From a virus: 64,000 nucleotides of DNA. The stretch lies in IMG/VR virus record IMGVR_UViG_3300045988_066710. One strand, given 5' to 3'. A program made the translations under genes and the position numbers. Of the stretch, positions 1 through 64,000 are shown piece by piece. The number at the start of each line of letters is the position of its first letter. Within the stretch, counting starts at the first letter, position 1. The notes beneath the pieces are model-generated. The model saw only the letters and a list, made by a program, of their open reading frames with translations, did not search any database and was not told the origin of the DNA.

Positions 1-31
1 CTTTCATAATATTATAAAATAAAAATCTTGA

Positions 32-41
32 TGCAAAGATA
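32..41 (-). promoter_or_regulatory. Bacteroidota-type -7 promoter box (TATCTTTGCA on minus strand)
   Basis: Plus-strand tgcaaagata is the reverse complement of TATCTTTGCA, which fits TAnnTTTG. It lies 25 nt upstream of a leftward ATG (cat at 5-7) whose gene runs off the window. Confidence 0.5.
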
Positions 42-81
42 CAAAATAATATCTTATACACCAAGATTTTAATTAATATTG

Positions 82-447
82 TTATAGTATTCTAGTTTTA
101 TTGTTTTCAGTAAACCTATTTAATTCATCTTCTGTAATTCTTAATTCAAGACCATCATAATATTTATGGTGAATAAGACCATCTTTATATATCTTATATC
201 TAGGTAATCTTATTAAGCAATCACTAAGACAATAAACAGATTTAATAATATCATTATAATCTTCTTCTGTTATATATTCAGAGAAGTCATTCAATAATCT
301 AGATAGGAATGTAAGAATAATTACTTTATTTACTTCTTTATTCTTAACATATCCTGCCTTAGATAATATGTCAAAGTACTTATTTAAAGTATCTACTGTA
401 ATTAAATTAAAGTCTTCCATTACATCCACAATTAGGTAATACTGCAT
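82..447 (-). CDS. hypothetical protein, late module (121 aa)
   Basis: ORF co-oriented with and overlapping the upstream late gene. No motif recognised. Confidence 0.5.
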   Translation of the reverse strand: MQYYLIVDVMEDFNLITVDTLNKYFDILSKAGYVKNKEVNKVIILTFLSRLLNDFSEYITEEDYNDIIKSVYCLSDCLIRLPRYKIYKDGLIHHKYYDGLELRITEDELNRFTENNKTRIL

Positions 448-1054
448 TAGATTCTACATCACTATAAAATCTCTTCCATAATTCTATAGCTAAAGGATAT
501 TGATTAGTTTTTAAAGCTAAATCTATAGCATTAAATTGAAGAATGGCATTAATAAAGTTATCAGGTGTACTACATTCTTTTCCTAATTCCTTTACATATT
601 GTATCATAGTATTATAAAGTAATTGTACATCTACTAATGTATGTAAAGCTTTATTTTCATCCCATCTACATGGAGTATCTGCTGCTGGTGTTCCTCCTGC
701 TATAGCATATACAAAGAACATAGTTTTATGTATATCTACGTTTAATTCTTTAGCACTTATATATATTCTAACTCTATTATTGTTTGAGAAGAAAACATTC
801 TCTTCCATTTTTGTAGTAATACAAGGATTATTTTCATAAGAAGTATCTTCTTCAGAATTAAATGTCTTAGTATATATAGCCTTATTACTAGGACCATTAG
901 CTATGAATGTATCTTGAGTATCAATAACTATACTATCAATATACATATCTTTAAAGTATTCATCTTCTTCAATTTGTACATCAATAATTATGTAGTTATC
1001 TTCAATTTTAAGTTCATTAAATCTTATCATATTATAAATAATTAAATGAAACAA
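407..1054 (-). CDS. hypothetical virion-module protein (215 aa)
   Basis: ORF in the leftward late operon directly after a terminator hairpin. No motif recognised. Confidence 0.55.
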   Translation of the reverse strand: MFHLIIYNMIRFNELKIEDNYIIIDVQIEEDEYFKDMYIDSIVIDTQDTFIANGPSNKAIYTKTFNSEEDTSYENNPCITTKMEENVFFSNNNRVRIYISAKELNVDIHKTMFFVYAIAGGTPAADTPCRWDENKALHTLVDVQLLYNTMIQYVKELGKECSTPDNFINAILQFNAIDLALKTNQYPLAIELWKRFYSDVESNAVLPNCGCNGRL

Positions 1055-1080
1055 TAAAGGGTAGGAATAAACTCCTACCC
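1053..1080 (-). terminator. intrinsic terminator-like hairpin
   Basis: Stem GGGTAGGA(1059-1066)/TCCTACCC(1073-1080). On the minus strand it is followed by TTTATT. It starts 7 nt past the stop of 1087..2085. Confidence 0.5.
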
Positions 1081-1086
1081 TATATA

Positions 1087-2085
1087 TTATGATACTGCAC
1101 CAGCATCCACACCTGTAGCAGTTTTAATTGCTGTAATAAGCTTGTTAAGTTCTGCTGCATCTGCACAAACTACTGTAATAGTTCTCTCAGATTTAGCTAC
1201 CTCTACACCTGGACCAACATAAGCAAAATGAATATCTAATGTACTATAAGCCTTAGTCTCATCAACAAGTGGCTTAAAGTCAAAGTTATCAGGATATGTA
1301 GCTTCTCTATAAATATCACCTCTAGTACCATGATAGAACCACTCCATATCTGCAATTTGCTTACCATTGTTAATAGGGTCACCTTCCTCTTTTTCTACAG
1401 TACCCCAGATTACATCATTACCATCAACAAGAACTGTACCACAAGTAGTATTGAAATTAACAGGTTCTACTTGAGCTACACCTCTTCTCCAAGGCTGTTC
1501 AACCTCATCAATAATAATACTAGTATAAGTTTCTGTAGATGTAAGAGCAGCAAGATTTTGTATCTTACCATTAACAAGTATTGCTACCTTAGTATTTGTA
1601 GTACCAGTACTATTATATTTATTAAGAGACACATTAAGAATAGGCGAAGGCTCTCTACTGAGATTCTTAGCAAGATTAACTGCCATAGCCTTATAAAAAT
1701 CTGATTTAGTCATATCTTTTACTGCATGAACTGCACCAAACTTAATATGAGTAGAATCATCACCAAGAGCTACAAAGTTTCTTACCTCAACATTAAGTAC
1801 ATAATCTTGACCACTAATAGGGTCTTCATTAAGAGTCACTGACTGAGAATTAAGCTTTCTAGCCATATCAGCAGCCTTAGTAGACTTAACATAAAGGAGA
1901 TTCTTAAGGTCAATAATATCACTGGTAAGATTATCTTCTGTATCTTTATAAACAAGATACATAGAATTCTTAGCAGTATCTACTTTAAGAGTTGTATCAC
2001 CTACTGCTGCAAGAGCAGATTCACTAGCCTTATATGTCTTCATTACATATAAGTTTCTAAATTGATTATCTGAACCAATAAACAT
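1087..2085 (-). CDS. candidate abundant virion structural protein (332 aa)
   Basis: Long ORF in the capsid-proximal late operon with its own downstream terminator. Function not recognisable from sequence. Confidence 0.55.
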   Translation of the reverse strand: MFIGSDNQFRNLYVMKTYKASESALAAVGDTTLKVDTAKNSMYLVYKDTEDNLTSDIIDLKNLLYVKSTKAADMARKLNSQSVTLNEDPISGQDYVLNVEVRNFVALGDDSTHIKFGAVHAVKDMTKSDFYKAMAVNLAKNLSREPSPILNVSLNKYNSTGTTNTKVAILVNGKIQNLAALTSTETYTSIIIDEVEQPWRRGVAQVEPVNFNTTCGTVLVDGNDVIWGTVEKEEGDPINNGKQIADMEWFYHGTRGDIYREATYPDNFDFKPLVDETKAYSTLDIHFAYVGPGVEVAKSERTITVVCADAAELNKLITAIKTATGVDAGAVS

Positions 2086-2121
2086 ATTATTAAATATTTA
2101 ATTAAACATATGCATAATTAA

Positions 2122-2808
2122 TTATGCGTTATTACTTTTTACTTTACTTTGAACAGCTAATTGTACTGCTCTTTGAACTATCCTTTCATGTAATATAGGA
2201 TTAGTTTCACCATTTGATACTTTTGTATCACCATTATTGATACTTAAATTATCTTCTAATGCTACTAGTATAATAGGATTAGGTTTCTTTAAATACCTTA
2301 CCTTATAATTAGATATATTATACTTTGATATAAGTTCTATTTTATTATCAAAATCTAATCTAATTACCTTTCTACTATTAGGAGATTTAAAAGGATTCTT
2401 TAGTACTTTATCTAAATCATCATGTATAGTAGGAACTACTGATACTATCTTATTATTAATACAGTTATTCTCATCACTTAAAGTACATTGTTCATATATC
2501 ATAAATAATATATCATTACTTATTTCTACTTTATATGATTTGAAATTGTTATTTATTAGAGTTTCATCCTGCTCTTCTACAGGAGCATAGTTATCTGTTT
2601 TAATAAGATTACTTAAGTATTTTCTAACTTCTTCTGATTGTTCTAATTCCTGATAAAGCTCTAGAACTATCTGTTCTTGAGCTTTAGTCAGAAATATAGA
2701 TTTTTCATATTCATCAAAAGCTAGAGTATTCTGTTTACCAAAGTTGTCTTTAGTTATATATGGTTGTAATAAAGTATCAAATAGATTACTTAATTCTTGT
2801 ACATTCAT
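2122..2808 (-). CDS. structural-module protein, paralog of 2808..3575 (possible head-tail connector type)
   Basis: Shares YEKSIFLTKAQEQI near the N-terminus and NPILHERIVQRAVQLA near the C-terminus with its upstream neighbour. Confidence 0.55.
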   Translation of the reverse strand: MNVQELSNLFDTLLQPYITKDNFGKQNTLAFDEYEKSIFLTKAQEQIVLELYQELEQSEEVRKYLSNLIKTDNYAPVEEQDETLINNNFKSYKVEISNDILFMIYEQCTLSDENNCINNKIVSVVPTIHDDLDKVLKNPFKSPNSRKVIRLDFDNKIELISKYNISNYKVRYLKKPNPIILVALEDNLSINNGDTKVSNGETNPILHERIVQRAVQLAVQSKVKSNNA

Positions 2809-3575
2809 TATCTATTAGTTTGTTGAATATTATAACCTTTATCTGTACCACTCTGATTACCTCCTTGAATATGAGAAGCAGCAGTACCTTCCATTGCTAT
2901 TTTAGCAAGTTCCACTGCTCTTTGAAGAATTTCCTGATGGAGAATAGGGTCTAATTCACATTCAGTATTAGTACTCTTACCTTCAATGGAAAGTCCTTCA
3001 ATATTACCTAAAACTATAGGTGTAGGTTTCTTAATATATCTGATAGAGTACTTAGTTAAAACATCATCTGGACCAACAATAATCTCTACAGAATTCTTTT
3101 TATTACTATTATCAAGGATTCTCCAAGCTTGATATAACAAAGGTCTCTTGAAAGGCTTATACATAAGTCTGCTATACTCTTTATAATCTAAAGGAATAAC
3201 AGTAAGTCTCACTGTTCCTGTACCAGTATTATTAGGTCTAGTAACATCAGCAAACTCATTGATAAACATCATAATATCTGTATCTAATGATATTTTCTTA
3301 GTATTAGGATGAATATCAAATGTAGCTGCTGTGAAGTTAGAACTTTCGTAAGTCTTAGTTCTAAGAATCATAGAGAAATCTATCTGTCTCTTTTCTGAGC
3401 CATCAAAACCTTCTTGAGGCTTATTTGTTCTAGGGTCAAAATAAGACTTAATTATTTCATCTTGAGCCTTAGTTAAAAATACACTTTTTTCATAGTTATC
3501 AAGACCTGGAGCTTGGTTTGAAGTTATATTATTATAAAGTACTTCAAATTGATTTGAAAACTCTAAATTAGTCAT
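2808..3575 (-). CDS. structural-module protein, paralog of 2122..2808
   Basis: Carries YEKSVFLTKAQDEI and DPILHQEILQRAVELA motifs matching the downstream gene. Its stop overlaps that gene's start at 2808. Confidence 0.55.
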   Translation of the reverse strand: MTNLEFSNQFEVLYNNITSNQAPGLDNYEKSVFLTKAQDEIIKSYFDPRTNKPQEGFDGSEKRQIDFSMILRTKTYESSNFTAATFDIHPNTKKISLDTDIMMFINEFADVTRPNNTGTGTVRLTVIPLDYKEYSRLMYKPFKRPLLYQAWRILDNSNKKNSVEIIVGPDDVLTKYSIRYIKKPTPIVLGNIEGLSIEGKSTNTECELDPILHQEILQRAVELAKIAMEGTAASHIQGGNQSGTDKGYNIQQTNR

Positions 3576-3628
3576 ATTGTTTTATATTTAATTAAAATTA
3601 GTCATATAAAATATATGACTATTATATA

Positions 3629-4630
3629 TTAATCTTCCTTTAGCTTTCCTTCAAGCATCAACTTAGTAGTTTGATTCTTAGGAAGATTAAGGAATCTAGC
3701 TGCATTATTTAATGTAGGTTCTTCATTATTACTACAAAGAGGAATATTATTTTCTGTAAGATAATGATAATTACCTTTAAGATAAATATTACCTGCTTCA
3801 ATAGACTTCTTAATAAGAACCTTAGAACTTAAATATTCATCAGTAACTATATTTAAGAATGTCTTAGGATTAGCTTGAATAAGTTCATTAATCTTATTCT
3901 TCAAGAACTCACTCTTAGTATTTACATCAAGTGGTCTCATAGTAAGAAGTTCAATGACTACTCTCATAGTATCATTATCATCTTCCATCTTACCAAATTC
4001 TTTATAGCACTGCATTGTAGCTGATACATTACCACTAAGTTTCTTAGCTTCTGCACCTTCTTCAATAATTACAAACTGATAAGTAGCTTTAGGTCTATCT
4101 TCTAGTTCCTTTAAGGAAGGACAGATAAAATTCTTATTAGCCAATAGAATCTTATATTTGATATAATCATCTACAATACTAAGGTCAAAATAATTATCTC
4201 TCTTATAAAGAGTTACTTTATTAATACCTTGAGGATTACCACTATCCCAGAAGTTATTATGTCTATTGTATATACTTAAATCACCATCTTCAAGACCCAT
4301 ATAACTCTCAAGGAATTCCTTTTCCTTATTAGTAAGTACATTAACATAAACACCACTAGATGCAAGTTTAGGTACTACATAAGTTTTAAAAGAAGTATCT
4401 GCCATACCACCAGATAATACATGTCTAGGATTAGTAGTATTAGCCCAAAGACCTCCCATCTTAGGAATATATCTTACAATAATTTTCTCATTTCTAAGAC
4501 AAGATACTAATTCATCATTATCTTCTTCAATCACCCTTTTAACTTTCTTTTGTTTAGTTACTTTCTTTTCTTTATTCTCTACAGGGATTACCTTTGTTGG
4601 TAATTCCAAATCATCTAAAATTTCTTCCAT
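3629..4630 (-). CDS. hypothetical structural-module protein (333 aa)
   Basis: Long ORF downstream of the capsid gene region. Lys-rich N-terminus. No motif recognised. Confidence 0.55.
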   Translation of the reverse strand: MEEILDDLELPTKVIPVENKEKKVTKQKKVKRVIEEDNDELVSCLRNEKIIVRYIPKMGGLWANTTNPRHVLSGGMADTSFKTYVVPKLASSGVYVNVLTNKEKEFLESYMGLEDGDLSIYNRHNNFWDSGNPQGINKVTLYKRDNYFDLSIVDDYIKYKILLANKNFICPSLKELEDRPKATYQFVIIEEGAEAKKLSGNVSATMQCYKEFGKMEDDNDTMRVVIELLTMRPLDVNTKSEFLKNKINELIQANPKTFLNIVTDEYLSSKVLIKKSIEAGNIYLKGNYHYLTENNIPLCSNNEEPTLNNAARFLNLPKNQTTKLMLEGKLKED

Positions 4631-4649
4631 ATTTATTCTTCTCTTTTTA

Positions 4650-4698
4650 ATTTAAAAATAAAAGGAAGGATAAGAATGTTATCCTTAAATCCTTCCTT
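4650..4698 (-). terminator. intrinsic terminator
   Basis: 10-bp stem AAGGAAGGAT(4662-4671)/ATCCTTCCTT(4689-4698). The minus-strand T-rich run is TTTATTTTTAAA (4650-4661). It lies 11 nt after the stop at 4710. Confidence 0.6.
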
Positions 4699-4709
4699 TC
4701 TATTTATAC

Positions 4710-4856
4710 TTATGCTGATAAAATATCAGGGATAAGTGACATTACTCTTGTAGGGTCTTTGATAATAACACCAAAGGTATCCATCTTGTGTACCTCTGTA
4801 CTATCTTCATCAGTAGAAGCATAATCAACTGAATATTGTCCTGTAAATGGGTTCAA
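4710..4856 (-). CDS. 48-codon ORF with no ATG at its 5' end; candidate 3' exon of the major capsid protein gene
   Basis: Hand translation gives LNPFTGQYSVDYASTDEDSTEVHKMDTFGVIIKDPTRVMSLIPDILSA*. Composition looks protein-like, and a strong terminator follows immediately. Confidence 0.35.
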   Translation of the reverse strand: MNPFTGQYSVDYASTDEDSTEVHKMDTFGVIIKDPTRVMSLIPDILSA

Positions 4857-5627
4857 TTATGTTTATTACTATTGTAATCTTGCATTTAGCAAGCTCTATA
4901 TCTCTATAGAGTTCAGACTATATCATCACCTAAATTAGGTGTGTGCTCTTTAGTCGTTGAGCCTTCCTCCACATCTTTATATATAGATGTATAGAGGCTT
5001 GGTTGCTGATTGTCTAATATTTCAGATTTTTTCTGTTTTCTAATTATATTCTTTAAAGTAGTATATTTACAATTAAATAATTTAGAAATTTGATTTACAG
5101 TATAAATAGTTCTTAAAGTTGTAATTTGTGATACTTGAAAATCAGTTAAAGTAGTTTCTTTTTGTACACTTTTAAGCTTTACTCTTTTACCATATAAATA
5201 AGAATGATGTACATTTTCTTTAGGTGTTACCCACTCTAAATTATCTACTTTATTGTTTGTTATATCACTATCAATATGATTAACACAAGGCTTATTATCA
5301 GGATTAGGTATAAAAGCCATTGCTACTAATCTATGAATACCTTGATGAGTATATCTATTATTACTTAATTTCTTTAAACAAACGTGTAAATATCCATCTT
5401 TATCTTTATGAATAGAACGTTTAATATACTCACCTGTTTTAGAATCTATTCTTCTAACATTTCCTAAATTACTTACTTCTGTATCTTTTTCAAAATTAGG
5501 AATCGTTTTCCATATTTCTTTTACTTTATTCTCCATAATTAAATGTTTGAGATTAATTAAAAACTAGCACTGAAATCTCTAAAGATGTTCCAGCAATTTA
5601 GCACATTTTCATTAACTTATTACTAAG
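4857..5627 (-). mobile_element. HNH-endonuclease-bearing insertion (candidate self-splicing intron or free-standing homing cassette) after or within the MCP gene
   Basis: An HNH ORF is flanked by 91-nt and 56-nt non-coding arms. It sits between the MCP ORF stop and the orphan 48-codon ORF. A locally GC-rich segment (ggcggcgg) lies at the MCP stop. Confidence 0.4.
4913..5536 (-). CDS. HNH homing endonuclease (NUMOD4-like N-terminus plus HNH_3-like core)
   Basis: Motifs WKTIPNFEKDTEVSNLGNVRR, GIHRLVAMAF and VNHIDSDITNNKVDNLEWVTPKENVHHS, with an HTH-like C-terminal region. Confidence 0.85.
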   Translation of the reverse strand: MENKVKEIWKTIPNFEKDTEVSNLGNVRRIDSKTGEYIKRSIHKDKDGYLHVCLKKLSNNRYTHQGIHRLVAMAFIPNPDNKPCVNHIDSDITNNKVDNLEWVTPKENVHHSYLYGKRVKLKSVQKETTLTDFQVSQITTLRTIYTVNQISKLFNCKYTTLKNIIRKQKKSEILDNQQPSLYTSIYKDVEEGSTTKEHTPNLGDDIV

Positions 5628-7037
5628 TTAAGCCGCCGCCCTAAATTTATAATTTATTGCATTTTGACGGATTCCAGGAATATAGCTTCTAGTCTCTGGT
5701 CTACCCTTAATTCTAATCTTCTGAATGTTTGGTTCCTCAACATTACCAATATCAAAGATGTCATATCTATAAGACTCTGCTACATAAGTAGAGCCAGGCA
5801 TCTTGATTTTATTTCTTACAGTATCATCATAGCTATCATCTACTTCTACCTTAATATGAATACCATTAGGTGCAAGGAATTCAGTGAATTGGAAACCAGC
5901 TTTAAGTGCATTAGTATGCATTTGAGAAGTAGTCTTAGCTACAGCATTTACTGAACTATTATCAAGTACAATTTGCTGCCAACCACTACCATCTTTAAGT
6001 ACTTCCTCATGGAACTGAATAGCACCAGCTTCACCAGTTTTAAGGATAAACATTCTATTATTAAAACCAAGTTTACCTGCACTAATAGAACCAAGGGCAT
6101 CAACAAGAAGTTTAATACTAAAGTGATTATAATAAATCACATTACCTGCTTCCATTTGTTCTCTTAAACCACTACCTGCCTTAATAACTGCACCACCAAA
6201 ATCATAGTTATTATAAGTACCATCATTAAGTCTAGTAGAGGTACCAAACATCATAGCATTGTTCTTATACATTTGGAACTTCTCTTCAAGCTTCAAGTCT
6301 TCTAAGTGAATCCACTTATTAACTGTAGTATGAGTATAACCACTTTCAGTCTTCTGAATTACAGGAACACCTACAGCAAGCTTTTGGTCAAGTCTATTGC
6401 CAGGCACTTTATGCTTAATTCTAATAGTAGTCCACTCATTTCTCATACTAGTTGGAAGAGAACCATTTATACCACCAACACCTCTTGAGAATTCTCTACT
6501 TACTGGAGCATACTCAGTTGAGAATCTTTCACCAGTTTGAAGTCTTTCTCTAGGAATACCACCATTATTGTGACCATAAGTCTGTACCTTATAAAGATAA
6601 TTACTACCAGACTCTACAGGTTCAGCAATAATTCTAATCTGATAAAGTTCATTAAGCTCACCAAAGATTACTTCACCAAGGAAGAAATAAGCCTCATTAA
6701 ACTCAAGATAAAAAGGAGCACCATTAGCACCAACATTAGCACCTTCTGCTGTAATAGGAGTTTTATTCTCATCTAAAGCTCTAACAAGGGCTACATTTCT
6801 ACGGTCACTACCAATAACATCCCAAGTAATTTCTTGGTCATTTTCTAATTCTAAAGTTGGAAACTGTGATAAGAATGTATCAAGAGTTTTACCATTTTTA
6901 AAAGCTAAGAGTTGCACCATGAAGCTTGATAACTTCTGTGGAGCTAAAAGACCCATAGCTGCAAGAGAGTTTTCTTTCATTACACCATTCCAAGTTGTGA
7001 ATGGTCGCATCTGAAATCTACTTAATTTTCCAGACAT
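5628..7037 (-). CDS. major capsid protein (possibly exon 1 only)
   Basis: 469-aa ORF directly downstream of a scaffold-like gene in the terminase-portal-capsid late arm. Size and position fit an HK97-type MCP of crAss-like phages. There is no enzymatic motif to confirm the call. Confidence 0.65.
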   Translation of the reverse strand: MSGKLSRFQMRPFTTWNGVMKENSLAAMGLLAPQKLSSFMVQLLAFKNGKTLDTFLSQFPTLELENDQEITWDVIGSDRRNVALVRALDENKTPITAEGANVGANGAPFYLEFNEAYFFLGEVIFGELNELYQIRIIAEPVESGSNYLYKVQTYGHNNGGIPRERLQTGERFSTEYAPVSREFSRGVGGINGSLPTSMRNEWTTIRIKHKVPGNRLDQKLAVGVPVIQKTESGYTHTTVNKWIHLEDLKLEEKFQMYKNNAMMFGTSTRLNDGTYNNYDFGGAVIKAGSGLREQMEAGNVIYYNHFSIKLLVDALGSISAGKLGFNNRMFILKTGEAGAIQFHEEVLKDGSGWQQIVLDNSSVNAVAKTTSQMHTNALKAGFQFTEFLAPNGIHIKVEVDDSYDDTVRNKIKMPGSTYVAESYRYDIFDIGNVEEPNIQKIRIKGRPETRSYIPGIRQNAINYKFRAAA

Positions 7038-7070
7038 ATTTATATAAATTTAAACATTAATAATCATATA

Positions 7071-8213
7071 TTAAATGTCTAGCTGCATACCTTGACCTAA
7101 GTAAGAACTCTCATCAAAACTTACAAACCCAAGAGAGCCATCATTATTTCTAGATGTAGAATTAATTACTTTTTCAAGGTTAGCTAAACCTTTCTTTACC
7201 TCTTTTTTAGCTTGCTTACTTCCTAACTTACTCCAATCTTTAAAGCCATTTGTTAATGTATAGCAAATAGCAAAGTTCTTCATAGCCTCAATAGTATTCT
7301 CTGACTGATACTTCTGTAAAGCAGTCATATAATTACCATTAGAATCTTTATGTACTGGCTTAGTAATAAAGTCATAGATTTTAGCTCTAGTAGCTTTATC
7401 TATATCTACATCACCATAAAGATTCTTGTCTTCCATGATAGATTTCTTAAGGTTTTCAGATTGTTTAGTTCTTTCTTCTGCAAGCTTCTTCTCATTTTCC
7501 TTTGCACTATCAAGTATCTCCTTATACTTGTTATTATAGAAATCCTTAACTCCTTGTAAAGCATCCTTAGCATCATCTATATCTGTACCATTTTCAATGG
7601 CATCATTAACCATCTTTTCAGCTCTAGTTTTACTAAAACCTCTATTAAGATAATCATTATAAATAAGTTGTCTTCTAAGGTTTTCACCTTCTTCATCTTC
7701 AGCACTTAAGGAATCATCATTAATATTATTAAGATAATCAATAGTACTTTCATATTGCTGAACTACACTAGGTTCTACTTTATTGTTAAGAGCTTCATTA
7801 ATTCTCTTTTCTTTTTCTGTAAATCTAGCATTAATCTGTTCTTCAATAATCTTCTGAAAATCTTCAGGTGTCTTTACATTTTGGATTGTTTCTTTATCAA
7901 GGTCAGGGAAGATACCATCTACAACAAGTGCATCAGTAATGGAAGAGTAGAAGTTTTTGTTTTTAGGAGAAGAACTGATACCCTTATCGTCAGTATCTCC
8001 CTTTCCTTGTATATCTTCATCTTCACTACCTACGCTCTCTTTTTGTGAAGTTCCAAATGGATTGTCTTCATCAAAATCAGTAGTTTCTTCTTTCTTTTCT
8101 TCTTTAGGTTCCTCTTTAGGTTCTTTCTTAGGAGGTTCCTCAAATAAAGTGGCAATTTCATCACCACTTAAAATATTATCCAAATCTAATTCTTCCATAT
8201 TATTTTTCTCCAT
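7071..8213 (-). CDS. scaffolding protein candidate
   Basis: 380 aa, with a very acidic, Lys/Glu-rich N-terminus (EEPKEEKKEE) and long coiled-coil-like stretches. Immediately upstream of the MCP and preceded by its own promoter box. Confidence 0.5.
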   Translation of the reverse strand: MEKNNMEELDLDNILSGDEIATLFEEPPKKEPKEEPKEEKKEETTDFDEDNPFGTSQKESVGSEDEDIQGKGDTDDKGISSSPKNKNFYSSITDALVVDGIFPDLDKETIQNVKTPEDFQKIIEEQINARFTEKEKRINEALNNKVEPSVVQQYESTIDYLNNINDDSLSAEDEEGENLRRQLIYNDYLNRGFSKTRAEKMVNDAIENGTDIDDAKDALQGVKDFYNNKYKEILDSAKENEKKLAEERTKQSENLKKSIMEDKNLYGDVDIDKATRAKIYDFITKPVHKDSNGNYMTALQKYQSENTIEAMKNFAICYTLTNGFKDWSKLGSKQAKKEVKKGLANLEKVINSTSRNNDGSLGFVSFDESSYLGQGMQLDI

Positions 8214-8227
8214 TAGTTAAATTTCTC

Positions 8228-8237
8228 TGCAAAGATA
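8228..8237 (-). promoter_or_regulatory. Bacteroidota-type -7 promoter box
   Basis: Reverse complement is TATCTTTGCA. It lies 15 nt upstream of the ATG at 8213. Confidence 0.6.
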
Positions 8238-8303
8238 ATATATATTTAACATATATAAAAACTTATAACAAAAATAATTATAAGTTCTATATAATTTTAA
8301 TTA

Positions 8304-8735
8304 TTATTTTATTTTTAAGGTAATTTTTTCCTGCTTATTCTTGGCTCCTGTAAGAAGAGAGATGAACTTCTCACAAGTAACTCTACTATTAATTACCTTA
8401 CCTATTACTTTATTTTCTCCGAGTAAAACACAGCCAGAAGAATCCTTGTCTGTATTACCACTATGAAATCTTATACCATCAAAACCTTTAACATTAAGTA
8501 CTATAGGTAATTGCTTTTTAAATCTAGGACTATAAGTTATATCTACATTATAATTACCAGTAGGTATAGCAGTTTCATGCTTAACTTTAATCTTAAGTAT
8601 TTCTTCTACTGACATAGTATCTTTAAGACCTCTATCTTTATCTTCTAATGTGTCACAGAAATATTCATTATCAACATAAAGTTTACCTATAGTATATGTA
8701 GATTTCTTAGCTATCCTTTTTATTAGTATCTCCAT
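8304..8735 (-). CDS. DUF5675-like protein; candidate cell-wall hydrolase of the lysis cassette
   Basis: The pattern TIGKLYVDNEYFCDTLED...TAIPTGNYNV...GIRFHSGNTDKDSSGCVLLG resembles the DUF5675 family as I recall it. The gene follows two membrane proteins. Confidence 0.4.
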   Translation of the reverse strand: MEILIKRIAKKSTYTIGKLYVDNEYFCDTLEDKDRGLKDTMSVEEILKIKVKHETAIPTGNYNVDITYSPRFKKQLPIVLNVKGFDGIRFHSGNTDKDSSGCVLLGENKVIGKVINSRVTCEKFISLLTGAKNKQEKITLKIK

Positions 8736-9054
8736 TTTCTGATAATTTATTAAGTTGTTTTTCTGTTAATCTAGACCTTTTATCACATATCTTAATTTGA
8801 CAAGCTAAAGGATATAAAGAGTCTACTGTAGCCTGCAATTTATGTATAGTAGTTCTATCATTTTCTCTTAACTCTATAATAAGATTTAATTGCTTTCTAG
8901 TATCTTCAACTATCTCTTTATATATGTCTAACTGTTTTTGTATATTATTTAATTCATTACCATCTACTTCTACATTATATTTCCTTCTAGCTAATATCCA
9001 AGTAACTATACTTGTAACAATAGCTATTCCCCCATTAATAAGTAAGTCTATCAT
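8707..9054 (-). CDS. single-pass membrane coiled-coil protein (holin or i-spanin-like)
   Basis: N-terminal transmembrane segment LINGGIAIVTSIVTWILA followed by a coiled-coil-like region. Overlaps both neighbours. Confidence 0.45.
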   Translation of the reverse strand: MIDLLINGGIAIVTSIVTWILARRKYNVEVDGNELNNIQKQLDIYKEIVEDTRKQLNLIIELRENDRTTIHKLQATVDSLYPLACQIKICDKRSRLTEKQLNKLSENGDTNKKDS

Positions 9055-9443
9055 TTCTTAAAATGCTTATATATAATAATTATGAACATTAATAAAGAGA
9101 ATAAACCTATATACATTAATATTTTCTGTACTACATTTAATTGATTTTTTACTTTAATTTCTGTTACTTTCTGTAATTTAATTATAGTATCAGTCTCATT
9201 AACTATTATAGTATCTTTCAAGTATTTATATTTATATCTGTAAGCTACTTTATTATTATATATAGTATCTCCTTTCTGTATAATATAAACACTATCCTTT
9301 AAATAAATAGAATCATACTTAACTTTATCTATATATTTAATTTCAGTTTTTATCTGAGGTATAGGAACTTCTACTATTTTCTCCTTTACTTTGCAGGAGC
9401 CTAATAGTAAAGTCATGAATAATAAAAATAAAATCTTTCTCAT
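9051..9443 (-). CDS. lipoprotein with C-terminal transmembrane helix (unimolecular-spanin-like architecture)
   Basis: Signal peptide with lipobox MTLLLGSC, plus a C-terminal transmembrane segment ILMYIGLFSLLMFIIIIY. Confidence 0.5.
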   Translation of the reverse strand: MRKILFLLFMTLLLGSCKVKEKIVEVPIPQIKTEIKYIDKVKYDSIYLKDSVYIIQKGDTIYNNKVAYRYKYKYLKDTIIVNETDTIIKLQKVTEIKVKNQLNVVQKILMYIGLFSLLMFIIIIYKHFKK

Positions 9444-9463
9444 ATTTTAAGTCTTTAATAATG

Positions 9464-9473
9464 TGCAAAGATA
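9464..9473 (-). promoter_or_regulatory. Bacteroidota-type -7 promoter box
   Basis: Reverse complement is TATCTTTGCA. It lies 21 nt upstream of the ATG at 9443. Confidence 0.6.
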
Positions 9474-9516
9474 ATACAAAAAAATCTCTTATGCAAGAAC
9501 ATAAGAGATTTAATTA

Positions 9517-9927
9517 TTAAAGCTTAAAATAATCTTTTACTTTATTTCCAGTATAATCTTCATCCATAAACCAGAATACCATAGCTGATTTAATTATCTT
9601 ATCATCTATATCATTAAACCACTTATGAAATAGTGTAGAATAATCATGATATTGTGCATTAATTGCTACATAAACATCATCACAAGTATACTTAGTATCT
9701 ATAGAACTTTTATACTTATTATATATGTCTTTAGCTGTAGCTAAATCATATTTTTCACCTTCATATTTTCTACCATCATTATAATGATACATAGATTTTA
9801 CTTTATCAATAACTTTGGTCCTATAAGGGGAAATAGGTTCTTCAATATTAACCTCTCTCATTAAATCTTCTTTATCTGATGCTGAAATAAGACCTCTTCT
9901 ATATAGTATATCAAGTAGTTTTTCCAT
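9517..9927 (-). CDS. hypothetical protein (136 aa)
   Basis: ORF in the late arm. No motif recognised. Confidence 0.5.
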   Translation of the reverse strand: MEKLLDILYRRGLISASDKEDLMREVNIEEPISPYRTKVIDKVKSMYHYNDGRKYEGEKYDLATAKDIYNKYKSSIDTKYTCDDVYVAINAQYHDYSTLFHKWFNDIDDKIIKSAMVFWFMDEDYTGNKVKDYFKL

Positions 9928-9931
9928 AGTA

Positions 9932-10276
9932 TTAATTATTAAACATTGATTTCAGTAAATCAATATCACTGGTAGTAAGTGATATTTTCTGATTAAATAA
10001 AGACATAGTAACTTTGCCATTACCTATATGGAATATACTATAGTCAAACTCATTACTATCTACTAAGCTAGTAGTCATTTCTTCTAATAAACCTATTACA
10101 TCTATTTCATCATTATCATCTTTAATTAAATCTAAAAAACTATTTACTTTATTTATATTATTATCTATTATTCTTTTTATTATAGGTTTAAAGAAGCTTA
10201 TTATAGGAGTATTAATTGTATCTAATTGATTATTAATATACTGCTTTAATACAGTTATAACCTTTTCTTTTTTCAT
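9932..10276 (-). CDS. hypothetical protein (114 aa)
   Basis: ORF tightly packed with its neighbours. Confidence 0.5.
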   Translation of the reverse strand: MKKEKVITVLKQYINNQLDTINTPIISFFKPIIKRIIDNNINKVNSFLDLIKDDNDEIDVIGLLEEMTTSLVDSNEFDYSIFHIGNGKVTMSLFNQKISLTTSDIDLLKSMFNN

Positions 10277-10277
10277 A

Positions 10278-10718
10278 TTATTTACTCTTTAAAAATTCAT
10301 TATATGTTGCATTAGGATGAGTTTTACTATATTCTTTAAACTCATTAAATAAATCTAATTCTCTAGTATCCTCTTCAACTATCTTAGCTTTTAACTTACC
10401 TATTAACTCTAGTTGCTTGCTGAGTAATTCTTTATTATTAGTTTCTACTTTTGATTTTACAAGTTTAACTAATTCACTCCATACTAAACCTTGTAATTTA
10501 GTATTTACTTCTGCATACTCTTTATTCTGTAACATCTTATTCTGCTGTATAGGAGTAAGAGTATTAATTTCAGAATCTATCTTATCCCATAAAGGAGTAC
10601 CTTCATTCTGCTTTAACTGCATTAATCTTTGCTGATACTCTTTAGATTTAGCTATCTGTGTATCTAAATCATCAAGATAAGGATTACTACCTAATATAAA
10701 TTGATTTACTGGATTCAT
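10278..10718 (-). CDS. hypothetical coiled-coil protein (146 aa)
   Basis: ORF with heptad-like, Lys/Glu/Leu-rich sequence. Confidence 0.5.
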   Translation of the reverse strand: MNPVNQFILGSNPYLDDLDTQIAKSKEYQQRLMQLKQNEGTPLWDKIDSEINTLTPIQQNKMLQNKEYAEVNTKLQGLVWSELVKLVKSKVETNNKELLSKQLELIGKLKAKIVEEDTRELDLFNEFKEYSKTHPNATYNEFLKSK

Positions 10719-10738
10719 AATTAATTATTTTAAAGGTT

Positions 10739-10765
10739 AAAAGTAGGTAGTATAAACTACCTACT
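10739..10765 (-). terminator. intrinsic terminator
   Basis: Stem AGTAGGTAG(10742-10750)/CTACCTACT(10757-10765). The minus strand reads TTTT after the hairpin. It lies 10 nt after the stop at 10775. Confidence 0.55.
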
Positions 10766-10774
10766 TATTTATAT

Positions 10775-11518
10775 TTATCTAATACAAGTACAACCACATA
10801 ATGGGTTATAAGTACTAGCCTTAGTTGTAGTAGTACCTGTAGTAACATCTGCAATAGATACAGGATAGAATGTACTATTTACATAGTTTACAATCTTATT
10901 ATCTGCACATTGTCTTCTCTCTCTTTCGAGAGCTACAAGATTCTCAGCATTAGCATTAACACCATTAATCTGCATAGATAATACCTTATCTCTCCACTTA
11001 TCAGCTTCTGCATTAACTGCTAACTTGGTTTCAATATCAGAAATTCTCTTTTCTACTGCATCTTTAGAATCTCTATTATACTTATACAAACCAAATGCAG
11101 CTTCATTTAACTTAGCTAAGATATTATCATCACTATCTCTATAACCTTTGTAGAGTCTAAAATCAGCCTCTATCTGTCCCTTATAGGAGCTGAATTTCTC
11201 AGCTACATCAATTTCTCTAGCATTCTTAGCATTCTCCATAGTATTTAACTTCAATGCCCACATTTCATTGGTAAGATTTAAATCATCCTGCCATTCCTTA
11301 GTAATAGCATCATAGACTGTAGGACCAGCATTAGTATTAATACCACCATTGATATTAACATTTTCTGGCATAGATACTGTACTCTTAGTACCAAATAAAT
11401 TACCTAAACCATTACCATTAAGTAAAGATAAAGCAGTGCCTGCTATACCAAAACCTAATGCAGTACCAGCTAAACTCTTAGAAGCATACTCTTTTTTGTT
11501 TTCATCATGTATTTCCAT
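10775..11518 (-). CDS. hypothetical protein with Gly-rich hydrophobic N-terminus (247 aa)
   Basis: GTALGFGIAGTALSLLNGNGLGNLFG segment, a coiled-coil-like middle and a Cys-rich end (NPLCGCTCIR). Has its own promoter and terminator. Confidence 0.55.
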   Translation of the reverse strand: MEIHDENKKEYASKSLAGTALGFGIAGTALSLLNGNGLGNLFGTKSTVSMPENVNINGGINTNAGPTVYDAITKEWQDDLNLTNEMWALKLNTMENAKNAREIDVAEKFSSYKGQIEADFRLYKGYRDSDDNILAKLNEAAFGLYKYNRDSKDAVEKRISDIETKLAVNAEADKWRDKVLSMQINGVNANAENLVALERERRQCADNKIVNYVNSTFYPVSIADVTTGTTTTKASTYNPLCGCTCIR

Positions 11519-11553
11519 AGTATTAAATTTTAAAGGTTAAACATTTAAACTGC

Positions 11554-11563
11554 TGCAAAGATA
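11554..11563 (-). promoter_or_regulatory. Bacteroidota-type -7 promoter box
   Basis: Reverse complement is TATCTTTGCA. It lies 36 nt upstream of the ATG at 11518. The extended match aactgctgcaaagata is shared with the box at 23354. Confidence 0.55.
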
Positions 11564-11618
11564 CAAAGAAAAAGGATGCTAACAAAATCTTTTCAGATTT
11601 GTCAACATCCTTGTTATA

Positions 11619-11927
11619 TTAGCAATTCTCTTTAATATATTTATCTAATTCTTCTATAGACCATTTTCTAACATCACCTGCTTTCTTAGTACCTTCACTA
11701 ATTAAACCTTTTCTTCTAAGCATATTAAATTTAGTTTTACTTACTCTTAAATGTCTACAAGCTTCTAATCTAGTAAGTTTATTAGATATTTTAGGTTTAT
11801 TATATCTAGATACTAATTCACCTATAGCACTAGCAATTTCAATAGTTTGAGATTCATCAATATTAGAATTACCTGAATCTATATCATTTACTATTTTCAT
11901 CAATAAGTCTCTTAATTCCTTCAACAT
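11619..11927 (-). CDS. HTH DNA-binding protein (Xis/AlpA/MerR-like helix-turn-helix)
   Basis: LTRLEACRHLRVSKTKFNMLRRKGLI....RKWSIEELDKYI matches the HTH_17/excisionase-type pattern. Confidence 0.5.
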   Translation of the reverse strand: MLKELRDLLMKIVNDIDSGNSNIDESQTIEIASAIGELVSRYNKPKISNKLTRLEACRHLRVSKTKFNMLRRKGLISEGTKKAGDVRKWSIEELDKYIKENC

Positions 11928-12070
11928 ATGTAATTCTTAATTTAATACTTGTAACTATTAATAATATAAAACCTAAATATAACATACTTATTCTAAAGAA
12001 TTCCAATAAATCTCTTAAACCTATAAATCTATGAATAGTCATAAGTTATAATTCTACTAGTACATAAATA

Positions 12071-12430
12071 TTATTTTCTTTTTAAATAAAAGTATAATAT
12101 TAAAAATAAACTTATTCCTGCTACTATCATTTGTAAACATAGATATTCTAAATCATTAATAGGTATTCCTATGTATAAATCTATTATATTTATAATCCAA
12201 GTAACTACTATATAATGTAGGAACATTCTATGATACTCACAGAATTTAAAAGTATAAGAAGTTATATAAATAAACAGTATAGGAATTAAAGATACTCCTC
12301 CTATATAACTTAATATTACTAAGTCTATATTAAAGTAAGATAATATAGAATTTAATAGTGTAATAAAAGCTAATAGCATTGGAAGTATCTTTAATACTAT
12401 TACTGTTATCTTATAAAGTAATTTATCCAT
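12071..12430 (-). CDS. multi-pass membrane protein (119 aa)
   Basis: Three to four hydrophobic helices. Confidence 0.5.
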   Translation of the reverse strand: MDKLLYKITVIVLKILPMLLAFITLLNSILSYFNIDLVILSYIGGVSLIPILFIYITSYTFKFCEYHRMFLHYIVVTWIINIIDLYIGIPINDLEYLCLQMIVAGISLFLILYFYLKRK

Positions 12431-12534
12431 TACTTCTTTTTCTTAAGTTTACCACCACAAGCATATCTTCTTGAGGTTTTAGTAACTCCTGCTTTAGGAG
12501 TTACTGGTTTTGCTCTACCAGTACTTTTTCTCAT
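12430..12534 (-). CDS. small highly basic protein (34 aa)
   Basis: Hand translation gives MRKSTGRAKPVTPKAGVTKTSRRYACGGKLKKKK*. Its stop overlaps the downstream ATG (TAATG). Confidence 0.35.
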   Translation of the reverse strand: MRKSTGRAKPVTPKAGVTKTSRRYACGGKLKKKK

Positions 12535-12564
12535 AATAGTGTATTTTAAAATTTTAAAATTATT

Positions 12565-12951
12565 TTAGGTTTTTGCAACCAAAAGTTTATCATTATCTAT
12601 CTTAATTAAGTATGTATAGTTTCCTGCCATAAAAGATTCAAGGTTCTCAAAAATTGGACCATTTGATGTTCCTTTGATTTTATACAGGTAACTAGTATCG
12701 TCACTGTCCTTGCAATAAATGTTAGTTCCTATCATTAATCCTGTAGTGACTATCTCCAGGATACCTCCTTTCGATGCCTTTTGAAACCAATTATATACGT
12801 TGATATTACCTGCTATATCCAAGTTAACAATTTGATGATTTGCAACAAATGGAATGTTTTGATTTTGAGAACTTTTAACAATAGCTGTGCCAAAACTTGC
12901 TTTTATTTTTGTTAAAAAATGGTTTAGTCCATTTAAATCTAAAAACTTCAT
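12565..12951 (-). CDS. short fibre or receptor-binding protein sharing its N-terminal module with 12976..13926
   Basis: The N-terminus MKFLDLNGLNHFLTKIKASF is nearly identical to the start of the neighbouring gene. Confidence 0.45.
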   Translation of the reverse strand: MKFLDLNGLNHFLTKIKASFGTAIVKSSQNQNIPFVANHQIVNLDIAGNINVYNWFQKASKGGILEIVTTGLMIGTNIYCKDSDDTSYLYKIKGTSNGPIFENLESFMAGNYTYLIKIDNDKLLVAKT

Positions 12952-12975
12952 ATTAATTAATTTTTAAAATTATTA

Positions 12976-13926
12976 TTAAGCAAATAATGCATCAATTTCT
13001 GCTGTAGTTATTGCAGAATCTGCTGTAGCATTAGAAGTTATTCCATCAAGCTTAACTTTATCTTTTGTCGTCATAATACCAGCCTTAGTACTTGTGGCTG
13101 GGTCTAGAGAAGGCCAATCTATTTCCGAACCACTTATAGCCCTGAGTACAAACTGTATATCATTTGCGGAAGGAGTAATCTCTAAACTAGTAGCTGCATC
13201 AGTCTTTTTAGCATACTCTGCAAGACTTTGATGACTAGTAAGATAAGTACCTAGATTAACAGCTGCGCCTCCACTAGCTGCAATAGTTTTAGTAACACCA
13301 TTAATTATTACACTATGAGTATGGCTAGTAGAAGATTTTCCATTAGCAATACTATCAACTTGACTCTTAGTATAATAATTTGCAAGGTCTACTGTAGCAC
13401 GGAAGTCTCCAAGTTTCTCCCATTTTGAAGCATCATAAGTCGCACTGGTATCACCAGTATAAATATATTCCTCATATTTATTCTGTGTAACACTACTAGC
13501 ATCTTTAATAAGATAAATATGCTTCTTAATATTAGTTGTAGGAAGAGCAGTTACTACTTCTGCAACTGTAGTATCAAGATTACCTAATTGGGCTAATGGA
13601 ACATTGCCATTTGAATCAAGTCCTGCAATACCATTGTTAGCATTCAAAGTTTTCACACTTCCGTCTGCCATCAACACTTGGGTTGCAGTGCCTCCAGTCA
13701 TCACTATTCTTTCAGCACTTATTCCATTTTCATCAACATTGAAAATGCTTATAGATTCATTTTCATTACCTGTTTTTGATACATCTAGTTGTTCACCATT
13801 AATTATATAATGTAAACCACTTTTAGGACTAATTTCACCACCTTCGTTACTAAAAAAATTAGAATTAGACCAGTCCTTAATCTTACTCCAAAAATGAGTT
13901 AAACCATTTAAATCTAAAAATTTCAT
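12976..13926 (-). CDS. tail fibre protein
   Basis: N-terminus MKFLDLNGLTHFWSKIKDWS. Gly/Thr/Ser/Ala-rich fibre-like sequence. AGIMTTKDKVKLDGI is a fibre-repeat-like motif. Confidence 0.55.
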   Translation of the reverse strand: MKFLDLNGLTHFWSKIKDWSNSNFFSNEGGEISPKSGLHYIINGEQLDVSKTGNENESISIFNVDENGISAERIVMTGGTATQVLMADGSVKTLNANNGIAGLDSNGNVPLAQLGNLDTTVAEVVTALPTTNIKKHIYLIKDASSVTQNKYEEYIYTGDTSATYDASKWEKLGDFRATVDLANYYTKSQVDSIANGKSSTSHTHSVIINGVTKTIAASGGAAVNLGTYLTSHQSLAEYAKKTDAATSLEITPSANDIQFVLRAISGSEIDWPSLDPATSTKAGIMTTKDKVKLDGITSNATADSAITTAEIDALFA

Positions 13927-13944
13927 ATATATATTAATTAAAAA

Positions 13945-14394
13945 TTATTCAAATAAATTATCTATTTCTATATTAGTAATAGAAATAAGTGTTTCCATTA
14001 AATACTTTTCAAAGTCTAAATTAAACCATTTATCCTTCTCAGAAAACTCTTCTAGAATTCCTCTAAATTGATAAAATTGCCAATTACCATTTACATCTTG
14101 AAAAGTAATAAATAAACCCTCTCTTCTTTGTAATTCAGGTACTAAATTAATAGCTTCTGATAAAGAAATATAATGTTCATCATACTTATTACTAATATTA
14201 ATTATATCTTTATCTCCTAAAGATATTTGTTCAAGAAAATCTACAATTTTAATTTTCTTATTTTTACCATTTTGTACTATGGATATAATATCATTAGGAG
14301 TAACAGGCTCTGCATTAGGTAACTCACTGTCTTTTACACTAATTTTAAATAGAGCTTGTTGTATTTTTAGAATATCTTCCCTTGTAAAAAACAT
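13945..14394 (-). CDS. hypothetical protein (149 aa)
   Basis: ORF in the fibre region. Confidence 0.5.
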   Translation of the reverse strand: MFFTREDILKIQQALFKISVKDSELPNAEPVTPNDIISIVQNGKNKKIKIVDFLEQISLGDKDIINISNKYDEHYISLSEAINLVPELQRREGLFITFQDVNGNWQFYQFRGILEEFSEKDKWFNLDFEKYLMETLISITNIEIDNLFE

Positions 14395-14396
14395 AC

Positions 14397-14636
14397 TTAT
14401 ACTTTTCTAAATTGTTCATTAAAATCTGTTATTCTAAGACCACTGAAGTCAATATGGTCTATATCATATATACCTATATTTCTCCAAGCAGATATACACT
14501 TATTATATACTTTTATATTATTATGATATATCCATAGTAAAGACGTATCTATTGGTGCTTGTTCACTTTTAGAATATTCTAATTTATCTATCTTGGAAGA
14601 AATAAAAGCATCTAGTTTTTTATCTTCTGTATACAT
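14397..14636 (-). CDS. hypothetical protein (79 aa)
   Basis: ORF with 1-2 nt spacing to its neighbours. Confidence 0.45.
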   Translation of the reverse strand: MYTEDKKLDAFISSKIDKLEYSKSEQAPIDTSLLWIYHNNIKVYNKCISAWRNIGIYDIDHIDFSGLRITDFNEQFRKV

Positions 14637-14637
14637 A

Positions 14638-15366
14638 TTATGCTTGTATTAAACCACTAGTTCTAAATTGTGCTAATAAATTATTTACTACTCTAGCTAC
14701 TTGACCAATAGTAGCAGTATCTGCATCTAAGTCTGCTATATTAGTGATAGCTTTAACTCCACCTAAAATATTCTTAGTAGCAGTTGGTAATGTATAATTT
14801 TGCAGATTAGCTAATTTATTCTTTTCTGCTGTAGTATAATCATTACTAGATAATTGTTTACCTTCAACTTTATCTACTTTATTGTTTAATTCACTGGTAA
14901 AATCCTTTAAAGTAAATTCTTCTCCCTTAATAACCTCTCCATCTTTACTTATAGTATATTTAACTGCATGACCTTCACTTGTTATAATAAGTGCTGTACC
15001 TCCTGTAGCAGGAAGCCAAGAAGCAGTACCATATCCATAATTAATATCTGTAAAGAAAGTATGGTCATTAGTTTGAATAGATTGAAGTTTCTTTAAATTA
15101 TTAGCTTTAATTTCATTACTATCTCCTATTTCTAATTCTACTACATCTTGTTTTGAACCAAGTATAGATAGGTCTTTTTTAACTTCTCCCATTTCTTTAT
15201 CTAATGAATCTACCTTTTCTTCAAGTTCTTTCCTATCTTCATTAGATTCTCCTAAAGTAGTCCAAGTACCATTATTATAATATTTAGCAGTATTACCATA
15301 TACCCAAACAACATTATTATCATTAGGCATATCAGACTGTACTACAAGTTGATTTATTATTTTCAT
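14638..15366 (-). CDS. fibre protein (head- or tail-fibre type)
   Basis: Carries the SNDYTTAEKNKLANL motif typical of phage fibre repeats, plus a coiled-coil segment. It overlaps the end of the portal gene. Confidence 0.5.
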   Translation of the reverse strand: MKIINQLVVQSDMPNDNNVVWVYGNTAKYYNNGTWTTLGESNEDRKELEEKVDSLDKEMGEVKKDLSILGSKQDVVELEIGDSNEIKANNLKKLQSIQTNDHTFFTDINYGYGTASWLPATGGTALIITSEGHAVKYTISKDGEVIKGEEFTLKDFTSELNNKVDKVEGKQLSSNDYTTAEKNKLANLQNYTLPTATKNILGGVKAITNIADLDADTATIGQVARVVNNLLAQFRTSGLIQA

Positions 15367-17747
15367 TGTTTATTATTTACTTGTTTATGAATTTGTTGTC
15401 TTTTAATTGATAATTCTTTATCAAGTTTTTCTTTTAAAAAATTAAGATTTGTATCAAATTGTCTCTTATTTTCATCAAGTTTAGCTTGTTCCATAGAATT
15501 ATCAGGTTCCTCTATAGGAGTATCTTTAGAAGCTGCATTAATCTGAGCAACTAATATCTTAGTTTCATTATTCTCTTGATTTATCTTATATTCCTGTTCT
15601 CTTTGAAGTTGTTCACTCTCAGCCTTCTGTTGTAAAGCAGCTTGAGCTTGTTGTGCTTCCTGTTGTTGAGATTGTTGTAATTGCTGTAATTTGGCATTCT
15701 CATCTTTCTTAACCATATTAATCTTTTCAGCAAGAGAAGCAGTACCAAATAATTGCATAATAGTAGAGAATGATAATGCCTGATTCTGTAAAGCTGCTTG
15801 AGCTAATGTTTCTATCTGTTGATTTAACTTTTGAGAAGCTTCACTATTATCTACTACTAGACCATAGTCACATTCTGCAAATTCATCACCATCTATTTCT
15901 AACATCTTTAAAGCACCATCAGGTAATATATATTGGAATTTCTTCTTATTACCTTTCATAGCTATTTTAGCTGTTTCAATAAAAGCTTCAAGAACTCTTT
16001 TCTTTAAGTTTTCATGAGTAACAAATAACCATTCAGTAATATGTGAAGATTGTAATGTTGCTCTTTCAACTCCACCTACAGTTTCTCTATTACTAACTTG
16101 ACCTTCTCTTTGAGGAGAAATACCTGCTACTTCTGACATTTCATTTTTAATAAAGGTAAGTAATTCTACATAAGATTGTATCTGATTAGCATCACTTGCA
16201 GATATAACTCCATTTGAAGCATTATTCATAGCTCCTGCAAGCTTTCCTGTAGCAGCACCTACATTACCTTCATTAAAAGAATCTTGAACATATAATCCTA
16301 AAGTCTTAGCAAAATACATCCATTTATCCATTCCCCAATTCTTAGGTTTCTTAGAGAAATCAAAGCTAACTAAAGTACCCCAGTTTCTAGCAATTAATTT
16401 ATTTAATCTATCATGAATAACATCATATAAATAGTTATATGGTTTCATCATATCAACTAAACTGAAAGGCTTATTATCATTAAGATTATATAAAGAACCT
16501 ATAATACCAAAATGACATTTTGAAGGATTCATTAAACTATTATATTGTACAACACAAGGTCTCATATTAACATAGATATTCTCACCTATCTTAGTACCTT
16601 CCCATGCCTGATTAATATAATAAGTTTCTTCTTCTTCACCTAAGTTTTCATTAATTACATAATCTTCTGAATAGAAATTATATTGAGGTTCACCATCTTC
16701 ATCATAAGATTTTACTTTCTTAATTTTTCTTTTAGATTTCCAATATACCCTAAGTACTTTAATATTACCTGCCATATCATAAGGCATAAGGCTTTCTGTA
16801 TATCCATCTGTGATAGAACTAAAGAAACCTTCTTGGCTTACTTCTGCATTATTAACTTCAATATTTTCATCTAAGAAATCAGCAGGTATCATAGTATATC
16901 TAGGGTCAACATTACTCATTTCATCTGTTTTACCTTCATCAATGCCTACTTTAAGATTCTCAATATAATCAATATCTTTTTTCTTTAATACATCATGGAA
17001 TGTATCTATTATTCTTCCAGGACTCCAATAATCTTCAAGAATAATAATATCTGCATCTTCTATTCTATTACTATATCCTGATTTGAGTATTCTTACTTTT
17101 AAAGGATTTAATCTTCTTACTACAGGTTCTCCCCCTTCAATACTACATTGATAAATTTCTTCACCTACAGTCATTGCATCTCTGAATCCCTCATTAAACA
17201 TTACTTTCATATCATATTGCTTGACATAATGATTAAGGATTAAATTTCCTCTTTGTTCTCTTGCATCCTGCCAATTATATGTAAAGTAATCATTAATTTT
17301 ATCTAATTCCTGACTAGCTTCTTCATCACTCATAGAATTATCAGTTATCCATTCCTGTAATCTCTGATTTAATTCTTTTTTCTTATTCTCTTCTATTTCA
17401 GAAATAGCAGTAGGATTAGTTACTATAACTCTATAATCAAATACTCTTTTTGATTCTTCTCCTTGAAGAACATTAAGTTTAGGAAGAAGAATACTATAAT
17501 GTTGTATTTTATTAGGTATATAATCTGCTTTAATATCATCTGGATTTAATATTAATTGCAAATCATTCATATGTAATTTACCTAATAATAAATCATAGTT
17601 AATCTTCTTATGAAGAACACTCTTTCTGCATAGAGAATAATGAGTGAATGATTTAGAATCAAAAAAATCTAGGCATTGCTTTCTCCACTTTTTAGTCTTT
17701 CTAGAAAATGGTAAAGCCTGTCTTGGAAAACTATTTATTTCACTCAT
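15363..17747 (-). CDS. portal protein
   Basis: 794 aa, immediately downstream of the large terminase. The Gln-rich coiled-coil C-terminus, size and position are typical of portals in crAss-like phages. Confidence 0.7.
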   Translation of the reverse strand: MSEINSFPRQALPFSRKTKKWRKQCLDFFDSKSFTHYSLCRKSVLHKKINYDLLLGKLHMNDLQLILNPDDIKADYIPNKIQHYSILLPKLNVLQGEESKRVFDYRVIVTNPTAISEIEENKKKELNQRLQEWITDNSMSDEEASQELDKINDYFTYNWQDAREQRGNLILNHYVKQYDMKVMFNEGFRDAMTVGEEIYQCSIEGGEPVVRRLNPLKVRILKSGYSNRIEDADIIILEDYWSPGRIIDTFHDVLKKKDIDYIENLKVGIDEGKTDEMSNVDPRYTMIPADFLDENIEVNNAEVSQEGFFSSITDGYTESLMPYDMAGNIKVLRVYWKSKRKIKKVKSYDEDGEPQYNFYSEDYVINENLGEEEETYYINQAWEGTKIGENIYVNMRPCVVQYNSLMNPSKCHFGIIGSLYNLNDNKPFSLVDMMKPYNYLYDVIHDRLNKLIARNWGTLVSFDFSKKPKNWGMDKWMYFAKTLGLYVQDSFNEGNVGAATGKLAGAMNNASNGVISASDANQIQSYVELLTFIKNEMSEVAGISPQREGQVSNRETVGGVERATLQSSHITEWLFVTHENLKKRVLEAFIETAKIAMKGNKKKFQYILPDGALKMLEIDGDEFAECDYGLVVDNSEASQKLNQQIETLAQAALQNQALSFSTIMQLFGTASLAEKINMVKKDENAKLQQLQQSQQQEAQQAQAALQQKAESEQLQREQEYKINQENNETKILVAQINAASKDTPIEEPDNSMEQAKLDENKRQFDTNLNFLKEKLDKELSIKRQQIHKQVNNKQ

Positions 17748-17769
17748 ATTATTATTAATTTAATTTGCT

Positions 17770-17779
17770 TGCAAAGATA
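17770..17779 (-). promoter_or_regulatory. Bacteroidota-type -7 promoter box
   Basis: Reverse complement is TATCTTTGCA. It lies 23 nt upstream of the portal ATG at 17747. Confidence 0.6.
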
Positions 17780-17847
17780 TATAAAAAAATCCACTTATAC
17801 CTATATATAAGTGGATTTCTTATTATTTTAATCTATTTTTACTAAAT

Positions 17848-20097
17848 TTACTGTTTACCTATATGTCTAGCATCAAAATTCTTAGTAAAGAATTCATCAT
17901 TACCTGCATAATCTTTACTTAGTATTTCTGAACTAGATTCTGTTCTTCCTGTACCATATCTAATAATATATTGCTCTCTATAGAGCATTAATATACCTAA
18001 AGCTCTAATTCTATCCACATTTATATCTGGATTAAATTGAATTGCCTCTTCAATTAAGGCTCTAGTCTTTAATGTATATAATTTAGGTACTTCCTGTATT
18101 TCTATATGTCCATCTTCCTGTTTAACTTCTATAGGTACTTTCATTAATAACCAATCCTTAATAAGTCTATTTGCAAAGTTATTAATATTAGCACTAACAT
18201 TAACACCTTTAGCATTAGAGCCAAAAGAAGAATATTTAACTAATTGTTTATCTCTTAAATATTCTGGAGTATCAGCTAATCTAAATGTATTTCTAGTCTT
18301 TTCCATATAAGAATATAAACCCTTCTTATTACTTTCATATAAAGCTTTAGCATTATAGAAAATACATAGTTTAAGTACCATATCATGTGCTTCATCAGCA
18401 AAGTTTGTTCTACCCGTATATTCAGCAACTAAATTATCTACAAATGTATCTAAAACAAAGATACTATATAAAGAATGAGATTCTGCTTGATCATTGTCAT
18501 ATGGGTCCACTCCTATAATATATCTATCATTAAATACTTTGCCTTCTCTATCTTTCTTAGGCATAGAATATATCTCTAAAGCACCTTTAGTATCATTATC
18601 TACTGGATAAGTTCTAATAGGAATATCATCTGTTGGTCTAAATTCTATTTCTCCTGTACCAGTAGTATATAGTTCTCCTACATATACATCATCATATAAA
18701 CTAGGATTCTTATCAAGAGTATCTGCTCTTTCCTGTAAAGAAGCTACAGGGAAATATGCATCTTTTACCTTAATAATAGCCTCTGCTGGTGTAATAGGGT
18801 CCTCTGCTATAACTCTAAGTACTGATGTAGGGTCTGCACCATATTTAGCCTTATATCTAGCCATTAATACTTGTAATAAAGCTTTAATTACATCAGATAT
18901 ACCATCTTTGTTATAACATCCTGCTCTATTAATATATGCAGGAAAGAAGAAACCAAAGACATCTTTACCACTACCTTTTTTATCATATACATTAGGTACA
19001 CTTTGTATATTATAAGATTCAGGTGCATATAATAATTTTTTAGCAGATAAAAAGGAAGATTCTTTATTGTTTGCGGTGCCCACGAGGTACATACAAGAGA
19101 AAGTATAATCACCATCTTCTACTGATTTTCTAGTTACATCATATAGTTCCAATAAGCCATCAAAAGTACCCATCTCTTCATATAATATCCAACCTCTCTT
19201 ACCTCTAAGTTTATCACTATCATCCTTAGCAGATACACCTAATACCTGATTCATAGAACCACCTATAGCACCATTAGGTTTCTTATAACCCATTTGCCAA
19301 GACATTTCATTAGGTGAATTCTTTAATAAAAGATTAGGAAAAGGAGTATTATCTATAACAAATGAAAGCTCTGGTATAAACTTATTTAGAGTACCATCCT
19401 TATCATCTTTAAGATACTCTTTTTGTGCAGCAGTAAGTACTGTAATACATCTTTTATGTGTAGCTTCTGATTCTCCTACAATAAGATTATGTGACATTAT
19501 TGTAGCTAAAAAATAGCTCTTGGCACAACCTCTTTTTGCTAATTCTATTGCATGATGTCCTTGCTCTCTAGCATTATAAAGATATATACTTCTCCACCAT
19601 ATACCTTCAAAGAAGAAACCAAAAGATTCCTTTCTTATAGCTTTCTTTTGTCCTTCTTTATAGAAGTTTACCATCATTGGGCAATAATTAAGAAACCAGT
19701 AAAGAAAACCAGTAACATACATACCATCAGATTGTCTTATAAGTCCTTCTCTACATCTTCTTAATTCTTCTCTCCAATACTTCCTATATTCACTGTTAGG
19801 ATTACTATTAGGTCTTAATTTGGTATAACAATCATTCTTTAAATAAAATAATGCTGCTTGTCTAAAATAATTTGCATCTTTATATATAGGAGGATTAGTT
19901 ATATCTACAATAGCCCTACCTTCTTTATCTCTAGGTAAATCTTCTATCTTAGGTCTATTAGGATTAATAAGATTTTTAATAAAAGGAACTATATTAACAA
20001 TCTCTGTAAACTGTTGAACTACTTCCTCTGGATATTGAGAAAGTAATTCTTCAGTTATAGGAGTTTGATATTCATTAGTTTCAATCAATATTGCCAT
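17848..20097 (-). CDS. terL: terminase large subunit
   Basis: 749 aa. Walker A-like KRGCAKS, Walker B-like WILYEEMG, and a nuclease-type IGVDPYDND motif. Confidence 0.85.
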   Translation of the reverse strand: MAILIETNEYQTPITEELLSQYPEEVVQQFTEIVNIVPFIKNLINPNRPKIEDLPRDKEGRAIVDITNPPIYKDANYFRQAALFYLKNDCYTKLRPNSNPNSEYRKYWREELRRCREGLIRQSDGMYVTGFLYWFLNYCPMMVNFYKEGQKKAIRKESFGFFFEGIWWRSIYLYNAREQGHHAIELAKRGCAKSYFLATIMSHNLIVGESEATHKRCITVLTAAQKEYLKDDKDGTLNKFIPELSFVIDNTPFPNLLLKNSPNEMSWQMGYKKPNGAIGGSMNQVLGVSAKDDSDKLRGKRGWILYEEMGTFDGLLELYDVTRKSVEDGDYTFSCMYLVGTANNKESSFLSAKKLLYAPESYNIQSVPNVYDKKGSGKDVFGFFFPAYINRAGCYNKDGISDVIKALLQVLMARYKAKYGADPTSVLRVIAEDPITPAEAIIKVKDAYFPVASLQERADTLDKNPSLYDDVYVGELYTTGTGEIEFRPTDDIPIRTYPVDNDTKGALEIYSMPKKDREGKVFNDRYIIGVDPYDNDQAESHSLYSIFVLDTFVDNLVAEYTGRTNFADEAHDMVLKLCIFYNAKALYESNKKGLYSYMEKTRNTFRLADTPEYLRDKQLVKYSSFGSNAKGVNVSANINNFANRLIKDWLLMKVPIEVKQEDGHIEIQEVPKLYTLKTRALIEEAIQFNPDINVDRIRALGILMLYREQYIIRYGTGRTESSSEILSKDYAGNDEFFTKNFDARHIGKQ

Positions 20098-20440
20098 ATA
20101 TTAATTTAGTAAAAGTGTCAGTTCTTATTAAATTAAACACATATAAAAGATATTCTTTACTTAAGTTTTCCCAATAAGCACCTTCAGAACCACTGGGACA
20201 TTTATCTGTGTTCATTATTGTAAATATCTCTTTATCCTGTACAGGAGTAACATAATAAAGCTTGATAATAAATTTCTTATAAATAGGAGGCTTCATAGTT
20301 TTGATATTTCTTTTAACTACAAAATGTCCTTTTATATCTAACTTTTCAAGCTTTCTTTTATCTTCTAAATACTTATTTAAAGCACTTGTTATATCTTCTA
20401 TTTGCATAATATATCTTGTTTTAATAATGATATAATACAT
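20081..20440 (-). CDS. hypothetical protein (119 aa)
   Basis: ORF overlapping the terL start. Confidence 0.45.
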   Translation of the reverse strand: MYYIIIKTRYIMQIEDITSALNKYLEDKRKLEKLDIKGHFVVKRNIKTMKPPIYKKFIIKLYYVTPVQDKEIFTIMNTDKCPSGSEGAYWENLSKEYLLYVFNLIRTDTFTKLIYGNID

Positions 20441-20772
20441 CTAGCTAACCATTCAACTAATGCTTCGTTCCCTGATTCTTCAAGCCATTGTCCTGTATCC
20501 AATATAACATGTACAATCTCATGAACTAATGTTAAATATAACTCTGAATCAGGTTGCTTAGCTTTTATTACTTCTCTACTTATTCTTACCTCTCTTATAT
20601 TACCTTTAGTAAGTCCATAATGAAGTAGATTATCATCTGCATCTAATGTATCTACTAGTTTAATAGTAAAAGTAGTACCAAATATATCAAACTGTTTATT
20701 ATTAAAATCTTCTATATTCATATTATTCATCTTCAAACATTGATTTTTCTTGTGAACCTCTAATAGATTCAT
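20398..20772 (-). CDS. small zinc-metallopeptidase-like protein (HExxH)
   Basis: Contains a LTLVHEIVHVILD motif. Confidence 0.45.
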   Translation of the reverse strand: MNLLEVHKKNQCLKMNNMNIEDFNNKQFDIFGTTFTIKLVDTLDADDNLLHYGLTKGNIREVRISREVIKAKQPDSELYLTLVHEIVHVILDTGQWLEESGNEALVEWLARCIISLLKQDILCK

Positions 20773-21265
20773 CTTGCATAATTTCTCTAGCTATAGTCTT
20801 TTCTGCTTCATCTAGATCCTTAACTAATGAAGGAACTTGTTTAATTGTAGCAGTAATAGTATTAAGAGTATATATAGGTTTACCTTTATCATCAACTTCT
20901 GTTAAATCTATATTTCTTAATAACTGTCTCAACTTATCTACTGCTGCTCTAGTATCTTCAAGTAATAATGCAGAAGTAGGCTTAAAAGAACTATAGTAAT
21001 CTATAGCATCCTGTAATATTTTATCTATCTTCCAATCATCAGGTAAACCTTCTCCTTCTACTATAGCTTTAAGTCTTTCATTCTCATCAGTTAAATATTG
21101 ATAATCAGACCTAGGGTCTGAATAAAAATATATAAAAGCCAACTCTTGAATAAATCTCGATTTATCTTTTGAATGGTCTCTAGTATGTAACTTCTTAAAT
21201 ACTTTAAGAGCTAATATTTCAGGTTCAAAAGTAAGATTATATCCTTCATATTTTAATAACTTCAT
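20723..21265 (-). CDS. hypothetical protein (180 aa)
   Basis: Its position upstream of terL is compatible with a small terminase, but no motif supports that. Confidence 0.45.
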   Translation of the reverse strand: MKLLKYEGYNLTFEPEILALKVFKKLHTRDHSKDKSRFIQELAFIYFYSDPRSDYQYLTDENERLKAIVEGEGLPDDWKIDKILQDAIDYYSSFKPTSALLLEDTRAAVDKLRQLLRNIDLTEVDDKGKPIYTLNTITATIKQVPSLVKDLDEAEKTIAREIMQDESIRGSQEKSMFEDE

Positions 21266-21312
21266 ATCTCTATAAAAAATTAAAGTCCTAGCTTTTGACT
21301 AGGACTATTTAA

Positions 21313-21738
21313 TTAGACAATAATACTTTTTTTGCCAGGAAGAATAAGAGTCTGTTTCTTAGGTTTTTCTACTTCAACATCATCCCACTCTTCAATAATA
21401 TAATCAATATCATTTGACTGTAAGAATAGTACTAGTTTATCTCCCATAGGAATGATAGGTAGAACATAATCAATAACTGCATTATCTTCAATAACACCAT
21501 CATTAAGTGAACCTTTTTTATGTTTCATCTTAGCATATTTAATAGGGTTGATATGTACTATCATACCTTCTTTAAATGGAGTATTAGGACCTGCTGCTAT
21601 TACAGTTTGTTCCATCATTGGTTCTCCTTTACTATGAGTAATAATACCATTCTCATATAAATCCTCTTCATAAAGATTTAAAGAAGTTACTACATGGTCA
21701 AATGTAGGTTTAATTTTTTTTGCTTTAATTATCTTCAT
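21313..21738 (-). CDS. possible GroES/Hsp10-like co-chaperonin
   Basis: IKPTFDHVVTS...QTVIAAGPNTPFKEGMIVHINPIKYA loosely parallels GroES (IRPLHDRV...VVAVGPG...GDKVLF.KY). Confidence 0.3.
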   Translation of the reverse strand: MKIIKAKKIKPTFDHVVTSLNLYEEDLYENGIITHSKGEPMMEQTVIAAGPNTPFKEGMIVHINPIKYAKMKHKKGSLNDGVIEDNAVIDYVLPIIPMGDKLVLFLQSNDIDYIIEEWDDVEVEKPKKQTLILPGKKSIIV

Positions 21739-22003
21739 TTCTACTCTTCAATTCTTTGATTATATTAAATTGTTTCTTTTTATTCTTATACCTATCATAA
21801 GTAACATAGAACTTACCTATAGAAGGTATATTAATATTAGGTCTAAGCCTATTGAACTCTTCCTCTGTAAGATTTTCTTTAAGAGGAAGAGAAGACATAT
21901 AGTCTCTTATAGTTATCCAATAAGCTTTATATACTTTATCTACGAATTCTTCACTTAAATTAAGTTCTTTTGCTACTTTTATAACTGAATCTTTATAATT
22001 CAT
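21725..22003 (-). CDS. HU/IHF-like DNA-binding protein
   Basis: 92 aa. The N-terminal helices MNYKDSVIKVAKELNLSEEFVDKVYKAYWITIRDYM and the later IGKFYV follow the HU/IHF layout. Confidence 0.45.
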   Translation of the reverse strand: MNYKDSVIKVAKELNLSEEFVDKVYKAYWITIRDYMSSLPLKENLTEEEFNRLRPNINIPSIGKFYVTYDRYKNKKKQFNIIKELKSRNEDN

Positions 22004-22388
22004 CTTTTATCTTTTCTTCATCAAATACAAGTAATAAAGTAAACACCTTACCTTCTTCATATTCTGGAATAAATCTTGAGTAGATTTTATTATCCTTTAT
22101 AAATTTTACTTTTCTCAATTTACCAAGTATTACTTGATAATATTGATTAGTAATGTGTAACTCTTTCATCATTTTATCTTTATTCTCTTTACTGAATAAG
22201 ACATCATTTAGTATTTTTTCATCAGATATTTTCTTACTAAGTTCATATCTGTTTTTAAGCATACAAGCAGCTACTTCTAACTCTCTATCTGACAAAGTAT
22301 GAAAAGGTCTTAAGAACTTTAACCATAGTGTGAAAAATCCCATTAAGTTCTTATAAGGAACTTTTAATGCACTATTTGGTCTATCCAT
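21993..22388 (-). CDS. possible HTH regulator (LuxR/sigma region-4-like)
   Basis: Weak match: LSDRELEVAACML ... ELHITNQYYQVILGKLRK. Confidence 0.3.
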   Translation of the reverse strand: MDRPNSALKVPYKNLMGFFTLWLKFLRPFHTLSDRELEVAACMLKNRYELSKKISDEKILNDVLFSKENKDKMMKELHITNQYYQVILGKLRKVKFIKDNKIYSRFIPEYEEGKVFTLLLVFDEEKIKDEL

Positions 22389-22389
22389 T

Positions 22390-22653
22390 TTATTCTGATT
22401 CTTTATCTTCTTTATTCTCCTGTACAGGAGTCATAAGTTCTATAATCTCTTTAGCACAAGTATCTCTAAATTCTGCATTAAAAGGATATGTTGATTCTAC
22501 TACCTTAAACAAGAATTCTAATCTCTTAATTGTATCTGCCATATAAAGCTCTTGACACTTCTGTTTAAGCTTCATATTCTCCTGTGCTAACTGGTTAGCA
22601 ACTTCATTTAACTGCTCATAAGTGAGCTTCTTTTTTTCTCTATTCTCTTCCAT
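22390..22653 (-). CDS. coiled-coil protein (87 aa)
   Basis: ORF with heptad-like sequence. Confidence 0.45.
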   Translation of the reverse strand: MEENREKKKLTYEQLNEVANQLAQENMKLKQKCQELYMADTIKRLEFLFKVVESTYPFNAEFRDTCAKEIIELMTPVQENKEDKESE

Positions 22654-22655
22654 AT

Positions 22656-22883
22656 TTATTTATCTTTAAATTCTTCTAAATAATGATAACCATATTTATT
22701 AAAAAACATTTTATCCCACTCTTCAATAGGAGCTTTTCCTATATTAGTAGAATTACAATCTTCACAATATTCTGAACCCTCTAATACTGCTACATATCCT
22801 ATTTTTAAAGATAGACATTTCTTGCAATAATATACAGGTTCCTTATTGTATTCTTCTTTATGTTCATTATTAAACTTCTCCAT
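22656..22883 (-). CDS. zinc-ribbon protein (75 aa)
   Basis: CxxC pairs: YYCKKCLS ... YCEDCNS. Confidence 0.5.
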   Translation of the reverse strand: MEKFNNEHKEEYNKEPVYYCKKCLSLKIGYVAVLEGSEYCEDCNSTNIGKAPIEEWDKMFFNKYGYHYLEEFKDK

Positions 22884-22889
22884 ATTAAT

Positions 22890-23072
22890 CTATTCATAAT
22901 AGAAACAATAGAACCTATTTATAGCATATACTATATTAACTATTTGGTCCTTAGTAATATCTTTCTTATTAATATTATCACGTAACTCTTTACTAGTTGT
23001 ACCTGAACAACTATTTATTGTTTTCAACATTCCTGCCATATTATTTTCTCCTTCCTCCTTTAGCAGCAGCAC
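22890..23072 (-). CDS. hypothetical protein (60 aa)
   Basis: Small ORF in the operon. Confidence 0.4.
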   Translation of the reverse strand: MLLLKEEGENNMAGMLKTINSCSGTTSKELRDNINKKDITKDQIVNIVYAINRFYCFYYE

Positions 23073-23229
23073 TCATTGCATTTGCTCTTTTAGTTAAGTT
23101 AGCTGCTTCTTTTCTTGCAGCAGTTGTTGCTCTCTTTAATCTAGCTTTATCAGACATAATTTCCTGATACCTAGCCATTGTTCTAGCATCATCTTCTGCC
23201 TGCCATTGTAAATCACTTTTTATTGCCAT
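23041..23229 (-). CDS. small basic Ala/Arg/Lys-rich protein (62 aa)
   Basis: ORF directly downstream of tRNA-Leu. Locally higher GC by eye. Confidence 0.45.
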   Translation of the reverse strand: MAIKSDLQWQAEDDARTMARYQEIMSDKARLKRATTAARKEAANLTKRANAMSAAAKGGRRK

Positions 23230-23251
23230 ACTCTTAATATTTTTATATTAG

Positions 23252-23335
23252 TACTCCTAACAAGATTTGAACTTGCATAGCCTAAAGGCTGAGGGATTTT
23301 AAGTCCCTTGTGTCTACCAATTCCACCATAGGAGC
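23252..23335 (-). tRNA. tRNA-Leu(TAA): tRNA-Leu (anticodon UAA), type II
   Basis: Hand fold: acceptor GCTCCTA/TAGGAGT, anticodon stem AGGGA/TCCCT with loop CTTAAAA, long variable arm CAGCCTTTAGGCTATG, T arm GCAAG-TTCAAAT-CTTGT. Confidence 0.85.
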
Positions 23336-23353
23336 ATTGTTTTATTTAACTGC

Positions 23354-23363
23354 TGCAAAGATA
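23354..23363 (-). promoter_or_regulatory. Bacteroidota-type -7 promoter box
   Basis: Reverse complement is TATCTTTGCA. It lies 19 nt upstream of the tRNA-Leu 5' end. Confidence 0.6.
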
Positions 23364-23423
23364 ATACAAATATTTATATTATGCAAGGAAATTACATACT
23401 TTAACACTTAATTAACAGTCATT

Positions 23424-23447
23424 AAAAAAGGAGGTATTGACCTCCTT
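23424..23447 (-). terminator. intrinsic terminator
   Basis: Stem AAGGAGGT(23428-23435)/ACCTCCTT(23440-23447). The minus strand is followed by TTTTTT. Confidence 0.55.
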
Positions 23448-23497
23448 AACCATAGTGCATGAGCCATATTGCTCATAACACTTTAAACATCAATTAA

Positions 23498-23608
23498 TTA
23501 CGCAGGACACATAGGAGAAATACCATGTTTATAGAATGGTTCCATAGCATCTGCATAAGCTTTAAAATAAGCTTTAATCATGCTTTTTACAAATGTAATA
23601 ACTTTCAT
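23498..23608 (-). CDS. small ORF (36 aa)
   Basis: Hand translation gives MKVITFVKSMIKAYFKAYADAMEPFYKHGISPMCPA*. It lies between tRNA-Thr and a terminator. Confidence 0.3.
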   Translation of the reverse strand: MKVITFVKSMIKAYFKAYADAMEPFYKHGISPMCPA

Positions 23609-23635
23609 AATAATACAAATTTAAAGTTTATATTG

Positions 23636-23707
23636 AGCTTCTCATAGGACTCAAACCTATAACCTTCACCTTACAAGGGTGACAATCTATCATTGATATA
23701 GAGAAGC
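23636..23707 (-). tRNA. tRNA-Thr(TGT): tRNA-Thr (anticodon UGU), atypical D arm
   Basis: Acceptor GCTTCTC/GAGAAGC, anticodon arm TCACC-CTTGTAA-GGTGA, T arm ATAGG-TTTGAGT-CCTAT. The D stem has only about 3 bp and the D loop lacks GG. Confidence 0.6.
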
Positions 23708-23959
23708 TTATTTCTTTTCATATTTTTCTGACCATGCTTTAGTAATACCTACAGATGTAAATATAGCTGCTACTGCTGTAATATATTGTGCCATACCACT
23801 TAAATCTGTATGTATTGTATGTTCATTAAATACTTCTACTAATAATACTATTATAGGTACTATAAGTAATAATATACCTACAATAGTTACAGATACTAGA
23901 AAGAAATTCTTAGAACTTACTCCTGTATTATTCTGTATAAGTTTTAATAAATAATTCAT
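23708..23959 (-). CDS. two-TM small membrane protein embedded in the tRNA array (holin-like topology)
   Basis: The ORF-track 120-aa ORF is trimmed to the internal Met (MNYLLKLIQ...), because its first about 37 codons overlap tRNA-Lys and tRNA-Ile. Transmembrane segments are LVSVTIVGILLLIVPIIVLLV and AQYITAVAAIFTSVGI. Confidence 0.45.
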   Translation of the reverse strand: MNYLLKLIQNNTGVSSKNFFLVSVTIVGILLLIVPIIVLLVEVFNEHTIHTDLSGMAQYITAVAAIFTSVGITKAWSEKYEKK

Positions 23960-23961
23960 AG

Positions 23962-24034
23962 TCTCTCCTATGGGACTTGAACCCATGACCCCAAAATTAA
24001 AAGTTTCGTACTCTACCAACTGAGCTAAAGAGAG
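23962..24034 (-). tRNA. tRNA-Lys(TTT): tRNA-Lys (anticodon UUU)
   Basis: Acceptor CTCTCTT/AGGAGAG, D arm GCTC-AGTTGGTA-GAGT, anticodon loop CTTTTAA, T arm ATGGG-TTCAAGT-CCCAT. Confidence 0.85.
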
Positions 24035-24040
24035 AAATAG

Positions 24041-24114
24041 TAGGAGCAGAGGGACTTGAACCCCCGACAATTTGGATATAAGCCAAATGCTCTAACCGAC
24101 TGAACTATACTCCT
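24041..24114 (-). tRNA. tRNA-Ile(TAT): tRNA-Ile (anticodon UAU)
   Basis: Acceptor AGGAGTA/TGCTCCT, D arm GTTC-AGTCGGTTA-GAGC, anticodon arm TTTGG-CTTATAT-CCAAA, T loop TTCAAGT. Confidence 0.85.
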
Positions 24115-24122
24115 ATTTATAG

Positions 24123-24194
24123 CTGGGATAGAGGATTACGATACCTCAACCTTTTGATTAACAGTCAAATGCTCTGCCTTTGAGCTATATCCCA
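24123..24194 (-). tRNA. tRNA-Asn(GTT): tRNA-Asn (anticodon GUU), atypical T loop
   Basis: Acceptor TGGGATA/TATCCCA, D arm GCTC-AAAGGCA-GAGC, anticodon arm TTTGA-CTGTTAA-TCAAA. The T arm GAGGT-ATCGTAA-TCCTC has a T-T closing mismatch. Confidence 0.6.
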
Positions 24195-24271
24195 ATAATA
24201 GCACTCTACTTTATTAAGGGAAAGTAGAGTTGAAAACCTTAGTTTAATATATTAAATCTAAAAGTTAATAG

Positions 24272-24343
24272 TTGTGGGTGTTGGATTCAAACCAACGACC
24301 ACTTGGTTATGAGCCAAGTAAGCTATCACTGCTACAACCCACG
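24272..24343 (-). tRNA. tRNA-Met(CAT): tRNA with CAU anticodon (Met, initiator-like or Ile2; C1-A72 mismatch)
   Basis: Acceptor CGTGGGT/ACCCACA with the first pair being C·A. Anticodon arm CTTGG-CTCATAA-CCAAG, T arm GTTGG-TTTGAAT-CCAAC. Confidence 0.75.
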
Positions 24344-24476
24344 ATGTAAGGGAGATAACTCTAGCCTCCCTTGTTACTAAGGATTCTACGACATCCACTA
24401 GGACTAAACTTACATAGATAAACTAAAACCTAGGAGTTACGTTGTATTCATATATGCATCTACAATACTTTTCATG

Positions 24477-24549
24477 TGGAGACAGAGAGACTCGAACTCT
24501 AAACACTTCCTTGCAAAGGAAGTATGTTACCAATTACACCACTATCCCC
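24477..24549 (-). tRNA. tRNA-Ala(TGC): tRNA-Ala (anticodon UGC)
   Basis: Acceptor GGGGATA/TGTCTCC gives a G3:U70 pair, with discriminator A. Anticodon arm CTTCC-TTTGCAA-GGAAG, T loop TTCGAGT. The D stem is weak (about 3 bp). Confidence 0.65.
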
Positions 24550-24692
24550 AAATTAAGCAGCTAGTCTTCACAGATTTACTGCTTATAGTTAATTTATTAT
24601 GGTAGATTTTAACTAAACTATCTTATCTTTACAGATTTGATAGTTTTATAATTTTAAATTTAAAATATATAAAGGCTTCTCTAACAACTTTG

Positions 24693-24765
24693 TGACTCTG
24701 ATAGGATTCAAACCTATGACTCACAGCTTAGAAGGCTGTTACTCTATTCACTGAGTTACAGAGCC
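24693..24765 (-). tRNA. tRNA-Arg(TCT): tRNA-Arg (anticodon UCU)
   Basis: Acceptor GGCTCTG/CAGAGTC, D arm ACTC-AGTGAATA-GAGT, anticodon arm ACAGC-CTTCTAA-GCTGT, T arm ATAGG-TTTGAAT-CCTAT. Confidence 0.85.
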
Positions 24766-24772
24766 ATCATAG

Positions 24773-24843
24773 TTGGAATACCCAGATTCGAACTGAAAAT
24801 TAGAGAACCAAAATCTCTCGTGTTACCATTACACTATACTCCA
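24773..24843 (-). tRNA. tRNA-Gln(TTG): tRNA-Gln (anticodon UUG)
   Basis: Acceptor TGGAGTA/TATTCCA (U1-A72), D arm GTGT-AATGGTA-ACAC, anticodon arm AGAGA-TTTTGGT-TCTCT, T loop TTCGAAT. Confidence 0.8.
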
Positions 24844-24947
24844 ATATTCTCCCAATAAAACCTGCAAGGGAGAATATCGCCATTTATTTATGCAGGTTAA
24901 TAATACTAAGGTCATCACTCTTAATATTATAATGTGTAATCAAAAGA

Positions 24948-25373
24948 TTACTTTATATGCTTTTCACTAAGATTATTTGCCCATTTCTCAGTGTAAAAGT
25001 CATAGTAATTCTTCTTTCTTAATGAAGGAAATATCCTTCTTAAACCACAATAAGTAATACTAGGAATACCTATTACAATTAAGTATAAAGGACCTAATAT
25101 CTTACTTTGAATTGTATGTCCTAATTCATGTTTAACAGTTTTCCTATATTCTGAATTAAGTCCTACAAATACATAACAACCTAAAGTAACTGCTCCTCTC
25201 ATAACACAAGGAATTACTATAGCTTGTTTATATCTGGAATCTACACCTAAATCTTTACACATCATTACTAAATATCCTATATATAGTATAGCTAATAAGT
25301 GTTGAGGTAATTGCCATATAAACAATATCAGATTCCTTATATAATTCATAATTAACTTCATCATTTCAAACAT
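24948..25373 (-). CDS. polytopic membrane protein with HExxH motif (putative membrane zinc peptidase, DUF3267-like)
   Basis: Three to four hydrophobic helices plus VKHELGHTIQS. It is the first gene after the promoter box at 25389 and heads the transcription unit that contains the tRNA array. Confidence 0.45.
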   Translation of the reverse strand: MFEMMKLIMNYIRNLILFIWQLPQHLLAILYIGYLVMMCKDLGVDSRYKQAIVIPCVMRGAVTLGCYVFVGLNSEYRKTVKHELGHTIQSKILGPLYLIVIGIPSITYCGLRRIFPSLRKKNYYDFYTEKWANNLSEKHIK

Positions 25374-25388
25374 CTATTGTTTTACGGA

Positions 25389-25398
25389 TGCAAAGATA
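25389..25398 (-). promoter_or_regulatory. Bacteroidota-type -7 promoter box
   Basis: Reverse complement is TATCTTTGCA. It lies 16 nt upstream of the ATG at 25373. Confidence 0.6.
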
Positions 25399-25432
25399 AT
25401 ATAAATATTTTAAACTACCAAATTTATTAAGA

Positions 25433-28228
25433 TTATTTAACTTTTGAATTAAGTAATGTGACTCCTGTACCCAGTGGGATAAGACTATATCTTAAATCTT
25501 TAATGCTAAAATTATCTCTCTTAGATAAAGGAATTATATTACCTAAATCATCATAAGTAACAGCAGAAGAATATTTTAAATCATTAGGATTAAAATTCTC
25601 TATAACAGTACCTGAAGACTTTATATTACCATCCATTAAGAATGTTCCTTTAGGCATAGCTTTACCTCCCCAATCTTTTATATTATGTATAACTAATCTA
25701 TCTATATCATATTGAGGATGATTTCTAACTGCCTTTTCTAATGTTCTAGTACTCCATATATTGCCATTATAAGGTATTTCATTCCAAGGTTGATAATACC
25801 CTTCTATATCATAACTCTTAGAAGCATTAGAATATAATTTTTTAACTCTATCATAAGTAGGCTTAGATGAATAAGATTTACTCATAGCTAAATTGTCTGT
25901 AGTATATATAGCAGAATTAGAACCTTCAATATTAGGATTAAATACATTAAAACTTGAGTCATATTCATCACCTACTGTATGGTATAATTGTGTAGGTCTA
26001 TCTCTATTCATTAAAGGGTTACTAGCTTTAACTTCAAAATGTTTGTCTCTTAATTGCTGTAAATCTTCATAGTCTCCAGTATTATATAATCTATTATATA
26101 TTCTATCTAATCTATTATCAGAAATGTTAGCCATATTATTCATAGCTTCATTAAATAATCTCTTATTAATTCTACTATTTATATTATTTTTAAGAGTATT
26201 ATATCCTTTATTTAAAGCTACTCCAGTTAATATATCTCCACCTATATTACCTAATGTACTTATATAAGGGTGTTCTTTAGCATATTCTCTAGTAAAGAAA
26301 CCAGTATTATCTTGATTCATAAAGCTATTCATAAATGTATTATAATCTCTAGCTTCTCTTATAGAACCTATAATATTACTAGGACTAAAATTACTTATAG
26401 GAGCTATAGCAGCATTAATAAATTCTAATGTAGTATTAGGGTCATAATATTGTCTTGTATTTCTAGGCATAGTACCTTTAATTATAGGTACATGTTCTTC
26501 ATCTAAATAACTTTGAGTATAGTTATTACCTGCACTATCATATAAATTACCATCTTCTGTATGAAGTAATATGTTACTTCTTCTATTATCTGCATCTATA
26601 AAATTTAAATTACCTCCTTCATCAAAACTCTTTTCAAAAGGAGACATATATAAATTATTACTACCTGTATTATTATATAAATGATAACCAGTTTTGCTTA
26701 AATCATATACATCACCAGCAGAGTCTAAAATATTTTGACCTGCTCCTAAATAATCTGCTGTTTTATCTATATCCCAAAATCTATTTTTACCTATTCTTAA
26801 TCTAGTAGGTAATTTATTTGTGGCTCCTAAAAGTCCTAAAGTATCAAAAGCTAAAGCACTATAATCAGTTGCCCCTAAATCATCATCTACTATAGATTGT
26901 CCAAATTGTAATCCATTTGTTAAAAGTCCTGCACTTAATACTGGTACTGTAGGATTATATAAACTATATAAATTAATACCTAAATCTATAGTATCTAGTA
27001 CTGGTTTATACATATTTATATTATTAATATACTGCTGTTTATAAGCTTCTGGTATATTTTTATTTATTGCTTGTATAGTATCATTAGGAGACATTTGAGA
27101 TGGTATATTTCTTAAAGAATTAAATTCTTTTTCTAAGGTTTTTGCTCTCTTAGTATTCTTTTCTATTGTAATAACTTTTGACTTTTCTTCATTTGTTTTC
27201 TGTTGCTTTTGTATATTAGCTTCCCACTCTTTATATTTATTTATTGCTGTAGAATCATTTAATGCTACCTCTTGTGATTTATTATCTAAATCTTGTATTC
27301 TTTCTTTATATTCTTCATCAGTTTCCCAACTTCTTCTTTTATATGGATTTGTAGCAGGATGAGCAGGCATTACTGTTCTATTGTTATCTTTATTACCTCC
27401 TTCAGCAAATATATTACTATTTAAATCTGAATCAAAATCTGATAGTAATGATTTAGCATAACTATAATCTGGCTGTACAGGAGCAACATTATTATTACCA
27501 ATAGATAATAAATTATCCATAGATATTATTGGTCCTGTACCAGTAGAGAATAAATCATCAATATCTGTCTCTTTAGTTTTACCCATAATATCATTCATTG
27601 ATAATTGAAGTCCTTTATATGCACCTAAATAGTTTTTACCTTGCCATTCTTCATTCTGTATTTGATAAGGATTACTACTACTTCTATTAGTAGTAGCAGT
27701 ATAACCATAATTATGTGGTGTTCCTCCTGTACCAGTGAATACAGTTTGGTATTTACCACCAAATAAACTTCTTTCAATGTTTCTTCTAGTAGTAAGACCT
27801 CTTAATTCATTATCTTTTGAAGCCCACATAGATTTTTGTACATCTTCATTTGATGCTTTACCTTGAACATAATTAGTTAAGGTAGGTAATACTCTTTTCT
27901 TAAGATTACCCATACCTACATTATAGCCATAAGAATATAAGGCATCAAGCTGTTGTTGAGATAATTTAGACCTAATACTTGATGGTATTACCCTATTAAA
28001 GTCATTAGCTTCTGCTTGAAATGACCTATTAGTTCTCATTGAACTACCTTCCCAATTAGTTATTCTTTTCTTAATACTTTCTGATGGTTTATAACCACCA
28101 TTAGCATACATATTATATCTGTTTCTTATATCAGATAGGTTATATATACCATTATTAACTGATTCTTTAATATAATCAGCTTTATCTTTTAAACTTAATT
28201 TATTCCAACTCATAATTTTAATTATCAA
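25433..28228 (-). CDS. 931-aa protein with N-terminal lysozyme (GH24/T4-lysozyme-like) domain; probable virion-associated or lysis muralytic protein
   Basis: Residues about 50-160 (ITNWEGSS...LSQQQLDALYSYGYNVGMGNLKK...LRGLTTRRNIERSLFGG) follow the phage lysozyme pattern. The remainder is Asn/Tyr-rich and unrecognised. Confidence 0.55.
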   Translation of the reverse strand: MIIKIMSWNKLSLKDKADYIKESVNNGIYNLSDIRNRYNMYANGGYKPSESIKKRITNWEGSSMRTNRSFQAEANDFNRVIPSSIRSKLSQQQLDALYSYGYNVGMGNLKKRVLPTLTNYVQGKASNEDVQKSMWASKDNELRGLTTRRNIERSLFGGKYQTVFTGTGGTPHNYGYTATTNRSSSNPYQIQNEEWQGKNYLGAYKGLQLSMNDIMGKTKETDIDDLFSTGTGPIISMDNLLSIGNNNVAPVQPDYSYAKSLLSDFDSDLNSNIFAEGGNKDNNRTVMPAHPATNPYKRRSWETDEEYKERIQDLDNKSQEVALNDSTAINKYKEWEANIQKQQKTNEEKSKVITIEKNTKRAKTLEKEFNSLRNIPSQMSPNDTIQAINKNIPEAYKQQYINNINMYKPVLDTIDLGINLYSLYNPTVPVLSAGLLTNGLQFGQSIVDDDLGATDYSALAFDTLGLLGATNKLPTRLRIGKNRFWDIDKTADYLGAGQNILDSAGDVYDLSKTGYHLYNNTGSNNLYMSPFEKSFDEGGNLNFIDADNRRSNILLHTEDGNLYDSAGNNYTQSYLDEEHVPIIKGTMPRNTRQYYDPNTTLEFINAAIAPISNFSPSNIIGSIREARDYNTFMNSFMNQDNTGFFTREYAKEHPYISTLGNIGGDILTGVALNKGYNTLKNNINSRINKRLFNEAMNNMANISDNRLDRIYNRLYNTGDYEDLQQLRDKHFEVKASNPLMNRDRPTQLYHTVGDEYDSSFNVFNPNIEGSNSAIYTTDNLAMSKSYSSKPTYDRVKKLYSNASKSYDIEGYYQPWNEIPYNGNIWSTRTLEKAVRNHPQYDIDRLVIHNIKDWGGKAMPKGTFLMDGNIKSSGTVIENFNPNDLKYSSAVTYDDLGNIIPLSKRDNFSIKDLRYSLIPLGTGVTLLNSKVK

Positions 28229-28718
28229 TTTCAGTTCCTTGTGTTAATATGTAATCATTTATAAAAGTAATTCTATTACCATTAAAGATAACTAGAGGAT
28301 TAACCCAGTATTTCTTAGAATTAGAACTTCTTGTTAAGATACCTTTTTCAAGTAATTCTATTACTCCATCATATACAGATTTTCTAGTTTTAAATCCTAC
28401 ATTATCCATACATTCTTTATAGTCTAAATATACAAAAGGTTTTTCTTTAGGTACATTATCTATAATATACCATAGTACTTTTTGTGCAGTAGTACTTAAA
28501 GCTAAGATTGTTTTTAAGCTATCTTTAAATACTTTTATAAATTGTGTTCTATCTACTATCTTCTTAAAGTTTACTTCACAGAATTCTGTACTATTAATAA
28601 ATTCTGTGTCTTTACCTTTATAAATAGTTCTACTTCTAGTATTATCATTTAATTGACTAGATAAAGATTCCTGATAAGGAAATATATCTGCTATTGGATA
28701 TTCATCTAATTTCTTCAT
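28218..28718 (-). CDS. winged-helix DNA-binding protein (RepL-like or transcription-regulator-like)
   Basis: VLWYIIDNV...ECMDNVGFKTRKSVYDGVIELLEKGILTRSSNSKKYWVNPLVIFNGNRI resembles the RepL-type wHTH pattern. It is the first gene of the leftward arm, next to palindromic operators. Confidence 0.45.
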   Translation of the reverse strand: MKKLDEYPIADIFPYQESLSSQLNDNTRSRTIYKGKDTEFINSTEFCEVNFKKIVDRTQFIKVFKDSLKTILALSTTAQKVLWYIIDNVPKEKPFVYLDYKECMDNVGFKTRKSVYDGVIELLEKGILTRSSNSKKYWVNPLVIFNGNRITFINDYILTQGTEIDN

Positions 28719-28738
28719 ATTATTAATCTTTTATTTTC

Positions 28739-28748
28739 TGCAAAGATA
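28739..28748 (-). promoter_or_regulatory. Bacteroidota-type -7 promoter box
   Basis: Reverse complement is TATCTTTGCA. It lies 21 nt upstream of the ATG at 28718. Confidence 0.6.
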
Positions 28749-28840
28749 CAAAAATTATTTTTAATATGCAAGAAAATAAACAAAATAATTATTTATTTAT
28801 ATACACTTTGTTTATTTTTTATATCTATTAAAATATATAT

Positions 28841-28890
28841 GTGTATATTTAAATATACACTTTAACATTTTTTGGTATATTTAAATATAC
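28841..28890. promoter_or_regulatory. pair of palindromic operator-like sites (core GTATATTTAAATATAC)
   Basis: There is a perfect 20-nt palindrome GTGTATATTTAAATATACAC at 28841-28860. The 16-nt core recurs at 28875-28890, 32 nt away centre to centre. Confidence 0.55.
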
Positions 28891-29001
28891 ATACCTCTAT
28901 TGATTATTAGATAGTTAGAGTAAATTACTTCTTATATTCTTATATAAGTAGTTTAATTTTTAATTTTTAAAATTTTATTTTTTTGAAATTGACTATATTG
29001 T

Positions 29002-29071
29002 CATAAGCGTGGTATTTTATTTTTTAATTTTAATTTTTTAAATTTTTATTATAGTTACATAAGCGTGGTAT
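29002..29071 (+). repeat. direct repeat of CATAAGCGTGGTAT (2 copies, 56-nt period), each preceded by an A/T tract; candidate early promoters
   Basis: Exact 14-mers at 29002-29015 and 29058-29071. The second runs into TATAAT (29069-29074). Both lie upstream of the first rightward gene. Confidence 0.45.
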
Positions 29072-29074
29072 AAT

Positions 29075-29122
29075 CCACCCAACCTCACCCCCTAGACTAT
29101 AGGGTTGGGATAGTCCCCCCTA
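29075..29122 (+). other. C-rich structured leader element
   Basis: Sequence is ccacccaacctcaccccctagactatagggttgggatagtcccccctac. CCCAACC(29078-29084) pairs with GGTTGGG(29103-29109). The composition is strikingly C-rich for an AT-rich genome. Confidence 0.4.
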
Positions 29123-29143
29123 CAACATTTAAACATTAAGACA

Positions 29144-29476
29144 ATGATAAATTTTGCAAATTTCAAATCAAACAACCAGAGTAACAGTAACTTTATTGAG
29201 ACAGTAAGCCTTGAGGAAATGAAGGCAGCATGTAATGGTGCAAGAATTGATGTCTATTCTAGTAAGGAGAAGACACATAAAAGTGGTGCTACCATGTGTT
29301 TCTTTACTTGTGGTCAAACTACAGGCATGGTAGCTGAAAAGCTATCAGATAAGATGCTTAATGGCAAAGAATATGGTACTCCAGTAGTATCAGAAGTGAT
29401 CAGAAGTGATAATGGAGAACATATGTTGATAATGCATGAGCAGGGTGAGAACTCTAACAGCATTGTCAGCTTCTAA
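29144..29476 (+). CDS. first rightward (early) gene, hypothetical (110 aa)
   Basis: ORF followed immediately by a strong terminator. No motif recognised. Confidence 0.6.
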   Translation: MINFANFKSNNQSNSNFIETVSLEEMKAACNGARIDVYSSKEKTHKSGATMCFFTCGQTTGMVAEKLSDKMLNGKEYGTPVVSEVIRSDNGEHMLIMHEQGENSNSIVSF

Positions 29477-29482
29477 AGGGAA

Positions 29483-29505
29483 GGGAGCCTTGCTCCCTTT
29501 TTTAT
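29483..29505 (+). terminator. intrinsic terminator
   Basis: Stem GGGAGC(29483-29488)/GCTCCC(29492-29497) followed by TTTTTTATT. Confidence 0.75.
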
Positions 29506-29563
29506 TATCTCTAGTGTTAATATCAAATATCATTAGAGAGAATATCATGTATGTTTTAAAGTT

Positions 29564-29641
29564 TTTAAGTCCTATAAGAAAGAAATAATATTCTTTTGTT
29601 TTACAGTTTTACAGTCTTTTTTCTTTCTTATAGGACTTAAA
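29564..29641 (+). repeat. 22-bp perfect-stem hairpin with tandem GTTTTACAG x2 in the loop
   Basis: TTAAGTCCTATAAGAAAGAAA (29565-29585) pairs with TTTCTTTCTTATAGGACTTAA (29620-29640). The loop is 34 nt. Confidence 0.7.
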
Positions 29642-29881
29642 TAAATACTTTAATAGAACTTTGTAATCTATTGATTATTAAGGTTTTAGGTTTAAAGGAT
29701 TAAGGTGTGAGGGTGCTAAACCAAATCCCCTATAAAATCACTATAATCTACTCTCTAGTCTTTTTGTTAACAACAAATAAGATGATAACATTTTATACTT
29801 TCTCATTACAACTATTGTTGTTTTATTTAGTATGAAATATCAATAAAATAAATAGTTAAAAACAATAAAAATATAACAATT

Positions 29882-30193
29882 ATGGCAATTATTAGAGAAT
29901 TAAAGAAAGTAGAGAATAATAAATTACATGATGCTATTCTCTTAACTACTCTTGTAGATAACAACAAATATAAGTTTAATAAACTTTATGTTGATCCTGA
30001 CAAAGAATGTGCTATTTACTTTAAAGGCATCTTACCTTTAAAAGTTATACAAGCTTTCTTCTTTAATCTTAGAGATAATGTTACATCATCATCAAGAATT
30101 GAAGATGAAGAAATCACAGCCTTTAAAGATTATGAGTATAATTATGATGATAACACAACAGCTATCTATACTAGAGATGGTTGGAAGTATTAA
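29882..30193 (+). CDS. hypothetical protein (103 aa)
   Basis: ORF in the rightward array. Confidence 0.5.
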   Translation: MAIIRELKKVENNKLHDAILLTTLVDNNKYKFNKLYVDPDKECAIYFKGILPLKVIQAFFFNLRDNVTSSSRIEDEEITAFKDYEYNYDDNTTAIYTRDGWKY

Positions 30194-30212
30194 ATAATAA
30201 AAATATATAAAT

Positions 30213-30473
30213 ATGAAAACAACTCATACATTATCCTCAATAGAGGCAGTTGCTTATGCTTTAGAGCATAGTGATAAAATACCTGATATATCTTTTAGTA
30301 AAGTTAAACCTAATGTTACAACACATCAGGCATTAAAAAATATACAAAAAATGTCCATTGACCTCTCTATTGAGTTAAAAGACAAATTAGAGCAAGTACT
30401 TAAATTAATGAAAGCTGAAGGCAAAACAAAAGATGATGAAGCTTTCAAAATTATAGTAGACTTACTCTACTAA
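30213..30473 (+). CDS. hypothetical protein (86 aa)
   Basis: ORF followed by a hairpin. Confidence 0.5.
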   Translation: MKTTHTLSSIEAVAYALEHSDKIPDISFSKVKPNVTTHQALKNIQKMSIDLSIELKDKLEQVLKLMKAEGKTKDDEAFKIIVDLLY

Positions 30474-30484
30474 AAAGATAACAA

Positions 30485-30513
30485 AGTAGGTAGTACTCTA
30501 GTACTATCTACTT
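30485..30513 (+). terminator. terminator-like hairpin
   Basis: AGTAGGTAGTAC-tc-TAGTACTATCTACT imperfect stem followed by TTATT. Confidence 0.4.
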
Positions 30514-30529
30514 ATTAATATTAATCATT

Positions 30530-30622
30530 ATGAATAAAAAAGAGTTTTATACATTTTATTTCTATACAGAATTAATAGGTACTATTATAGTATCTATACT
30601 TTTAGGTTATATGATATTTTAA
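30530..30622 (+). CDS. micro-ORF, single-TM peptide (30 aa)
   Basis: Hand translation gives MNKKEFYTFYFYTELIGTIIVSILLGYMIF*. Confidence 0.35.
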   Translation: MNKKEFYTFYFYTELIGTIIVSILLGYMIF

Positions 30623-30632
30623 TATTTAAGAA

Positions 30633-30767
30633 ATGAAAAAATTACTTTATATTATAATACCTATTGGTATTTTAGCAGTATTAAATATACTAACTGATGA
30701 ACAATATATTGTAGTAGGTTGGATATTTATAGGTATTTGGATTATTAAAATATTAGCAGAAAAATGA
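30633..30767 (+). CDS. micro-ORF, two-TM peptide (44 aa)
   Basis: Hand translation gives MKKLLYIIIPIGILAVLNILTDEQYIVVGWIFIGIWIIKILAEK*. ATGA overlap with the next ORF. Confidence 0.4.
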   Translation: MKKLLYIIIPIGILAVLNILTDEQYIVVGWIFIGIWIIKILAEK

Positions 30768-30943
30768 AAAAGAAATATTTAATAACATTCTATAGAATGT
30801 TTAAACCTAACTATTATTTAGCTAGGTCTATTAATGCCTCTAAAACTATAGAGGAAGGTTATAAGGAATGCAAAGCTTTTGCTTTGCATAAACATTTACT
30901 GAAAGGTAAGTGTATTTGGTTTAAAGTAACATTAAAAAAGTAA
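30764..30943 (+). CDS. small basic protein (59 aa)
   Basis: Hand translation gives MKKKYLITFYRMFKPNYYLARSINASKTIEEGYKECKAFALHKHLLKGKCIWFKVTLKK*. Confidence 0.4.
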   Translation: MKKKYLITFYRMFKPNYYLARSINASKTIEEGYKECKAFALHKHLLKGKCIWFKVTLKK

Positions 30944-30947
30944 CATT

Positions 30948-31130
30948 ATGAGTACAACTATCAATGAAAAAGTAGCTACTTGCTACTACAAGAGTGAAAG
31001 AACTATTGTTCGTAAAAATCATGTAACTAAAATTACAAAAGAAATTGAATTAGTCTTTTGTGAAAGTAAGGAAAAGAGCACTTACTATTCACATAAGAAT
31101 AAAGCTAAAAAGAAATTATTTAGATATTAA
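30948..31130 (+). CDS. hypothetical protein (60 aa)
   Basis: ORF followed by a terminator hairpin. Confidence 0.45.
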   Translation: MSTTINEKVATCYYKSERTIVRKNHVTKITKEIELVFCESKEKSTYYSHKNKAKKKLFRY

Positions 31131-31158
31131 AGTGCTAAGTTGTTATGTTATAATTTTT

Positions 31159-31205
31159 CCTACATAGTTAATAGATACTATAGTATTTATTACTATGTAG
31201 GTTTT
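31159..31205 (+). terminator. intrinsic terminator
   Basis: Stem CCTACATAGT(31159-31168)/ACTATGTAGG(31192-31201) followed by TTTT. Confidence 0.6.
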
Positions 31206-31218
31206 AATATTATTAATT

Positions 31219-31404
31219 ATGAAAAAATGTAGTACATTAGCCTTTTTTGCATTTATGCAATTTATCTATATAATTGCTATTGCAATGTGTTTCTATCTAT
31301 TCTTATATAAAGGAACACAAATATTCATAATATTATTCTTCTTGCTTCTTGCAGGTGGAATTAATAGCTATTGTCTTTTTAAAGAAATTAAAAGTAAAAT
31401 TTAA
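31219..31404 (+). CDS. two-TM small membrane protein (61 aa)
   Basis: Hydrophobic ORF. Confidence 0.45.
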   Translation: MKKCSTLAFFAFMQFIYIIAIAMCFYLFLYKGTQIFIILFFLLLAGGINSYCLFKEIKSKI

Positions 31405-31428
31405 TTAAATATTGTTTGTAAGGAATGG

Positions 31429-31513
31429 TTGTTAGTCCTGTAAGGAGATAAATAACTCTAGTTTGGTTAGTAAATGCTAGCCTTTATTTATTCTCTCTTA
31501 CAGGACCCAACAA
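31429..31513 (+). repeat. long imperfect hairpin related to the 29564-29641 element
   Basis: GTCCTGTAAG(31435-31444) pairs with CTTACAGGAC(31497-31506). Flanking helices bring the total to about 26 bp. The core differs from element A by a compensated A-T to G-C change. Confidence 0.6.
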
Positions 31514-31539
31514 TTTTAATAAAATAATAAAGAAATAAT

Positions 31540-31662
31540 ATGAAACAGTTCTTATTATTAGATAGTACAGGTAATATCATTAAACCTTTTAATGATTATA
31601 AATCTGCAAATCATTATAGGAATATGTATAACAGACCTGATTGGTCTATTAAAATTAAATAA
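31540..31662 (+). CDS. micro-ORF (40 aa)
   Basis: Hand translation gives MKQFLLLDSTGNIIKPFNDYKSANHYRNMYNRPDWSIKIK*. Confidence 0.35.
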   Translation: MKQFLLLDSTGNIIKPFNDYKSANHYRNMYNRPDWSIKIK

Positions 31663-31664
31663 TT

Positions 31665-31997
31665 ATGGAAACAAGAAATGTAAAAATTAGAACTTTAATT
31701 ATGAAAGATATAAATAAAATTATTGATTCACTAAGTCCAGTAGAACAAAACTTAATGTATAATGCATTACAAAAGAAGCTTAATAGAAGTCCAGAATACA
31801 CTATTAGTTATGACAAAAGTGGATATTACGTTAAGTGCGATAGTCCTCAGTTAACTGCTTTTAGATTTGAAGAAGAGAAATATGCTGAATTAGCTTATCA
31901 TATTTATAATAGTGTTTATGGTACAGGCACTCCTCTTAGTGATATTATTAAATACACCTTTAGACTTCTTAATATTGATTCAGAATGGACAAGATAA
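31665..31997 (+). CDS. hypothetical protein (110 aa)
   Basis: ORF in the rightward array. Confidence 0.5.
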   Translation: METRNVKIRTLIMKDINKIIDSLSPVEQNLMYNALQKKLNRSPEYTISYDKSGYYVKCDSPQLTAFRFEEEKYAELAYHIYNSVYGTGTPLSDIIKYTFRLLNIDSEWTR

Positions 31998-32008
31998 ATT
32001 AGTTAACT

Positions 32009-32428
32009 ATGTGTTGGATAGGTAGAAAAGATAATAAACAGGTAGCTAAAAGAGACTTTTATGTCTATAAAGTAGGCTTAGTACTTGATAACACCTTTAT
32101 TAGTTTATATCAGAAATATATCTATAGAATTAAAAGAAATAATCCAATAATTCCTTTAAAGCCTATAGAAGATAATTGTGGAATGATTAAAATAGAAGAT
32201 GGTTACCATTCTTATAAAGAAGTAGCTATAGAATTTTGTCAAAATCCTTATCTTAGAGATATATATTTAGGAGATGCTATCAAAGGTTTTGTAGATGACT
32301 TAAGACTATACTCTCATCTATATTTATGTACTTTTATAGTTCCTAAAGGTTCTGAATACTATATAAATAATAGAGGTGAAATTGTTTCTTCTAACATTAT
32401 TTACACAGGTAAGTGGGTAAAGTTATAA
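32009..32428 (+). CDS. member 1 of a 3-gene 'MC...VYK...GxHS...FI[IV]P[KR]xS' paralog family
   Basis: MCWIGRK..AKRDFYVYKV, EDGYHSYK and FIVPKGSEYYINNRGEIVSSNIIYTG are shared with 32652..33107 and 43527..43955. Confidence 0.6.
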   Translation: MCWIGRKDNKQVAKRDFYVYKVGLVLDNTFISLYQKYIYRIKRNNPIIPLKPIEDNCGMIKIEDGYHSYKEVAIEFCQNPYLRDIYLGDAIKGFVDDLRLYSHLYLCTFIVPKGSEYYINNRGEIVSSNIIYTGKWVKL

Positions 32429-32448
32429 AGATATAATAATTATTAAAC

Positions 32449-32549
32449 GAGAAGTTACCTACATAATCCGGAGTATGTAGGACAGGTGATAAGGCGAAAC
32501 ATGATTATTATCTAAGTAGCTGAAGTACGTTCAATTCGTATTACTTCTC
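32449..32549 (+). ncRNA. tRNA-like structured RNA (four-way junction with T-arm mimic), not a canonical tRNA
   Basis: A 7-bp closing stem GAGAAGT(32449-55)/ACTTCTC(32543-49). An 8-bp hairpin at 32458-32481. An irregular 40-nt arm at 32483-32522. A T-arm-like GTACG-TTCAATT-CGTAT at 32525-32541. A terminator lies 37 nt downstream. Confidence 0.5.
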
Positions 32550-32585
32550 CAAAATCTCTGAGAGGCTTTATGCCATATGTTTTAT

Positions 32586-32625
32586 AGGAGTGTATTAACT
32601 ATCTAGTTAGTATACTCCTTTTTAT
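32586..32625 (+). terminator. intrinsic terminator
   Basis: Stem AGGAGTGTA(32586-94)/TATACTCCT(32611-19) followed by TTTTTAT. Confidence 0.65.
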
Positions 32626-32651
32626 ATTTAAGTATTTTAAATATTAAGCTT

Positions 32652-33107
32652 ATGTGTTTTATTAGGACAAAAGAAAGTAAATTATTAATAGCAAAAAGAG
32701 ATATTACAGTTTATAAAGTAGGAATATATGCAGATGTACAAATGTTTACACCATACTTTATGACTGATTATTGTTATAGAAGAAAAGCACTTGCTAATCA
32801 AACTGTAACATTTAATAAAAACTCTATTAACATAGGTTTACATAGTGTATTATCTTTAGAAGGTTGTTATGCATCATTAATTGGCTGTATACGTTTTTTC
32901 TCTAATGGAAGTCGCATTCCTTTTATTATTGTAAATGTTTTATGTAATCATGTTTATATAGGAAAATTTATTATTCCAAGAGATAGTTTATATATGGTTA
33001 ATTCTCATAATGAAGTAGTATCTAATAGGCTTATTTATACAGGTGAATTTAAACACATTAATAAGAATGAAGATTTTAATATTAAAGAATTATGGAAAGA
33101 AAAATAG
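32652..33107 (+). CDS. member 2 of the 'MC...' paralog family
   Basis: Carries MCFIRTK..AKRDITVYKV, NIGLHSV and FIIPRDSLYMVNSHNEVVSNRLIYTG. Confidence 0.6.
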   Translation: MCFIRTKESKLLIAKRDITVYKVGIYADVQMFTPYFMTDYCYRRKALANQTVTFNKNSINIGLHSVLSLEGCYASLIGCIRFFSNGSRIPFIIVNVLCNHVYIGKFIIPRDSLYMVNSHNEVVSNRLIYTGEFKHINKNEDFNIKELWKEK

Positions 33108-33706
33108 GTGAAATATTTACTTATAATGGTAAAATGTATCAGGTATCAAAATCTGATATATGTGAGAATTGTGCATTTAGAGAGAACGATTGTAGTATTC
33201 TTAGATCACGTATAGGTCTATGCATCTCTAGTATAAGAACTGATAAAACTAATGTAATATTTAAAGAAATAAATAATATGGAAATAAAAAATAATCAATT
33301 AACTATTAATATTCCTGAAGGAATGGAGATAGATACAGAGAATAGTAGTTTAGCTGAAGGAATAATTAAGTTTAAATCTAAGTGTATCACTTATAGTAAG
33401 ATAATTAATTCCTTTAATTCCATAACTAATACTAATGTTTATATACATAGTAGTGATATAAAGGCACTTAAAGCTATAGCACAATTAATGAATATTGCTA
33501 AATATTACAATGGAGATTGGAAGCCAGACTGGAGTAATCCAAGTGAATTTAAATATTTTATTGTATATAACAATAATACCTATATAGTAGATTATAATTG
33601 GGCATCTATTTATAATAAAATCTATTTTAAAAATAAAAAAGATGCTCAATCAGTGATAGATAATCCTAATTTTAGAGCTATTTTAAATGTCATTTATAAG
33701 AATTAA
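33092..33706 (+). CDS. hypothetical protein with Cys-rich N-terminus (204 aa)
   Basis: Carries a CENCAFRENDCS...GLC cluster. The C-terminal part contains GDWKPDWSNPSEFKYFIV. Confidence 0.5.
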   Translation: MERKIGEIFTYNGKMYQVSKSDICENCAFRENDCSILRSRIGLCISSIRTDKTNVIFKEINNMEIKNNQLTINIPEGMEIDTENSSLAEGIIKFKSKCITYSKIINSFNSITNTNVYIHSSDIKALKAIAQLMNIAKYYNGDWKPDWSNPSEFKYFIVYNNNTYIVDYNWASIYNKIYFKNKKDAQSVIDNPNFRAILNVIYKN

Positions 33707-33708
33707 TT

Positions 33709-34041
33709 ATGAAACATTTTTTATATCATATAATAGGAGAGGCTATATTAGTCTCTCTTCTTATATTTAGTACTACTTGTTTGTATCATCAATCACAAAT
33801 AATTAGTAAACAAAGAGAATTTATTAATGAATTACAATTTGAATATTATAAGTTAGAAGAATATAAAGAAGCTATTAGAGTAGCAGATATTATATTTGAT
33901 AACAATAATATATGGGATAAAGATAAATCTGAAATAATGAATGATTATATTAATATAAGATGTAATATTGATAGTATATTTTATGAAGGATTTCATAATA
34001 GTGCGTTGTTAGATAGTATATCTTATATGTATAATGAATAA
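33709..34041 (+). CDS. N-terminally anchored membrane protein (110 aa)
   Basis: Transmembrane segment IIGEAILVSLLIFSTTCLY. Confidence 0.5.
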   Translation: MKHFLYHIIGEAILVSLLIFSTTCLYHQSQIISKQREFINELQFEYYKLEEYKEAIRVADIIFDNNNIWDKDKSEIMNDYINIRCNIDSIFYEGFHNSALLDSISYMYNE

Positions 34042-34052
34042 ATTATATCTTT

Positions 34053-34448
34053 ATGGAAACATTAAAAGAATTAAGAGTTAAATATAAACAATTAAAGAAG
34101 GAAGGGGATGATATCTATAATAAAATTAAGATATTAGAAAAGAAAGAAATACTTTCTAATTTTGTTGTTGGAAATTGCTATTTTGATATTAATTTTAATA
34201 CTTTAATAAAAATTGTTGGAATAAGTAATAGCTATATATATTATATATGTACAGATGAAGATTATATCGGTAGAGATTCTTCTTATATATATGATATTAC
34301 AGGCTGGGTAAAAATTACATCAGAACAATTTAAAAAGGGATATCTTCTTGCATTAAAAAATATACAAGACCCAAATTGGGAGATTGTAAAAAAATATAAC
34401 TGGAGTGACTTTATTATAGAAATTAATAAAAGTATTAATAAAGAATGA
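34053..34448 (+). CDS. coiled-coil plus beta-rich domain protein, paralog of 35461..35937
   Basis: Shared layout: N-terminal coiled coil, then VGNCYF / VGDCFI, then I[T]xxQF. Confidence 0.5.
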   Translation: METLKELRVKYKQLKKEGDDIYNKIKILEKKEILSNFVVGNCYFDINFNTLIKIVGISNSYIYYICTDEDYIGRDSSYIYDITGWVKITSEQFKKGYLLALKNIQDPNWEIVKKYNWSDFIIEINKSINKE

Positions 34449-35458
34449 ATAACATGGAAACAAAAATAAACATAGCAACTATTTTAAAAAATAAACCAAA
34501 AGGTACTAAATTGTATTCTACTGTTCATGGAAAATGTACTTTTGAAGCCATAACAGATGAAATTTTTAAGATAAACTTCTGTACTTCAAAATTTGGTTTA
34601 ATGCAAGCTGGAGAATGTACCTTAATTAAATTTGGTAATATGTATGATGGCGGAGAATGTATTATCTTCCCATCTAAGGAAATGCGTGATTGGTCTAAGT
34701 TCCAATGGGAAAAAGGTGATGTACTGATAAGTAATGATGGAGGTACAGAAGTTATCTTTGATAAATGGTATGATGATACCTATACCAATTTCTATGGTAA
34801 GCATTATCTTAATAATGAAGATAAAAATAATATTAAGTATAGTGAAAATCTCCTTTGTACAACTGAAAGATATTCCCTTGAAGATAAGAATACTGCTCAG
34901 ACCTACATTAACATCATAGAGAAGCATTTGGGTGGCAAGCTCAATTTTGAAACTTTGGTAGTAGAAAAACATCAGCCAGAGTTCAAGGATGGGGATATAG
35001 CTTTTGCCGACTATGGTAATAGACAAGATGTATTTATAGTATCAGATAAAACTAATTTATCAGAAGGTTATAGCTCATTTATTTCTTTAGATTTAAGTAG
35101 TCTAACTTTGAGTATGGGCTATAGAACTTGTTTCTTTAAGAAAGACCTTTGTAAACTTCGCCTTGCCACTGACTCAGAGAAAAAACAGCTATTCTCAGCT
35201 CTCGAAAAGGAAGATAAGGTTTGGGATGCTGAGAAGAAAATGATTGTGAACTTGAAGCCAAAGGTAGAGCTGAAACCATTCGATAATGTGTTGGTTAGAC
35301 ATCAAAAAACTGAGGAATGGCGTGCAAATATATTTAGCCATACAGATAAGACAGATGAATATCTTGACTATGTATGTGTTAATGGTAGATGGGAGTTCTG
35401 CATCCCTTACGAAGGCAACGAATCATTGTTAGGTACAACTAAAGATGTGGAGGATTAA
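34445..35458 (+). CDS. hypothetical protein (337 aa)
   Basis: Long ORF. The C-terminal half looks visibly GC-richer by eye. Confidence 0.55.
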   Translation: MNNMETKINIATILKNKPKGTKLYSTVHGKCTFEAITDEIFKINFCTSKFGLMQAGECTLIKFGNMYDGGECIIFPSKEMRDWSKFQWEKGDVLISNDGGTEVIFDKWYDDTYTNFYGKHYLNNEDKNNIKYSENLLCTTERYSLEDKNTAQTYINIIEKHLGGKLNFETLVVEKHQPEFKDGDIAFADYGNRQDVFIVSDKTNLSEGYSSFISLDLSSLTLSMGYRTCFFKKDLCKLRLATDSEKKQLFSALEKEDKVWDAEKKMIVNLKPKVELKPFDNVLVRHQKTEEWRANIFSHTDKTDEYLDYVCVNGRWEFCIPYEGNESLLGTTKDVED

Positions 35459-35460
35459 AC

Positions 35461-35937
35461 ATGACAGAAAAAATAATAAAAGGAGAATTTGATAAATTAA
35501 AAGATAGATTATCTAATTTAGCTGCTACTTATGAAGATAAAGCTTATGATGATGCTATCAATAGACTATATAATAGGTTAGATGATTTATCTAAAGAAAA
35601 AGTTAAAATTCTTAATACAATAAAAAAGTTAGAAGCACAGAAATGTGTTAAGAATATTAAAGTAGGTGATTGCTTTATAGAAGAGGATACTAGTGAAACT
35701 ACTGAAATCTATCAAGTTCTTGATATAGAAGAAGAGGAAGTAGTAACTTGCTTAGTAGTAGAACGTTATAATATTTATAAAAATAGTTTTAAAGTTACTG
35801 ATGCTAAGTATTGGAAACCAATTACACGTAATCAATTTAATGCTTTATATCAGGCTGTATTAATAGATTTAAATGATTCTAAATATCATTTGGAACATAA
35901 TACAAACTGGGATAAAGAAATAAAGAACCTTTTATAA
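35461..35937 (+). CDS. paralog of 34053..34448 (158 aa)
   Basis: Same layout as 34053..34448. GGAGG lies 7 nt upstream of its ATG. Confidence 0.5.
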   Translation: MTEKIIKGEFDKLKDRLSNLAATYEDKAYDDAINRLYNRLDDLSKEKVKILNTIKKLEAQKCVKNIKVGDCFIEEDTSETTEIYQVLDIEEEEVVTCLVVERYNIYKNSFKVTDAKYWKPITRNQFNALYQAVLIDLNDSKYHLEHNTNWDKEIKNLL

Positions 35938-35949
35938 AATAAGTAATTT

Positions 35950-36162
35950 ATGGAAGATATTAATGCAGTAGTAACCTCATCTGGTGTATCACTTGAAGAA
36001 GTCTTAACTAAAGAAGTAGTTAAGGCGCTCAATGAAGAAGCTTCCATCTATATGAATTATGAAATCCCAGAAGTAAAGCTTGCTGGCAATCCTCCTAGTG
36101 GTAAAGAAAATCGCAGAACTAGAAGAAGGTCAGAACTTAGAAAAAAGAAAGGCAGATTATGA
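35950..36162 (+). CDS. small protein with Arg/Lys-rich tail (70 aa)
   Basis: C-terminal tail ENRRTRRRSELRKKKGRL. Confidence 0.45.
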   Translation: MEDINAVVTSSGVSLEEVLTKEVVKALNEEASIYMNYEIPEVKLAGNPPSGKENRRTRRRSELRKKKGRL

Positions 36163-36518
36163 TAGACGATGATAAGATTATAAAAGCTGCTAGTGAGCTT
36201 TGTGATTATGGTTCAATTCATGATAGTGAATATAGAATAGAAGGATTTAAAAAATGTGCTAAATGGATGCAAGAAGAGTTCTTAAAGGATTTGTGGCATC
36301 CTGCTAGCGAAATGCCTGATAAAAATAGAACATGCTTGGTAAGAGTTGTTTATCATCCTAATCATGGGATGTTTCAAGATGAAGAAAGAATAGAACAATC
36401 ATCTTTTCACGATTTTGGATGGTATGATTACGATTTCAAATATATTGGAACTAATTATGATATTATTAGCTGGCTCTATATTAGTGATTTACTTCCAAAG
36501 GAAGGAGGTGAACAATGA
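36159..36518 (+). CDS. DUF551-like phage protein
   Basis: WHPASEMPDKNRTCLVRV resembles the DUF551 W..xxxxP....vLv core. Confidence 0.35.
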   Translation: MIDDDKIIKAASELCDYGSIHDSEYRIEGFKKCAKWMQEEFLKDLWHPASEMPDKNRTCLVRVVYHPNHGMFQDEERIEQSSFHDFGWYDYDFKYIGTNYDIISWLYISDLLPKEGGEQ

Positions 36519-36772
36519 ATGCATTAGCAATTATTGGTTTTATTATAGTTACTATTGTAATAGTACTTTGTATAATTGAAATAAAAGAAGAAGGTAATAT
36601 TGTTCTATCTAAAGTGCTTTTAATTATTGCAATTATCGGGTTGTTATTTATTATAGTATCATATATAAGCAATGCTCCTACTGCCTTAGATGTATATAAA
36701 GGTAAGACAGAATTAAGAATTACTTATGAAGGTAAAACTCCTGTAGATTCGGTTGTAATTTATAAGAAATGA
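36515..36772 (+). CDS. two-TM membrane protein (85 aa)
   Basis: Hydrophobic N-terminal two-thirds. GGAGG lies 6 nt upstream. Confidence 0.5.
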   Translation: MNALAIIGFIIVTIVIVLCIIEIKEEGNIVLSKVLLIIAIIGLLFIIVSYISNAPTALDVYKGKTELRITYEGKTPVDSVVIYKK

Positions 36773-36780
36773 AATGAGTA

Positions 36781-36942
36781 ATGGAAATATTTACATTTGA
36801 CATTATGCTTAATGGAAGATTTATTTGTACTTTAAAATATAAATATAATTCAATCTTCCCTATTGATTTAGAAGAATTAGAAAAATTTATCTTAAATAAG
36901 AGACCTACTCTTAAAGGTAAAGATTTTAGAATTAAATTTTAA
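36781..36942 (+). CDS. micro-ORF (53 aa)
   Basis: Hand translation begins MEIFTFDIMLNGRFICTLKYKYNSIFPIDLEELEKFILNKRPTLKGKDFRIKF*. Confidence 0.35.
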   Translation: MEIFTFDIMLNGRFICTLKYKYNSIFPIDLEELEKFILNKRPTLKGKDFRIKF

Positions 36943-36947
36943 CAATT

Positions 36948-37112
36948 ATGAAAGTATTTAAATTATGTATTATTCTTGTTGCTTACTTATTAATAGGAGT
37001 ATTAGAAATATATAGTTACTATTTATTTAAAAATGATGCTATAGGAATCTTTACATTCTTTACTCTTCTTGGTTTTATATTAACATTTGGAATAGAAGTA
37101 TTAAATGAGTAG
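36948..37112 (+). CDS. micro-ORF, two-TM peptide (54 aa)
   Basis: Hand translation begins MKVFKLCIILVAYLLIGVLEIYSYYLF... Confidence 0.35.
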   Translation: MKVFKLCIILVAYLLIGVLEIYSYYLFKNDAIGIFTFFTLLGFILTFGIEVLNE

Positions 37113-37365
37113 AAAATTAATGAGTTTATTTTCAATACTAAATATGCAGTCTGCACTGGATTATCAAATGGGTGATGATTTTCCTTTTGGTTCTCCATGT
37201 ATTAGATTCAATGTACCAAAAGGAAATGTTCCTTCTGATAAACAAAAGTGTCAGCCAAAAGCACAACATGAGTTTATTATTAAAGGTATGAAGATTACAG
37301 CAGCTTCTAAGAAAGATGCTATTAAAAAGTATAATCATAGAAAGAATCAAGCAAATACCTTTTAA
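37105..37365 (+). CDS. hypothetical protein (86 aa)
   Basis: ORF in the array. Confidence 0.45.
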   Translation: MSRKLMSLFSILNMQSALDYQMGDDFPFGSPCIRFNVPKGNVPSDKQKCQPKAQHEFIIKGMKITAASKKDAIKKYNHRKNQANTF

Positions 37366-37573
37366 AAGTAAAGATGGTAGCTTATATGTCTGTGGTAATT
37401 GTAAACATAGATGTGTATGGTATTCTGATATAGGATTATGTTGTGAATATAATGAAGACCCTGTAATAAAAACAGACAAAAGAGATAAAAGAGCCTTTAT
37501 TTGTTCTCATTTCTCCTTTATAGGAGATGAACAAAGAGAGGCTCTTTTAAGGAGTTTAAATTTATTAAAATAA
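37316..37573 (+). CDS. Cys-rich (zinc-binding?) protein (85 aa)
   Basis: Carries CGNCKHRC..CCEY..CSHF. The 50-nt overlap with the upstream ORF lowers confidence in the start. Confidence 0.4.
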   Translation: MLLKSIIIERIKQIPFKSKDGSLYVCGNCKHRCVWYSDIGLCCEYNEDPVIKTDKRDKRAFICSHFSFIGDEQREALLRSLNLLK

Positions 37574-37580
37574 TCATTGT

Positions 37581-37955
37581 ATGAAAAAATATATCACTGG
37601 TGATTTATTACATTATAAAATATGTAATGCTAAATATTTAATAGAAGTAACTAATACTTCAAAGCATGGATATTGTTTTAAAGGAGTTAAAGATGATTTT
37701 AATGGAGTTATCTGTGATGAATTTATTGAAGATATACCTCTTACTCCAGAAATTCTTGAAAAAAATGGATGGAAGAAAGATAAAGATGGTTATTTTAATG
37801 ATTCTTACCATATAAGACTTTGTGAAAGTAGTACTAATTATGCTGCTTATAAAGTAGTAAATAAGTCTATTGTATGGTTAAGAGCTGTAGAAAATGTTCC
37901 TGATTTACAACATCTTTTATTTGGTCTTGATATTTCTTTAAAAATAGAAGTATAA
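37581..37955 (+). CDS. hypothetical protein (124 aa)
   Basis: ORF in the array. Confidence 0.5.
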   Translation: MKKYITGDLLHYKICNAKYLIEVTNTSKHGYCFKGVKDDFNGVICDEFIEDIPLTPEILEKNGWKKDKDGYFNDSYHIRLCESSTNYAAYKVVNKSIVWLRAVENVPDLQHLLFGLDISLKIEV

Positions 37956-38320
37956 TGGAAATGGAAAGTATAGAATTTTATAAATGGGAAAAACAAAAAG
38001 CACTTATTATTAAATACAATACAGTAGACCCATATAATGAGATTTATTTTGCACATTATATTCCCTTTCAACAAATAACAAAAAGTGGATTCAGTTCTTC
38101 TGATTTTGATATTTTTGAAGAAACTAAGTATGATTTTATAATAAATTGTCCAAGAATTTGTAAGGAATATAAGATTGTTGTTTCAAAAGTTCAAATAAAG
38201 AAAATTACTATTAAAGAACCTAAAGAGTTATTTGATATTCTTTCTTATATTGAAAACTTTAATGAAGAAGCAAAAACTAGGATTAATAAAATTATACATA
38301 CGTATTTAAATATTTCATAA
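37955..38320 (+). CDS. hypothetical protein (121 aa)
   Basis: ORF whose start overlaps the upstream stop. Confidence 0.5.
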   Translation: MEMESIEFYKWEKQKALIIKYNTVDPYNEIYFAHYIPFQQITKSGFSSSDFDIFEETKYDFIINCPRICKEYKIVVSKVQIKKITIKEPKELFDILSYIENFNEEAKTRINKIIHTYLNIS

Positions 38321-38321
38321 T

Positions 38322-38465
38322 ATGAATATAAGGGAAGTTACAAAAATATTATTTAAAATTAGAAGTAATCTTATTGACCCTAAACAAAAACATGCTATTT
38401 GGGTAGCAATTAAAGCTATTAAGTATTGTAGTATAATAACTAAATCAATTAAAAATAATGAATAA
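38322..38465 (+). CDS. micro-ORF (47 aa)
   Basis: Hand translation gives MNIREVTKILFKIRSNLIDPKQKHAIWVAIKAIKYCSIITKSIKNNE*. Confidence 0.35.
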   Translation: MNIREVTKILFKIRSNLIDPKQKHAIWVAIKAIKYCSIITKSIKNNE

Positions 38466-38732
38466 AAATATAGAAAGAAACCAGTTACCATTAAAGCTAT
38501 TATAAAGCAGTTAAGCTAACCGCCTTCTGGCATAAAAGATAGAATATGACAGTAGAAGAATTAATTAACGAATTATCAAAGGTAGAGGATAAGACTATGG
38601 AAGTTTACTTTCCTTATTCTCATGGAACACAAGAAAACGGAGAGCCTCTAAGTATAGCTGAAGTATCTGTGTACAATGATTGTGTTATAATTTATGATTA
38701 ACCATCCTGCAAAGGATATAAACAAATAGATT

Positions 38733-39125
38733 ATGATTAAAGAAGTTCCAAATCCTACATTAGAATGTATAGGATGTATATTTAAAGATGCACTTCAATG
38801 TCTTAGCATGCCTTGTTTTGCAGATAAAAACAATCCAATTAAATACATTGAAGTAAACGAAGACATAAATGAGAATAATATGAATAAAAAAGTAAGTGAA
38901 TTTGTGCGTAAGTATGTTGAGGAACACTTAGATAAGAGTGACCCAAAACAAGAGTTTGAAGTGTTTGTAGTATGGCAGTGCTACATTCTTGGTAATACAA
39001 AGTGGCTTCTTTCAACAACACTACCTGATGGTATGTACTATGAGGTAACATACAACAAAGCTAAAGACGAGTTTTATCTTGATGCTTACAAGAAATTTGA
39101 GAATCGTTGCATTCAAAACAAGTAA
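38733..39125 (+). CDS. N4 gp49 / Sf6 gp66-family-like phage protein
   Basis: FEVFVVWQCYILGNTKWLLSTTLPDGMYYEVTYNKAKDEFYLDAYKK resembles that family's core as I recall it. Confidence 0.4.
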   Translation: MIKEVPNPTLECIGCIFKDALQCLSMPCFADKNNPIKYIEVNEDINENNMNKKVSEFVRKYVEEHLDKSDPKQEFEVFVVWQCYILGNTKWLLSTTLPDGMYYEVTYNKAKDEFYLDAYKKFENRCIQNK

Positions 39126-39160
39126 CTAATCAATTTTTACGAGATATAAATATAAATAAT

Positions 39161-39340
39161 ATGGAAGATAAAGATATTATGTCAGAGTTAAAATTGGAAT
39201 ATAGAAACAATATTGTATATTTTAATGGGTTAAAGATTAATGCTTATACAGCAGAAGGAATGCGATTGATAAGCAACCTTCTTAAAAAGGGATTATACAA
39301 AATTGGAAAAGAATTGGAGAATATTTCTAACTCTAAGTAA
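39161..39340 (+). CDS. hypothetical protein (59 aa from first ATG)
   Basis: The ORF-track start at 39107 is a TTG inside the previous gene, so the ORF is trimmed to the ATG at 39161. Confidence 0.4.
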   Translation: MEDKDIMSELKLEYRNNIVYFNGLKINAYTAEGMRLISNLLKKGLYKIGKELENISNSK

Positions 39341-39386
39341 CTAACCACCCTCTTCTGTAAAAGGGAGATAGTAAAAAGAAGAGAAT

Positions 39387-39572
39387 ATGTTTTGGATATT
39401 TATGTCAGGATTAATGTGCTCTATATGCTCATTTGCTATAGGTACGTTATACGTAATGAAAGATGTTAGAGACAGAAAGTTGGTGTTACCAATTTATGTT
39501 ATTCTAGGTTTTTGTGGCTTGTGTATAATGCTTCTATACACAATGGCTATTCAAGGAAGGGTTAATGTTTAA
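39387..39572 (+). CDS. two-TM small membrane protein (61 aa)
   Basis: Hydrophobic ORF. Its 19-nt leader is identical to that of 39861..40169. Confidence 0.45.
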   Translation: MFWIFMSGLMCSICSFAIGTLYVMKDVRDRKLVLPIYVILGFCGLCIMLLYTMAIQGRVNV

Positions 39573-39590
39573 TAAACAAAAGAAAAGAAT

Positions 39591-39839
39591 ATGAGATTAA
39601 GTGAATTTAAAGCAGGTACTATCTTAGTTGATGGTGATGACAAGGTGTTTATCCATGATGGCTTCATCAATGCTGATGGATATGGTGTAATTATCGGTGA
39701 GGATTCTGATGGAATGATTCAGAAATCCAATGGTATTGGCAATTGGATGAAAGAAGGTATTTATCGTGAAGCTACAAGAGAAGAAATACAAAATTTCTTT
39801 GCCAAGATTCGTAAGACACAGAAGATTATCAATTACTAA
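39591..39839 (+). CDS. hypothetical protein (82 aa)
   Basis: ORF in the array. Confidence 0.5.
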   Translation: MRLSEFKAGTILVDGDDKVFIHDGFINADGYGVIIGEDSDGMIQKSNGIGNWMKEGIYREATREEIQNFFAKIRKTQKIINY

Positions 39840-39860
39840 GGAGGGTAAAAAGAAGAGAAT

Positions 39861-40169
39861 ATGGCAGATATAGAATTTGGAAAGTGTGATATTTGTGGCA
39901 AAGAGGCTGCTTTATCACGTACATATTTTAAATACAGAATAGGTAGTTGTGAGTGTTGTGGAAGCAAATTGCGTGATGGCTCAAATGGACATTTTGAGGT
40001 TGTGCATCATTGCAATAAATGTGTTCCTCATTTACCTACTGTTATTCATCCTTTATTAAAGGCTTTAGATGGTAAAGTTTATAGAGCAAATATTACTAAC
40101 GTTTTACCATTTGAAATTGAAGGTAATTTCATTATCGAAGAACCAGTAATTGTGGAGGATAAGCAATGA
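39861..40169 (+). CDS. zinc-ribbon protein (102 aa)
   Basis: Cys motifs CDICGK...CECCGS...HHCNKC. Confidence 0.5.
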   Translation: MADIEFGKCDICGKEAALSRTYFKYRIGSCECCGSKLRDGSNGHFEVVHHCNKCVPHLPTVIHPLLKALDGKVYRANITNVLPFEIEGNFIIEEPVIVEDKQ

Positions 40170-40531
40170 ATAAAGTAAATGTCAAAGAGTCTCTTTTAGA
40201 GGTTGTTAATGGCAACAACTTAGAGATACTTAAAATAGATTTATGCAATGATGAAGAATCTTTTGCTAGGTCTTATAACAGAGAAAGAGACGAGTATTGT
40301 AAAACTTATACTACTCTAAAGGACTTAGATTTTGAGGTAGAATTTATCTTTATGTATGATGTAGTTCGTGGTATGGTTTATTGTCAAGATAAAGATACTA
40401 AAGAACCAGTATGGATTGTATCTAGTGGTGATGAAGGAGGTTCTTGGTGGGAAGTCAATAGAGTTCCAGACTTTTATAAAAATCAATTTAAAAAGTTAGA
40501 GGATGATACAAAAGCAGACATGGAAGGATGA
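40166..40531 (+). CDS. hypothetical protein (121 aa)
   Basis: ORF with GGAGG 7 nt upstream. Confidence 0.5.
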   Translation: MNKVNVKESLLEVVNGNNLEILKIDLCNDEESFARSYNRERDEYCKTYTTLKDLDFEVEFIFMYDVVRGMVYCQDKDTKEPVWIVSSGDEGGSWWEVNRVPDFYKNQFKKLEDDTKADMEG

Positions 40532-40850
40532 AATCAGAATTTTAATAACTGATGAAGAAAATCTCAGTTCGGTTCAAATATTTATTCCATTATATGTTAG
40601 TAATCTTTTCGGCAAAGCTGATGCTCTAATATATGCACTCTTTGTAGATAATAATCATAGAAGAAAGGGTGTCGCACAACACTTATTGCAACTAGCAGAA
40701 CAACAAGCTAAGTTGAATGGAGTGAAGGTAATCGGATTAGAATTTGTTAAAGAAGAATCTGATGAATTTGTTCTAGATTGGTATCTCCGTAGTGGTTATA
40801 AACTATTTGATAAGAAAAGTAATTTATTAATTAAAAAGTTGGAGGATTGA
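40503..40850 (+). CDS. GNAT-family N-acetyltransferase
   Basis: FVDNNHRRKGVAQHLLQLAEQQAKLNGVKVIGLEF matches the acetyl-CoA-binding motif A (R/Q-x-x-G-x-G/A). Confidence 0.6.
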   Translation: MIQKQTWKDEIRILITDEENLSSVQIFIPLYVSNLFGKADALIYALFVDNNHRRKGVAQHLLQLAEQQAKLNGVKVIGLEFVKEESDEFVLDWYLRSGYKLFDKKSNLLIKKLED

Positions 40851-40852
40851 TT

Positions 40853-41227
40853 ATGGACAGAAATCAAGCTAAAGAATTTTATCCTATTCTGCAAGCATTT
40901 GCAGAAGGAAAGGCAATTGAATGTAGAACTAAACCAAGTGCATTAAGCAAAAGCTGGCAAGGTATGAATGATTGGACGGAAATAAAAGAAATAGGGTACT
41001 GGGATAATATAGAATACCGAATTAAGCCAGAACCAAAGTACCGTCCATTTAAGGATGCAAAAGAGTGCTGGCAAGAAATGCAAAAGCATCAGCCATTTGG
41101 ATGGGTGAAATATGCAGATAAATATATTTCTATATCAGCAATAGACTCAAACAATGATTATGAAATCGATTTTGATGATTATACTTTTGCTGATAGTACT
41201 CCATTTGGTGTGAAAATAGAGGAATAG
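40853..41227 (+). CDS. paralog A of a duplicated gene pair (with 41462..41848)
   Basis: Shares ILQAFAEGKAIE, YRIKPEPKYRPFKDAKECWQEMQKH and PFGV with its partner. The start is trimmed from the TTG at 40847 to the ATG at 40853. Confidence 0.55.
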   Translation: MDRNQAKEFYPILQAFAEGKAIECRTKPSALSKSWQGMNDWTEIKEIGYWDNIEYRIKPEPKYRPFKDAKECWQEMQKHQPFGWVKYADKYISISAIDSNNDYEIDFDDYTFADSTPFGVKIEE

Positions 41228-41251
41228 TTATGGAAATTAATGAAAAAATAA

Positions 41252-41431
41252 ATGAAAATTAAAAATAAAATGATAAAATATCTTATTATTATATTAGGAT
41301 TAGTAGGAGGTGTTCTTATTGCTTCTAGTATAATCCTATTTGCATTTAGATTAGATTCCTTGTTTGGTTTATTTATAATAGGGGTATTTATTCTTTTAGC
41401 TGATTATATTATATTTGACATTATATCTTGA
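41252..41431 (+). CDS. two-TM small membrane protein (59 aa)
   Basis: Hand translation begins MKIKNKMIKYLIIILGLVGGVLIASSIILFAFRLDSLFGLFIIGVFILLADYIIFDIIS*. Confidence 0.4.
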   Translation: MKIKNKMIKYLIIILGLVGGVLIASSIILFAFRLDSLFGLFIIGVFILLADYIIFDIIS

Positions 41432-41461
41432 AGAATCAAACTAATTTAAATAGAAAGTAAC

Positions 41462-41848
41462 ATGAATAAAGATAAGGTAAAAAAGCTAGCTGAAATATTA
41501 CAGGCTTATTTAGCTGGAAGAGAAATTGAATTTTATTCTTCTATCTTTAATGAATGGAAGCCTGCTTTTATAACTGATATTAGTAGCTTGATAAAAAATA
41601 TTGATAATTATAGAATTAAACCAGAAGTAAAGTATAGACCTTTTAAAAATTTAAAAGAATGTCTAGAAGAAATGCAATGTCATATTCCTTATGGTTGGAT
41701 AAAAACAAATAATAATGTTCATCGTTTAATAACCCTTTTAGATGAAGATAGAACACTAATAGGTCATCAAGAGACAAGTTGGACTTATGAAAAACTATTT
41801 GAGAGTTTTACCTTTATGGATGGTAAACCTTTTGGTGTAAGATATTAA
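41462..41848 (+). CDS. paralog B of the duplicated pair
   Basis: Carries ILQAYLAGREIE, YRIKPEVKYRPFKNLKECLEEMQCH and PFGV. Confidence 0.55.
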   Translation: MNKDKVKKLAEILQAYLAGREIEFYSSIFNEWKPAFITDISSLIKNIDNYRIKPEVKYRPFKNLKECLEEMQCHIPYGWIKTNNNVHRLITLLDEDRTLIGHQETSWTYEKLFESFTFMDGKPFGVRY

Positions 41849-42312
41849 CTTATTTAAATTAGAGTATATGGAATATATTATAGTTCTTTTATGTATTTTT
41901 ATAATTATATTAATGATTATTAATTTACCCTAAATTATATGGCAATAATAGCTAGTATATTTTGTTTTATTTATATATGTATGATAATATATGTATTAAA
42001 TGAAATATTTAAAATGAAATAGAAAATACTAATAATTATAACATAACAAATAAAGAAATTATTCGAGTAAAAATTTTTGGTCTACTATTTTTGAATACTC
42101 GCTAATCACTAAAAATAGAGTAATAATAGTATTTTCTATAGTCCATAAATGCAAAAATTAGTAAGACTATAAACTCTAATTTACGTGATTTTGAAACTAA
42201 GATTTTAAGAGAAAAAGCTAGTGAGTTCTTACTATTTCTTATTATTAAAGAAAAGTGACTTTTACATAACAGTTTTCAATAGTAAAACTGTTAATTTTAA
42301 TATTTATAATAT

Positions 42313-42525
42313 ATGAAGAATAAGAAATTACATGACATTATGAAGCATAGTAATGATGTCACTAAAAAATTAGTAGAGGTTAATAACTTAGATAATCCTA
42401 AAGAGATTGCTAAAATTAATCAGATTACTGATTTATTTATATCAGTTAAAAATAATACAAAATTACTGCAATTATTAGTAGTTGCAGTAGATATGGTAGT
42501 AGATTACATTAATAAAAATAAATAA
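42313..42525 (+). CDS. hypothetical protein (70 aa)
   Basis: ORF after a 460-nt gene-poor spacer. Confidence 0.45.
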   Translation: MKNKKLHDIMKHSNDVTKKLVEVNNLDNPKEIAKINQITDLFISVKNNTKLLQLLVVAVDMVVDYINKNK

Positions 42526-42532
42526 GAAAACT

Positions 42533-42829
42533 ATGGAAATTAAAGCTAGTGTGAAGATTATTGAAGGAGGATTTGAAGAATCAGTAAATTTCTCTGTTAA
42601 AGGTAATTTTAATATTAATTTTAAAATAACTCGTACTCCTGTAAGAGTAAGAGTGCTAAATATCTCTAATGAATCATATGATTATATGACTTCCAAAGAG
42701 TGCCCTGAATGGAGTAAAAAGGCAGAATGGCTTTCTATGTCTAAAAAGAAGAGATTTGAATCTCATCTTAATAGAATAGCACACGATTGCTTGGGAAAGG
42801 TTATGGATTATGAAGTTTTTAATGATTAA
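42533..42829 (+). CDS. hypothetical protein (98 aa)
   Basis: ORF in the array. Confidence 0.5.
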   Translation: MEIKASVKIIEGGFEESVNFSVKGNFNINFKITRTPVRVRVLNISNESYDYMTSKECPEWSKKAEWLSMSKKKRFESHLNRIAHDCLGKVMDYEVFND

Positions 42830-42925
42830 ATATGTGAAATAGACGGTTTGTTTATAAAGTTTTTTTACTCTTAGATAGTAGTCTGTTGTGAAACACACTA
42901 CTATCATTTTTTAATAACTAAAAAT

Positions 42926-43105
42926 ATGATAAAGATTATAATAATAATATGTATTATTATTCTTTTATTATTCCTATATAATAAATATAGTCCTAAAGTA
43001 GATGTTATATTGTCTAATGGAAATTATGTATTTATTATGTGGTATAATGATAGAGATAATAATGGAAATTATGTAAGAACTTATAAAAGATTACTTACAT
43101 TATAA
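42926..43105 (+). CDS. N-terminally anchored small protein (59 aa)
   Basis: Hand translation gives MIKIIIIICIIILLLFLYNKYSPKVDVILSNGNYVFIMWYNDRDNNGNYVRTYKRLLTL*. Confidence 0.4.
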   Translation: MIKIIIIICIIILLLFLYNKYSPKVDVILSNGNYVFIMWYNDRDNNGNYVRTYKRLLTL

Positions 43106-43116
43106 AAGACTTAATT

Positions 43117-43527
43117 ATGAAGAATATAAGAATTAGTTGTGGTTTTGCATTATATATGCTTATTATAGTAGCAATGTTATGTTTTACTACTATTAAATGT
43201 TGTGCACAAACTATAACTCATGTAACTTTGACATGTTACCAACCAGTTAAAAGCCAATGTGATAAGAATCCATTGATTACTGCTGATGGTAGCAAGATAA
43301 ATCTACATCATTTAAAAAATAATAAGATTAAATGGTGTGCAATCTCTAGAGACTTACTATGGTTATTTCCTAAGAATAAACCTAAGAAAGTATATATTGA
43401 AGGATATGGAATATATCTAGTTAAAGATGTTATGAATAAAAGACATAAACATAGAATAGATATACTTATACATCCCAAAAGTTCAAAGAGAATTAGTATT
43501 AATAATGTTAAAGTAAAAATATTATAA
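43117..43527 (+). CDS. secreted 3D-domain (DPBB-fold, MltA/RlpA-like) protein
   Basis: Signal-like N-terminus. TCYQPVKSQCDKNPLITADGSKI...WCAISRDLL...GIYLVKDVMNKRHKHRIDIL follows the 3D-domain pattern. Confidence 0.5.
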   Translation: MKNIRISCGFALYMLIIVAMLCFTTIKCCAQTITHVTLTCYQPVKSQCDKNPLITADGSKINLHHLKNNKIKWCAISRDLLWLFPKNKPKKVYIEGYGIYLVKDVMNKRHKHRIDILIHPKSSKRISINNVKVKIL

Positions 43528-43955
43528 TGTGTTTTAATAAAAGAATATCCTTAAGTAACTATCAGGAAAGTGAGTATGAAAAAATAACAGAAATTCTTGA
43601 ACAGGATACAATAGTATATAAAATTGTAGTTAAACATACTGGATTATTTCCTTTTCTTACTAAGAATTCCTATTTTGCACCTTTTTATGATTATAAATAT
43701 AAGAAGAAAAAGATATGTACTAGTCCTTTACAGATAGAATTTAGAAAGGAGGATGAATATATTGATATTATAGTTAAGAATGGTTTTCATAGTTTTAAGA
43801 CTCTAAAAGATCTTAAGAAATCTGTATTTTGGTCTTCAGAGTATGCTGTTGCCAAATTCATTATTCCTAAAGGTAGTACTGTAATTATTAATAATACTCA
43901 AGTAGTATCAGATAAAATTATGTTTTATAAAGAAGTAAATCCATATAATGACTAG
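43527..43955 (+). CDS. member 3 of the 'MC...' paralog family
   Basis: Carries MCFNKR, DTIVYKIV, KNGFHSFK and FIIPKGSTVIINNTQVVSDKIMFY. Confidence 0.55.
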   Translation: MCFNKRISLSNYQESEYEKITEILEQDTIVYKIVVKHTGLFPFLTKNSYFAPFYDYKYKKKKICTSPLQIEFRKEDEYIDIIVKNGFHSFKTLKDLKKSVFWSSEYAVAKFIIPKGSTVIINNTQVVSDKIMFYKEVNPYND

Positions 43956-45165
43956 AGAAGAAGCTGCTAATAATGCTTTAAATAAAGTATTATTAGTAAA
44001 ATCTACTATCTTATATTTGGGTACAGGTTATGGTAAGTCAAAACTCGCTATTGACTGTATTAATAAGATAGCAGATTTTAATTTTAAACAAAATGAAGAA
44101 GAAACTACTGTTAGTATTATTGTTCCCAGACAACCATTAATAAATAATTGGAAAGAAGAAATAAAGAAATGGGGATGTAATACTGATAAAATAGAGATTC
44201 TTTGTTATAATAGTATTCATAAACTTAATAAATATTGTAATTGTATAGTATTTGATGAAGCTCATCATTTAAGTGAACTTAAAAGGGAAATTCTTGATGA
44301 TATTTTTAAGGTTAATCCTAATGTTAAATTACTATTTTTAAGTGCTACAATTCCTCGTGATATTATGGATTATATGAAATCTTTGGGTACTTATAATATA
44401 GTTAAAGGTAACATTGCTGATGGTATTAAAGATGAAGTATTACCTACACCTATAATTTATACTATTCCTTTATATTTAGATAATATTAAAAGTGTAGCAG
44501 AGATAATAAAGAATCCTAGATGTAGTAATCCTGTTACTTGTAATTATGATGAAAGATGGAATTTTATTAAAAGATTTACTACAAGAAAGATAATTATCAA
44601 ATGTACCCAAAAGCAATATTATAATGAGTTAAGTGATAAAATAGACTGGTATAAAAGAAAATTTATGTTTAATAAAACTGTAGTCTTTAAGAATAAATGG
44701 CTTAGAGCAGCTTCAGAAAGATTAAAATGGCTTTCAGAACAGAAGGTAGATATATGTCAGTCTATTATCTCTATCTTACAGGACCAGAGAGTACTCTTAT
44801 TCTGCAATAATATTGAGCAGTCTTTAAAGTTTAAGAATTATGCTCCTATTAATAGTAAGAATAAGAACTCTTTACAGAATCTTGATGATTTCAATAATAG
44901 TAAGATTAATCATATATCTAGTGTTAATATGCTTTCAGAAGGTATGAATTTAACTAATTGTAGAGTAGGATTATTCTGTAATTTAAATGCCTCAGAAATT
45001 CTTTCACAACAGAAATTTGGAAGGTTATTAAGACATCCTAAACCAATAGTTATTATACCTTATTTTAAAGATACTAGAGATGAGGAATTAAAAGATAAAA
45101 TGCTCAAGGATTATGATAGTTCTATGATAAAAGAAATTACTGATATTAAAGATATTAAGCTATGA
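43948..45165 (+). CDS. SF2 (SNF2/DEAH-type) helicase
   Basis: Walker A GTGYGKS, DEAH box FDEAHH, motif III SAT, and C-terminal helicase motifs (QKFGRLLR). Confidence 0.7.
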   Translation: MTREEAANNALNKVLLVKSTILYLGTGYGKSKLAIDCINKIADFNFKQNEEETTVSIIVPRQPLINNWKEEIKKWGCNTDKIEILCYNSIHKLNKYCNCIVFDEAHHLSELKREILDDIFKVNPNVKLLFLSATIPRDIMDYMKSLGTYNIVKGNIADGIKDEVLPTPIIYTIPLYLDNIKSVAEIIKNPRCSNPVTCNYDERWNFIKRFTTRKIIIKCTQKQYYNELSDKIDWYKRKFMFNKTVVFKNKWLRAASERLKWLSEQKVDICQSIISILQDQRVLLFCNNIEQSLKFKNYAPINSKNKNSLQNLDDFNNSKINHISSVNMLSEGMNLTNCRVGLFCNLNASEILSQQKFGRLLRHPKPIVIIPYFKDTRDEELKDKMLKDYDSSMIKEITDIKDIKL

Positions 45166-45767
45166 AATTTGTTATAGATGATACAGTATGTGAGAAATAT
45201 AATCTTACTGCTCAGCAAGTATTTATATTACTTGCTTTACAATGCCAAAATGATAAACTGTATGAAGATTTAATTGAGAAGGGGTTAATTACTAAATGTA
45301 ATTGTTCTCTTTTTGAATTAAATAAGAAATATAGTGTTATTAATAAAGGTATTAACCTCTGTAATTCTGTATTACTTGATAGTAGTAAAGATACTAAGAA
45401 AACAATTAATATTGTTAATCTTAGATGTCAGAATTTAGCAATAAAACTAAGGGATATATACCCTAAAGGTAAAATGCCTGGAACTAGTTATTATTATAAA
45501 GGTAATATAGAAGATATTAGAAAAAAGTTACAGAGTTTCTTCTTAAGATATCCAAATTATACAGATGAGCAAATAATTACAGCTACTCAGAAGTATATTA
45601 ATTCTATGAATGGTGATTATACTTATCTTAAATTATTAAAGTATTTTATTTGGAAATCTGAGGTAAAAGATGGAGAACAGGTAGTAACTTCAATTCTTTC
45701 TGATTATATAGAGAATGAAGGTCAGGAAGATAATATTAATAATGATTGGACATCAGAGTTAAAATGA
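45162..45767 (+). CDS. hypothetical replication-module protein (201 aa)
   Basis: ORF with an ATGA overlap onto the helicase gene. Confidence 0.5.
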   Translation: MKFVIDDTVCEKYNLTAQQVFILLALQCQNDKLYEDLIEKGLITKCNCSLFELNKKYSVINKGINLCNSVLLDSSKDTKKTINIVNLRCQNLAIKLRDIYPKGKMPGTSYYYKGNIEDIRKKLQSFFLRYPNYTDEQIITATQKYINSMNGDYTYLKLLKYFIWKSEVKDGEQVVTSILSDYIENEGQEDNINNDWTSELK

Positions 45768-45861
45768 AAGAAGAATTTACAACATATGAGTATTTTAAGG
45801 AAGATACTCCTATTAATATTAAGAAATAAATTATTGTTTAATTAATTAAATATAAAGTAAA

Positions 45862-46215
45862 ATGAATAACAACATTGAAACATTTAAGCTACAGCATGTA
45901 GCTCTTGAGTTTAAGGTAAATGAAGTAAAGCAGACTGTAACTGCTATTGAGAAGTTTATTGTACCTAAGTTTAAGCTTAGATTTACAACAGTAGGTGTAT
46001 CTAAGCTTAATACAGAGAAGGGTGATACCTTTGATGTAGAAACTGGTAAGAAACTTGCTAGAGCTAAAGCTGAAAAGGAAGCTTTCTCTAGATTCAAGGC
46101 AGAGTTGAAGAAGTTCCTTAAGTGGAATATGGCTCTTAATGATAAACTTAATGCTACCATTGAGAAGATGAACAATTATATTGACCATCAGAAGGAGTAT
46201 ATTAAGACATTCTAA
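45862..46215 (+). CDS. hypothetical protein (117 aa)
   Basis: Sense ORF in the rightward operon. Two antisense ORFs in the track were rejected. Confidence 0.5.
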   Translation: MNNNIETFKLQHVALEFKVNEVKQTVTAIEKFIVPKFKLRFTTVGVSKLNTEKGDTFDVETGKKLARAKAEKEAFSRFKAELKKFLKWNMALNDKLNATIEKMNNYIDHQKEYIKTF

Positions 46216-47396
46216 TGAGTTTAAGAGAGAGAGTATATGATAATCTAGTTAAAAGAAGAAACAGAATACTTGAAGGTAAAATTAATTGTATTCCTTCTTC
46301 TTTTACTAGATTTAAAGATGACTTTATTGGTATAGAACAAAGTACATATTATTGTATATCGTCCTTTACTAAAGGTGGAAAGTCTCAATTTACTTCATAT
46401 ACTTTTATCTATAAACCACTACTTTATTGCTATTACCATAAAGAAGTAGGAGCAAATCTTAAAGTCTTATATTTTCCTTTAGAAGAAACACCTGAAAGAA
46501 TTCTTCAAAGGTTTGAATGTTGGCTTCTATACGAGTATAGTAATCATACAATAAGAGTATCTCCTAGAGATTTAAGAAGTACTACTACTGCTATTTCACA
46601 GGAAGTATTAGATTTATTACAATCTGATGAAGTTCAGGATATTATTAAGTATTTTGAAGAACATGTTATATTTCCTGAAGAAAAGCCTAATCCTACTGGT
46701 ATTCTTAATTATTGTAAAAGTTATGCTAGACAACATGGTACTGAATATACTAAAAAGGGTAAATATAAAGATGAATGGGGACAAATAAAAGAAACAGAAG
46801 TATTTGACCATTATGAACAGGATGACCCTAATGAATATAGGTTAATTGTTATTGATACTATGAATCTTATAGATACTGAAAGAGGTATGACTCTTAAACA
46901 ATCTATGGATAAATTGTCAGAATATTTAGCTAAATATTTAAGAAATAGATATAAGTTTTCTCCTGTAGTAATTCAGCAACAAGCTTTTGAATCTGAAGGT
47001 AATGATGCTTTTAAATTAAATAGATTAAGACCTAGTGCTCAGGGTTTAGGTGATAGTAAGTATATATCAAGAGACTGCAATGTACTATTAGGATTATTTT
47101 CTCCATTTAGATTTAGTTTAGATACATATTTAGATTATAATATAAAGAAATTTAAGGATAATATTAGATTTCTTGAAGTATGTATAAATCGAGATGGTGA
47201 AATGGGAGGTATTGCTCCTTTATTCTTTGATGGTGCAGTATGTGCTTTTGATGAATTACCATTACCTAATAATAAAGTAGAATTAGAAAAGGTATATAAG
47301 TATTTAGATAAGATAAGAAATAAACAAACAGTTAATACTACTATAAGTATGTTTGTTTGTGGTATAATAAAAAGAGTTAAAGATTTGCTAGAGTAA
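46215..47396 (+). CDS. DnaB-like (SF4) replicative helicase
   Basis: Walker A FTKGGKSQF, Walker B RLIVIDTMNLID, plus VVIQQQAFES and DSKYISRDCNVLLGLFSP (compare DnaB GSGAIEQDADVV). Confidence 0.75.
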   Translation: MSLRERVYDNLVKRRNRILEGKINCIPSSFTRFKDDFIGIEQSTYYCISSFTKGGKSQFTSYTFIYKPLLYCYYHKEVGANLKVLYFPLEETPERILQRFECWLLYEYSNHTIRVSPRDLRSTTTAISQEVLDLLQSDEVQDIIKYFEEHVIFPEEKPNPTGILNYCKSYARQHGTEYTKKGKYKDEWGQIKETEVFDHYEQDDPNEYRLIVIDTMNLIDTERGMTLKQSMDKLSEYLAKYLRNRYKFSPVVIQQQAFESEGNDAFKLNRLRPSAQGLGDSKYISRDCNVLLGLFSPFRFSLDTYLDYNIKKFKDNIRFLEVCINRDGEMGGIAPLFFDGAVCAFDELPLPNNKVELEKVYKYLDKIRNKQTVNTTISMFVCGIIKRVKDLLE

Positions 47397-47408
47397 AATA
47401 AATATATT

Positions 47409-47418
47409 ACTTTTGCAA
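47409..47418 (+). promoter_or_regulatory. possible -7 promoter box on the plus strand (TACTTTTGCA)
   Basis: Fits TAnnTTTG. It lies 25 nt upstream of the ATG at 47443. It is the only such match I noticed on the rightward arm. Confidence 0.35.
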
Positions 47419-47442
47419 TTCATTTAAAGAGTAGAAATTAAA

Positions 47443-48177
47443 ATGGCAAAGATTTTAGTACTTGCAAAAAGTGGATTTGGAAAAACTACTAGTTATTGTG
47501 GTAGAAAGAAGTTAGGTATTAAAGGTTTAAATCCTAAAGAAACTTTTGTAATACAATGTATTGGTAGAGCTGTTCCTAATCCAGAATTTAAGTTATGTCC
47601 ATCTACTAATGTGATGGATATGGTTAAAGGAAATAGAATGCAGATTGATAGTCTTAATGGACTTGAAAGATTTAAGAAAGTAGCAGAAGTTATTGATACT
47701 TTTAAGAATCCTAATTGCCCTTATAAGAATATTGTAATTGATGATTTTAATTATCTTGCACAAGATTTTTATATGGCAAATGCAATGAAGGGAGGATGGG
47801 ATACACCAAAACAAATAGGCTATGGAATGGGTCTTATCTTTGATTCATTTAAAGGATGCCCTGAAAATAAGAATATTATCTGTTGTGCCCATTATGAAGA
47901 GTATAAAGATAAAAATGGTGATTCTATTTCCTATAAGTTTAAGACTACAGGTAAGATGGTGGATGATTATATCACACCTGAAGGGAAGTTTGACATTATT
48001 CTCTTTGGTAAAGTAGGTTATGATGCAGAAAATAAGAAACCTATCAAGCATTTTGTTAAAGAGTTTGATGGAGAATATCCTGCTAAGGATAGCTTAGGAG
48101 TACTTGATGACTTACCTGATGAAATTCCTAATGATTTATCTATTGTAATGGATAAAATTAAAGAGGTGTATGGATAG
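47443..48177 (+). CDS. RecA-fold ATPase (AAA_24/Sak4-like)
   Basis: Walker A LAKSGFGKTTS and Walker B NIVIDDFN. Confidence 0.6.
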   Translation: MAKILVLAKSGFGKTTSYCGRKKLGIKGLNPKETFVIQCIGRAVPNPEFKLCPSTNVMDMVKGNRMQIDSLNGLERFKKVAEVIDTFKNPNCPYKNIVIDDFNYLAQDFYMANAMKGGWDTPKQIGYGMGLIFDSFKGCPENKNIICCAHYEEYKDKNGDSISYKFKTTGKMVDDYITPEGKFDIILFGKVGYDAENKKPIKHFVKEFDGEYPAKDSLGVLDDLPDEIPNDLSIVMDKIKEVYG

Positions 48178-48469
48178 AAATAAAATAGTTAGTATTGCTA
48201 CTTCTATATTAATATCTGGACATATTGCTTTACAAGATATTATCTTATTATTAGATAGTTATTGTATTGAAAAAGGTAAAGAAAGAAAATATATAGATAT
48301 ATTTGTTAAAACTATAATTTCCTTTCCTTATGAAATGTATAGTGAATATGTAAAGATAGCTCTTGAATATTATATGTGTAAGTATGCAATACATACATTA
48401 ACTAAACAAGAAAGCCTTAATTCTATATTTAATAGAAACACAAAAGAAAACATATTATTAATATATTAA
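48170..48469 (+). CDS. hypothetical protein (99 aa)
   Basis: ORF overlapping the ATPase stop. Confidence 0.45.
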   Translation: MDRNKIVSIATSILISGHIALQDIILLLDSYCIEKGKERKYIDIFVKTIISFPYEMYSEYVKIALEYYMCKYAIHTLTKQESLNSIFNRNTKENILLIY

Positions 48470-48483
48470 AAATAAAAGTAAAA

Positions 48484-48942
48484 ATGAAAGATTTAACAAA
48501 GTTGACATCACGTCAGATTTCTCAGATTAAGAACATTTATAAGGCTAATTCTAGTATTTATAGTAGAATTGAGACTTTGGAAAAGCACCTTAATAAAATT
48601 CAGGCAGAGCTTGATGAACAGTTAGCTATTATTGAGGCTAATGAAGCAGGTGTTAAGATGCTTACTGGTGGTTTTATTTCAAAGCAACTTATTAAGGATG
48701 AGCAGATTCCTCAGTTTAATGAGGATGGTACACCTAAGATGGATAAGGAAGGTAAGTATCAGCAGAAGAAGAGAGTCCTTACCTTTGTTGTTCCTGTACA
48801 GGAGCCAACAGAAGAAGTAGAACCAGATGGAACTACTACAAATATTGATACTACAGGTACTGATGAAAATGCTTTGAAATCTGAGGAAGAAGTATTCCCA
48901 GATAATCTTGGAAATGCAGATAATAATGATAATATTGATTAA
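48484..48942 (+). CDS. hypothetical protein with acidic C-terminal tail (152 aa)
   Basis: ORF with a coiled-coil N-terminus. It ends ...GNADNNDNID. Confidence 0.5.
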   Translation: MKDLTKLTSRQISQIKNIYKANSSIYSRIETLEKHLNKIQAELDEQLAIIEANEAGVKMLTGGFISKQLIKDEQIPQFNEDGTPKMDKEGKYQQKKRVLTFVVPVQEPTEEVEPDGTTTNIDTTGTDENALKSEEEVFPDNLGNADNNDNID

Positions 48943-48970
48943 TTATTAACAATTAAATAAAATAAAAGAA

Positions 48971-49903
48971 ATGAATACAACAATTAGTTTGATGGCATTT
49001 GGTAAAATTCAGGAGTCTACAGAAGCTACTGAATATAAGAAGTATATTGGTATTGCAGGCTGTAAAATAGTAGCCTTTAATCCTTCTAAGGAAGAACTTA
49101 GTAATCTCTATGGTAGAGATATTACTAAGGACCCTGAGTATTATGGGGTTATGAAGGATAATGATGGGAAGGAAATTCAGATGGCTTATCCTACATTTAT
49201 CTTGAAGTCTGACCCAGAAACTAATAATGGTATTGAGGAGTTCTTCCAGGCTAGATTCTCTATTCAGAATAATATCTTTACTAATAAGGAAAATACTAAG
49301 TGTCAAGTAATTGATTCTTATGGTAGAACTGCTTGGGCTACACAGGATGATGTTAAGAATAAAGCTATTCCTACATATACTGATAAAGAGACAGGTGAAG
49401 TTAAACCTTTTAGTATTAGTAATAATTATAGACCAGCTTTTAGGGGTGAAGAAGCTCTTACTATGTTCTTGCAGAACTATTTGAATATTCCTTCTTGTCA
49501 GAAGTATGTTAATGGTTCTTGGGTTATGATTGATAATCCACAGGATGCAGAATGTAGACTTGACCATATTACAGATTATTTCAAGGGTAATATGTCTGAA
49601 CTTAAAGATTGTATTACTTTGCAGCCTAATAATAAAGTTAAGGTTGCTATTGGTGTAAGAACTACTGATGACGGTAAGCAATATTCTAGTGTTTATACTC
49701 ACTTTACTATGAAGAATAGTAGTAATTCTACATCTAAGCTTGAAGCAGATATCCAGAATAGAAAGAATAATGGTGGTCTTGCTACTACAGAATTTGACTT
49801 TAAATCTCTTCATGAGTATACTGTATCAGAGACTAATTTTAGTGCTGAAAATAAGGAACTTCCTTTTGCAGCACCAACAAATAACCCTTGGGCAAACGCT
49901 TAA
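48971..49903 (+). CDS. possible ssDNA-binding protein (310 aa)
   Basis: The call rests only on its position between the recombination ATPase and the primase, and on its size. No motif confirms it. The 286-aa antisense ORF was rejected. Confidence 0.3.
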   Translation: MNTTISLMAFGKIQESTEATEYKKYIGIAGCKIVAFNPSKEELSNLYGRDITKDPEYYGVMKDNDGKEIQMAYPTFILKSDPETNNGIEEFFQARFSIQNNIFTNKENTKCQVIDSYGRTAWATQDDVKNKAIPTYTDKETGEVKPFSISNNYRPAFRGEEALTMFLQNYLNIPSCQKYVNGSWVMIDNPQDAECRLDHITDYFKGNMSELKDCITLQPNNKVKVAIGVRTTDDGKQYSSVYTHFTMKNSSNSTSKLEADIQNRKNNGGLATTEFDFKSLHEYTVSETNFSAENKELPFAAPTNNPWANA

Positions 49904-49915
49904 TATACTAATAAT

Positions 49916-50938
49916 ATGATTAGCAATGGATATACTTCAATAACTTTAAAAGATATATTAAACAAAGTAGATGAGGGTCAAATACTTAATTTCTACTTTG
50001 GTATTACACAAGTTCCTTTTAGAATGAATAGCCCTTTAAGGAATGATTCTAAACCTTCATTTGGATTATATTCAAGTGATGGTATACATATACATTATAA
50101 AGACTTTGCAACAGGAGAACAAGGGTCTTTATTTGATTTACTTATGCAAATCTACAATATTAGTTTTATAGAACTAGTAGATAAGATAAGTAAAGATATG
50201 AATATTAATACTAAGCAGATTAATATCTCTAAATCTCAAATTAAACATAACTCAGCTACAATAAGTAGTAGTCAAATCAGACTAGAGGTTAAAACTAGAG
50301 AATGGAGAAATTATGATGTTGAGTATTGGGAATCTTATGGATGTAATATAAATCTATTAAAGTATGTTGAAGTATATCCTATTAGTCATAAAATTATATA
50401 TAAAGATAATAAAAGATATACCTTTGCTTGTGATAAACTAGCATATTGTTATATTGAAAGAAAAGAAGGGAATATCACCAAGAAAATTTATCAACCCTAT
50501 AATAAAAATGGTTACAAATGGACATCTTCCAATGACAAGAGTGTTATTGGTTTGTGGTCTAAAATTCCAGAGACAGGAGATACATTGCTTATATGTTCAT
50601 CATTGAAAGATAGTATCTGTCTATGGTCTAATGTTAATATACCCTGTATATATGTTCAATCAGAAAATACAGAGTTAAGTGATTCTGCAATTAATTGTTT
50701 ACAAAAAAGATATAATCATATTTATATAGCATTTGATGGAGATTCAGCAGGTGAAATAGATGCCTATAATCTTAGATTAAAAACAGGTTTTGAGATAATT
50801 CATTGTCCTTTAATTGATAAGGCAAAAGATTATTCAGATATATATCATTATTTTGGTAAAAAAAGACTTATTGAAGAATTTAATAATGCTTTTAATAAGA
50901 CTAAAGCACCAGATATGGATGATGATTTACCTTTTTGA
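49916..50938 (+). CDS. DnaG/Toprim-type DNA primase with SSB-like C-terminal tip
   Basis: SPLRNDSKPSFGLY is a degenerate primase zinc-finger region. The Toprim-like segment reads LLICSSLKDS...IAFDGDSAGE. The C-terminus is PDMDDDLPF. Confidence 0.65.
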   Translation: MISNGYTSITLKDILNKVDEGQILNFYFGITQVPFRMNSPLRNDSKPSFGLYSSDGIHIHYKDFATGEQGSLFDLLMQIYNISFIELVDKISKDMNINTKQINISKSQIKHNSATISSSQIRLEVKTREWRNYDVEYWESYGCNINLLKYVEVYPISHKIIYKDNKRYTFACDKLAYCYIERKEGNITKKIYQPYNKNGYKWTSSNDKSVIGLWSKIPETGDTLLICSSLKDSICLWSNVNIPCIYVQSENTELSDSAINCLQKRYNHIYIAFDGDSAGEIDAYNLRLKTGFEIIHCPLIDKAKDYSDIYHYFGKKRLIEEFNNAFNKTKAPDMDDDLPF

Positions 50939-50984
50939 AATAACACAAATAATTAAAGTTTAATATATTAAAATTTAAAGAAAA

Positions 50985-51698
50985 ATGGAAAAAAGAAAGA
51001 TTACAGTGATTCCTACAAAGACTCACAAGACACAAGTTATTGAAAGTGCAGCAACAACATTGGCAGAACTCAAAGCAGACCTTACTAAGGCAGGTATTAA
51101 TTATACTGATTGTACATTCTTTGAGGGTCTTACTAAGATTGAATTGAAGAATGATGCTGCTATTCTTCCACATGATGTTCCTTATAAGGGAACTACTACT
51201 AATAACTTAGTATTTATGATTACTAATGCTTCAAAGAAGATTAGAAGTGGAGCAAAGCTTGATAGAAAGGCTATCATTGAGGAGATTAAGAGTAAGAATC
51301 TTACAGAAGTAGTTAAGAAGACTTATGGTAAGAATTATACTAACTGTAAGACAGAAGATTTGCAGAAGATTCTTAACAAAGAAGCAGCTTCTACAACAGC
51401 AGATGCTTCAGCTCCTACAGCTAAAGCAGCTCCTGCAAAGAAGGAAGCTCCTAGTAAGCCTGTAATGAAGGCTGATGACCCTAGTAACTATGTTACTAAA
51501 GCAGAACTTAAGAAAGTTATTGAAAGTCTTTTGGAAGAAATGGAGAATGCAGGTATGGATTATTCTGATGATATTGATATTGATAATATTGCTATTATTG
51601 GTAATGTCACTTCAGATACTTCAAATGCTTCAAAGGAAGAGGAATCAGATTCTCCATATTCATCAAATGAACTTGATGATATGTTTAAAGATATGTAA
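50985..51698 (+). CDS. hypothetical protein with Ala/Pro/Lys linker and acidic C-terminus (237 aa)
   Basis: ORF followed by a strong terminator. No motif recognised. Confidence 0.55.
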   Translation: MEKRKITVIPTKTHKTQVIESAATTLAELKADLTKAGINYTDCTFFEGLTKIELKNDAAILPHDVPYKGTTTNNLVFMITNASKKIRSGAKLDRKAIIEEIKSKNLTEVVKKTYGKNYTNCKTEDLQKILNKEAASTTADASAPTAKAAPAKKEAPSKPVMKADDPSNYVTKAELKKVIESLLEEMENAGMDYSDDIDIDNIAIIGNVTSDTSNASKEEESDSPYSSNELDDMFKDM

Positions 51699-51716
51699 TT
51701 TATAAAAAATCTAATA

Positions 51717-51756
51717 GGGAGTAAGTATAGTAATATATTTGCTCCCTTCTTTTTTA
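51717..51756 (+). terminator. intrinsic terminator
   Basis: Stem GGGAG(51717-21)/CTCCC(51742-46) followed by TTCTTTTTTATT. Confidence 0.55.
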
Positions 51757-51762
51757 TTACTT

Positions 51763-52878
51763 ATGGATATAAAAGAACAAATAAGAAATAAGTATTATAC
51801 TCCTACAGAAGAAGCTCTTAAAGTATATGAAATATTTAAAAGTTTCTTTGGTGAAACTAAAGTAGACTTTCAAGTAGATAAAGATTTTAAAGATGCTGTA
51901 GAAACTTTAATAGCAGAAGATGAAAACTTGGAAGATACTTTAAACCTTCCTTTACTTCCATTATGTGAATTTTCATATATTATATTAGTTCATTTTCCAA
52001 ATGTAACTATTACTAATGAAAAAGATAATAATGTAGATATTCATGATTTATATGTTAAAGTACCACTTGATTATACAGGAAAACAAGCTAAAAGATTTGA
52101 AATGATTGTTACTACTTTCACTAAAGTTTTATATGAAAGTCATTATACACATTCCCATTTACCTTCAGGTTCTTTAAGTCATGGTAAAGCTTATTTTAAT
52201 AGACCTTGTTTAGGAGAAGGTCCTATTGGAGACACTTGTAATATTCTTGGAGATGAAAATAATGAAAATATATGGAAATTATTCTGTGTGGAATTAGCTA
52301 GATATGTTACAGTAGAATCTATAGCAGGAGTTCCTTATTACAGAATGGAAAATATTGGTAGAAATAATAGTAATAAAGAAATAATTCTTTCAGATACTTG
52401 TTATACAGTCTCTTCAGAAATTTCATTTATTATAAAAGAAGCCATACGTAATCTTATAAATAGAAAAGTATTTACTTTTAAATATGTAAATAATACTTAT
52501 AGCTTTGCTGCTAATGATGCTTCTTTAATTAGATTAATAAGCAATGAGTTTATAACAATTTATAATAAAAGATTTAATAATAAAGAACTTTCTACAAATT
52601 TAAATGAATTAATAAGAGCTAAAATTCTTATAAAAGCAGTTTTTTATAAAGGATGTTTTACTGAAGAAGATAGTAATAGACACAGTTCTTGTAGTCCTAG
52701 TACTGATGTCTTATTTACATTTAAGAATATACCTGTTAAAATGAAGATTATAGATACTGATACTACTATTGAACCTGTATATATTCTTAATGTAAAATAT
52801 ATTAATGTGGCAATACGAAATATATTAGAATTTATAAATTACAATTATGGACAAGAATATATTAAAGAAACAAGATAA
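51763..52878 (+). CDS. first gene of the E1/JAB operon; possible E2-like protein (371 aa from ATG)
   Basis: The start is trimmed from the TTG at 51739, which lies inside the terminator, to the ATG at 51763. The segment YTHSHLPSGSLSHGKAYFNRPCLGEG loosely recalls the HPN...C active-site region of E2. Confidence 0.3.
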   Translation: MDIKEQIRNKYYTPTEEALKVYEIFKSFFGETKVDFQVDKDFKDAVETLIAEDENLEDTLNLPLLPLCEFSYIILVHFPNVTITNEKDNNVDIHDLYVKVPLDYTGKQAKRFEMIVTTFTKVLYESHYTHSHLPSGSLSHGKAYFNRPCLGEGPIGDTCNILGDENNENIWKLFCVELARYVTVESIAGVPYYRMENIGRNNSNKEIILSDTCYTVSSEISFIIKEAIRNLINRKVFTFKYVNNTYSFAANDASLIRLISNEFITIYNKRFNNKELSTNLNELIRAKILIKAVFYKGCFTEEDSNRHSSCSPSTDVLFTFKNIPVKMKIIDTDTTIEPVYILNVKYINVAIRNILEFINYNYGQEYIKETR

Positions 52879-53983
52879 TACATATAAGTTAATTATTACT
52901 CCAGAACTAGAAGAAAAGATTAGATTCTTGTGTGCTAGATTTCCTAATAATGAATATAGTGGAGTATTATTCTATGATTATACTGGTAGATTTGAAGATA
53001 ATTCTTTAGTATTAACTGCTAAAGATTTCTGTCTTATGGATTATGGTTCTGCTACTTATACTGAGTTTGATAAGAGTGCAGAAATCTGTAATTATATGAT
53101 AGAACATGATTTATTAGAATGTCAGCAAGGTTTAATGCATTCACATGACCAGATGTCAACGTTTTTCAGTGGAACTGACCTTGGAACTCTTCAAGAAGAA
53201 GGTTCTGATATGAATAATTTCTTATCTTTAATTGTAAATAATGCTGGTCAATATACTGCGGCAATTACAAGAAAAGTTAAACATATTCCTCATGTAACAG
53301 AAGTACTTGAATATGAGTTCTTTGGTGAAGAAACTATTAATATAGGTAATGATGAATATGATGCTATAGAATCTTATGAAATAGAATATTTCTTCTTGAA
53401 TATTGAAAAGCCTACTGTAAATATTGGTTATACAGACCTATTTAATAGAATTGAAGAAATTAGTAAGGATAAGACTAAAATTACAAATATTAGTAGAGAA
53501 CCTCGTGCTAATCTTATTGTTGACTCTACTTTAAAGGCAACACCTTTATATAAGGAAACAAATATACCTTTCTCTAAGGCTAATACTGCTGTTCAAGCAG
53601 GAGTAGATACAGATGAATCTATTGATTATAATAAGTATAAATTTAATGAAACAGACTTAAATAATATTGTTAAACAATTACTTATAGGTAGTCCTATATT
53701 TACTCCAAAAGACCTCAATGAATGGGTTCAAAAAATGCCTACAGTATTTTCTAAGAGATTTGGAGAAGGACAAAAAGGTTTAGCGAATTATAGAGCTTTT
53801 ATTGGTTATTTTGTAGAATTTCTTGTAACAGAAGCCTTTGATGATAATTTAGCAGAAGAAGGTTATCTTGAAGATTCACAAATGGCTATATGTGCTTATG
53901 GTGTATTACAGAAATTACATACATTTAAAACTAATTCCTTTATTGAAGTTATAGAGGATGAAATAGAACGTTTTATTATTTAA
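52847..53983 (+). CDS. JAB/MPN+ (JAMM) metallopeptidase-domain protein
   Basis: An upstream Glu in NNEYSGVLF plus MHSHDQMSTFFSGTD gives the exact H-x-H-x7-S-x2-D JAMM motif. The C-terminal about 200 aa is unassigned. Confidence 0.75.
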   Translation: MDKNILKKQDNTYKLIITPELEEKIRFLCARFPNNEYSGVLFYDYTGRFEDNSLVLTAKDFCLMDYGSATYTEFDKSAEICNYMIEHDLLECQQGLMHSHDQMSTFFSGTDLGTLQEEGSDMNNFLSLIVNNAGQYTAAITRKVKHIPHVTEVLEYEFFGEETINIGNDEYDAIESYEIEYFFLNIEKPTVNIGYTDLFNRIEEISKDKTKITNISREPRANLIVDSTLKATPLYKETNIPFSKANTAVQAGVDTDESIDYNKYKFNETDLNNIVKQLLIGSPIFTPKDLNEWVQKMPTVFSKRFGEGQKGLANYRAFIGYFVEFLVTEAFDDNLAEEGYLEDSQMAICAYGVLQKLHTFKTNSFIEVIEDEIERFII

Positions 53984-53987
53984 AATT

Positions 53988-54938
53988 ATGAATGAAGAAT
54001 CAACTATAACTCCACCTTTGGAGGTTAATATGGAACAAATAGTAAATACTACAGCTAATGTTCCAGAAGTTGCTATTGCTCCTTTAGAGATAACAGAAAG
54101 AGAAACAACATCAATATTAGAACCTGAAGAAGTAGTAGAAGAAGAATCAGAATCTATATTATCAGAAGAAGATGAAGCTTTTTTGAATGAAGTTATTGAA
54201 AACCAACATCAGGAAATTCCTCTTATAAGTGAAGATTATCATGATGAAACTGCTAGATTTTCAGGAGCAGAATGGTTTAATAAAATTAAAGAGAAAATTA
54301 TTATTGTAGGAGGTGCAGGAGGTATTTCTTCAAATGCTATATTTCAATTAGCTAGAATACACCCTAAGAGTATTTATATCTTTGATAATGATAAAGTTGA
54401 GGAAGTTAATCTTGCTGGACAAATGTTTGGTATCAAGGATATAGATAAATATAAAGTGGATGCCATAGCAGAAACTGTTAACCATTATAGTAAATATACT
54501 GATGTGTTTGCTATGCGAGAATTATATACTAGTAATAGTTTTACTTCTGATATTATGATTTGTGGCTTTGATAATATGGAAGCTAGAAAGGTATTCTTTA
54601 ATAACTGGAAAAAACATGTAGAATTGCAGAAAGATAAATCTAAATGTCTATATATTGATGCCCGATTGTCATTTGATACTTTACAAATACTCACTATTGT
54701 AGGTACAGATACATATAATCAGGATAGATATGAAAAAGAATTCTTATTTTCTGATGAAGAAGCAGATGAAACTGTATGTAGTTTAAAACAAACTACTTTT
54801 ATGGCATGCATGATAGCTTCTTTTATTGTAAATAATGTAGTTAATTTCTGTGCTAATGAAATTGTTCCTATGATAAAGCAATTACCTTTCTTTATAGAAT
54901 ATGATTGTAATATGATGTACTTAAAAGAAGAAGATTAA
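53988..54938 (+). CDS. ThiF/MoeB/E1-like adenylyltransferase
   Basis: Acidic N-terminal tail, then Rossmann motif IIIVGGAGGISSNAIFQLARI, followed by FDNDKVEEVNLAGQ and DIMICGFDNMEARKVF as in E1-like adenylation domains. Confidence 0.75.
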   Translation: MNEESTITPPLEVNMEQIVNTTANVPEVAIAPLEITERETTSILEPEEVVEEESESILSEEDEAFLNEVIENQHQEIPLISEDYHDETARFSGAEWFNKIKEKIIIVGGAGGISSNAIFQLARIHPKSIYIFDNDKVEEVNLAGQMFGIKDIDKYKVDAIAETVNHYSKYTDVFAMRELYTSNSFTSDIMICGFDNMEARKVFFNNWKKHVELQKDKSKCLYIDARLSFDTLQILTIVGTDTYNQDRYEKEFLFSDEEADETVCSLKQTTFMACMIASFIVNNVVNFCANEIVPMIKQLPFFIEYDCNMMYLKEED

Positions 54939-55606
54939 TGATAAGTGAAAATATTAAAAATAATATAAATAGCTTTCTTGGTGTTACGTCAGCCTCTCTC
55001 TGTTCAACAGGTATACCTTTATTAGGAACAGAGAATAATCAATTCTCTCTATATATGACAAATCATATATTTAATGGTAAGATTACAGAGATTCCTATTT
55101 ATAATTCTTTATCTTCGAGAGGAATAATTCCACTATTTACTTTTTCTTCTACTAGTATAAATGAAAGAAAAACTTTTGGTCCTCTCTTAAAAGAGTTAAG
55201 TTTTACTAGAGGAGCAGGAGCATTAAATAGAGTTAGAGATAAAGATGGTAATCTTTATTATGGAATGAGAGGTTTAATACTTAATAGTAATTTAGAGCCA
55301 TTAGTATTATGTACTATTAGACCTCCTAGAACATCATCAGCTACCACAGAACTTATACTTAGAGTAAGTCCTAAAGTTTTTAATAGTGATAATGTTGTAT
55401 GTAAAGGTATTCAAAAGTATCTTATTGAATATTGTAGTACTGTCTCTAGATATTTTTCTATAGTAAGTGGTTTTACTACTATGACAGTTATCATTAACAA
55501 TGATATTGATAAGTTTATAAGACATGCCAAGGCTCCTACCAATATTAATGTTAATGAGGAAATACAACAGCTTCTTGTAGATAATATAGATAAATTATGT
55601 CTTTAG
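54938..55606 (+). CDS. fourth gene of the E1/JAB operon, unknown function (222 aa)
   Basis: ATGA-coupled to the E1-like gene and overlapping the ung start. No motif recognised. Confidence 0.5.
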   Translation: MISENIKNNINSFLGVTSASLCSTGIPLLGTENNQFSLYMTNHIFNGKITEIPIYNSLSSRGIIPLFTFSSTSINERKTFGPLLKELSFTRGAGALNRVRDKDGNLYYGMRGLILNSNLEPLVLCTIRPPRTSSATTELILRVSPKVFNSDNVVCKGIQKYLIEYCSTVSRYFSIVSGFTTMTVIINNDIDKFIRHAKAPTNINVNEEIQQLLVDNIDKLCL

Positions 55607-56202
55607 AGGAATATTTTGGAGATTGGTTAAAAGTAATAGATAAGAAAGTATTATATGAGACAATTAATACACTTAATTCTAGCAATACTGTTAATTTGTG
55701 TCCTAATTATAATGACATCTTTAATTGCTTTAAAGCTTGTAAATTATCTAAATTAAAGGTAGTTATATTAGGTTTAAGTCCTTATCCACAATTAGGTAAG
55801 GCTACTGGAATTGCTTTTGGTAACAATATAAAAACACTTGATAAAGATCTATCACCATCCTTACAAGTTATAAAAGAATCAGTTATCAATTATGAAATTC
55901 CACAAAATAGTAGTATCTTTGACCCCAGTTTTGAAGATTGGGAGAAGCAAGGAGTATTAATGTTGAATTGTGCATTGACATGTAAAGCAGGTCTCCCTAG
56001 TTCTCATTTAGGACTATGGAGACCTTTTATATCTAAACTAATATATAATATGTCTAGATATATGACTGCTTGTGTATATGTATTATTTGGTGAAGAAGCT
56101 AAAACTTTTGAACCTTATATCTCTCAATATAATTATGTAATTAAAGAAAAACATCCTTCATATTATGCTAGGAATCATAAGAAACTTAGATATAATTTGT
56201 AG
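55597..56202 (+). CDS. ung: uracil-DNA glycosylase (family 1-like)
   Basis: VVILGLSPYPQLGKATGIAFG (compare GQDPYH...GLAFS), GVLMLNCALTCKAG, and KHPS near the C-terminus. Confidence 0.8.
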   Translation: MSLEEYFGDWLKVIDKKVLYETINTLNSSNTVNLCPNYNDIFNCFKACKLSKLKVVILGLSPYPQLGKATGIAFGNNIKTLDKDLSPSLQVIKESVINYEIPQNSSIFDPSFEDWEKQGVLMLNCALTCKAGLPSSHLGLWRPFISKLIYNMSRYMTACVYVLFGEEAKTFEPYISQYNYVIKEKHPSYYARNHKKLRYNL

Positions 56203-56246
56203 GATGAAATAAATAATCATTTAAACAATAAAATAAAATTTAAAAG

Positions 56247-56564
56247 ATGAAAAAGTATTATTTTAAAGGTACTAATCAAGAAGTTAAATTAGGTGATAAG
56301 ATTACACAGATTATTACCTGTAGTAATGGTAAGCAATTTAAGTGTAATAGTACTGTAGATGAAGCTACTATTGAAGATTTACTTAATAGAAATTCTATTG
56401 AAGCTAAGGAAGTTATTCCTGTACAGAAGAGTATATATAGAAAACATGGTAAAAGAGGTCCTATGCCAAAAGAACCTAATATTAAGGTAATTAATCTTAA
56501 TAATAAAGAAGAATTTAAAGAGTTTATTAATGTTTTAACTGGTATTATTAGTGGCAAATGTTAA
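56247..56564 (+). CDS. hypothetical protein (105 aa)
   Basis: ORF in the operon. Confidence 0.5.
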   Translation: MKKYYFKGTNQEVKLGDKITQIITCSNGKQFKCNSTVDEATIEDLLNRNSIEAKEVIPVQKSIYRKHGKRGPMPKEPNIKVINLNNKEEFKEFINVLTGIISGKC

Positions 56565-57054
56565 TAAGAAGATTAGGAATGCTACTGTAAATAAACAAGG
56601 TAATATTACCTTTAAAAGTATATTGGAGAAAACCTGTTTCAATACATTAATTGAGGCAGGTTTTAATCCTCTATATGAACCTAAGAAACATGTAGTATTT
56701 CCTTCATTTAAACCTATTACTCCTTTTTATGATAAGGAAACAGATTCTCAACATGAAAAGAGAGTAAAAGAGTTAGGTAAACCTTCACCTAAATTACTTA
56801 GATTATGTGATGGACTTATACAGCCTATTACATATTTACCTGACATATATCTTAAATATAAAGATATAGATGTATGGATAGAATGTAAGGGATTCTCAAA
56901 TGAAGTTTTTCCATATAAAAGAAAACTATTTAGGAAATACCTTGATAATATTCTTACTGCTACAGGACAAAAGAGTATTTATTTTGAAGTTTATAGTAAA
57001 AAACAGCTTTTACAAGCTATAGAAATATTTAAAGAATATGCTGAAAAGTCTTAA
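56551..57054 (+). CDS. PD-(D/E)XK-fold nuclease candidate
   Basis: LPDIYLKYKDIDVWIECKG carries a D...E-x-K arrangement. The start is GTG. Confidence 0.45.
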   Translation: MANVNKKIRNATVNKQGNITFKSILEKTCFNTLIEAGFNPLYEPKKHVVFPSFKPITPFYDKETDSQHEKRVKELGKPSPKLLRLCDGLIQPITYLPDIYLKYKDIDVWIECKGFSNEVFPYKRKLFRKYLDNILTATGQKSIYFEVYSKKQLLQAIEIFKEYAEKS

Positions 57055-58084
57055 AGATATATCTTGGTTAGTGACAGAAGAAACCTATAGAGCTGATAAA
57101 GCTCTTAGTTATTCTACTATATCTAAATTTAAGAGAGAAGGATTTGAACATTTAGATACATTATTTGATAAGGTTGAAAGTCCTTCTTTATTGTTAGGTT
57201 CTTTAGTAGATTGTTTAACTACTGACCCTCCTGAAGAATATGAAAGAAGGTATTTAGTAGCAGAATTCCCTCCTATTACTGATAAAGTAGAAACTATTGT
57301 AAAATCTTTATTTAATAGTTATTCAAGTACTTATGATTCATTATATAAGATACCAGATAATCTTATTATAGATTCTACAAATATTAATGGATTTCAGTTA
57401 AATTGGAAACCAGAAACTAGAGCAAAAGTAATTAAGGAAAAAGCATCTGATTACTATAATTTATTGTACTTAGCTAAAGATAAAATCTTAATAAGTACAG
57501 AACTTAATGATATAGCACATCAGATGGCTAATGCTCTTATTGAAAGTTCTCAAACTGCATTATATTTTAAAAAGAATAATCCTTTTGATGATTGTGAAAA
57601 TCTTTATCAATTAAAGTTTAAAGCAGAAATAGATGGTGTTCCTTATAGATGCATGATAGACGCTTGTAGAATAAATTATAAAGATAAGACTATTCAACCT
57701 ATAGATGTAAAGACATCATATAAACCTACATATAATTTCTATAAGTCATTTATAGAGTGGAATTATGCATATCAATGTAGATTATATGCAAGAATTCTTA
57801 AACTTAATATTGAAAAAGATGAATACTTTAAAGACTTCACAATTTTACCTTATAAAGATATAGTAATTTCTAAGTCTAATATGATTCCACTTGTATGGGA
57901 TTGTGATTTTACTTTTGTAGAAGGTACATTATATCTTGGTAAAAATAATCAAATTAAACTTGAAGCACCTTGGGAAGTAGGTAAAGAACTTTGGTATTAT
58001 ATCTCTACAGGAGCCACAGTTCCTATGGGAATAAATATTGAAAGTTCAAATGATTTGAGAACTTGGATAGATAAAATGGAATAA
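57038..58084 (+). CDS. RecB-family PD-(D/E)XK exonuclease
   Basis: CMIDACRI...IQPIDVKTS provides the D/ExK motif, and YAYQCRLYA provides QxxxY. Confidence 0.6.
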   Translation: MLKSLKDISWLVTEETYRADKALSYSTISKFKREGFEHLDTLFDKVESPSLLLGSLVDCLTTDPPEEYERRYLVAEFPPITDKVETIVKSLFNSYSSTYDSLYKIPDNLIIDSTNINGFQLNWKPETRAKVIKEKASDYYNLLYLAKDKILISTELNDIAHQMANALIESSQTALYFKKNNPFDDCENLYQLKFKAEIDGVPYRCMIDACRINYKDKTIQPIDVKTSYKPTYNFYKSFIEWNYAYQCRLYARILKLNIEKDEYFKDFTILPYKDIVISKSNMIPLVWDCDFTFVEGTLYLGKNNQIKLEAPWEVGKELWYYISTGATVPMGINIESSNDLRTWIDKME

Positions 58085-58103
58085 TGTTTAATTAAAATAA
58101 TAT

Positions 58104-60221
58104 ATGACATATGTAATAAAAAGAGATGGTAGTAAAGTTAAATGGGATTCAAATAAAATAGTAAATGCTATTAGGAAGGCTTTTGAGTCCTGTAAGGAAG
58201 AAGACAAATTTAATGAGAATGAGTTTAAAGAATTTGCTAATAACTTTACTGCTGATACTATTGATATTGAAAGTATTCAAGATACAGTAGAATATTATCT
58301 TATGGGTAATTATCCTAATATTGCTAAAGCTTATATTATACGTAGAAAAGAAAGAGCTAAAATAAGGGACTTTAAGTATAATAAAACTTACTATAATACA
58401 GTATTAGGTCTTCTTAATGGAGAAACTAATGATGTTAGTAAAGAAAATGCTAATAAAGACCCTAAACAATTCTTTACTATGAGAGATTTAGTAGCAGGAG
58501 AAACCTGTAAGAAAATATATAAGGATTTCATTATGGATCCTAAATTGCTTGAATTACATAATAAAGGTATTATTCATGTACATGATACTGATTATAGAGC
58601 TATGAAAGGAATGACAAATTGTTGTCTTATAAATCTTAAAGATATGCTTATTAATGGTACTTGTGTACAGGGTAAAAGAATTCATGATATTCATTCTTTA
58701 ATTGTAGCTTCTAATGTTACTACTCAGATAATTGCAGCAGTAGGAAGCAGTCAATATGGAGGTATTACTATTGATATTTCTCATTTATCTCCTTTTATTG
58801 AAAGAAGTAAAATTAAGTATAGAGATATTTTTAAAGAACTTGATAGTCCTATACAGGAGAAATATGTAAATACTTTCATTAAAAAAGAAATAGTAGATTC
58901 TATTCAACTTATTCAATATCAACTTAATACTTTAACTACTACTAATGGTCAAAGTCCTTTTATTACAATAGCTTGTAATACTAATGGTCAGAATGATGAA
59001 TATCCTGAATATACTGCAATGCTTATTGAAGAATTCTTGAAACAGAGAATTAAAGGTATGGAAGGACCAAATGGTAATAATATTAATCCTTCTTTTCCTA
59101 AGATTGTATATATACTTACTGAAAATAATATTAAAGAAGGAACTAAATATTATTACCTTACTAAACTTGCAGCAAAGTGTACAGCTAAAAGAATGGTTCC
59201 AGATTGTATGTCTGAGAAGATTTGTAAGCAATATAAAGAAGGTAGAGTAATCCCTCCTATGGGTTGTAGGTCTATACTTACTCCTTGGAAGAATAAAGAA
59301 GGAAATTATCAGGAATTTGGTAGATTTAATATAGGAGTATTTAGTATTAATCTTCCTTATTTAGCACTAGATTCTACTACAATAGAAGAATTTAAAGAGA
59401 AACTTGTTGATATGATAGATTTTCTATCAGAGCAACAATATAAAGTATACAAAACTATATGTAACCAACCAGTAGATATAGCACCAATTCTATGGATGGA
59501 TGGAGCTTTCTTTAGAGCTAAATCTGGACAGAAGATAGGAGAAATCTTACCTAAAGGTTATTGTACTGCATCTATTGGTTATATTGGTTTAGCAGAATGT
59601 GCTTATAGATTTAATATTGACTATCCTACAGAAGAAGGACAGAAATTTGGATTAGATATTATGAAAGTATTCTATGATAGAGTACAATTTAATGCTAAGA
59701 AATATGAACTTTCTTTAAGTATTTATGGTACTCCTGCTGAAAATACTACTACTACTTTTGCTAAAGCTTTAAAAGTATTTCCTACTATTAAGAATGTTAA
59801 TGATAAAAATTATGTAACTAATAGTTATCATGTTCCTGTATGGTATAATATAGATGGTTATAACAAAATTAAATTTGAAGCTCCTTTTCAAAAATATAGT
59901 TCAGGAGGTTGTATTTCTTATATAGAAATGCCAGATATTAATCACAATACAGAAAGTGTACTTAATATAATGCAGTATATTTATGACCATATGATGTATT
60001 GTGAATTAAATACTACTTCTTGTGATGTATGTTATAAATGTGGTTATCATGGTCAAATAGAATTATTAGGAGATAATAATTTTAGATGTCCTAATTGTGG
60101 TAATACTAATAGTTTATCTTTATATGTTCAACGTAGATTATGTGGTTATCTAGGCACATTAACTAATGGTACTTCTATTGGTAGAGAAGGAGATATTATG
60201 GATAGAGTAAAACACTTTTAA
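58104..60221 (+). CDS. nrdD: anaerobic ribonucleoside-triphosphate reductase (class III)
   Basis: N-terminal ATP-cone VIKRDGSKVKWDSNKIVNAIRKAF. C-terminal zinc site CDVCYKCG...CPNCGN. Glycyl-radical motif RRLCGYLG. Confidence 0.9.
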   Translation: MTYVIKRDGSKVKWDSNKIVNAIRKAFESCKEEDKFNENEFKEFANNFTADTIDIESIQDTVEYYLMGNYPNIAKAYIIRRKERAKIRDFKYNKTYYNTVLGLLNGETNDVSKENANKDPKQFFTMRDLVAGETCKKIYKDFIMDPKLLELHNKGIIHVHDTDYRAMKGMTNCCLINLKDMLINGTCVQGKRIHDIHSLIVASNVTTQIIAAVGSSQYGGITIDISHLSPFIERSKIKYRDIFKELDSPIQEKYVNTFIKKEIVDSIQLIQYQLNTLTTTNGQSPFITIACNTNGQNDEYPEYTAMLIEEFLKQRIKGMEGPNGNNINPSFPKIVYILTENNIKEGTKYYYLTKLAAKCTAKRMVPDCMSEKICKQYKEGRVIPPMGCRSILTPWKNKEGNYQEFGRFNIGVFSINLPYLALDSTTIEEFKEKLVDMIDFLSEQQYKVYKTICNQPVDIAPILWMDGAFFRAKSGQKIGEILPKGYCTASIGYIGLAECAYRFNIDYPTEEGQKFGLDIMKVFYDRVQFNAKKYELSLSIYGTPAENTTTTFAKALKVFPTIKNVNDKNYVTNSYHVPVWYNIDGYNKIKFEAPFQKYSSGGCISYIEMPDINHNTESVLNIMQYIYDHMMYCELNTTSCDVCYKCGYHGQIELLGDNNFRCPNCGNTNSLSLYVQRRLCGYLGTLTNGTSIGREGDIMDRVKHF

Positions 60222-60222
60222 T

Positions 60223-60795
60223 ATGAATATAATTGATTTAAAACAATATGATGTAATTAATGGTTTAGGAATAAGAACTTCTATATGGTTTGCAGGTTGT
60301 AGTAATCATTGTGAAGGTTGCTGGTCTCCTAATACTTGGAATCCAAATCAAGGTAAGACATTAAAAGATTGTTTATCTAGAATTGAAGAGTATCTTAAAG
60401 ATGAAAAGACTGATGGTGTATCTATATTAGGAGGAGACCCACTCTATTCTATCTTCTCTGGTATAGGAGCCTCAGAATTAATCCAACTGCTTAAATTATG
60501 TAAATCATATAATAAGAATATATGGCTTTGGACAGGATATACTCTAGATAAAATTGTAGAGAAATGTCCTGAAGTATTAGGTTATATTGATGTACTTATT
60601 GATGGTAAATATATTAAGGAGAAAAGAGATTTAAATCTTTATTTTAGAGGTTCTAGAAATCAAAGAATCATATTCTTTGATAAGCCTAAAGAAGAATATA
60701 AATTTAAGTATTATGTAGCTACTTATGTTAATGATATTAGTATTGGGGGTCCACATTATTTAATGACAGAATATAATAAAGAAAGTTTATTATGA
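60223..60795 (+). CDS. nrdG: anaerobic RNR activating enzyme (radical SAM)
   Basis: VINGLGIRTSIWFAGCSNHCEGCWSPNTW carries CxxxCxxC. The gene is adjacent to nrdD. Confidence 0.85.
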   Translation: MNIIDLKQYDVINGLGIRTSIWFAGCSNHCEGCWSPNTWNPNQGKTLKDCLSRIEEYLKDEKTDGVSILGGDPLYSIFSGIGASELIQLLKLCKSYNKNIWLWTGYTLDKIVEKCPEVLGYIDVLIDGKYIKEKRDLNLYFRGSRNQRIIFFDKPKEEYKFKYYVATYVNDISIGGPHYLMTEYNKESLL

Positions 60796-61166
60796 TACAA
60801 TCTAAAAGAATAGGTGTATTAGAATTTAGGGAGGCTAGTTATGTAGATAACAAGCCTCCTTTTGTATCTTATGATATAGTTAAATGGTATCCTAATCTTT
60901 ATTATGGTAAGGAAAATGAATATATAAAACTAAATCATGAATTTTATTGTTATCCTAAGAATACTGGTTGTAGAATACATAAGGATTTATTTAAAAGTAA
61001 AGAATTATGTATAGTATTAGCTACTTTTAGATATGATTATCAAGAAGAATGCTATAATTTTGAATTTATAGGAGACAAACCCCTACAATTAGATACTTGG
61101 GATAATTTTAAAGAGTTAGTTAAATATGGATTTGAGCAATTAAATCCTCAATGGTATGAAAAATGA
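60792..61166 (+). CDS. hypothetical protein between two NrdG-like genes (124 aa)
   Basis: ORF with ATGA couplings on both sides. Confidence 0.5.
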   Translation: MIQSKRIGVLEFREASYVDNKPPFVSYDIVKWYPNLYYGKENEYIKLNHEFYCYPKNTGCRIHKDLFKSKELCIVLATFRYDYQEECYNFEFIGDKPLQLDTWDNFKELVKYGFEQLNPQWYEK

Positions 61167-61660
61167 AATATCAATATGCAAAAGTAACATTTCAAGAAAT
61201 TCCTGATGAAATCACTTTATGTATTGCTATATCTGGATGTAAAGTTCATTGTAAAGACTGTAACCAGAAAAATCTTTGGAAAGATGAAGGTAAAGATTTA
61301 AATATACAGGAATTAGATAATCTTATTAATGCTAATAAAGGTATTACTTGTGTATGCTTTATGGGAGAAGGGGAAGAATTACCTATGTTATGGTACTATA
61401 TTAAGATGACTAAAGAAGATAGTAATCTTAAAACTGCCTTATATATAGGTAGAGACTTTAATATGACTATGAAACTATATGGGGATTTCTTTAGTTGTTT
61501 AGATTATCTTAAAGTAGGTTCCTATATATCTAATCTAGGAGGTTTAGATTCAAAGACTACTAATCAAAGATTATATAGTCTTAAAGGAATAAAAACAGAA
61601 GGAGAGTTTACAGATTATGAAACTGTCTTTACTGATATAACTTATAAATTACAAAAATAG
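61163..61660 (+). CDS. second NrdG-like radical-SAM activase
   Basis: ITLCIAISGCKVHCKDCNQKNLW carries CxxxCxxC in an NrdG-like context. 165 aa. Confidence 0.6.
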   Translation: MKYQYAKVTFQEIPDEITLCIAISGCKVHCKDCNQKNLWKDEGKDLNIQELDNLINANKGITCVCFMGEGEELPMLWYYIKMTKEDSNLKTALYIGRDFNMTMKLYGDFFSCLDYLKVGSYISNLGGLDSKTTNQRLYSLKGIKTEGEFTDYETVFTDITYKLQK

Positions 61661-61684
61661 TTTAATATTTTAAATTAAAAAAGA

Positions 61685-62164
61685 ATGAAATTAAAGATTA
61701 AAGTTAAGGAGATTACTAAAGGCTGTATGCCAGAAATCATTGAACAGGGTGATTGGATTGATTTAAAACTTGCAGAAGATGTAAGATTTACAGGTCCAGA
61801 AGTACAATCTAGAAAGATTAAATATCTTCCTTTAGGTATTGCTATGGAACTTCCTAAAGGATTTGAAGCTTATGTACTTCCTAGAAGTTCTACACCTAAT
61901 AAGTGGAATATTGAACTTGCTAATTCTCAAGGAATTATTGATGAGTCCTATAAGGGAAATGATGATGAATGGAGATATATTGCTAAAGCATTTAAAGCTG
62001 TGGAAATTCCAAAGGGTACTAGAATTTGTCAATTTAGGATTATGCCTAAGATGAATGCAAGTATTTTAACTAAGCTTAAATGGTTATTTAGTAATGGTGT
62101 AGAGCTTATTAAGGTAGATAATCTTAATAATGATAATAGAGGGGGTATTGGTAGTACAAACTAA
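61685..62164 (+). CDS. dut: dUTPase (trimeric type)
   Basis: Motifs LPRSS, GIIDESYKG and a C-terminal RGGIGSTN. Confidence 0.85.
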   Translation: MKLKIKVKEITKGCMPEIIEQGDWIDLKLAEDVRFTGPEVQSRKIKYLPLGIAMELPKGFEAYVLPRSSTPNKWNIELANSQGIIDESYKGNDDEWRYIAKAFKAVEIPKGTRICQFRIMPKMNASILTKLKWLFSNGVELIKVDNLNNDNRGGIGSTN

Positions 62165-62652
62165 TGATTTATATTGGTATTAGTATTATTGTTCTTTTAG
62201 CAGTTATGGGAGCATACATTATGTATGCTGCCTATGCTAAAGGTAAAGATGTAATGTCTTTTAAACAATCAATAGAATTATGTGATCTACCAATAATAAC
62301 ATTCTATATTGGAGAAAAGAAATTAAACTTTATATTAGATACAGGCTGTATACAATCTATGCTTGATGCTGATATTATAGATAAATATAAATTAAATGTT
62401 TCCTATATTGGAAAAAACTTTGAAGTATGGGGAGCTAACGGTAAATGTTCTACAGATAAAATGGGTGTTTTAGGTCTTTATTATAATAATAAGAAATTTG
62501 AAGAAACATTTGTTTGTAGTAGTACAATTAAACATACATTTAGTTGGCTTAAGCAGAATAAAGGTGTAATAGTACATGGTTTATTAGGTTCTAATTTCTT
62601 TAATACATATAAATATATATTAGATTTTAATAAATTAGAATTTAAAAGATGA
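62164..62652 (+). CDS. membrane-anchored retropepsin-like aspartic protease
   Basis: N-terminal transmembrane segment IGISIIVLLAVMGAYIMYAAY. Catalytic FILDTGCIQSML (D-T-G). A later HGLLGSNFF matches the retropepsin G-I-L-G-x-D-F-L region. Confidence 0.55.
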   Translation: MIYIGISIIVLLAVMGAYIMYAAYAKGKDVMSFKQSIELCDLPIITFYIGEKKLNFILDTGCIQSMLDADIIDKYKLNVSYIGKNFEVWGANGKCSTDKMGVLGLYYNNKKFEETFVCSSTIKHTFSWLKQNKGVIVHGLLGSNFFNTYKYILDFNKLEFKR

Positions 62653-64000
62653 TAATTAAGGATTTAATAGTTCAAGTATATGATATAGAAATATTTCCTA
62701 ACTGTTTTAGTTTGACTATTAAAAATACTGAAACAAAAGAATTTCAATTTTTTGAGTTATCTAATAGAAAGAATAATTTAGTTGATTTAGTGCCTCTTTT
62801 TCTTGATAAAAGATATATATTTTGTGGATATAATAATATCCACTATGATAATCCAATAGTTAATTTTATAATTGAATATAAAGAAACATTAAAAAAGAGT
62901 ACTAGGTTAGATATAGAATATAACTTATTTCAATTAAGTCAAACTATTATCAAAGGTGATTTAGAGAAATGGAAAAGATGGAAATATGCTAATAACTTTG
63001 AAACGTTAGATTTGCTTACAATGTTATTTTCACAGAAACTTAGAGTTGGTTTGAAAGAAATGCAAGTTACTATGAAATATTCTAATGTACAAGAATATGA
63101 TGGTGATTTTGAGGCTCCTATACCAGAAGAGGATATTCCAAAGATGATACAATATAATATTAATGATGTTAATTCAACTGAGGAATTACTTTATAGATGT
63201 GAAAATGATATTAAATTGAGACTTAATATTGAGGAAGAATATGGAATTAAAGCTTTAAATAAAGATGGTGTTAATCTAGGTATGGAGATTCTTAAAACTA
63301 AATATCTAGAGAAAACACATAAAACTTGGAATGATATAAAAGATTTAAGAAGTCCTTGTGATAAGATAGCATTAAATGAAATTATTCTTCCTTTTATTAA
63401 GTTTGATAATCCTATACTAAAAGATTTACTTAATGAAATGAAACAACAAGTTGTTTCTCCTGATAGAAAAGGTTATAATAAACATTTTCTTATGGATAAT
63501 CTTGAGTATTCTGTTGGAGTAGGAGGTATTCATTCTGTTAATAAACCTAGTATATTTATTGCCAAAGAAGATGAAGTAATTTCAGATGTGGATGTTGCCT
63601 CATTGTATCCAAGTCTTATTATTGAATATGGCTTTTATCCTCCTCATCTTGGTAAAGAATTTCTTGAAGTATATAAAGGAATTAAAGATGAAAGAATTGA
63701 AGCTAAACATAATGGTAATAAGCTTAAGAACTTAACATTAAAGTTAAGTATTAATGGATTAAGTGGTAATCTTCAATCAGAGTTTTCTTGGTGTTATTCT
63801 CCTAAGACAGTAATGAGAATTAGAATTAATGGACAGCTTTTATTATTAATGTTAGCTGAAAAGTTAATATCAATAGGTTGCCAGATTATTCAAGCAAATA
63901 CTGATGGTTTATTTGTTCTTAGAAAAAAGAAAGATGAACAGAAATTTAAGGATGTATGTAAATGGTGGGAAAATCTTACTAGACTAGAACTTGAAGAAGA
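62649..64000 (+). CDS. polB: family B DNA polymerase (5' part; continues beyond the window)
   Basis: Translated by hand, with no stop to the window end. ExoI YDIEIF, ExoII GYNNIHYDNPIV, ExoIII YNINDV, motif A DVASLYPSLI, motif B KLSINGLSGN, motif C QANTDGLFV. Confidence 0.9.
   Translation, partial: MIIKDLIVQVYDIEIFPNCFSLTIKNTETKEFQFFELSNRKNNLVDLVPLFLDKRYIFCGYNNIHYDNPIVNFIIEYKETLKKSTRLDIEYNLFQLSQTIIKGDLEKWKRWKYANNFETLDLLTMLFSQKLRVGLKEMQVTMKYSNVQEYDGDFEAPIPEEDIPKMIQYNINDVNSTEELLYRCENDIKLRLNIEEEYGIKALNKDGVNLGMEILKTKYLEKTHKTWNDIKDLRSPCDKIALNEIILPFIKFDNPILKDLLNEMKQQVVSPDRKGYNKHFLMDNLEYSVGVGGIHSVNKPSIFIAKEDEVISDVDVASLYPSLIIEYGFYPPHLGKEFLEVYKGIKDERIEAKHNGNKLKNLTLKLSINGLSGNLQSEFSWCYSPKTVMRIRINGQLLLLMLAEKLISIGCQIIQANTDGLFVLRKKKDEQKFKDVCKWWENLTRLELEE

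Follow-up and report, generated by a model that had tools for sequence, protein, structure and literature searches.

The DNA analysed here (the window, 64,000 nt) belongs to a crAss-like phage (order Crassvirales). The terminase shares 69% identity with its counterpart in the uncultured phage cr128_1 (Steigviridae) and about 66% with those of Bacteroides crAss-like phages. The minus strand up to about 28 kb carries the structural genes and nine tRNA genes, and the plus strand carries small early genes followed by the replication module. About 3 kb into the plus-strand early region, a 223-nt gap separates two plus-strand genes at 32009..32428 and 32652..33107. The earlier note had described this gap as non-coding and the two genes as paralogues. 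We found no ORF of at least 25 aa between 32429 and 32651 on either strand, and the two products are 33% identical and both assigned to phrog_13450. They are referred to below as paralogues 1 (upstream) and 2 (downstream) of the MCW family. Within the gap lie a tRNA-shaped RNA (32449..32549), a short trailer and an intrinsic terminator (32586..32625), all on the plus strand. The terminator consists of a 15-pair stem (32586-32619) followed by TTTTT.

An MCW family member lies 5′ of the tRNA-shaped RNA in the window and in the relatives L002, L006, L010, L022, L025 and L027. For paralogue 1, none of 515 homologues carried a Pfam domain, and no Pfam family was found for either flanking protein. 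Comparison with PDB sequences gave only hints (E 0.2-0.3) of a Dot/Icm effector and an ADP-ribosyltransferase toxin. An AlphaFold model, confident at pLDDT 87, had no fold match in the PDB, its matches being uncharacterised viral proteins only. With no recognisable fold or family, the MCW proteins were dropped as a clue to the function of the RNA. Every ORF of at least 400 aa in the window could be assigned (capsid, portal, terminase, helicase, NrdD and a 931-aa protein that has an endolysin-like domain). When the window ORFs scanned were searched for tRNA-related enzymes (RNA ligase, CCA enzyme, Ro60), only a normal replication module came up, and neither these ORFs nor the flanking MCW proteins offered a candidate partner for the RNA.

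Four helices had been drawn by hand for this RNA in the earlier note. The unconstrained minimum free energy (MFE) fold of 32449-32549 contains the same helices as a four-way junction (-25.1 kcal/mol), which is retained when the whole 223-nt gap is folded. Taken alone, the z-score of -2.6 is modest, and 3 of 200 shuffles fold as well. It is the covariation among relatives, described below, that makes the junction more than a chance fold.

The window copy is the minimal, 101-nt form of what we call type A. Its acceptor-like stem is formed by GAGAAGU (32449..32455) and ACUUCUC (32543..32549), which pair perfectly over 7 bp. The two following nucleotides (32456..32457) correspond to U8 and A9 in tRNA numbering; 48 of 51 sequences have the U, and all have the A. 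Hairpin 1 (32458..32481) takes the position of the D arm. It has an 8-bp stem (CCTACATA/TATGTAGG, loop ATCCGGAG), and its 8-nt loop AUCCGGAG contains the self-complementary hexamer UCCGGA (32467..32472), with a computed self-duplex energy of -10.3 kcal/mol. Arm 3 (32484..32513), in the position of the anticodon arm, has a 9-bp stem (32484-92/32505-13) and a 12-nt loop. It is followed by the linker AAGUAGCUGA (32514..32523) in the position of the variable loop; AAGUAG and the final RAA of the linker are conserved, and the YYR between them is variable and unpaired. The T arm, (A)GUACG-UUCAAUU-CGUAU(U), covers 32524..32542, with its 5-bp stem and loop at 32525-41. A32524 and U32542 can add a sixth pair, which brings the stack of acceptor and T stems to 13 bp, the length noted earlier for this helix.

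Directly 3′ of the acceptor-like stem, a discriminator-like C is followed by AAAA (32550..32554), where the insertion/deletion cassette described below ends. CCA is not encoded at the 3′ end of the RNA. The trailer (32555..32585) contains a small hairpin, UCUC-UGA-GAGG (32555-65), and a conserved NCCA (AUGCCA, 32570-75). A 5-aa mini-ORF starting at this AUG was considered and rejected: in L005 and L015 the AUG is lost and the CCA stays.

Relatives were collected by several routes. Exact patterns for the T arm and the junction motif located copies in IMG/VR contigs of about 50-225 kb, metagenome contigs from human and pig gut assemblies gave further copies when scanned, and others came from contigs reached through the upstream protein. 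A covariance model (R1, built from 26 sequences) yielded about 100 copies in the fetched loci, 51 of them distinct. On the window, it found a single copy, with 97.1 bits and E of about 2e-20. Identical or near-identical copies of 32449-32549 are present in many IMG/VR and gut-metagenome contigs. All relatives came from uncultured crAss-like phage contigs of gut metagenomes.

Searches of catalogued sequences gave no family member. No homologue of the gap was found by blastn among 50,697 GenBank phage records. The human-faecal phage record MT835539 (L001) matched only in the flanks and lacks a family member. In cr128_1, the closest GenBank relative, the early region has none either, and a 20-bit match there lies inside an unannotated ORF. 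When one genome of each bacterial species was scanned for the pattern, there were at least 120 matches, and among the matches listed none had the family signature. Rfam 15 was silent at the tRNA-shaped RNA in the window, both at the gathering threshold and at E<=10, and in six relatives (E<=0.1). In the literature searched, we found no description of a tRNA-like RNA in crAss-like phages. The family is real and hitherto uncatalogued in these phages.

Among the 51 distinct sequences, 94.3% of the alignment cells in paired columns are standard pairs, and seven pairs have changed on both sides. The covariation score was reached by none of 500 shuffles. When the partners were slid by one to three columns, pairing fell to 33-55%. 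A hand-checked alignment gave the same covariation picture. In the acceptor-like stem, five of eight columns show change on both sides, and at least five types of acceptor occur, all of them paired: GAGAAGU/ACUUCUC, GGGGGAU/GUCCCCC, GGGAGAC/GUCUCCC, GGGAGCU/GGCUCUC and GGGAGAU/UUCUCCC. Hairpin 1, in which 99.8% of cells are paired, has double changes at two pairs, with exchanges of C-G for U-A (for example at 32462/32477) and of A-U for G-C. All the relatives belong to one clade of uncultured phages, and much of the covariation separates five paralogue types (A to E), so that the number of independent events is modest.

The T arm is constant at all positions but one. G53-C61 together with U54 U55 N56 R57 A58 is present in 51 of 51 sequences, in agreement with the earlier comparison of this loop with the tRNA consensus; the loop reads UUNRAUU throughout. 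The one exception is position 56, where type B has U or A. The T stem and the acceptor stem are separated by an extra nucleotide, whose partner is A48 in types A and E and U8 in types B, C and D. In consequence, the acceptor and T stems stack to 13 bp in every type, as 7+6 (A, E) or 8+5 (B, C, D). This is the length in bacterial tRNA-Sec; the usual tRNA has 12. A C at position 73, directly 3′ of the stem, is present in four of the five types (A-D). The order of elements fits tRNA numbering: a 7-bp stem, U8, A9, a hairpin, a third arm, a 5-nt linker, the T arm and C73. About 70 cells of the alignment are G·U pairs, which would be A·C on the other strand; the folded strand is therefore the plus strand. 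These results show a conserved, strand-specific, non-coding RNA of tRNA shape, whose acceptor stem and T arm are genuine and which has neither a D loop nor an anticodon loop.

We compared this RNA with tRNA (RF00005) in detail. The two share the 7-bp acceptor stem, U8-A9, a 5-bp T stem with G53-C61, a UUCRAUU loop, the four-way junction, the linker lengths and, in some relatives, a position in a tRNA array. The lack of an encoded CCA is also shared with the phage's own tRNAs, none of whose nine genes encodes it. The differences lie in the two lateral arms and in the stack. The D-arm site has an 8-bp stem and an 8-nt, variable, self-complementary loop instead of a 3-4-bp stem with G18 G19. There is no anticodon arm of 5 bp and 7 nt, as had been noted from the sequence, and the window copy has 9 bp and a 12-nt loop there. 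The acceptor/T stack is 13 bp rather than 12. ARAGORN and Rfam, both among the checks named in the earlier note, were silent at this RNA (RF00005 even at E<=10), although they called nine ordinary tRNAs at 23251-24843. ARAGORN made no call at the RNA in the relatives either. The earlier statement that it is not a normal tRNA is thus borne out by the D arm, the anticodon arm and the gene finders.

Other known RNAs were considered. Like this RNA, tmRNA has an acceptor stem and a T arm with a non-tRNA insertion between them. Unlike tmRNA, it has no tag reading frame, no pseudoknots and no G3·U70 (3:70 is G-C), and it is about 100 nt long rather than about 330 nt. True tmRNAs were called by ARAGORN in the large relatives L023 and L025, at other places, and identity with tmRNA was rejected. 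By eye, hammerhead, SRP RNA, box C/D k-turn, 11-nt receptor and CRISPR-repeat mimic were rejected as well, as key conserved nucleotides misfit or Rfam is silent.

A relation to Y RNA or YrlA, suggested earlier as a possible role, did not stand. YrlA is likewise non-coding, with a tRNA-like T arm and an acceptor-like stem (PMC4201824). Its 5′ and 3′ ends form a Ro60-binding stem with GNCGAAN0-1G, and its gene lies within about 4 kb of rsr, on the same strand (PMC4201824). The ends of the tRNA-shaped RNA instead close the acceptor stem, and it has no Rfam match. GNCGAAN0-1G is not conserved: GGCGAAAC misfits and varies to GGUGAAAC, GGCAAAAA and GAUGAAAA. No rsr gene or Ro60 (TROVE) ORF is present in the window, where the ORFs of at least 400 aa are all otherwise accounted for and the neighbouring genes have no Pfam domain.

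The locus is polymorphic among the relatives. L171 lacks precisely 32449-32554; its trailer and terminator are retained. In L169 the RNA is reduced to its first 10 nt, L166 and L167 have only its 3′ half, and L148 also carries a truncated remnant. The terminator is present in L171, L169 and L166, where the RNA is lost, and the trailer too is kept in relatives without the RNA. In L175, the RNA is present and both trailer and terminator are absent. L172 carries a 157-nt version of the RNA. The RNA and the terminator occur independently of each other at the same locus, which marks the RNA as an accessory cassette and assigns the terminator to the operon. The terminator proposed earlier at 32586-32625 is therefore real, but it is not the RNA's own. 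The losses in L171, L169 and L166 indicate that the RNA is dispensable, and the cassette turns over quickly.

A terminator scan placed the preceding terminator-like site at 31465..31482 (plus strand), the likely upstream limit of the transcription unit. No promoter-like site was found directly upstream of the RNA on the plus strand of the window. From their arrangement, these signals suggest that the RNA is co-transcribed with the three preceding genes.

The position of the RNA between a stop codon and the operon terminator could mean that it acts in cis as part of an mRNA. It might serve as a tRNA-like punctuation mark or stabiliser within the upstream gene's 3′ UTR, where RNase P cleavage or the compact fold would set the 3′ end or the decay of the mRNA, or as a leader that controls the downstream gene. 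The missing promoter fits this explanation, as does the observation that some gene always follows closely on the RNA; in types C and E, a start codon comes about 25 nt after the end of the RNA, with no terminator between. However, the independence of RNA and terminator is unlike that of a riboswitch and its expression platform, and no alternative pairing with the terminator is evident. The same RNA is found 3′ of different genes and of a tRNA, and tandem copies with differing acceptors and an invariant T loop are hard to square with a simple stabiliser. We consider a cis-acting role unlikely. Its special form, a riboswitch or leader coupled to the terminator, was rejected, since the two separate in L171 and L175 and types C and E have no terminator.

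In many of the larger contigs, two copies lie in tandem, the first of type B and the second of type A. The pair is preceded by a third paralogue of the MCW protein family or by the tRNA-Leu that ends a long tRNA array. In these large relatives with an array, the RNAs lie about 250 nt 3′ of the tRNA-Leu, on the same strand. The third arm varies greatly, from 35 to 125 nt, and is conserved only at its base (in type A, GAUAAG on the 5′ side and AUC(U/A)AAGUAG on the 3′ side). In type A, the region from hairpin 1 to the T arm measures 38, 43-44, 78-79, 99-103, 112 or 128 nt. In some cases these lengths differ between otherwise near-identical contexts, and the inserts are unrelated. The minimal arm of the window copy is also the commonest form and is shared with many other contigs.

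Such an arm would be expected if the RNA were a natural tRNA scaffold, in which the core provides only processing and stability and a rapidly changing third arm does the work, for example as an antisense or protein-binding module. The unrelated inserts of type A, in a region of 38-128 nt and in near-identical contexts, are consistent with it. There is also an engineered precedent: in the constructs of Ponchon and Dardel (cited in PMC3401473), a structured RNA replaces the anticodon arm, the remainder of the tRNA gives processing and stability, and the chimeras are stable and correctly processed in bacteria. That scaffold is man-made; in the tRNA-shaped RNA the D arm is replaced as well, and the commonest form here is almost free of insert. 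The window copy and the commonest variant have a minimal arm of 30 nt, no sequence in the window other than the loop itself is complementary to the arm-3 loop, and conservation is strongest in the core rather than in the arm. We therefore regard an arm-centred function as improbable.

The 8 nt of the hairpin 1 loop are nearly always a purine, a self-complementary hexamer and a purine. The hexamers in the relatives are UCCGGA, UUGCAA, UCGCGA, UCAUGA, CUGCAG and UCGUGA, the last of which self-pairs in RNA only with G·U; CCGCGA and UUGAAA (in a shortened, 96-nt copy) are not palindromic. Self-complementary hexamers thus make up 6 of 8 distinct variants, against a background of about 5% in comparable hairpin loops of the window, where nearly all the palindromic hexamers consist of A and T only. 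Computed energies of the loop-loop self-duplex range from -2.8 to -10.3 kcal/mol. Tandem paralogues within one phage usually have different hexamers. As an 8-nt loop is too short for internal pairing, the simplest reading at the RNA level is loop-to-loop pairing of two molecules. The hexamer changes that preserve the palindrome suggest a kissing-loop dimer, judging from the pattern of substitutions. A palindromic loop could also arise from quasi-palindrome correction at the DNA level; such correction should remove the flanking purine-purine mismatch, which is mostly retained. The loop invites comparison with the dimerisation initiation site of HIV-1, which has a 6-nt self-complementary sequence with unpaired purine flanks and varies by isolate yet stays palindromic. 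That site belongs to viral genomic RNA, serves genome dimerisation and has a loop of 9 nt, whereas hairpin 1 has a loop of 8 nt and sits at the elbow of a tRNA-like fold.

The same palindrome might be read as a DNA-level element, that is, a protein-binding palindrome, a recombination site or a small mobile insertion, whose stems are inverted repeats and not RNA helices. Hairpin 1 is a near-perfect 24-bp DNA palindrome with restriction-site-like hexamers at its centre, the cassette is a discrete 106 bp that is present or absent, and the acceptor strands resemble terminal inverted repeats of 7-8 bp. Several results argue against this explanation and make it very unlikely. The many G·U pairs indicate a strand-specific structure, and the repeat sequences differ by type while pairing is kept, which points to selection on pairing rather than on a sequence that a protein would recognise. 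The T arm corresponds to a tertiary motif of RNA. Filled and empty sites show no target-site duplication, and no copy was seen in bacterial genomes among the matches listed (at least 120). Finally, a decaying or disrupted tRNA gene without present function, to which the tRNA-like acceptor stem and T arm and the remnants in L166, L169 and L148 might point, is hardly credible, as compensatory changes maintain a hairpin foreign to tRNA, the odd architecture is common to five types, a search with the tRNA model yields no score even at E<=10, and intact copies are widespread (the 90% cluster of the neighbouring gene has 530 member sequences).

The explanation that we favour, with about even confidence, is that the cassette is a gene for a small, stable, tRNA-shaped non-coding RNA, accessory to the early region of this clade of crAss-like phages, which is processed by the host, mimics the top half of tRNA and pairs through its loop. 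The RNA would be transcribed with the upstream genes or, in larger relatives, with the tRNA array. As it would lie within a longer transcript or a tRNA array, and as the phage tRNAs do not encode CCA, the host tRNA pathway would be its natural maturation route. Host enzymes of tRNA maturation would cut it out, RNase P at the 5′ end and RNase Z or exonucleases together with the CCA-adding enzyme at the 3′ end, and the tRNA fold would make it resistant to nucleases. The conserved core (the 13-bp acceptor/T stack, the T loop and the junction) would be the working part; we place the function there because no form is commoner than the one with the minimal arm and no part is better conserved than the core. 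The core would mimic the top half of a tRNA and occupy a host tRNA-binding protein or a tRNA-directed defence. Through the self-complementary loop of hairpin 1, two copies would pair loop to loop. At 8 bp, hairpin 1 is too long for the normal elbow of D loop and T loop, so mimicry of the L shape is putative. As circumstantial context, the early-gene location, the diversity of paralogues and the presence/absence polymorphism are what would be expected of an accessory factor in host interaction.

Three known systems may come closest in mode of action, by analogy: the tRNA-like module of YrlA, RNAC and RNAD of T4, and, for the palindromic loop and the tRNA neighbourhood, ROOL, GOLLD and manA. T4 RNAC and RNAD are encoded in the tRNA gene region of T4 and are processed along with the tRNAs. 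They are small stable phage RNAs of unknown function (PMC9697503). Compared by description only, they are expressed late, whereas the tRNA-shaped RNA lies in an early-gene region. YrlA of M. smegmatis sets a precedent for the maturation route proposed above: its tRNA-like module has a 7-bp acceptor stem and is cleaved by RNase P in vitro; cleavage and CCA addition occur in vivo (PMC4201824). ROOL, GOLLD and manA assemble through kissing loops whose pairing evolution has conserved, and the genes for ROOL and GOLLD often have a tRNA island next to them (PMC12286853; bioRxiv 10.64898/2026.07.01.735769). These RNAs are likewise encoded by phages, often adjacent to tRNAs and of unknown function. 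They belong to other Rfam families, whose models have no match at the tRNA-shaped RNA, and are mostly far larger; self-association of the RNA described here is inferred from its palindromic loop.

A bolder form of the favoured explanation, which we hold to be a speculative and rather doubtful extension, makes self-pairing the central property. This modular and fast-evolving family would form dimers or larger RNA-only assemblies through the palindromic loop at the elbow and, in forms with a long arm, through a second such loop. The assemblies would present 13-bp top halves resembling that of tRNA-Sec and trap either a tRNA-binding enzyme of the host or an anti-phage system directed at tRNA. If this is true, they would be a new kind of RNA factor for counter-defence or host takeover in the most abundant phages of the human gut.

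Few viruses of the human gut are as common as crAss-like phages, and to our knowledge most of their early genes lack an explanation. A non-coding RNA of this kind was found for them neither in Rfam 15 nor in GenBank phage records nor in the literature searched. The family unites a tRNA top half, a co-varying self-complementary loop and a hypervariable arm. It provides a handle on the use of the host tRNA-processing machinery by phages, on whether self-association like that of ROOL and GOLLD extends to small phage RNAs, and on a possible RNA-based interaction with host defence. A resemblance of the acceptor stem to the inverted acceptor stem of the phage tRNA-Thr was also seen, and was taken as a coincidence. 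Phages with and without the RNA at one and the same locus are natural knock-outs, which make the question of its function directly testable.

In an alignment of 49 sequences of the RNA family (alignment A4), the junction motif that follows hairpin 1, the D-arm replacement, was associated with position 56 of the T loop. CAGG, found in types A, C, D and E of the paralogues (told apart by their acceptor-like stems), co-occurred with C56, and CAGA(U), found in type B, co-occurred with U56 or A56. There were no exceptions, but the association represents only one split between paralogue types. The motif and position 56 could form a tertiary pair comparable to the G19-C56 pair of tRNA.

In type A and C copies with a long variable arm (loci L058, L024, L110, L002/L012 and L005 of related phages), the junction motif AGGUGAA was repeated inside the arm and was followed by a second small hairpin. 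The centre of this hairpin was again self-complementary while variable in sequence (GAAAGCUUUC, AAAAGCUUUU, GAAAAUUUUC, GAAUUC and AAAUUU). With two such self-pairing loops per molecule, the long-arm forms could build assemblies beyond dimers.

The trailer that separates the RNA from the terminator keeps a CCA, within 32570-32575 in the window and at the equivalent site in relatives. Its context was AUGCCA, AGCCA or AACCA, and CCA was retained despite changes in the neighbouring bases. The window also carries an array of nine tRNA genes (23251-24843, minus strand; Leu, Thr, Lys, Ile, Asn, Met, Ala, Arg and Gln), all of which lack an encoded CCA; some of its intergenic gaps are 250-300 nt long (23336-23634, 23708-23960). 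GAGAAG/CUUCUC in the acceptor stem of the RNA (32449-32549) is an upside-down version of GCUUCUC/GAGAAGC in the acceptor stem of the phage's tRNA-Thr (23635-23707). This inversion is probably a coincidence because it is absent from the other RNA types.

Genes of the MCW family flank the RNA in the window (32009-32428 and 32652-33107) or precede it (1818-3562 in L025, a large crAss-like relative), with up to three paralogues in tandem immediately upstream. The proteins always begin with Met-Cys(-Trp) and share an invariant GYHSY motif. No Pfam domain was found in the family (515 homologues); among the matches listed, all were on metagenomic or phage contigs. A confident AlphaFold model (pLDDT 87) was all-beta, and no PDB match to it was found.

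A weak match to the RNA model in cr128_1 (NC_055885.1) was false; it was produced by an unannotated ORF (MAYLAVDKDGTEM...CDKCVFNRVTCK...; 9205-9360, plus strand) in a stretch free of annotated genes.

Large crAss-like relatives carry arrays of ten or more tRNAs (L013, L018), with odd calls such as a two-base 'ta' anticodon, a tRNA-Tyr(ata) and a 91-nt tRNA-Trp. Two have full-length tmRNAs (L023 7201-7533, minus strand; L025 7722-8055, plus strand), whose tag peptides end in YAIAA. In L025 the tmRNA gene is followed, about 500 nt downstream, by an ORF (8565-9329, plus strand) that looks like a LAGLIDADG homing endonuclease, as judged from its motifs (LGFIFADGY...FDGDGC).

Follow-up and report, generated by a model that had tools for sequence, protein, structure and literature searches.

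We found that an E1/ThiF-type enzyme (gene C) and a JAMM metalloprotease (gene B), both with active-site residues conserved in alignments of their homologues, are encoded side by side in the replication module of a virus and are co-inherited with three further genes, U, A and D. The locus lies in a 64,000-nt stretch of viral DNA, hereafter called the window (IMG/VR record IMGVR_UViG_3300045988_066710; Table 1). In our estimate there is an even chance that the phage encodes in these five genes a self-contained cassette for the activation and processing of a ubiquitin-like protein, similar to the E2-independent archaeal SAMP/UbaA/JAMM1 type with two phage-specific partners added.

Table 1. Features of the U-to-D locus; positions refer to the window
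Feature	Position	Strand	Characteristics or basis
Gene U N-terminal domain (aa 1-89)	50985..51251	+	candidate ubiquitin-like domain, end ...KKI[KR]SG
Gene U C-terminal part (aa 90-237)	51252..51698	+	homologue alignment; own ORF in split variants
Terminator-like hairpin and T-run	51716..51757	+	14-bp stem, between U and A
Gene A, 371 aa, crAss001 gp78 family	51763..52878	+	phage-only, invariant motifs
Gene B JAMM/MPN+ metalloprotease domain (aa 1 to ~150)	52847..53296	+	motif, PADLOC JAB, PfJAMM1
Gene B C-terminal domain (aa ~151-378)	53297..53983	+	conserved across clades
Gene C acidic low-complexity N-terminal extension (aa 1 to ~85)	53988..54242	+	composition
Gene C E1/ThiF-type adenylation domain, candidate catalytic Cys264	54243..54938	+	Pfam, PDB profiles, hhalign
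Gene D, 222 aa, crAss001 gp75 family	54938..55606	+	diverse, phage-associated

Layout and distribution of the locus

The original prediction described genes A to D as co-directional and tightly packed within the replication (middle-gene) module, with primase on one side and UDG on the other, and this layout was found to be correct, including the ORF boundaries (all on the + strand), the 32-nt overlap of A and B (52847..52878), the 4-nt gap between B and C and the 10-nt overlap of D with ung. The C/D junction had been given as ATGA, a minor error, as the two genes meet at TAATG with a 1-nt overlap. The set of four genes was, however, incomplete: the upstream gene U (50985..51698), whose occurrence follows that of B and C, is added here as a fifth member. 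Since a terminator-like hairpin parts U from A-D, U may belong to the upstream transcription unit. Every clade has a hairpin with a T-run at this position, the stems being unrelated in sequence; it presumably acts by attenuation, which would give an excess of U over the enzymes.

U, B and C were each observed in 74 of 50,697 phage records with an identical taxon breakdown, compared to 141 of the same records for the primase; that U is found together with C and B is partly due to the shared ancestry of the carrier clades. The order primase-U-A-B-C-D-UDG is kept at 25-50% identity in about 80 crAss-like (Steigviridae) loci, which bears out the synteny expected in related Crassvirales. Flavobacterium Fpv phages carry the block as well: Fpv1 has U, A, B and C, while D is not detectable there, and its UDG gene is located upstream of U, so that the adjacency to UDG is not conserved. 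All five genes are co-inherited. The carriers comprise gut phages and phages of a fish pathogen. In the sister genera cr108_1 and IAS virus the whole U-to-D block is absent and the primase-UDG slot is occupied by an amidoligase cassette or a GHKL ATPase; because other genes fill the same slot, we regard U-to-D as an accessory cassette and not as core. The occupants in cr108_1 (ATP-grasp, COOH-NH2 ligase, Amidoligase_2 and GATases) constitute a putative ATP-dependent amide-ligase set, which by analogy would be consistent with a ligation or tagging function in this slot.

Properties of the five gene products

The assignment of C to the E1/ThiF family was confirmed by Pfam, where ThiF matches residues 92-307 with 57.6 bits (cut-off 28.1), and the PDB profile matches include UBA5, MccB, TcdA, PaaA, UBA6/7, NAE, ThiF and Cap2. 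Aligning C to E. coli ThiF (hhalign, 95.9% probability) places R90 at the arginine finger R8 and C264 at C184 and shows that the ATP-Mg residues are kept (D133, K156 and D195), whereas the CxxC zinc site is absent. All but one of the 83 homologues retain the complete adenylation motifs. Taken together, these comparisons show by homology that C is an E1 with a conserved active site. The acidic N-terminal extension of ~85 aa noticed earlier is real; it ranges from 21 to 194 aa among the homologues, with 26% acidic (D+E) and 2% basic (K+R) residues, and is missing in the homologue Fpv1 gp53.

For B, both parts of the predicted JAMM signature, NNEYSG and HSHDQMSTFFSGTD, are found in ORF 52847..53983. 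The resulting site, E45...H98-S-H100-x7-S108-xx-D111, is invariant across four clades. Of 84 homologues 77 have the full motif, and in the remaining seven the gene is split or truncated at a contig end. Profile backing is modest: residues 5-118 match PADLOC JAB with E=3e-5, among solved structures the desampylase P. furiosus JAMM1 (5lda, E=0.009) comes closest, and further matches are to CSN5 (E=0.19) and to Pfam Prok-JAB (E=0.008, under the gathering score). Motif and conservation show B to be a JAMM protein with a conserved active site, as judged from sequence. Its C-terminal domain is matched by PHROG families of unknown function only. The original prediction had staked itself on the E1 assignment, on conservation of the JAMM residues and on synteny in relatives, and all three hold.

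The original prediction had also left the Ubl unnamed, on the ground that no neighbouring ORF ends in Gly-Gly. This view was too pessimistic, as U offers a plausible Gly-terminated candidate domain. Ser88-Gly89, which closes this domain, is invariant in all homologues seen (~80 loci), the tail being Ser-Gly and not Gly-Gly; the distant homologue Fpv1 gp58 reads KQVKSGG at the domain end. In four lineages (L035, L060, L071 and cr106_1) U is split by a homing endonuclease two codons past Gly89; the second half is an independent ORF that starts from an ATG of its own, the Gly is followed by the two-residue tails IC and KF, and no group I intron was detected at the split site. The Ser-Gly of U is a domain boundary. 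Beyond it the protein contains a conserved GKN.T.CKT.DL segment, which by eye only looks HeH/SAP-like, an A/P/K-rich linker and, at the acidic C-terminus, SPYS..E[IL]DDMF; Pfam yields only a weak ATP-cone match here (E=0.035). Neither Pfam nor PDB profile searches gave a Ubl match for U, and AlphaFold modelling from a shallow alignment failed, at a pLDDT of 45.7. Alignment to Ub/NEDD8/SUMO/ISG15 (hhalign) is collinear and scores above 149 of 150 column shuffles, yet no better than decoy folds. We consider the N-terminal domain of U, with a putative beta-grasp fold, the strongest candidate for the ubiquitin-like substrate that was still missing.

The His-rich segment and PCLG of A, which had been read as a possible E2 active site, are present, but the E2 reading found no support from AlphaFold/Foldseek or hhalign (0.2% probability against UBE2D2/I/N). 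H130, S131, H132, P148, C149, G151, G153 and P154 are invariant, and 72 of 79 homologues contain all four motifs TNE, Y.HSH, PC.G.GP and C.EL..Y..VES. With the AlphaFold model (pLDDT 73 overall, 80-96 in the N-terminal half), Foldseek found nothing in PDB at E<=0.001 and only A's own family in BFVD; PADLOC and NCBIfam gave no match either. Among 185,579 GTDB species genomes A has three matches, all on MAG contigs which by size and identity look like mis-binned crAss-like phage. A is a phage-only family that is not recognisable as E2. The family of D comprises 199 representative clusters, all of about 215-265 aa, in which only P, Y, G, V and I positions are near-invariant and no catalytic-type residue is conserved. 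D has no match in Pfam, PDB, PADLOC or NCBIfam.

Proposed pathway and related systems

In the pathway that we infer, U would be made in excess, with the terminator-like hairpin downstream of it. The JAMM protease B would cleave U past Ser88-Gly89, which would release the N-terminal 89 residues as a domain of their own and leave the C-terminal part as a second protein. The E1 would use ATP to adenylate the newly exposed C-terminal Gly, and the tag would then probably be held as a thioester on Cys264 of C. From there it may be moved to a target lysine, either directly or, as a matter of speculation, by a thioester relay through the invariant Cys149 of A, which would then act as an analogue and not a homologue of E2. 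D, having no catalytic-type residues, is a candidate adaptor or target, and B might also reverse the modification. A precedent by analogy for JAMM cutting of U is the proposal for lambda TAPI/TAPK, in which a JAMM protein sets a Ubl domain free from the C-terminal domain that it is fused to (PMC1779556). Lambdoid/T1 TAPI consists of a Ub-like domain, a linker and a C-terminal domain, and the cut by the TAPK JAB is predicted at a conserved Gly (PMC1779556). Like U and B, this pair is phage-encoded and a low-complexity linker joins the Gly-ended (in U, candidate) Ubl domain to the C-terminal domain; however, it belongs to the tail module and has no E1, whereas our cassette lies in the replication module with an E1 present.

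The cassette resembles archaeal sampylation (SAMP1-3/UbaA/HvJAMM1 or PfJAMM1) and Thermus TtuB/TtuC in its minimal ~230-aa ThiF-type E1 with a (candidate) catalytic Cys, in a stand-alone JAMM for both maturation and removal of the tag, as proposed here for B, in a small Gly-ended tag, here the candidate domain of U, and in the absence of a recognisable E2 or E3. PfJAMM1 is also the best solved-structure match of B, and the NCBIfam UbaA model matches C (1.7e-5). In contrast to sampylation, the cassette is virus-encoded, its candidate tag forms the N-terminal part of a longer protein and has a Ser-Gly end, its E1 has an acidic disordered N-terminal extension and lacks the CxxC zinc site, and it includes A and D, two additional phage-only proteins that are strictly linked to it. 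Bacterial Bil (BilABCD)/Bub anti-phage operons likewise combine Ubl (a candidate in our case), E1 and JAB peptidase in one compact operon, and their DUB reportedly processes the Ubl precursor; they are, however, host defences with a true E2, while the cassette is phage-side and no E2 is detectable in it. The E1 and JAB domains of type II CBASS, Cap2 (an E2-E1 fusion) and Cap3, are the best PADLOC matches of the cassette, but it has no CD-NTase, effector or E2 domain, C is fused to nothing enzymatic, and no CBASS-defining partners were found in the neighbourhood. Phage amidoligase cassettes (phiEco32-like, N4-like and cr108_1; ATP-grasp, COOH-NH2 ligase type 2, Amidoligase_2, GATases) share a predicted ATP-dependent carboxylate activation with amide-bond formation and, in the sister genus Pipoluvirus, the identical primase-UDG slot, but their protein folds are unrelated and they contain neither Ubl nor JAMM.

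Alternative explanations and implications

Among the three roles named in the original prediction our data favour Ubl-type modification. Counter-defence, in which the JAMM strips host Ubl conjugates (Bil tags on virion proteins, Cap2-primed CD-NTases) and the E1 sequesters or mis-charges a host Ubl or CD-NTase C-terminus, with U, A and D as helpers or unrelated, appears unlikely to us. The PADLOC matches of C to CBASS 'E1-E2' (Cap2, 7e-10) and of B to 'JAB' (Cap3) would suit it, as would the swap-in/swap-out accessory slot, typical of anti-defence genes, and the occurrence of the cassette in phages only. However, removal of conjugates alone would call for neither an E1 whose adenylation site and Cys are fully conserved nor three additional phage-specific proteins that are strictly co-inherited, and the BilD match is marginal (PADLOC, E=0.004). 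We find it similarly improbable that the E1-like enzyme adenylates a nucleotide, a modified base or a small metabolite, as TcdA does on t6A, with A and D as tailoring enzymes and a product that modifies phage DNA or nucleotide pools. Such chemistry would leave the strictly conserved JAMM peptidase without an obvious role and the Ser-Gly boundary and co-inheritance of U unexplained, and D has no catalytic-type conserved residues to offer. The location in a replication/nucleotide-metabolism module adjoining UDG points in its direction, but this adjacency is not seen in Fpv1; further points in its favour are TcdA, an E1-superfamily member, among the PDB and NCBIfam matches of C, the amidoligase/GATase enzymes in the cr108_1 slot and the invariant His/Cys/Glu of A, which suggest a metal or catalytic site.

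Less probable still is a sulfur-carrier pathway, in which U(1-89) would be a ThiS/MoaD-like protein, matured by the JAMM, in the way that QbsD matures QbsE and Mec+ acts on CysO, and adenylated by the E1, whose thiocarboxylate delivers sulfur for a thio-modified nucleoside or cofactor. The best NCBIfam family scores of C are those of small ThiF-type sulfur-carrier E1s (PRK08644, 4e-17; thiF_fam2, 9e-14) and GenBank names the gene 'thiamine biosynthesis protein ThiF', but all ThiF scores fall well short of the curated thresholds (62.5 versus 159 bits for PRK08644) and the E1 has no rhodanese domain. The IC and KF tails of split U resemble the GG-CF tail of QbsE, which QbsD trims. On the other hand, the tail of U is basic (KKIKSG), unlike ThiS or MoaD, and no cysteine desulfurase, sulfurtransferase or PP-loop thiolase was seen in the cassette or among the annotations of the replication/early half of crAss001.

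In the literature searched we found no description of a virus-encoded ubiquitin-like tagging pathway of the kind proposed here. If our reading is true, U-to-D would represent virus-encoded ubiquitin-like tagging, from which the phage may benefit through host take-over, anti-defence or control of replication proteins.

A conserved cassette in a variable slot

The window belongs to a crAss-like phage (Steigviridae), with proteins 45–55% identical to their counterparts in cr85_1, crAss001 and DAC15. It carries five cassette genes, here called U, A, B, C and D, between a primase and a uracil-DNA glycosylase (UDG) gene. A search with C, the E1-like protein, matched 272 viral contigs, and essentially all of the 80 IMG/VR loci retrieved in this way showed the order primase-U-A-B-C-D-UDG, which was found identically in crAss001 (gp79–gp75), DAC15 (gp87–gp91) and bajarodcaudo virus. 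In crAss001 the region is located in the middle (replication) transcription module (PMC8375218). The Flavobacterium psychrophilum phages (Fipvunavirus) contain U, A, a split B and C, with the UDG gene moved upstream. Among 50,697 phage records we observed U, B and C in 74 each, with an identical taxon breakdown, and the neighbouring primase in 141.

Coordinates of the cassette and its flanking features in the window
Feature	Position	Strand	Remark
Primase, DnaG-type	49916..50938	+	directly precedes cassette
U	50985..51698	+	237 aa
Hairpin with T-run (terminator-like)	51716..51757		between U and A
A	51763..52878	+	371 aa
B	52847..53983	+	378 aa
C	53988..54938	+	316 aa
D	54938..55606	+	222 aa
UDG	55597..56202	+	downstream of D

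Two phages of the same subfamily (Asinivirinae), cr108_1 and IAS virus, lack the whole set from U to D. In the corresponding slot, cr108_1 (L089 10004..17327) encodes an ATP-grasp protein, a phiEco32-type COOH-NH2 ligase, an Amidoligase_2 protein and glutamine amidotransferases, and IAS virus (L088 10586..14049) a 732-aa GHKL-ATPase (HATPase_c) protein together with a 320-aa unknown protein. What lies between primase and UDG varies within Asinivirinae. From the sharp phyletic pattern and the joint absence of U to D we infer that U is part of a replaceable accessory cassette and not of the core replisome.

The junctions from A to the UDG gene were as originally predicted, except for C/D, which share a single nucleotide (TAATG) instead of the supposed ATGA. 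A and B share unusually many nucleotides, 32 in the window (52847..52878) and about 60 in the clades of crAss001, bajarodcaudo and DAC15 (L001–L003), and the C-terminal tail of A across this stretch is poorly conserved. On the scale of the whole window, the GC skew flips sign at about 28000..31000 (cumulative minimum near 29–30 kb), at the place where the genes change from the minus to the plus strand. At the other border of the cassette, one related locus (L035 9691..9934) contains a group I intron (RF00028, 84.8 bits) in the UDG region, and the UDG match was only a 103-aa fragment in L018, L022, L033, L035, L063, L080, L082 and L083, which suggests that UDG genes are split by introns or homing endonucleases in several loci. 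The primase ends in ...APDMDDDLPF (50900..50938), which resembles the acidic tails of SSB and T7 gp2.5/gp4 by eye, U ends in ...NELDDMFKDM (51650..51698) and gp52 of the Flavobacterium phage Fpv1 (L084) in ...VEDLPF; judged by eye only, these ends could be replisome-docking tails.

The E1-like and JAMM enzymes

The assignment of C to the E1/ThiF superfamily held, since residues 92–307 matched Pfam ThiF with 57.6 bits (cut-off 28.1), and the Gly-rich GAGGISS loop is present. A profile of C built from four clades found UBA5 (1e-7), MccB, TcdA, PaaA, UBA6/7, the NEDD8 E1, ThiF and Cap2 in the PDB. Comparing an 81-sequence alignment of C by hhalign with E. coli ThiF yielded a probability of 95.9% and retained R90 (Arg finger), D133, K156 and D195-N-x3-R200 of C. 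The adenylation residues are invariant in the four clades, and in the RQ motif the second Arg is changed to Gly. In the same alignment the invariant C264 falls on ThiF C184, a position that we take to correspond also to MoeB C187 and UBA5 C250, the thioester or acyl-persulfide cysteine behind the crossover region, and C264 is a candidate for this role. All but one of 83 homologues keep the motifs of C intact, and CS.KQT[TS] is likewise present in 82 of the 83. The two CxxC zinc motifs were not found in C when aligned to ThiF; a structural zinc site occurs in many E1/ThiF members but is not universal in the superfamily. The homologues possess an acidic N-terminal extension of 21 to 194 residues (26% D+E, 2% K+R), which is missing from the Flavobacterium phage protein.

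An identity of C with ThiF proper was rejected, as it scored 62.5 bits against PRK08644 (cut-off 159) and 51.9 against TIGR02354 (cut-off 152) in NCBIfam. No thiamine genes were found near C, either in the window neighbourhood or in the replication/early half of crAss001, and the name given to C in GenBank, ‘thiamine biosynthesis protein’, almost certainly misleads.

For B, we confirmed the complete JAMM signature noticed earlier (E...H98-x-H100-x7-S108-xx-D111), which is invariant across the clades. Of 84 homologues, 77 have the full motif and seven are split genes or are cut off by a contig end; the motif lines up with that of PfJAMM1 and CSN5 in the alignments. Profile searches matched PADLOC JAB over 114 residues (5–118; 3e-5), Pyrococcus JAMM1 (E=0.009) and CSN5 (E=0.19) among PDB profiles, and Pfam Prok-JAB with 16.5 bits, under the cut-off of 25; taken as a whole, the profiles lend moderate support to B as a putative JAMM protease. 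No family assignment was obtained for the approximately 230 C-terminal residues.

Three loci have a JAMM gene that is broken within its HSH zinc motif or immediately ahead of it, namely L006 and L014 (4694..6996), which are phages about 97% identical to the window, and Fpv1 (L084, 4707..6999). In L006 the first ORF ends with ...QQGLMH and the second begins with MSTFFSGTD, approximately 1.2 kb apart, with a double-motif LAGLIDADG endonuclease between them on the opposite strand. Fpv1 likewise has an opposite-strand endonuclease gene between gp56 and gp54, the latter beginning with LIHSHN. Rfam showed no group I intron in these interrupted genes.

A candidate tag and its phage-specific partners

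The original prediction had left the substrate of these enzymes open. We observed that U begins with a conserved domain of 89 residues, ending in an invariant ...K-x-[IV]-x-S-G that is followed by Ala, Gly or Met (KQVKSGG in the distant Fpv1 homologue). The remainder of U starts with a short stretch that is also conserved and continues through a linker rich in A, P and K to an acidic C-terminal end (SPYS..EIDDMF). The conserved Gly at the domain end is placed where a protease could expose it, a cleavage that is predicted. In four lineages (L035, L060, L071 and RefSeq cr106_1) U is divided in two by a homing endonuclease gene of HNH type; the upstream ORF runs only two codons past the Gly (...SGIC* or ...SGKF*), the downstream one has an ATG of its own, and no group I intron was detected at the split site at Rfam gathering thresholds. 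Because the split halves have their own starts and stops and no intron, they appear to work as separate proteins. The break point is exactly where a cut by the putative JAMM protease would be expected.

Is the domain ubiquitin-like? U(1–89) gave no match to a ubiquitin-like protein (Ubl), and no informative match at all, in Pfam, PHROGs and PDB profiles. Against a small alignment of Ub, NEDD8, SUMO and ISG15, hhalign was collinear over the whole domain and, in local as well as global mode, scored better than 149 of 150 column shuffles, while single Ubl templates were no better than decoy folds. By eye and without a test, the pattern strand-strand-helix-strand-strand-strand-tail agrees with ubiquitin element by element. 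AlphaFold reached a pLDDT of only 45.7 for U, with input homologues of 84–97% identity (best 120 of 4,710 matches). Taken together, the support for U as a Ubl is weak from fold and good from context.

The terminator-like hairpin between U and A occurs there in all clades, with stems of unrelated sequence. We read it as an attenuation signal by which U would be made in excess of the enzymes; it could equally mark U as the end of the upstream transcription unit.

The suggestion that A is E2-like, based on its His-rich segment and PCLG, failed: Foldseek against the PDB returned no E2 among the matches listed, and hhalign against UBE2D2/I/N gave 0.2%. The AlphaFold model (46-sequence alignment, distant homologues included) has a mean pLDDT of 73, with 80–96 in the N-terminal half. 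With this model a UBC/E2 fold was rejected (best Foldseek PDB E 0.35, nothing at E<=0.001), and so was a second MPN-like domain, proposed for the shared HSH motif, as no MPN structure was matched. The invariant motifs of A are FP.V.ITNE, Y.HSH, F..PC.G.GP and W.L.C.EL..YV.VES, of which HSH...PC.G is no evidence of E2 homology. From the invariant Cys149 alone, A may act as a cysteine carrier. Neither Pfam, PADLOC and NCBIfam nor a PDB profile search matched A, and Foldseek against BFVD recovered only its own family of uncharacterised crAss-like and Fpv proteins. Within 185,579 species genomes we found three homologues, all on MAG contigs resembling mis-binned crAss-like phage; the A family is phage-only. 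The GTDB genome contigs L085–L087 are crAss-like phage apparently binned into Bacilli, Acholeplasmatales and Spirochaetia MAGs. One of them has a length of 94,451 bp, as does one IMG/VR contig retrieved with the E1, and they are probably binning contamination and not host evidence.

Protein D is represented by 199 clusters, all of 215–265 aa, none of which matched Pfam, PDB, PADLOC or NCBIfam. The residues that come close to invariance are limited to Pro, Tyr, Gly, Val and Ile, and we read D as non-catalytic. In Fpv1 no homologue was detectable; the positional counterpart there shows no detectable similarity.

Possible mechanism, alternatives and meaning

The best-supported reading is an E2-independent Ubl system, which would resemble archaeal sampylation in using an E1, a JAMM protease and a tag. 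The JAMM protease B would release U(1–89), the E1-like C would adenylate Gly89 and probably form a thioester at Cys264, and the tag would be passed to a target lysine, either directly or via Cys149 of A. D may serve as adaptor or target, and B would also undo the modification. The Bil/Bub operons combine a Ubl, E1, E2 and DUB, whereas the phage cassette has no detectable E2, and the similarity of BilD to B is weak (E=0.004, PADLOC). We consider it less likely than not that Steigviridae and Fpv phages encode a complete Ubl conjugation of their own, in which a JAMM-released pro-tag, a minimal E1 and a non-UBC cysteine relay by gp78 (A in crAss001) act on host or phage proteins in the replication phase.

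The unrelated ATP-dependent amide-ligase cassette in the slot of the sister genus fits a ligation or tagging role, and it would fit small-molecule or nucleotide chemistry too. Adenylation of a non-protein carboxylate by C is an alternative that we regard as unlikely. Counter-defence against host Ubl systems is a similarly unlikely role. No CBASS or Bil partner is present at the locus; type II CBASS has a CD-NTase and an effector by Cap2/Cap3, and neither was found in the window neighbourhood or in the approximately 80 related loci. We give still less credence to a sulfur-carrier pathway: there is no rhodanese, cysteine desulfurase or thiolation enzyme in the cassette or annotated in the replication/early half of crAss001, though host enzymes could supply the missing sulfur-transfer partners.

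To our knowledge, bacterial Ubl conjugation has been described as host-side only, in sulfur carriers, CBASS priming and Bil/Bub defences. GenBank already labels some of the phage proteins as ‘thiamine biosynthesis protein ThiF’, ‘E1 enzyme family protein’ or ‘metalloprotease domain containing protein’. In the searchable literature we found no publication that treats the genes as a system or ties them to ubiquitin-like chemistry, and none joining crAss-like phages or FpV4 with ThiF; Crassvirales and ubiquitin-like proteins occurred together in two general reviews, and the crAss001 paper and Yutin 2021 do not mention the cassette genes. Prokaryotic E1/JAMM/Ubl systems are known, while a virus-encoded one with phage-only partners and an internal pro-tag would be new and, if true, as far as we found, the first described virus-borne Ubl conjugation machinery of prokaryotic viruses. 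The gp78 family would then be a new class of E2 analogue, possibly a non-UBC carrier. With unrelated ligase cassettes alternating in it, the primase–UDG slot is an accessory hotspot worth mining. The crAss-like order is the most abundant phage order in the human gut, and the carriers of the cassette include the cultured crAss001, which infects B. intestinalis, and DAC15/DAC17, of which DAC15 infects B. thetaiotaomicron. If true, our reading would provide a testable function for five genes named ‘hypothetical’, ‘ThiF’ or ‘metalloprotease’, and the conserved set of E1, JAMM and candidate Ubl would show that bacterial viruses, too, use such chemistry.
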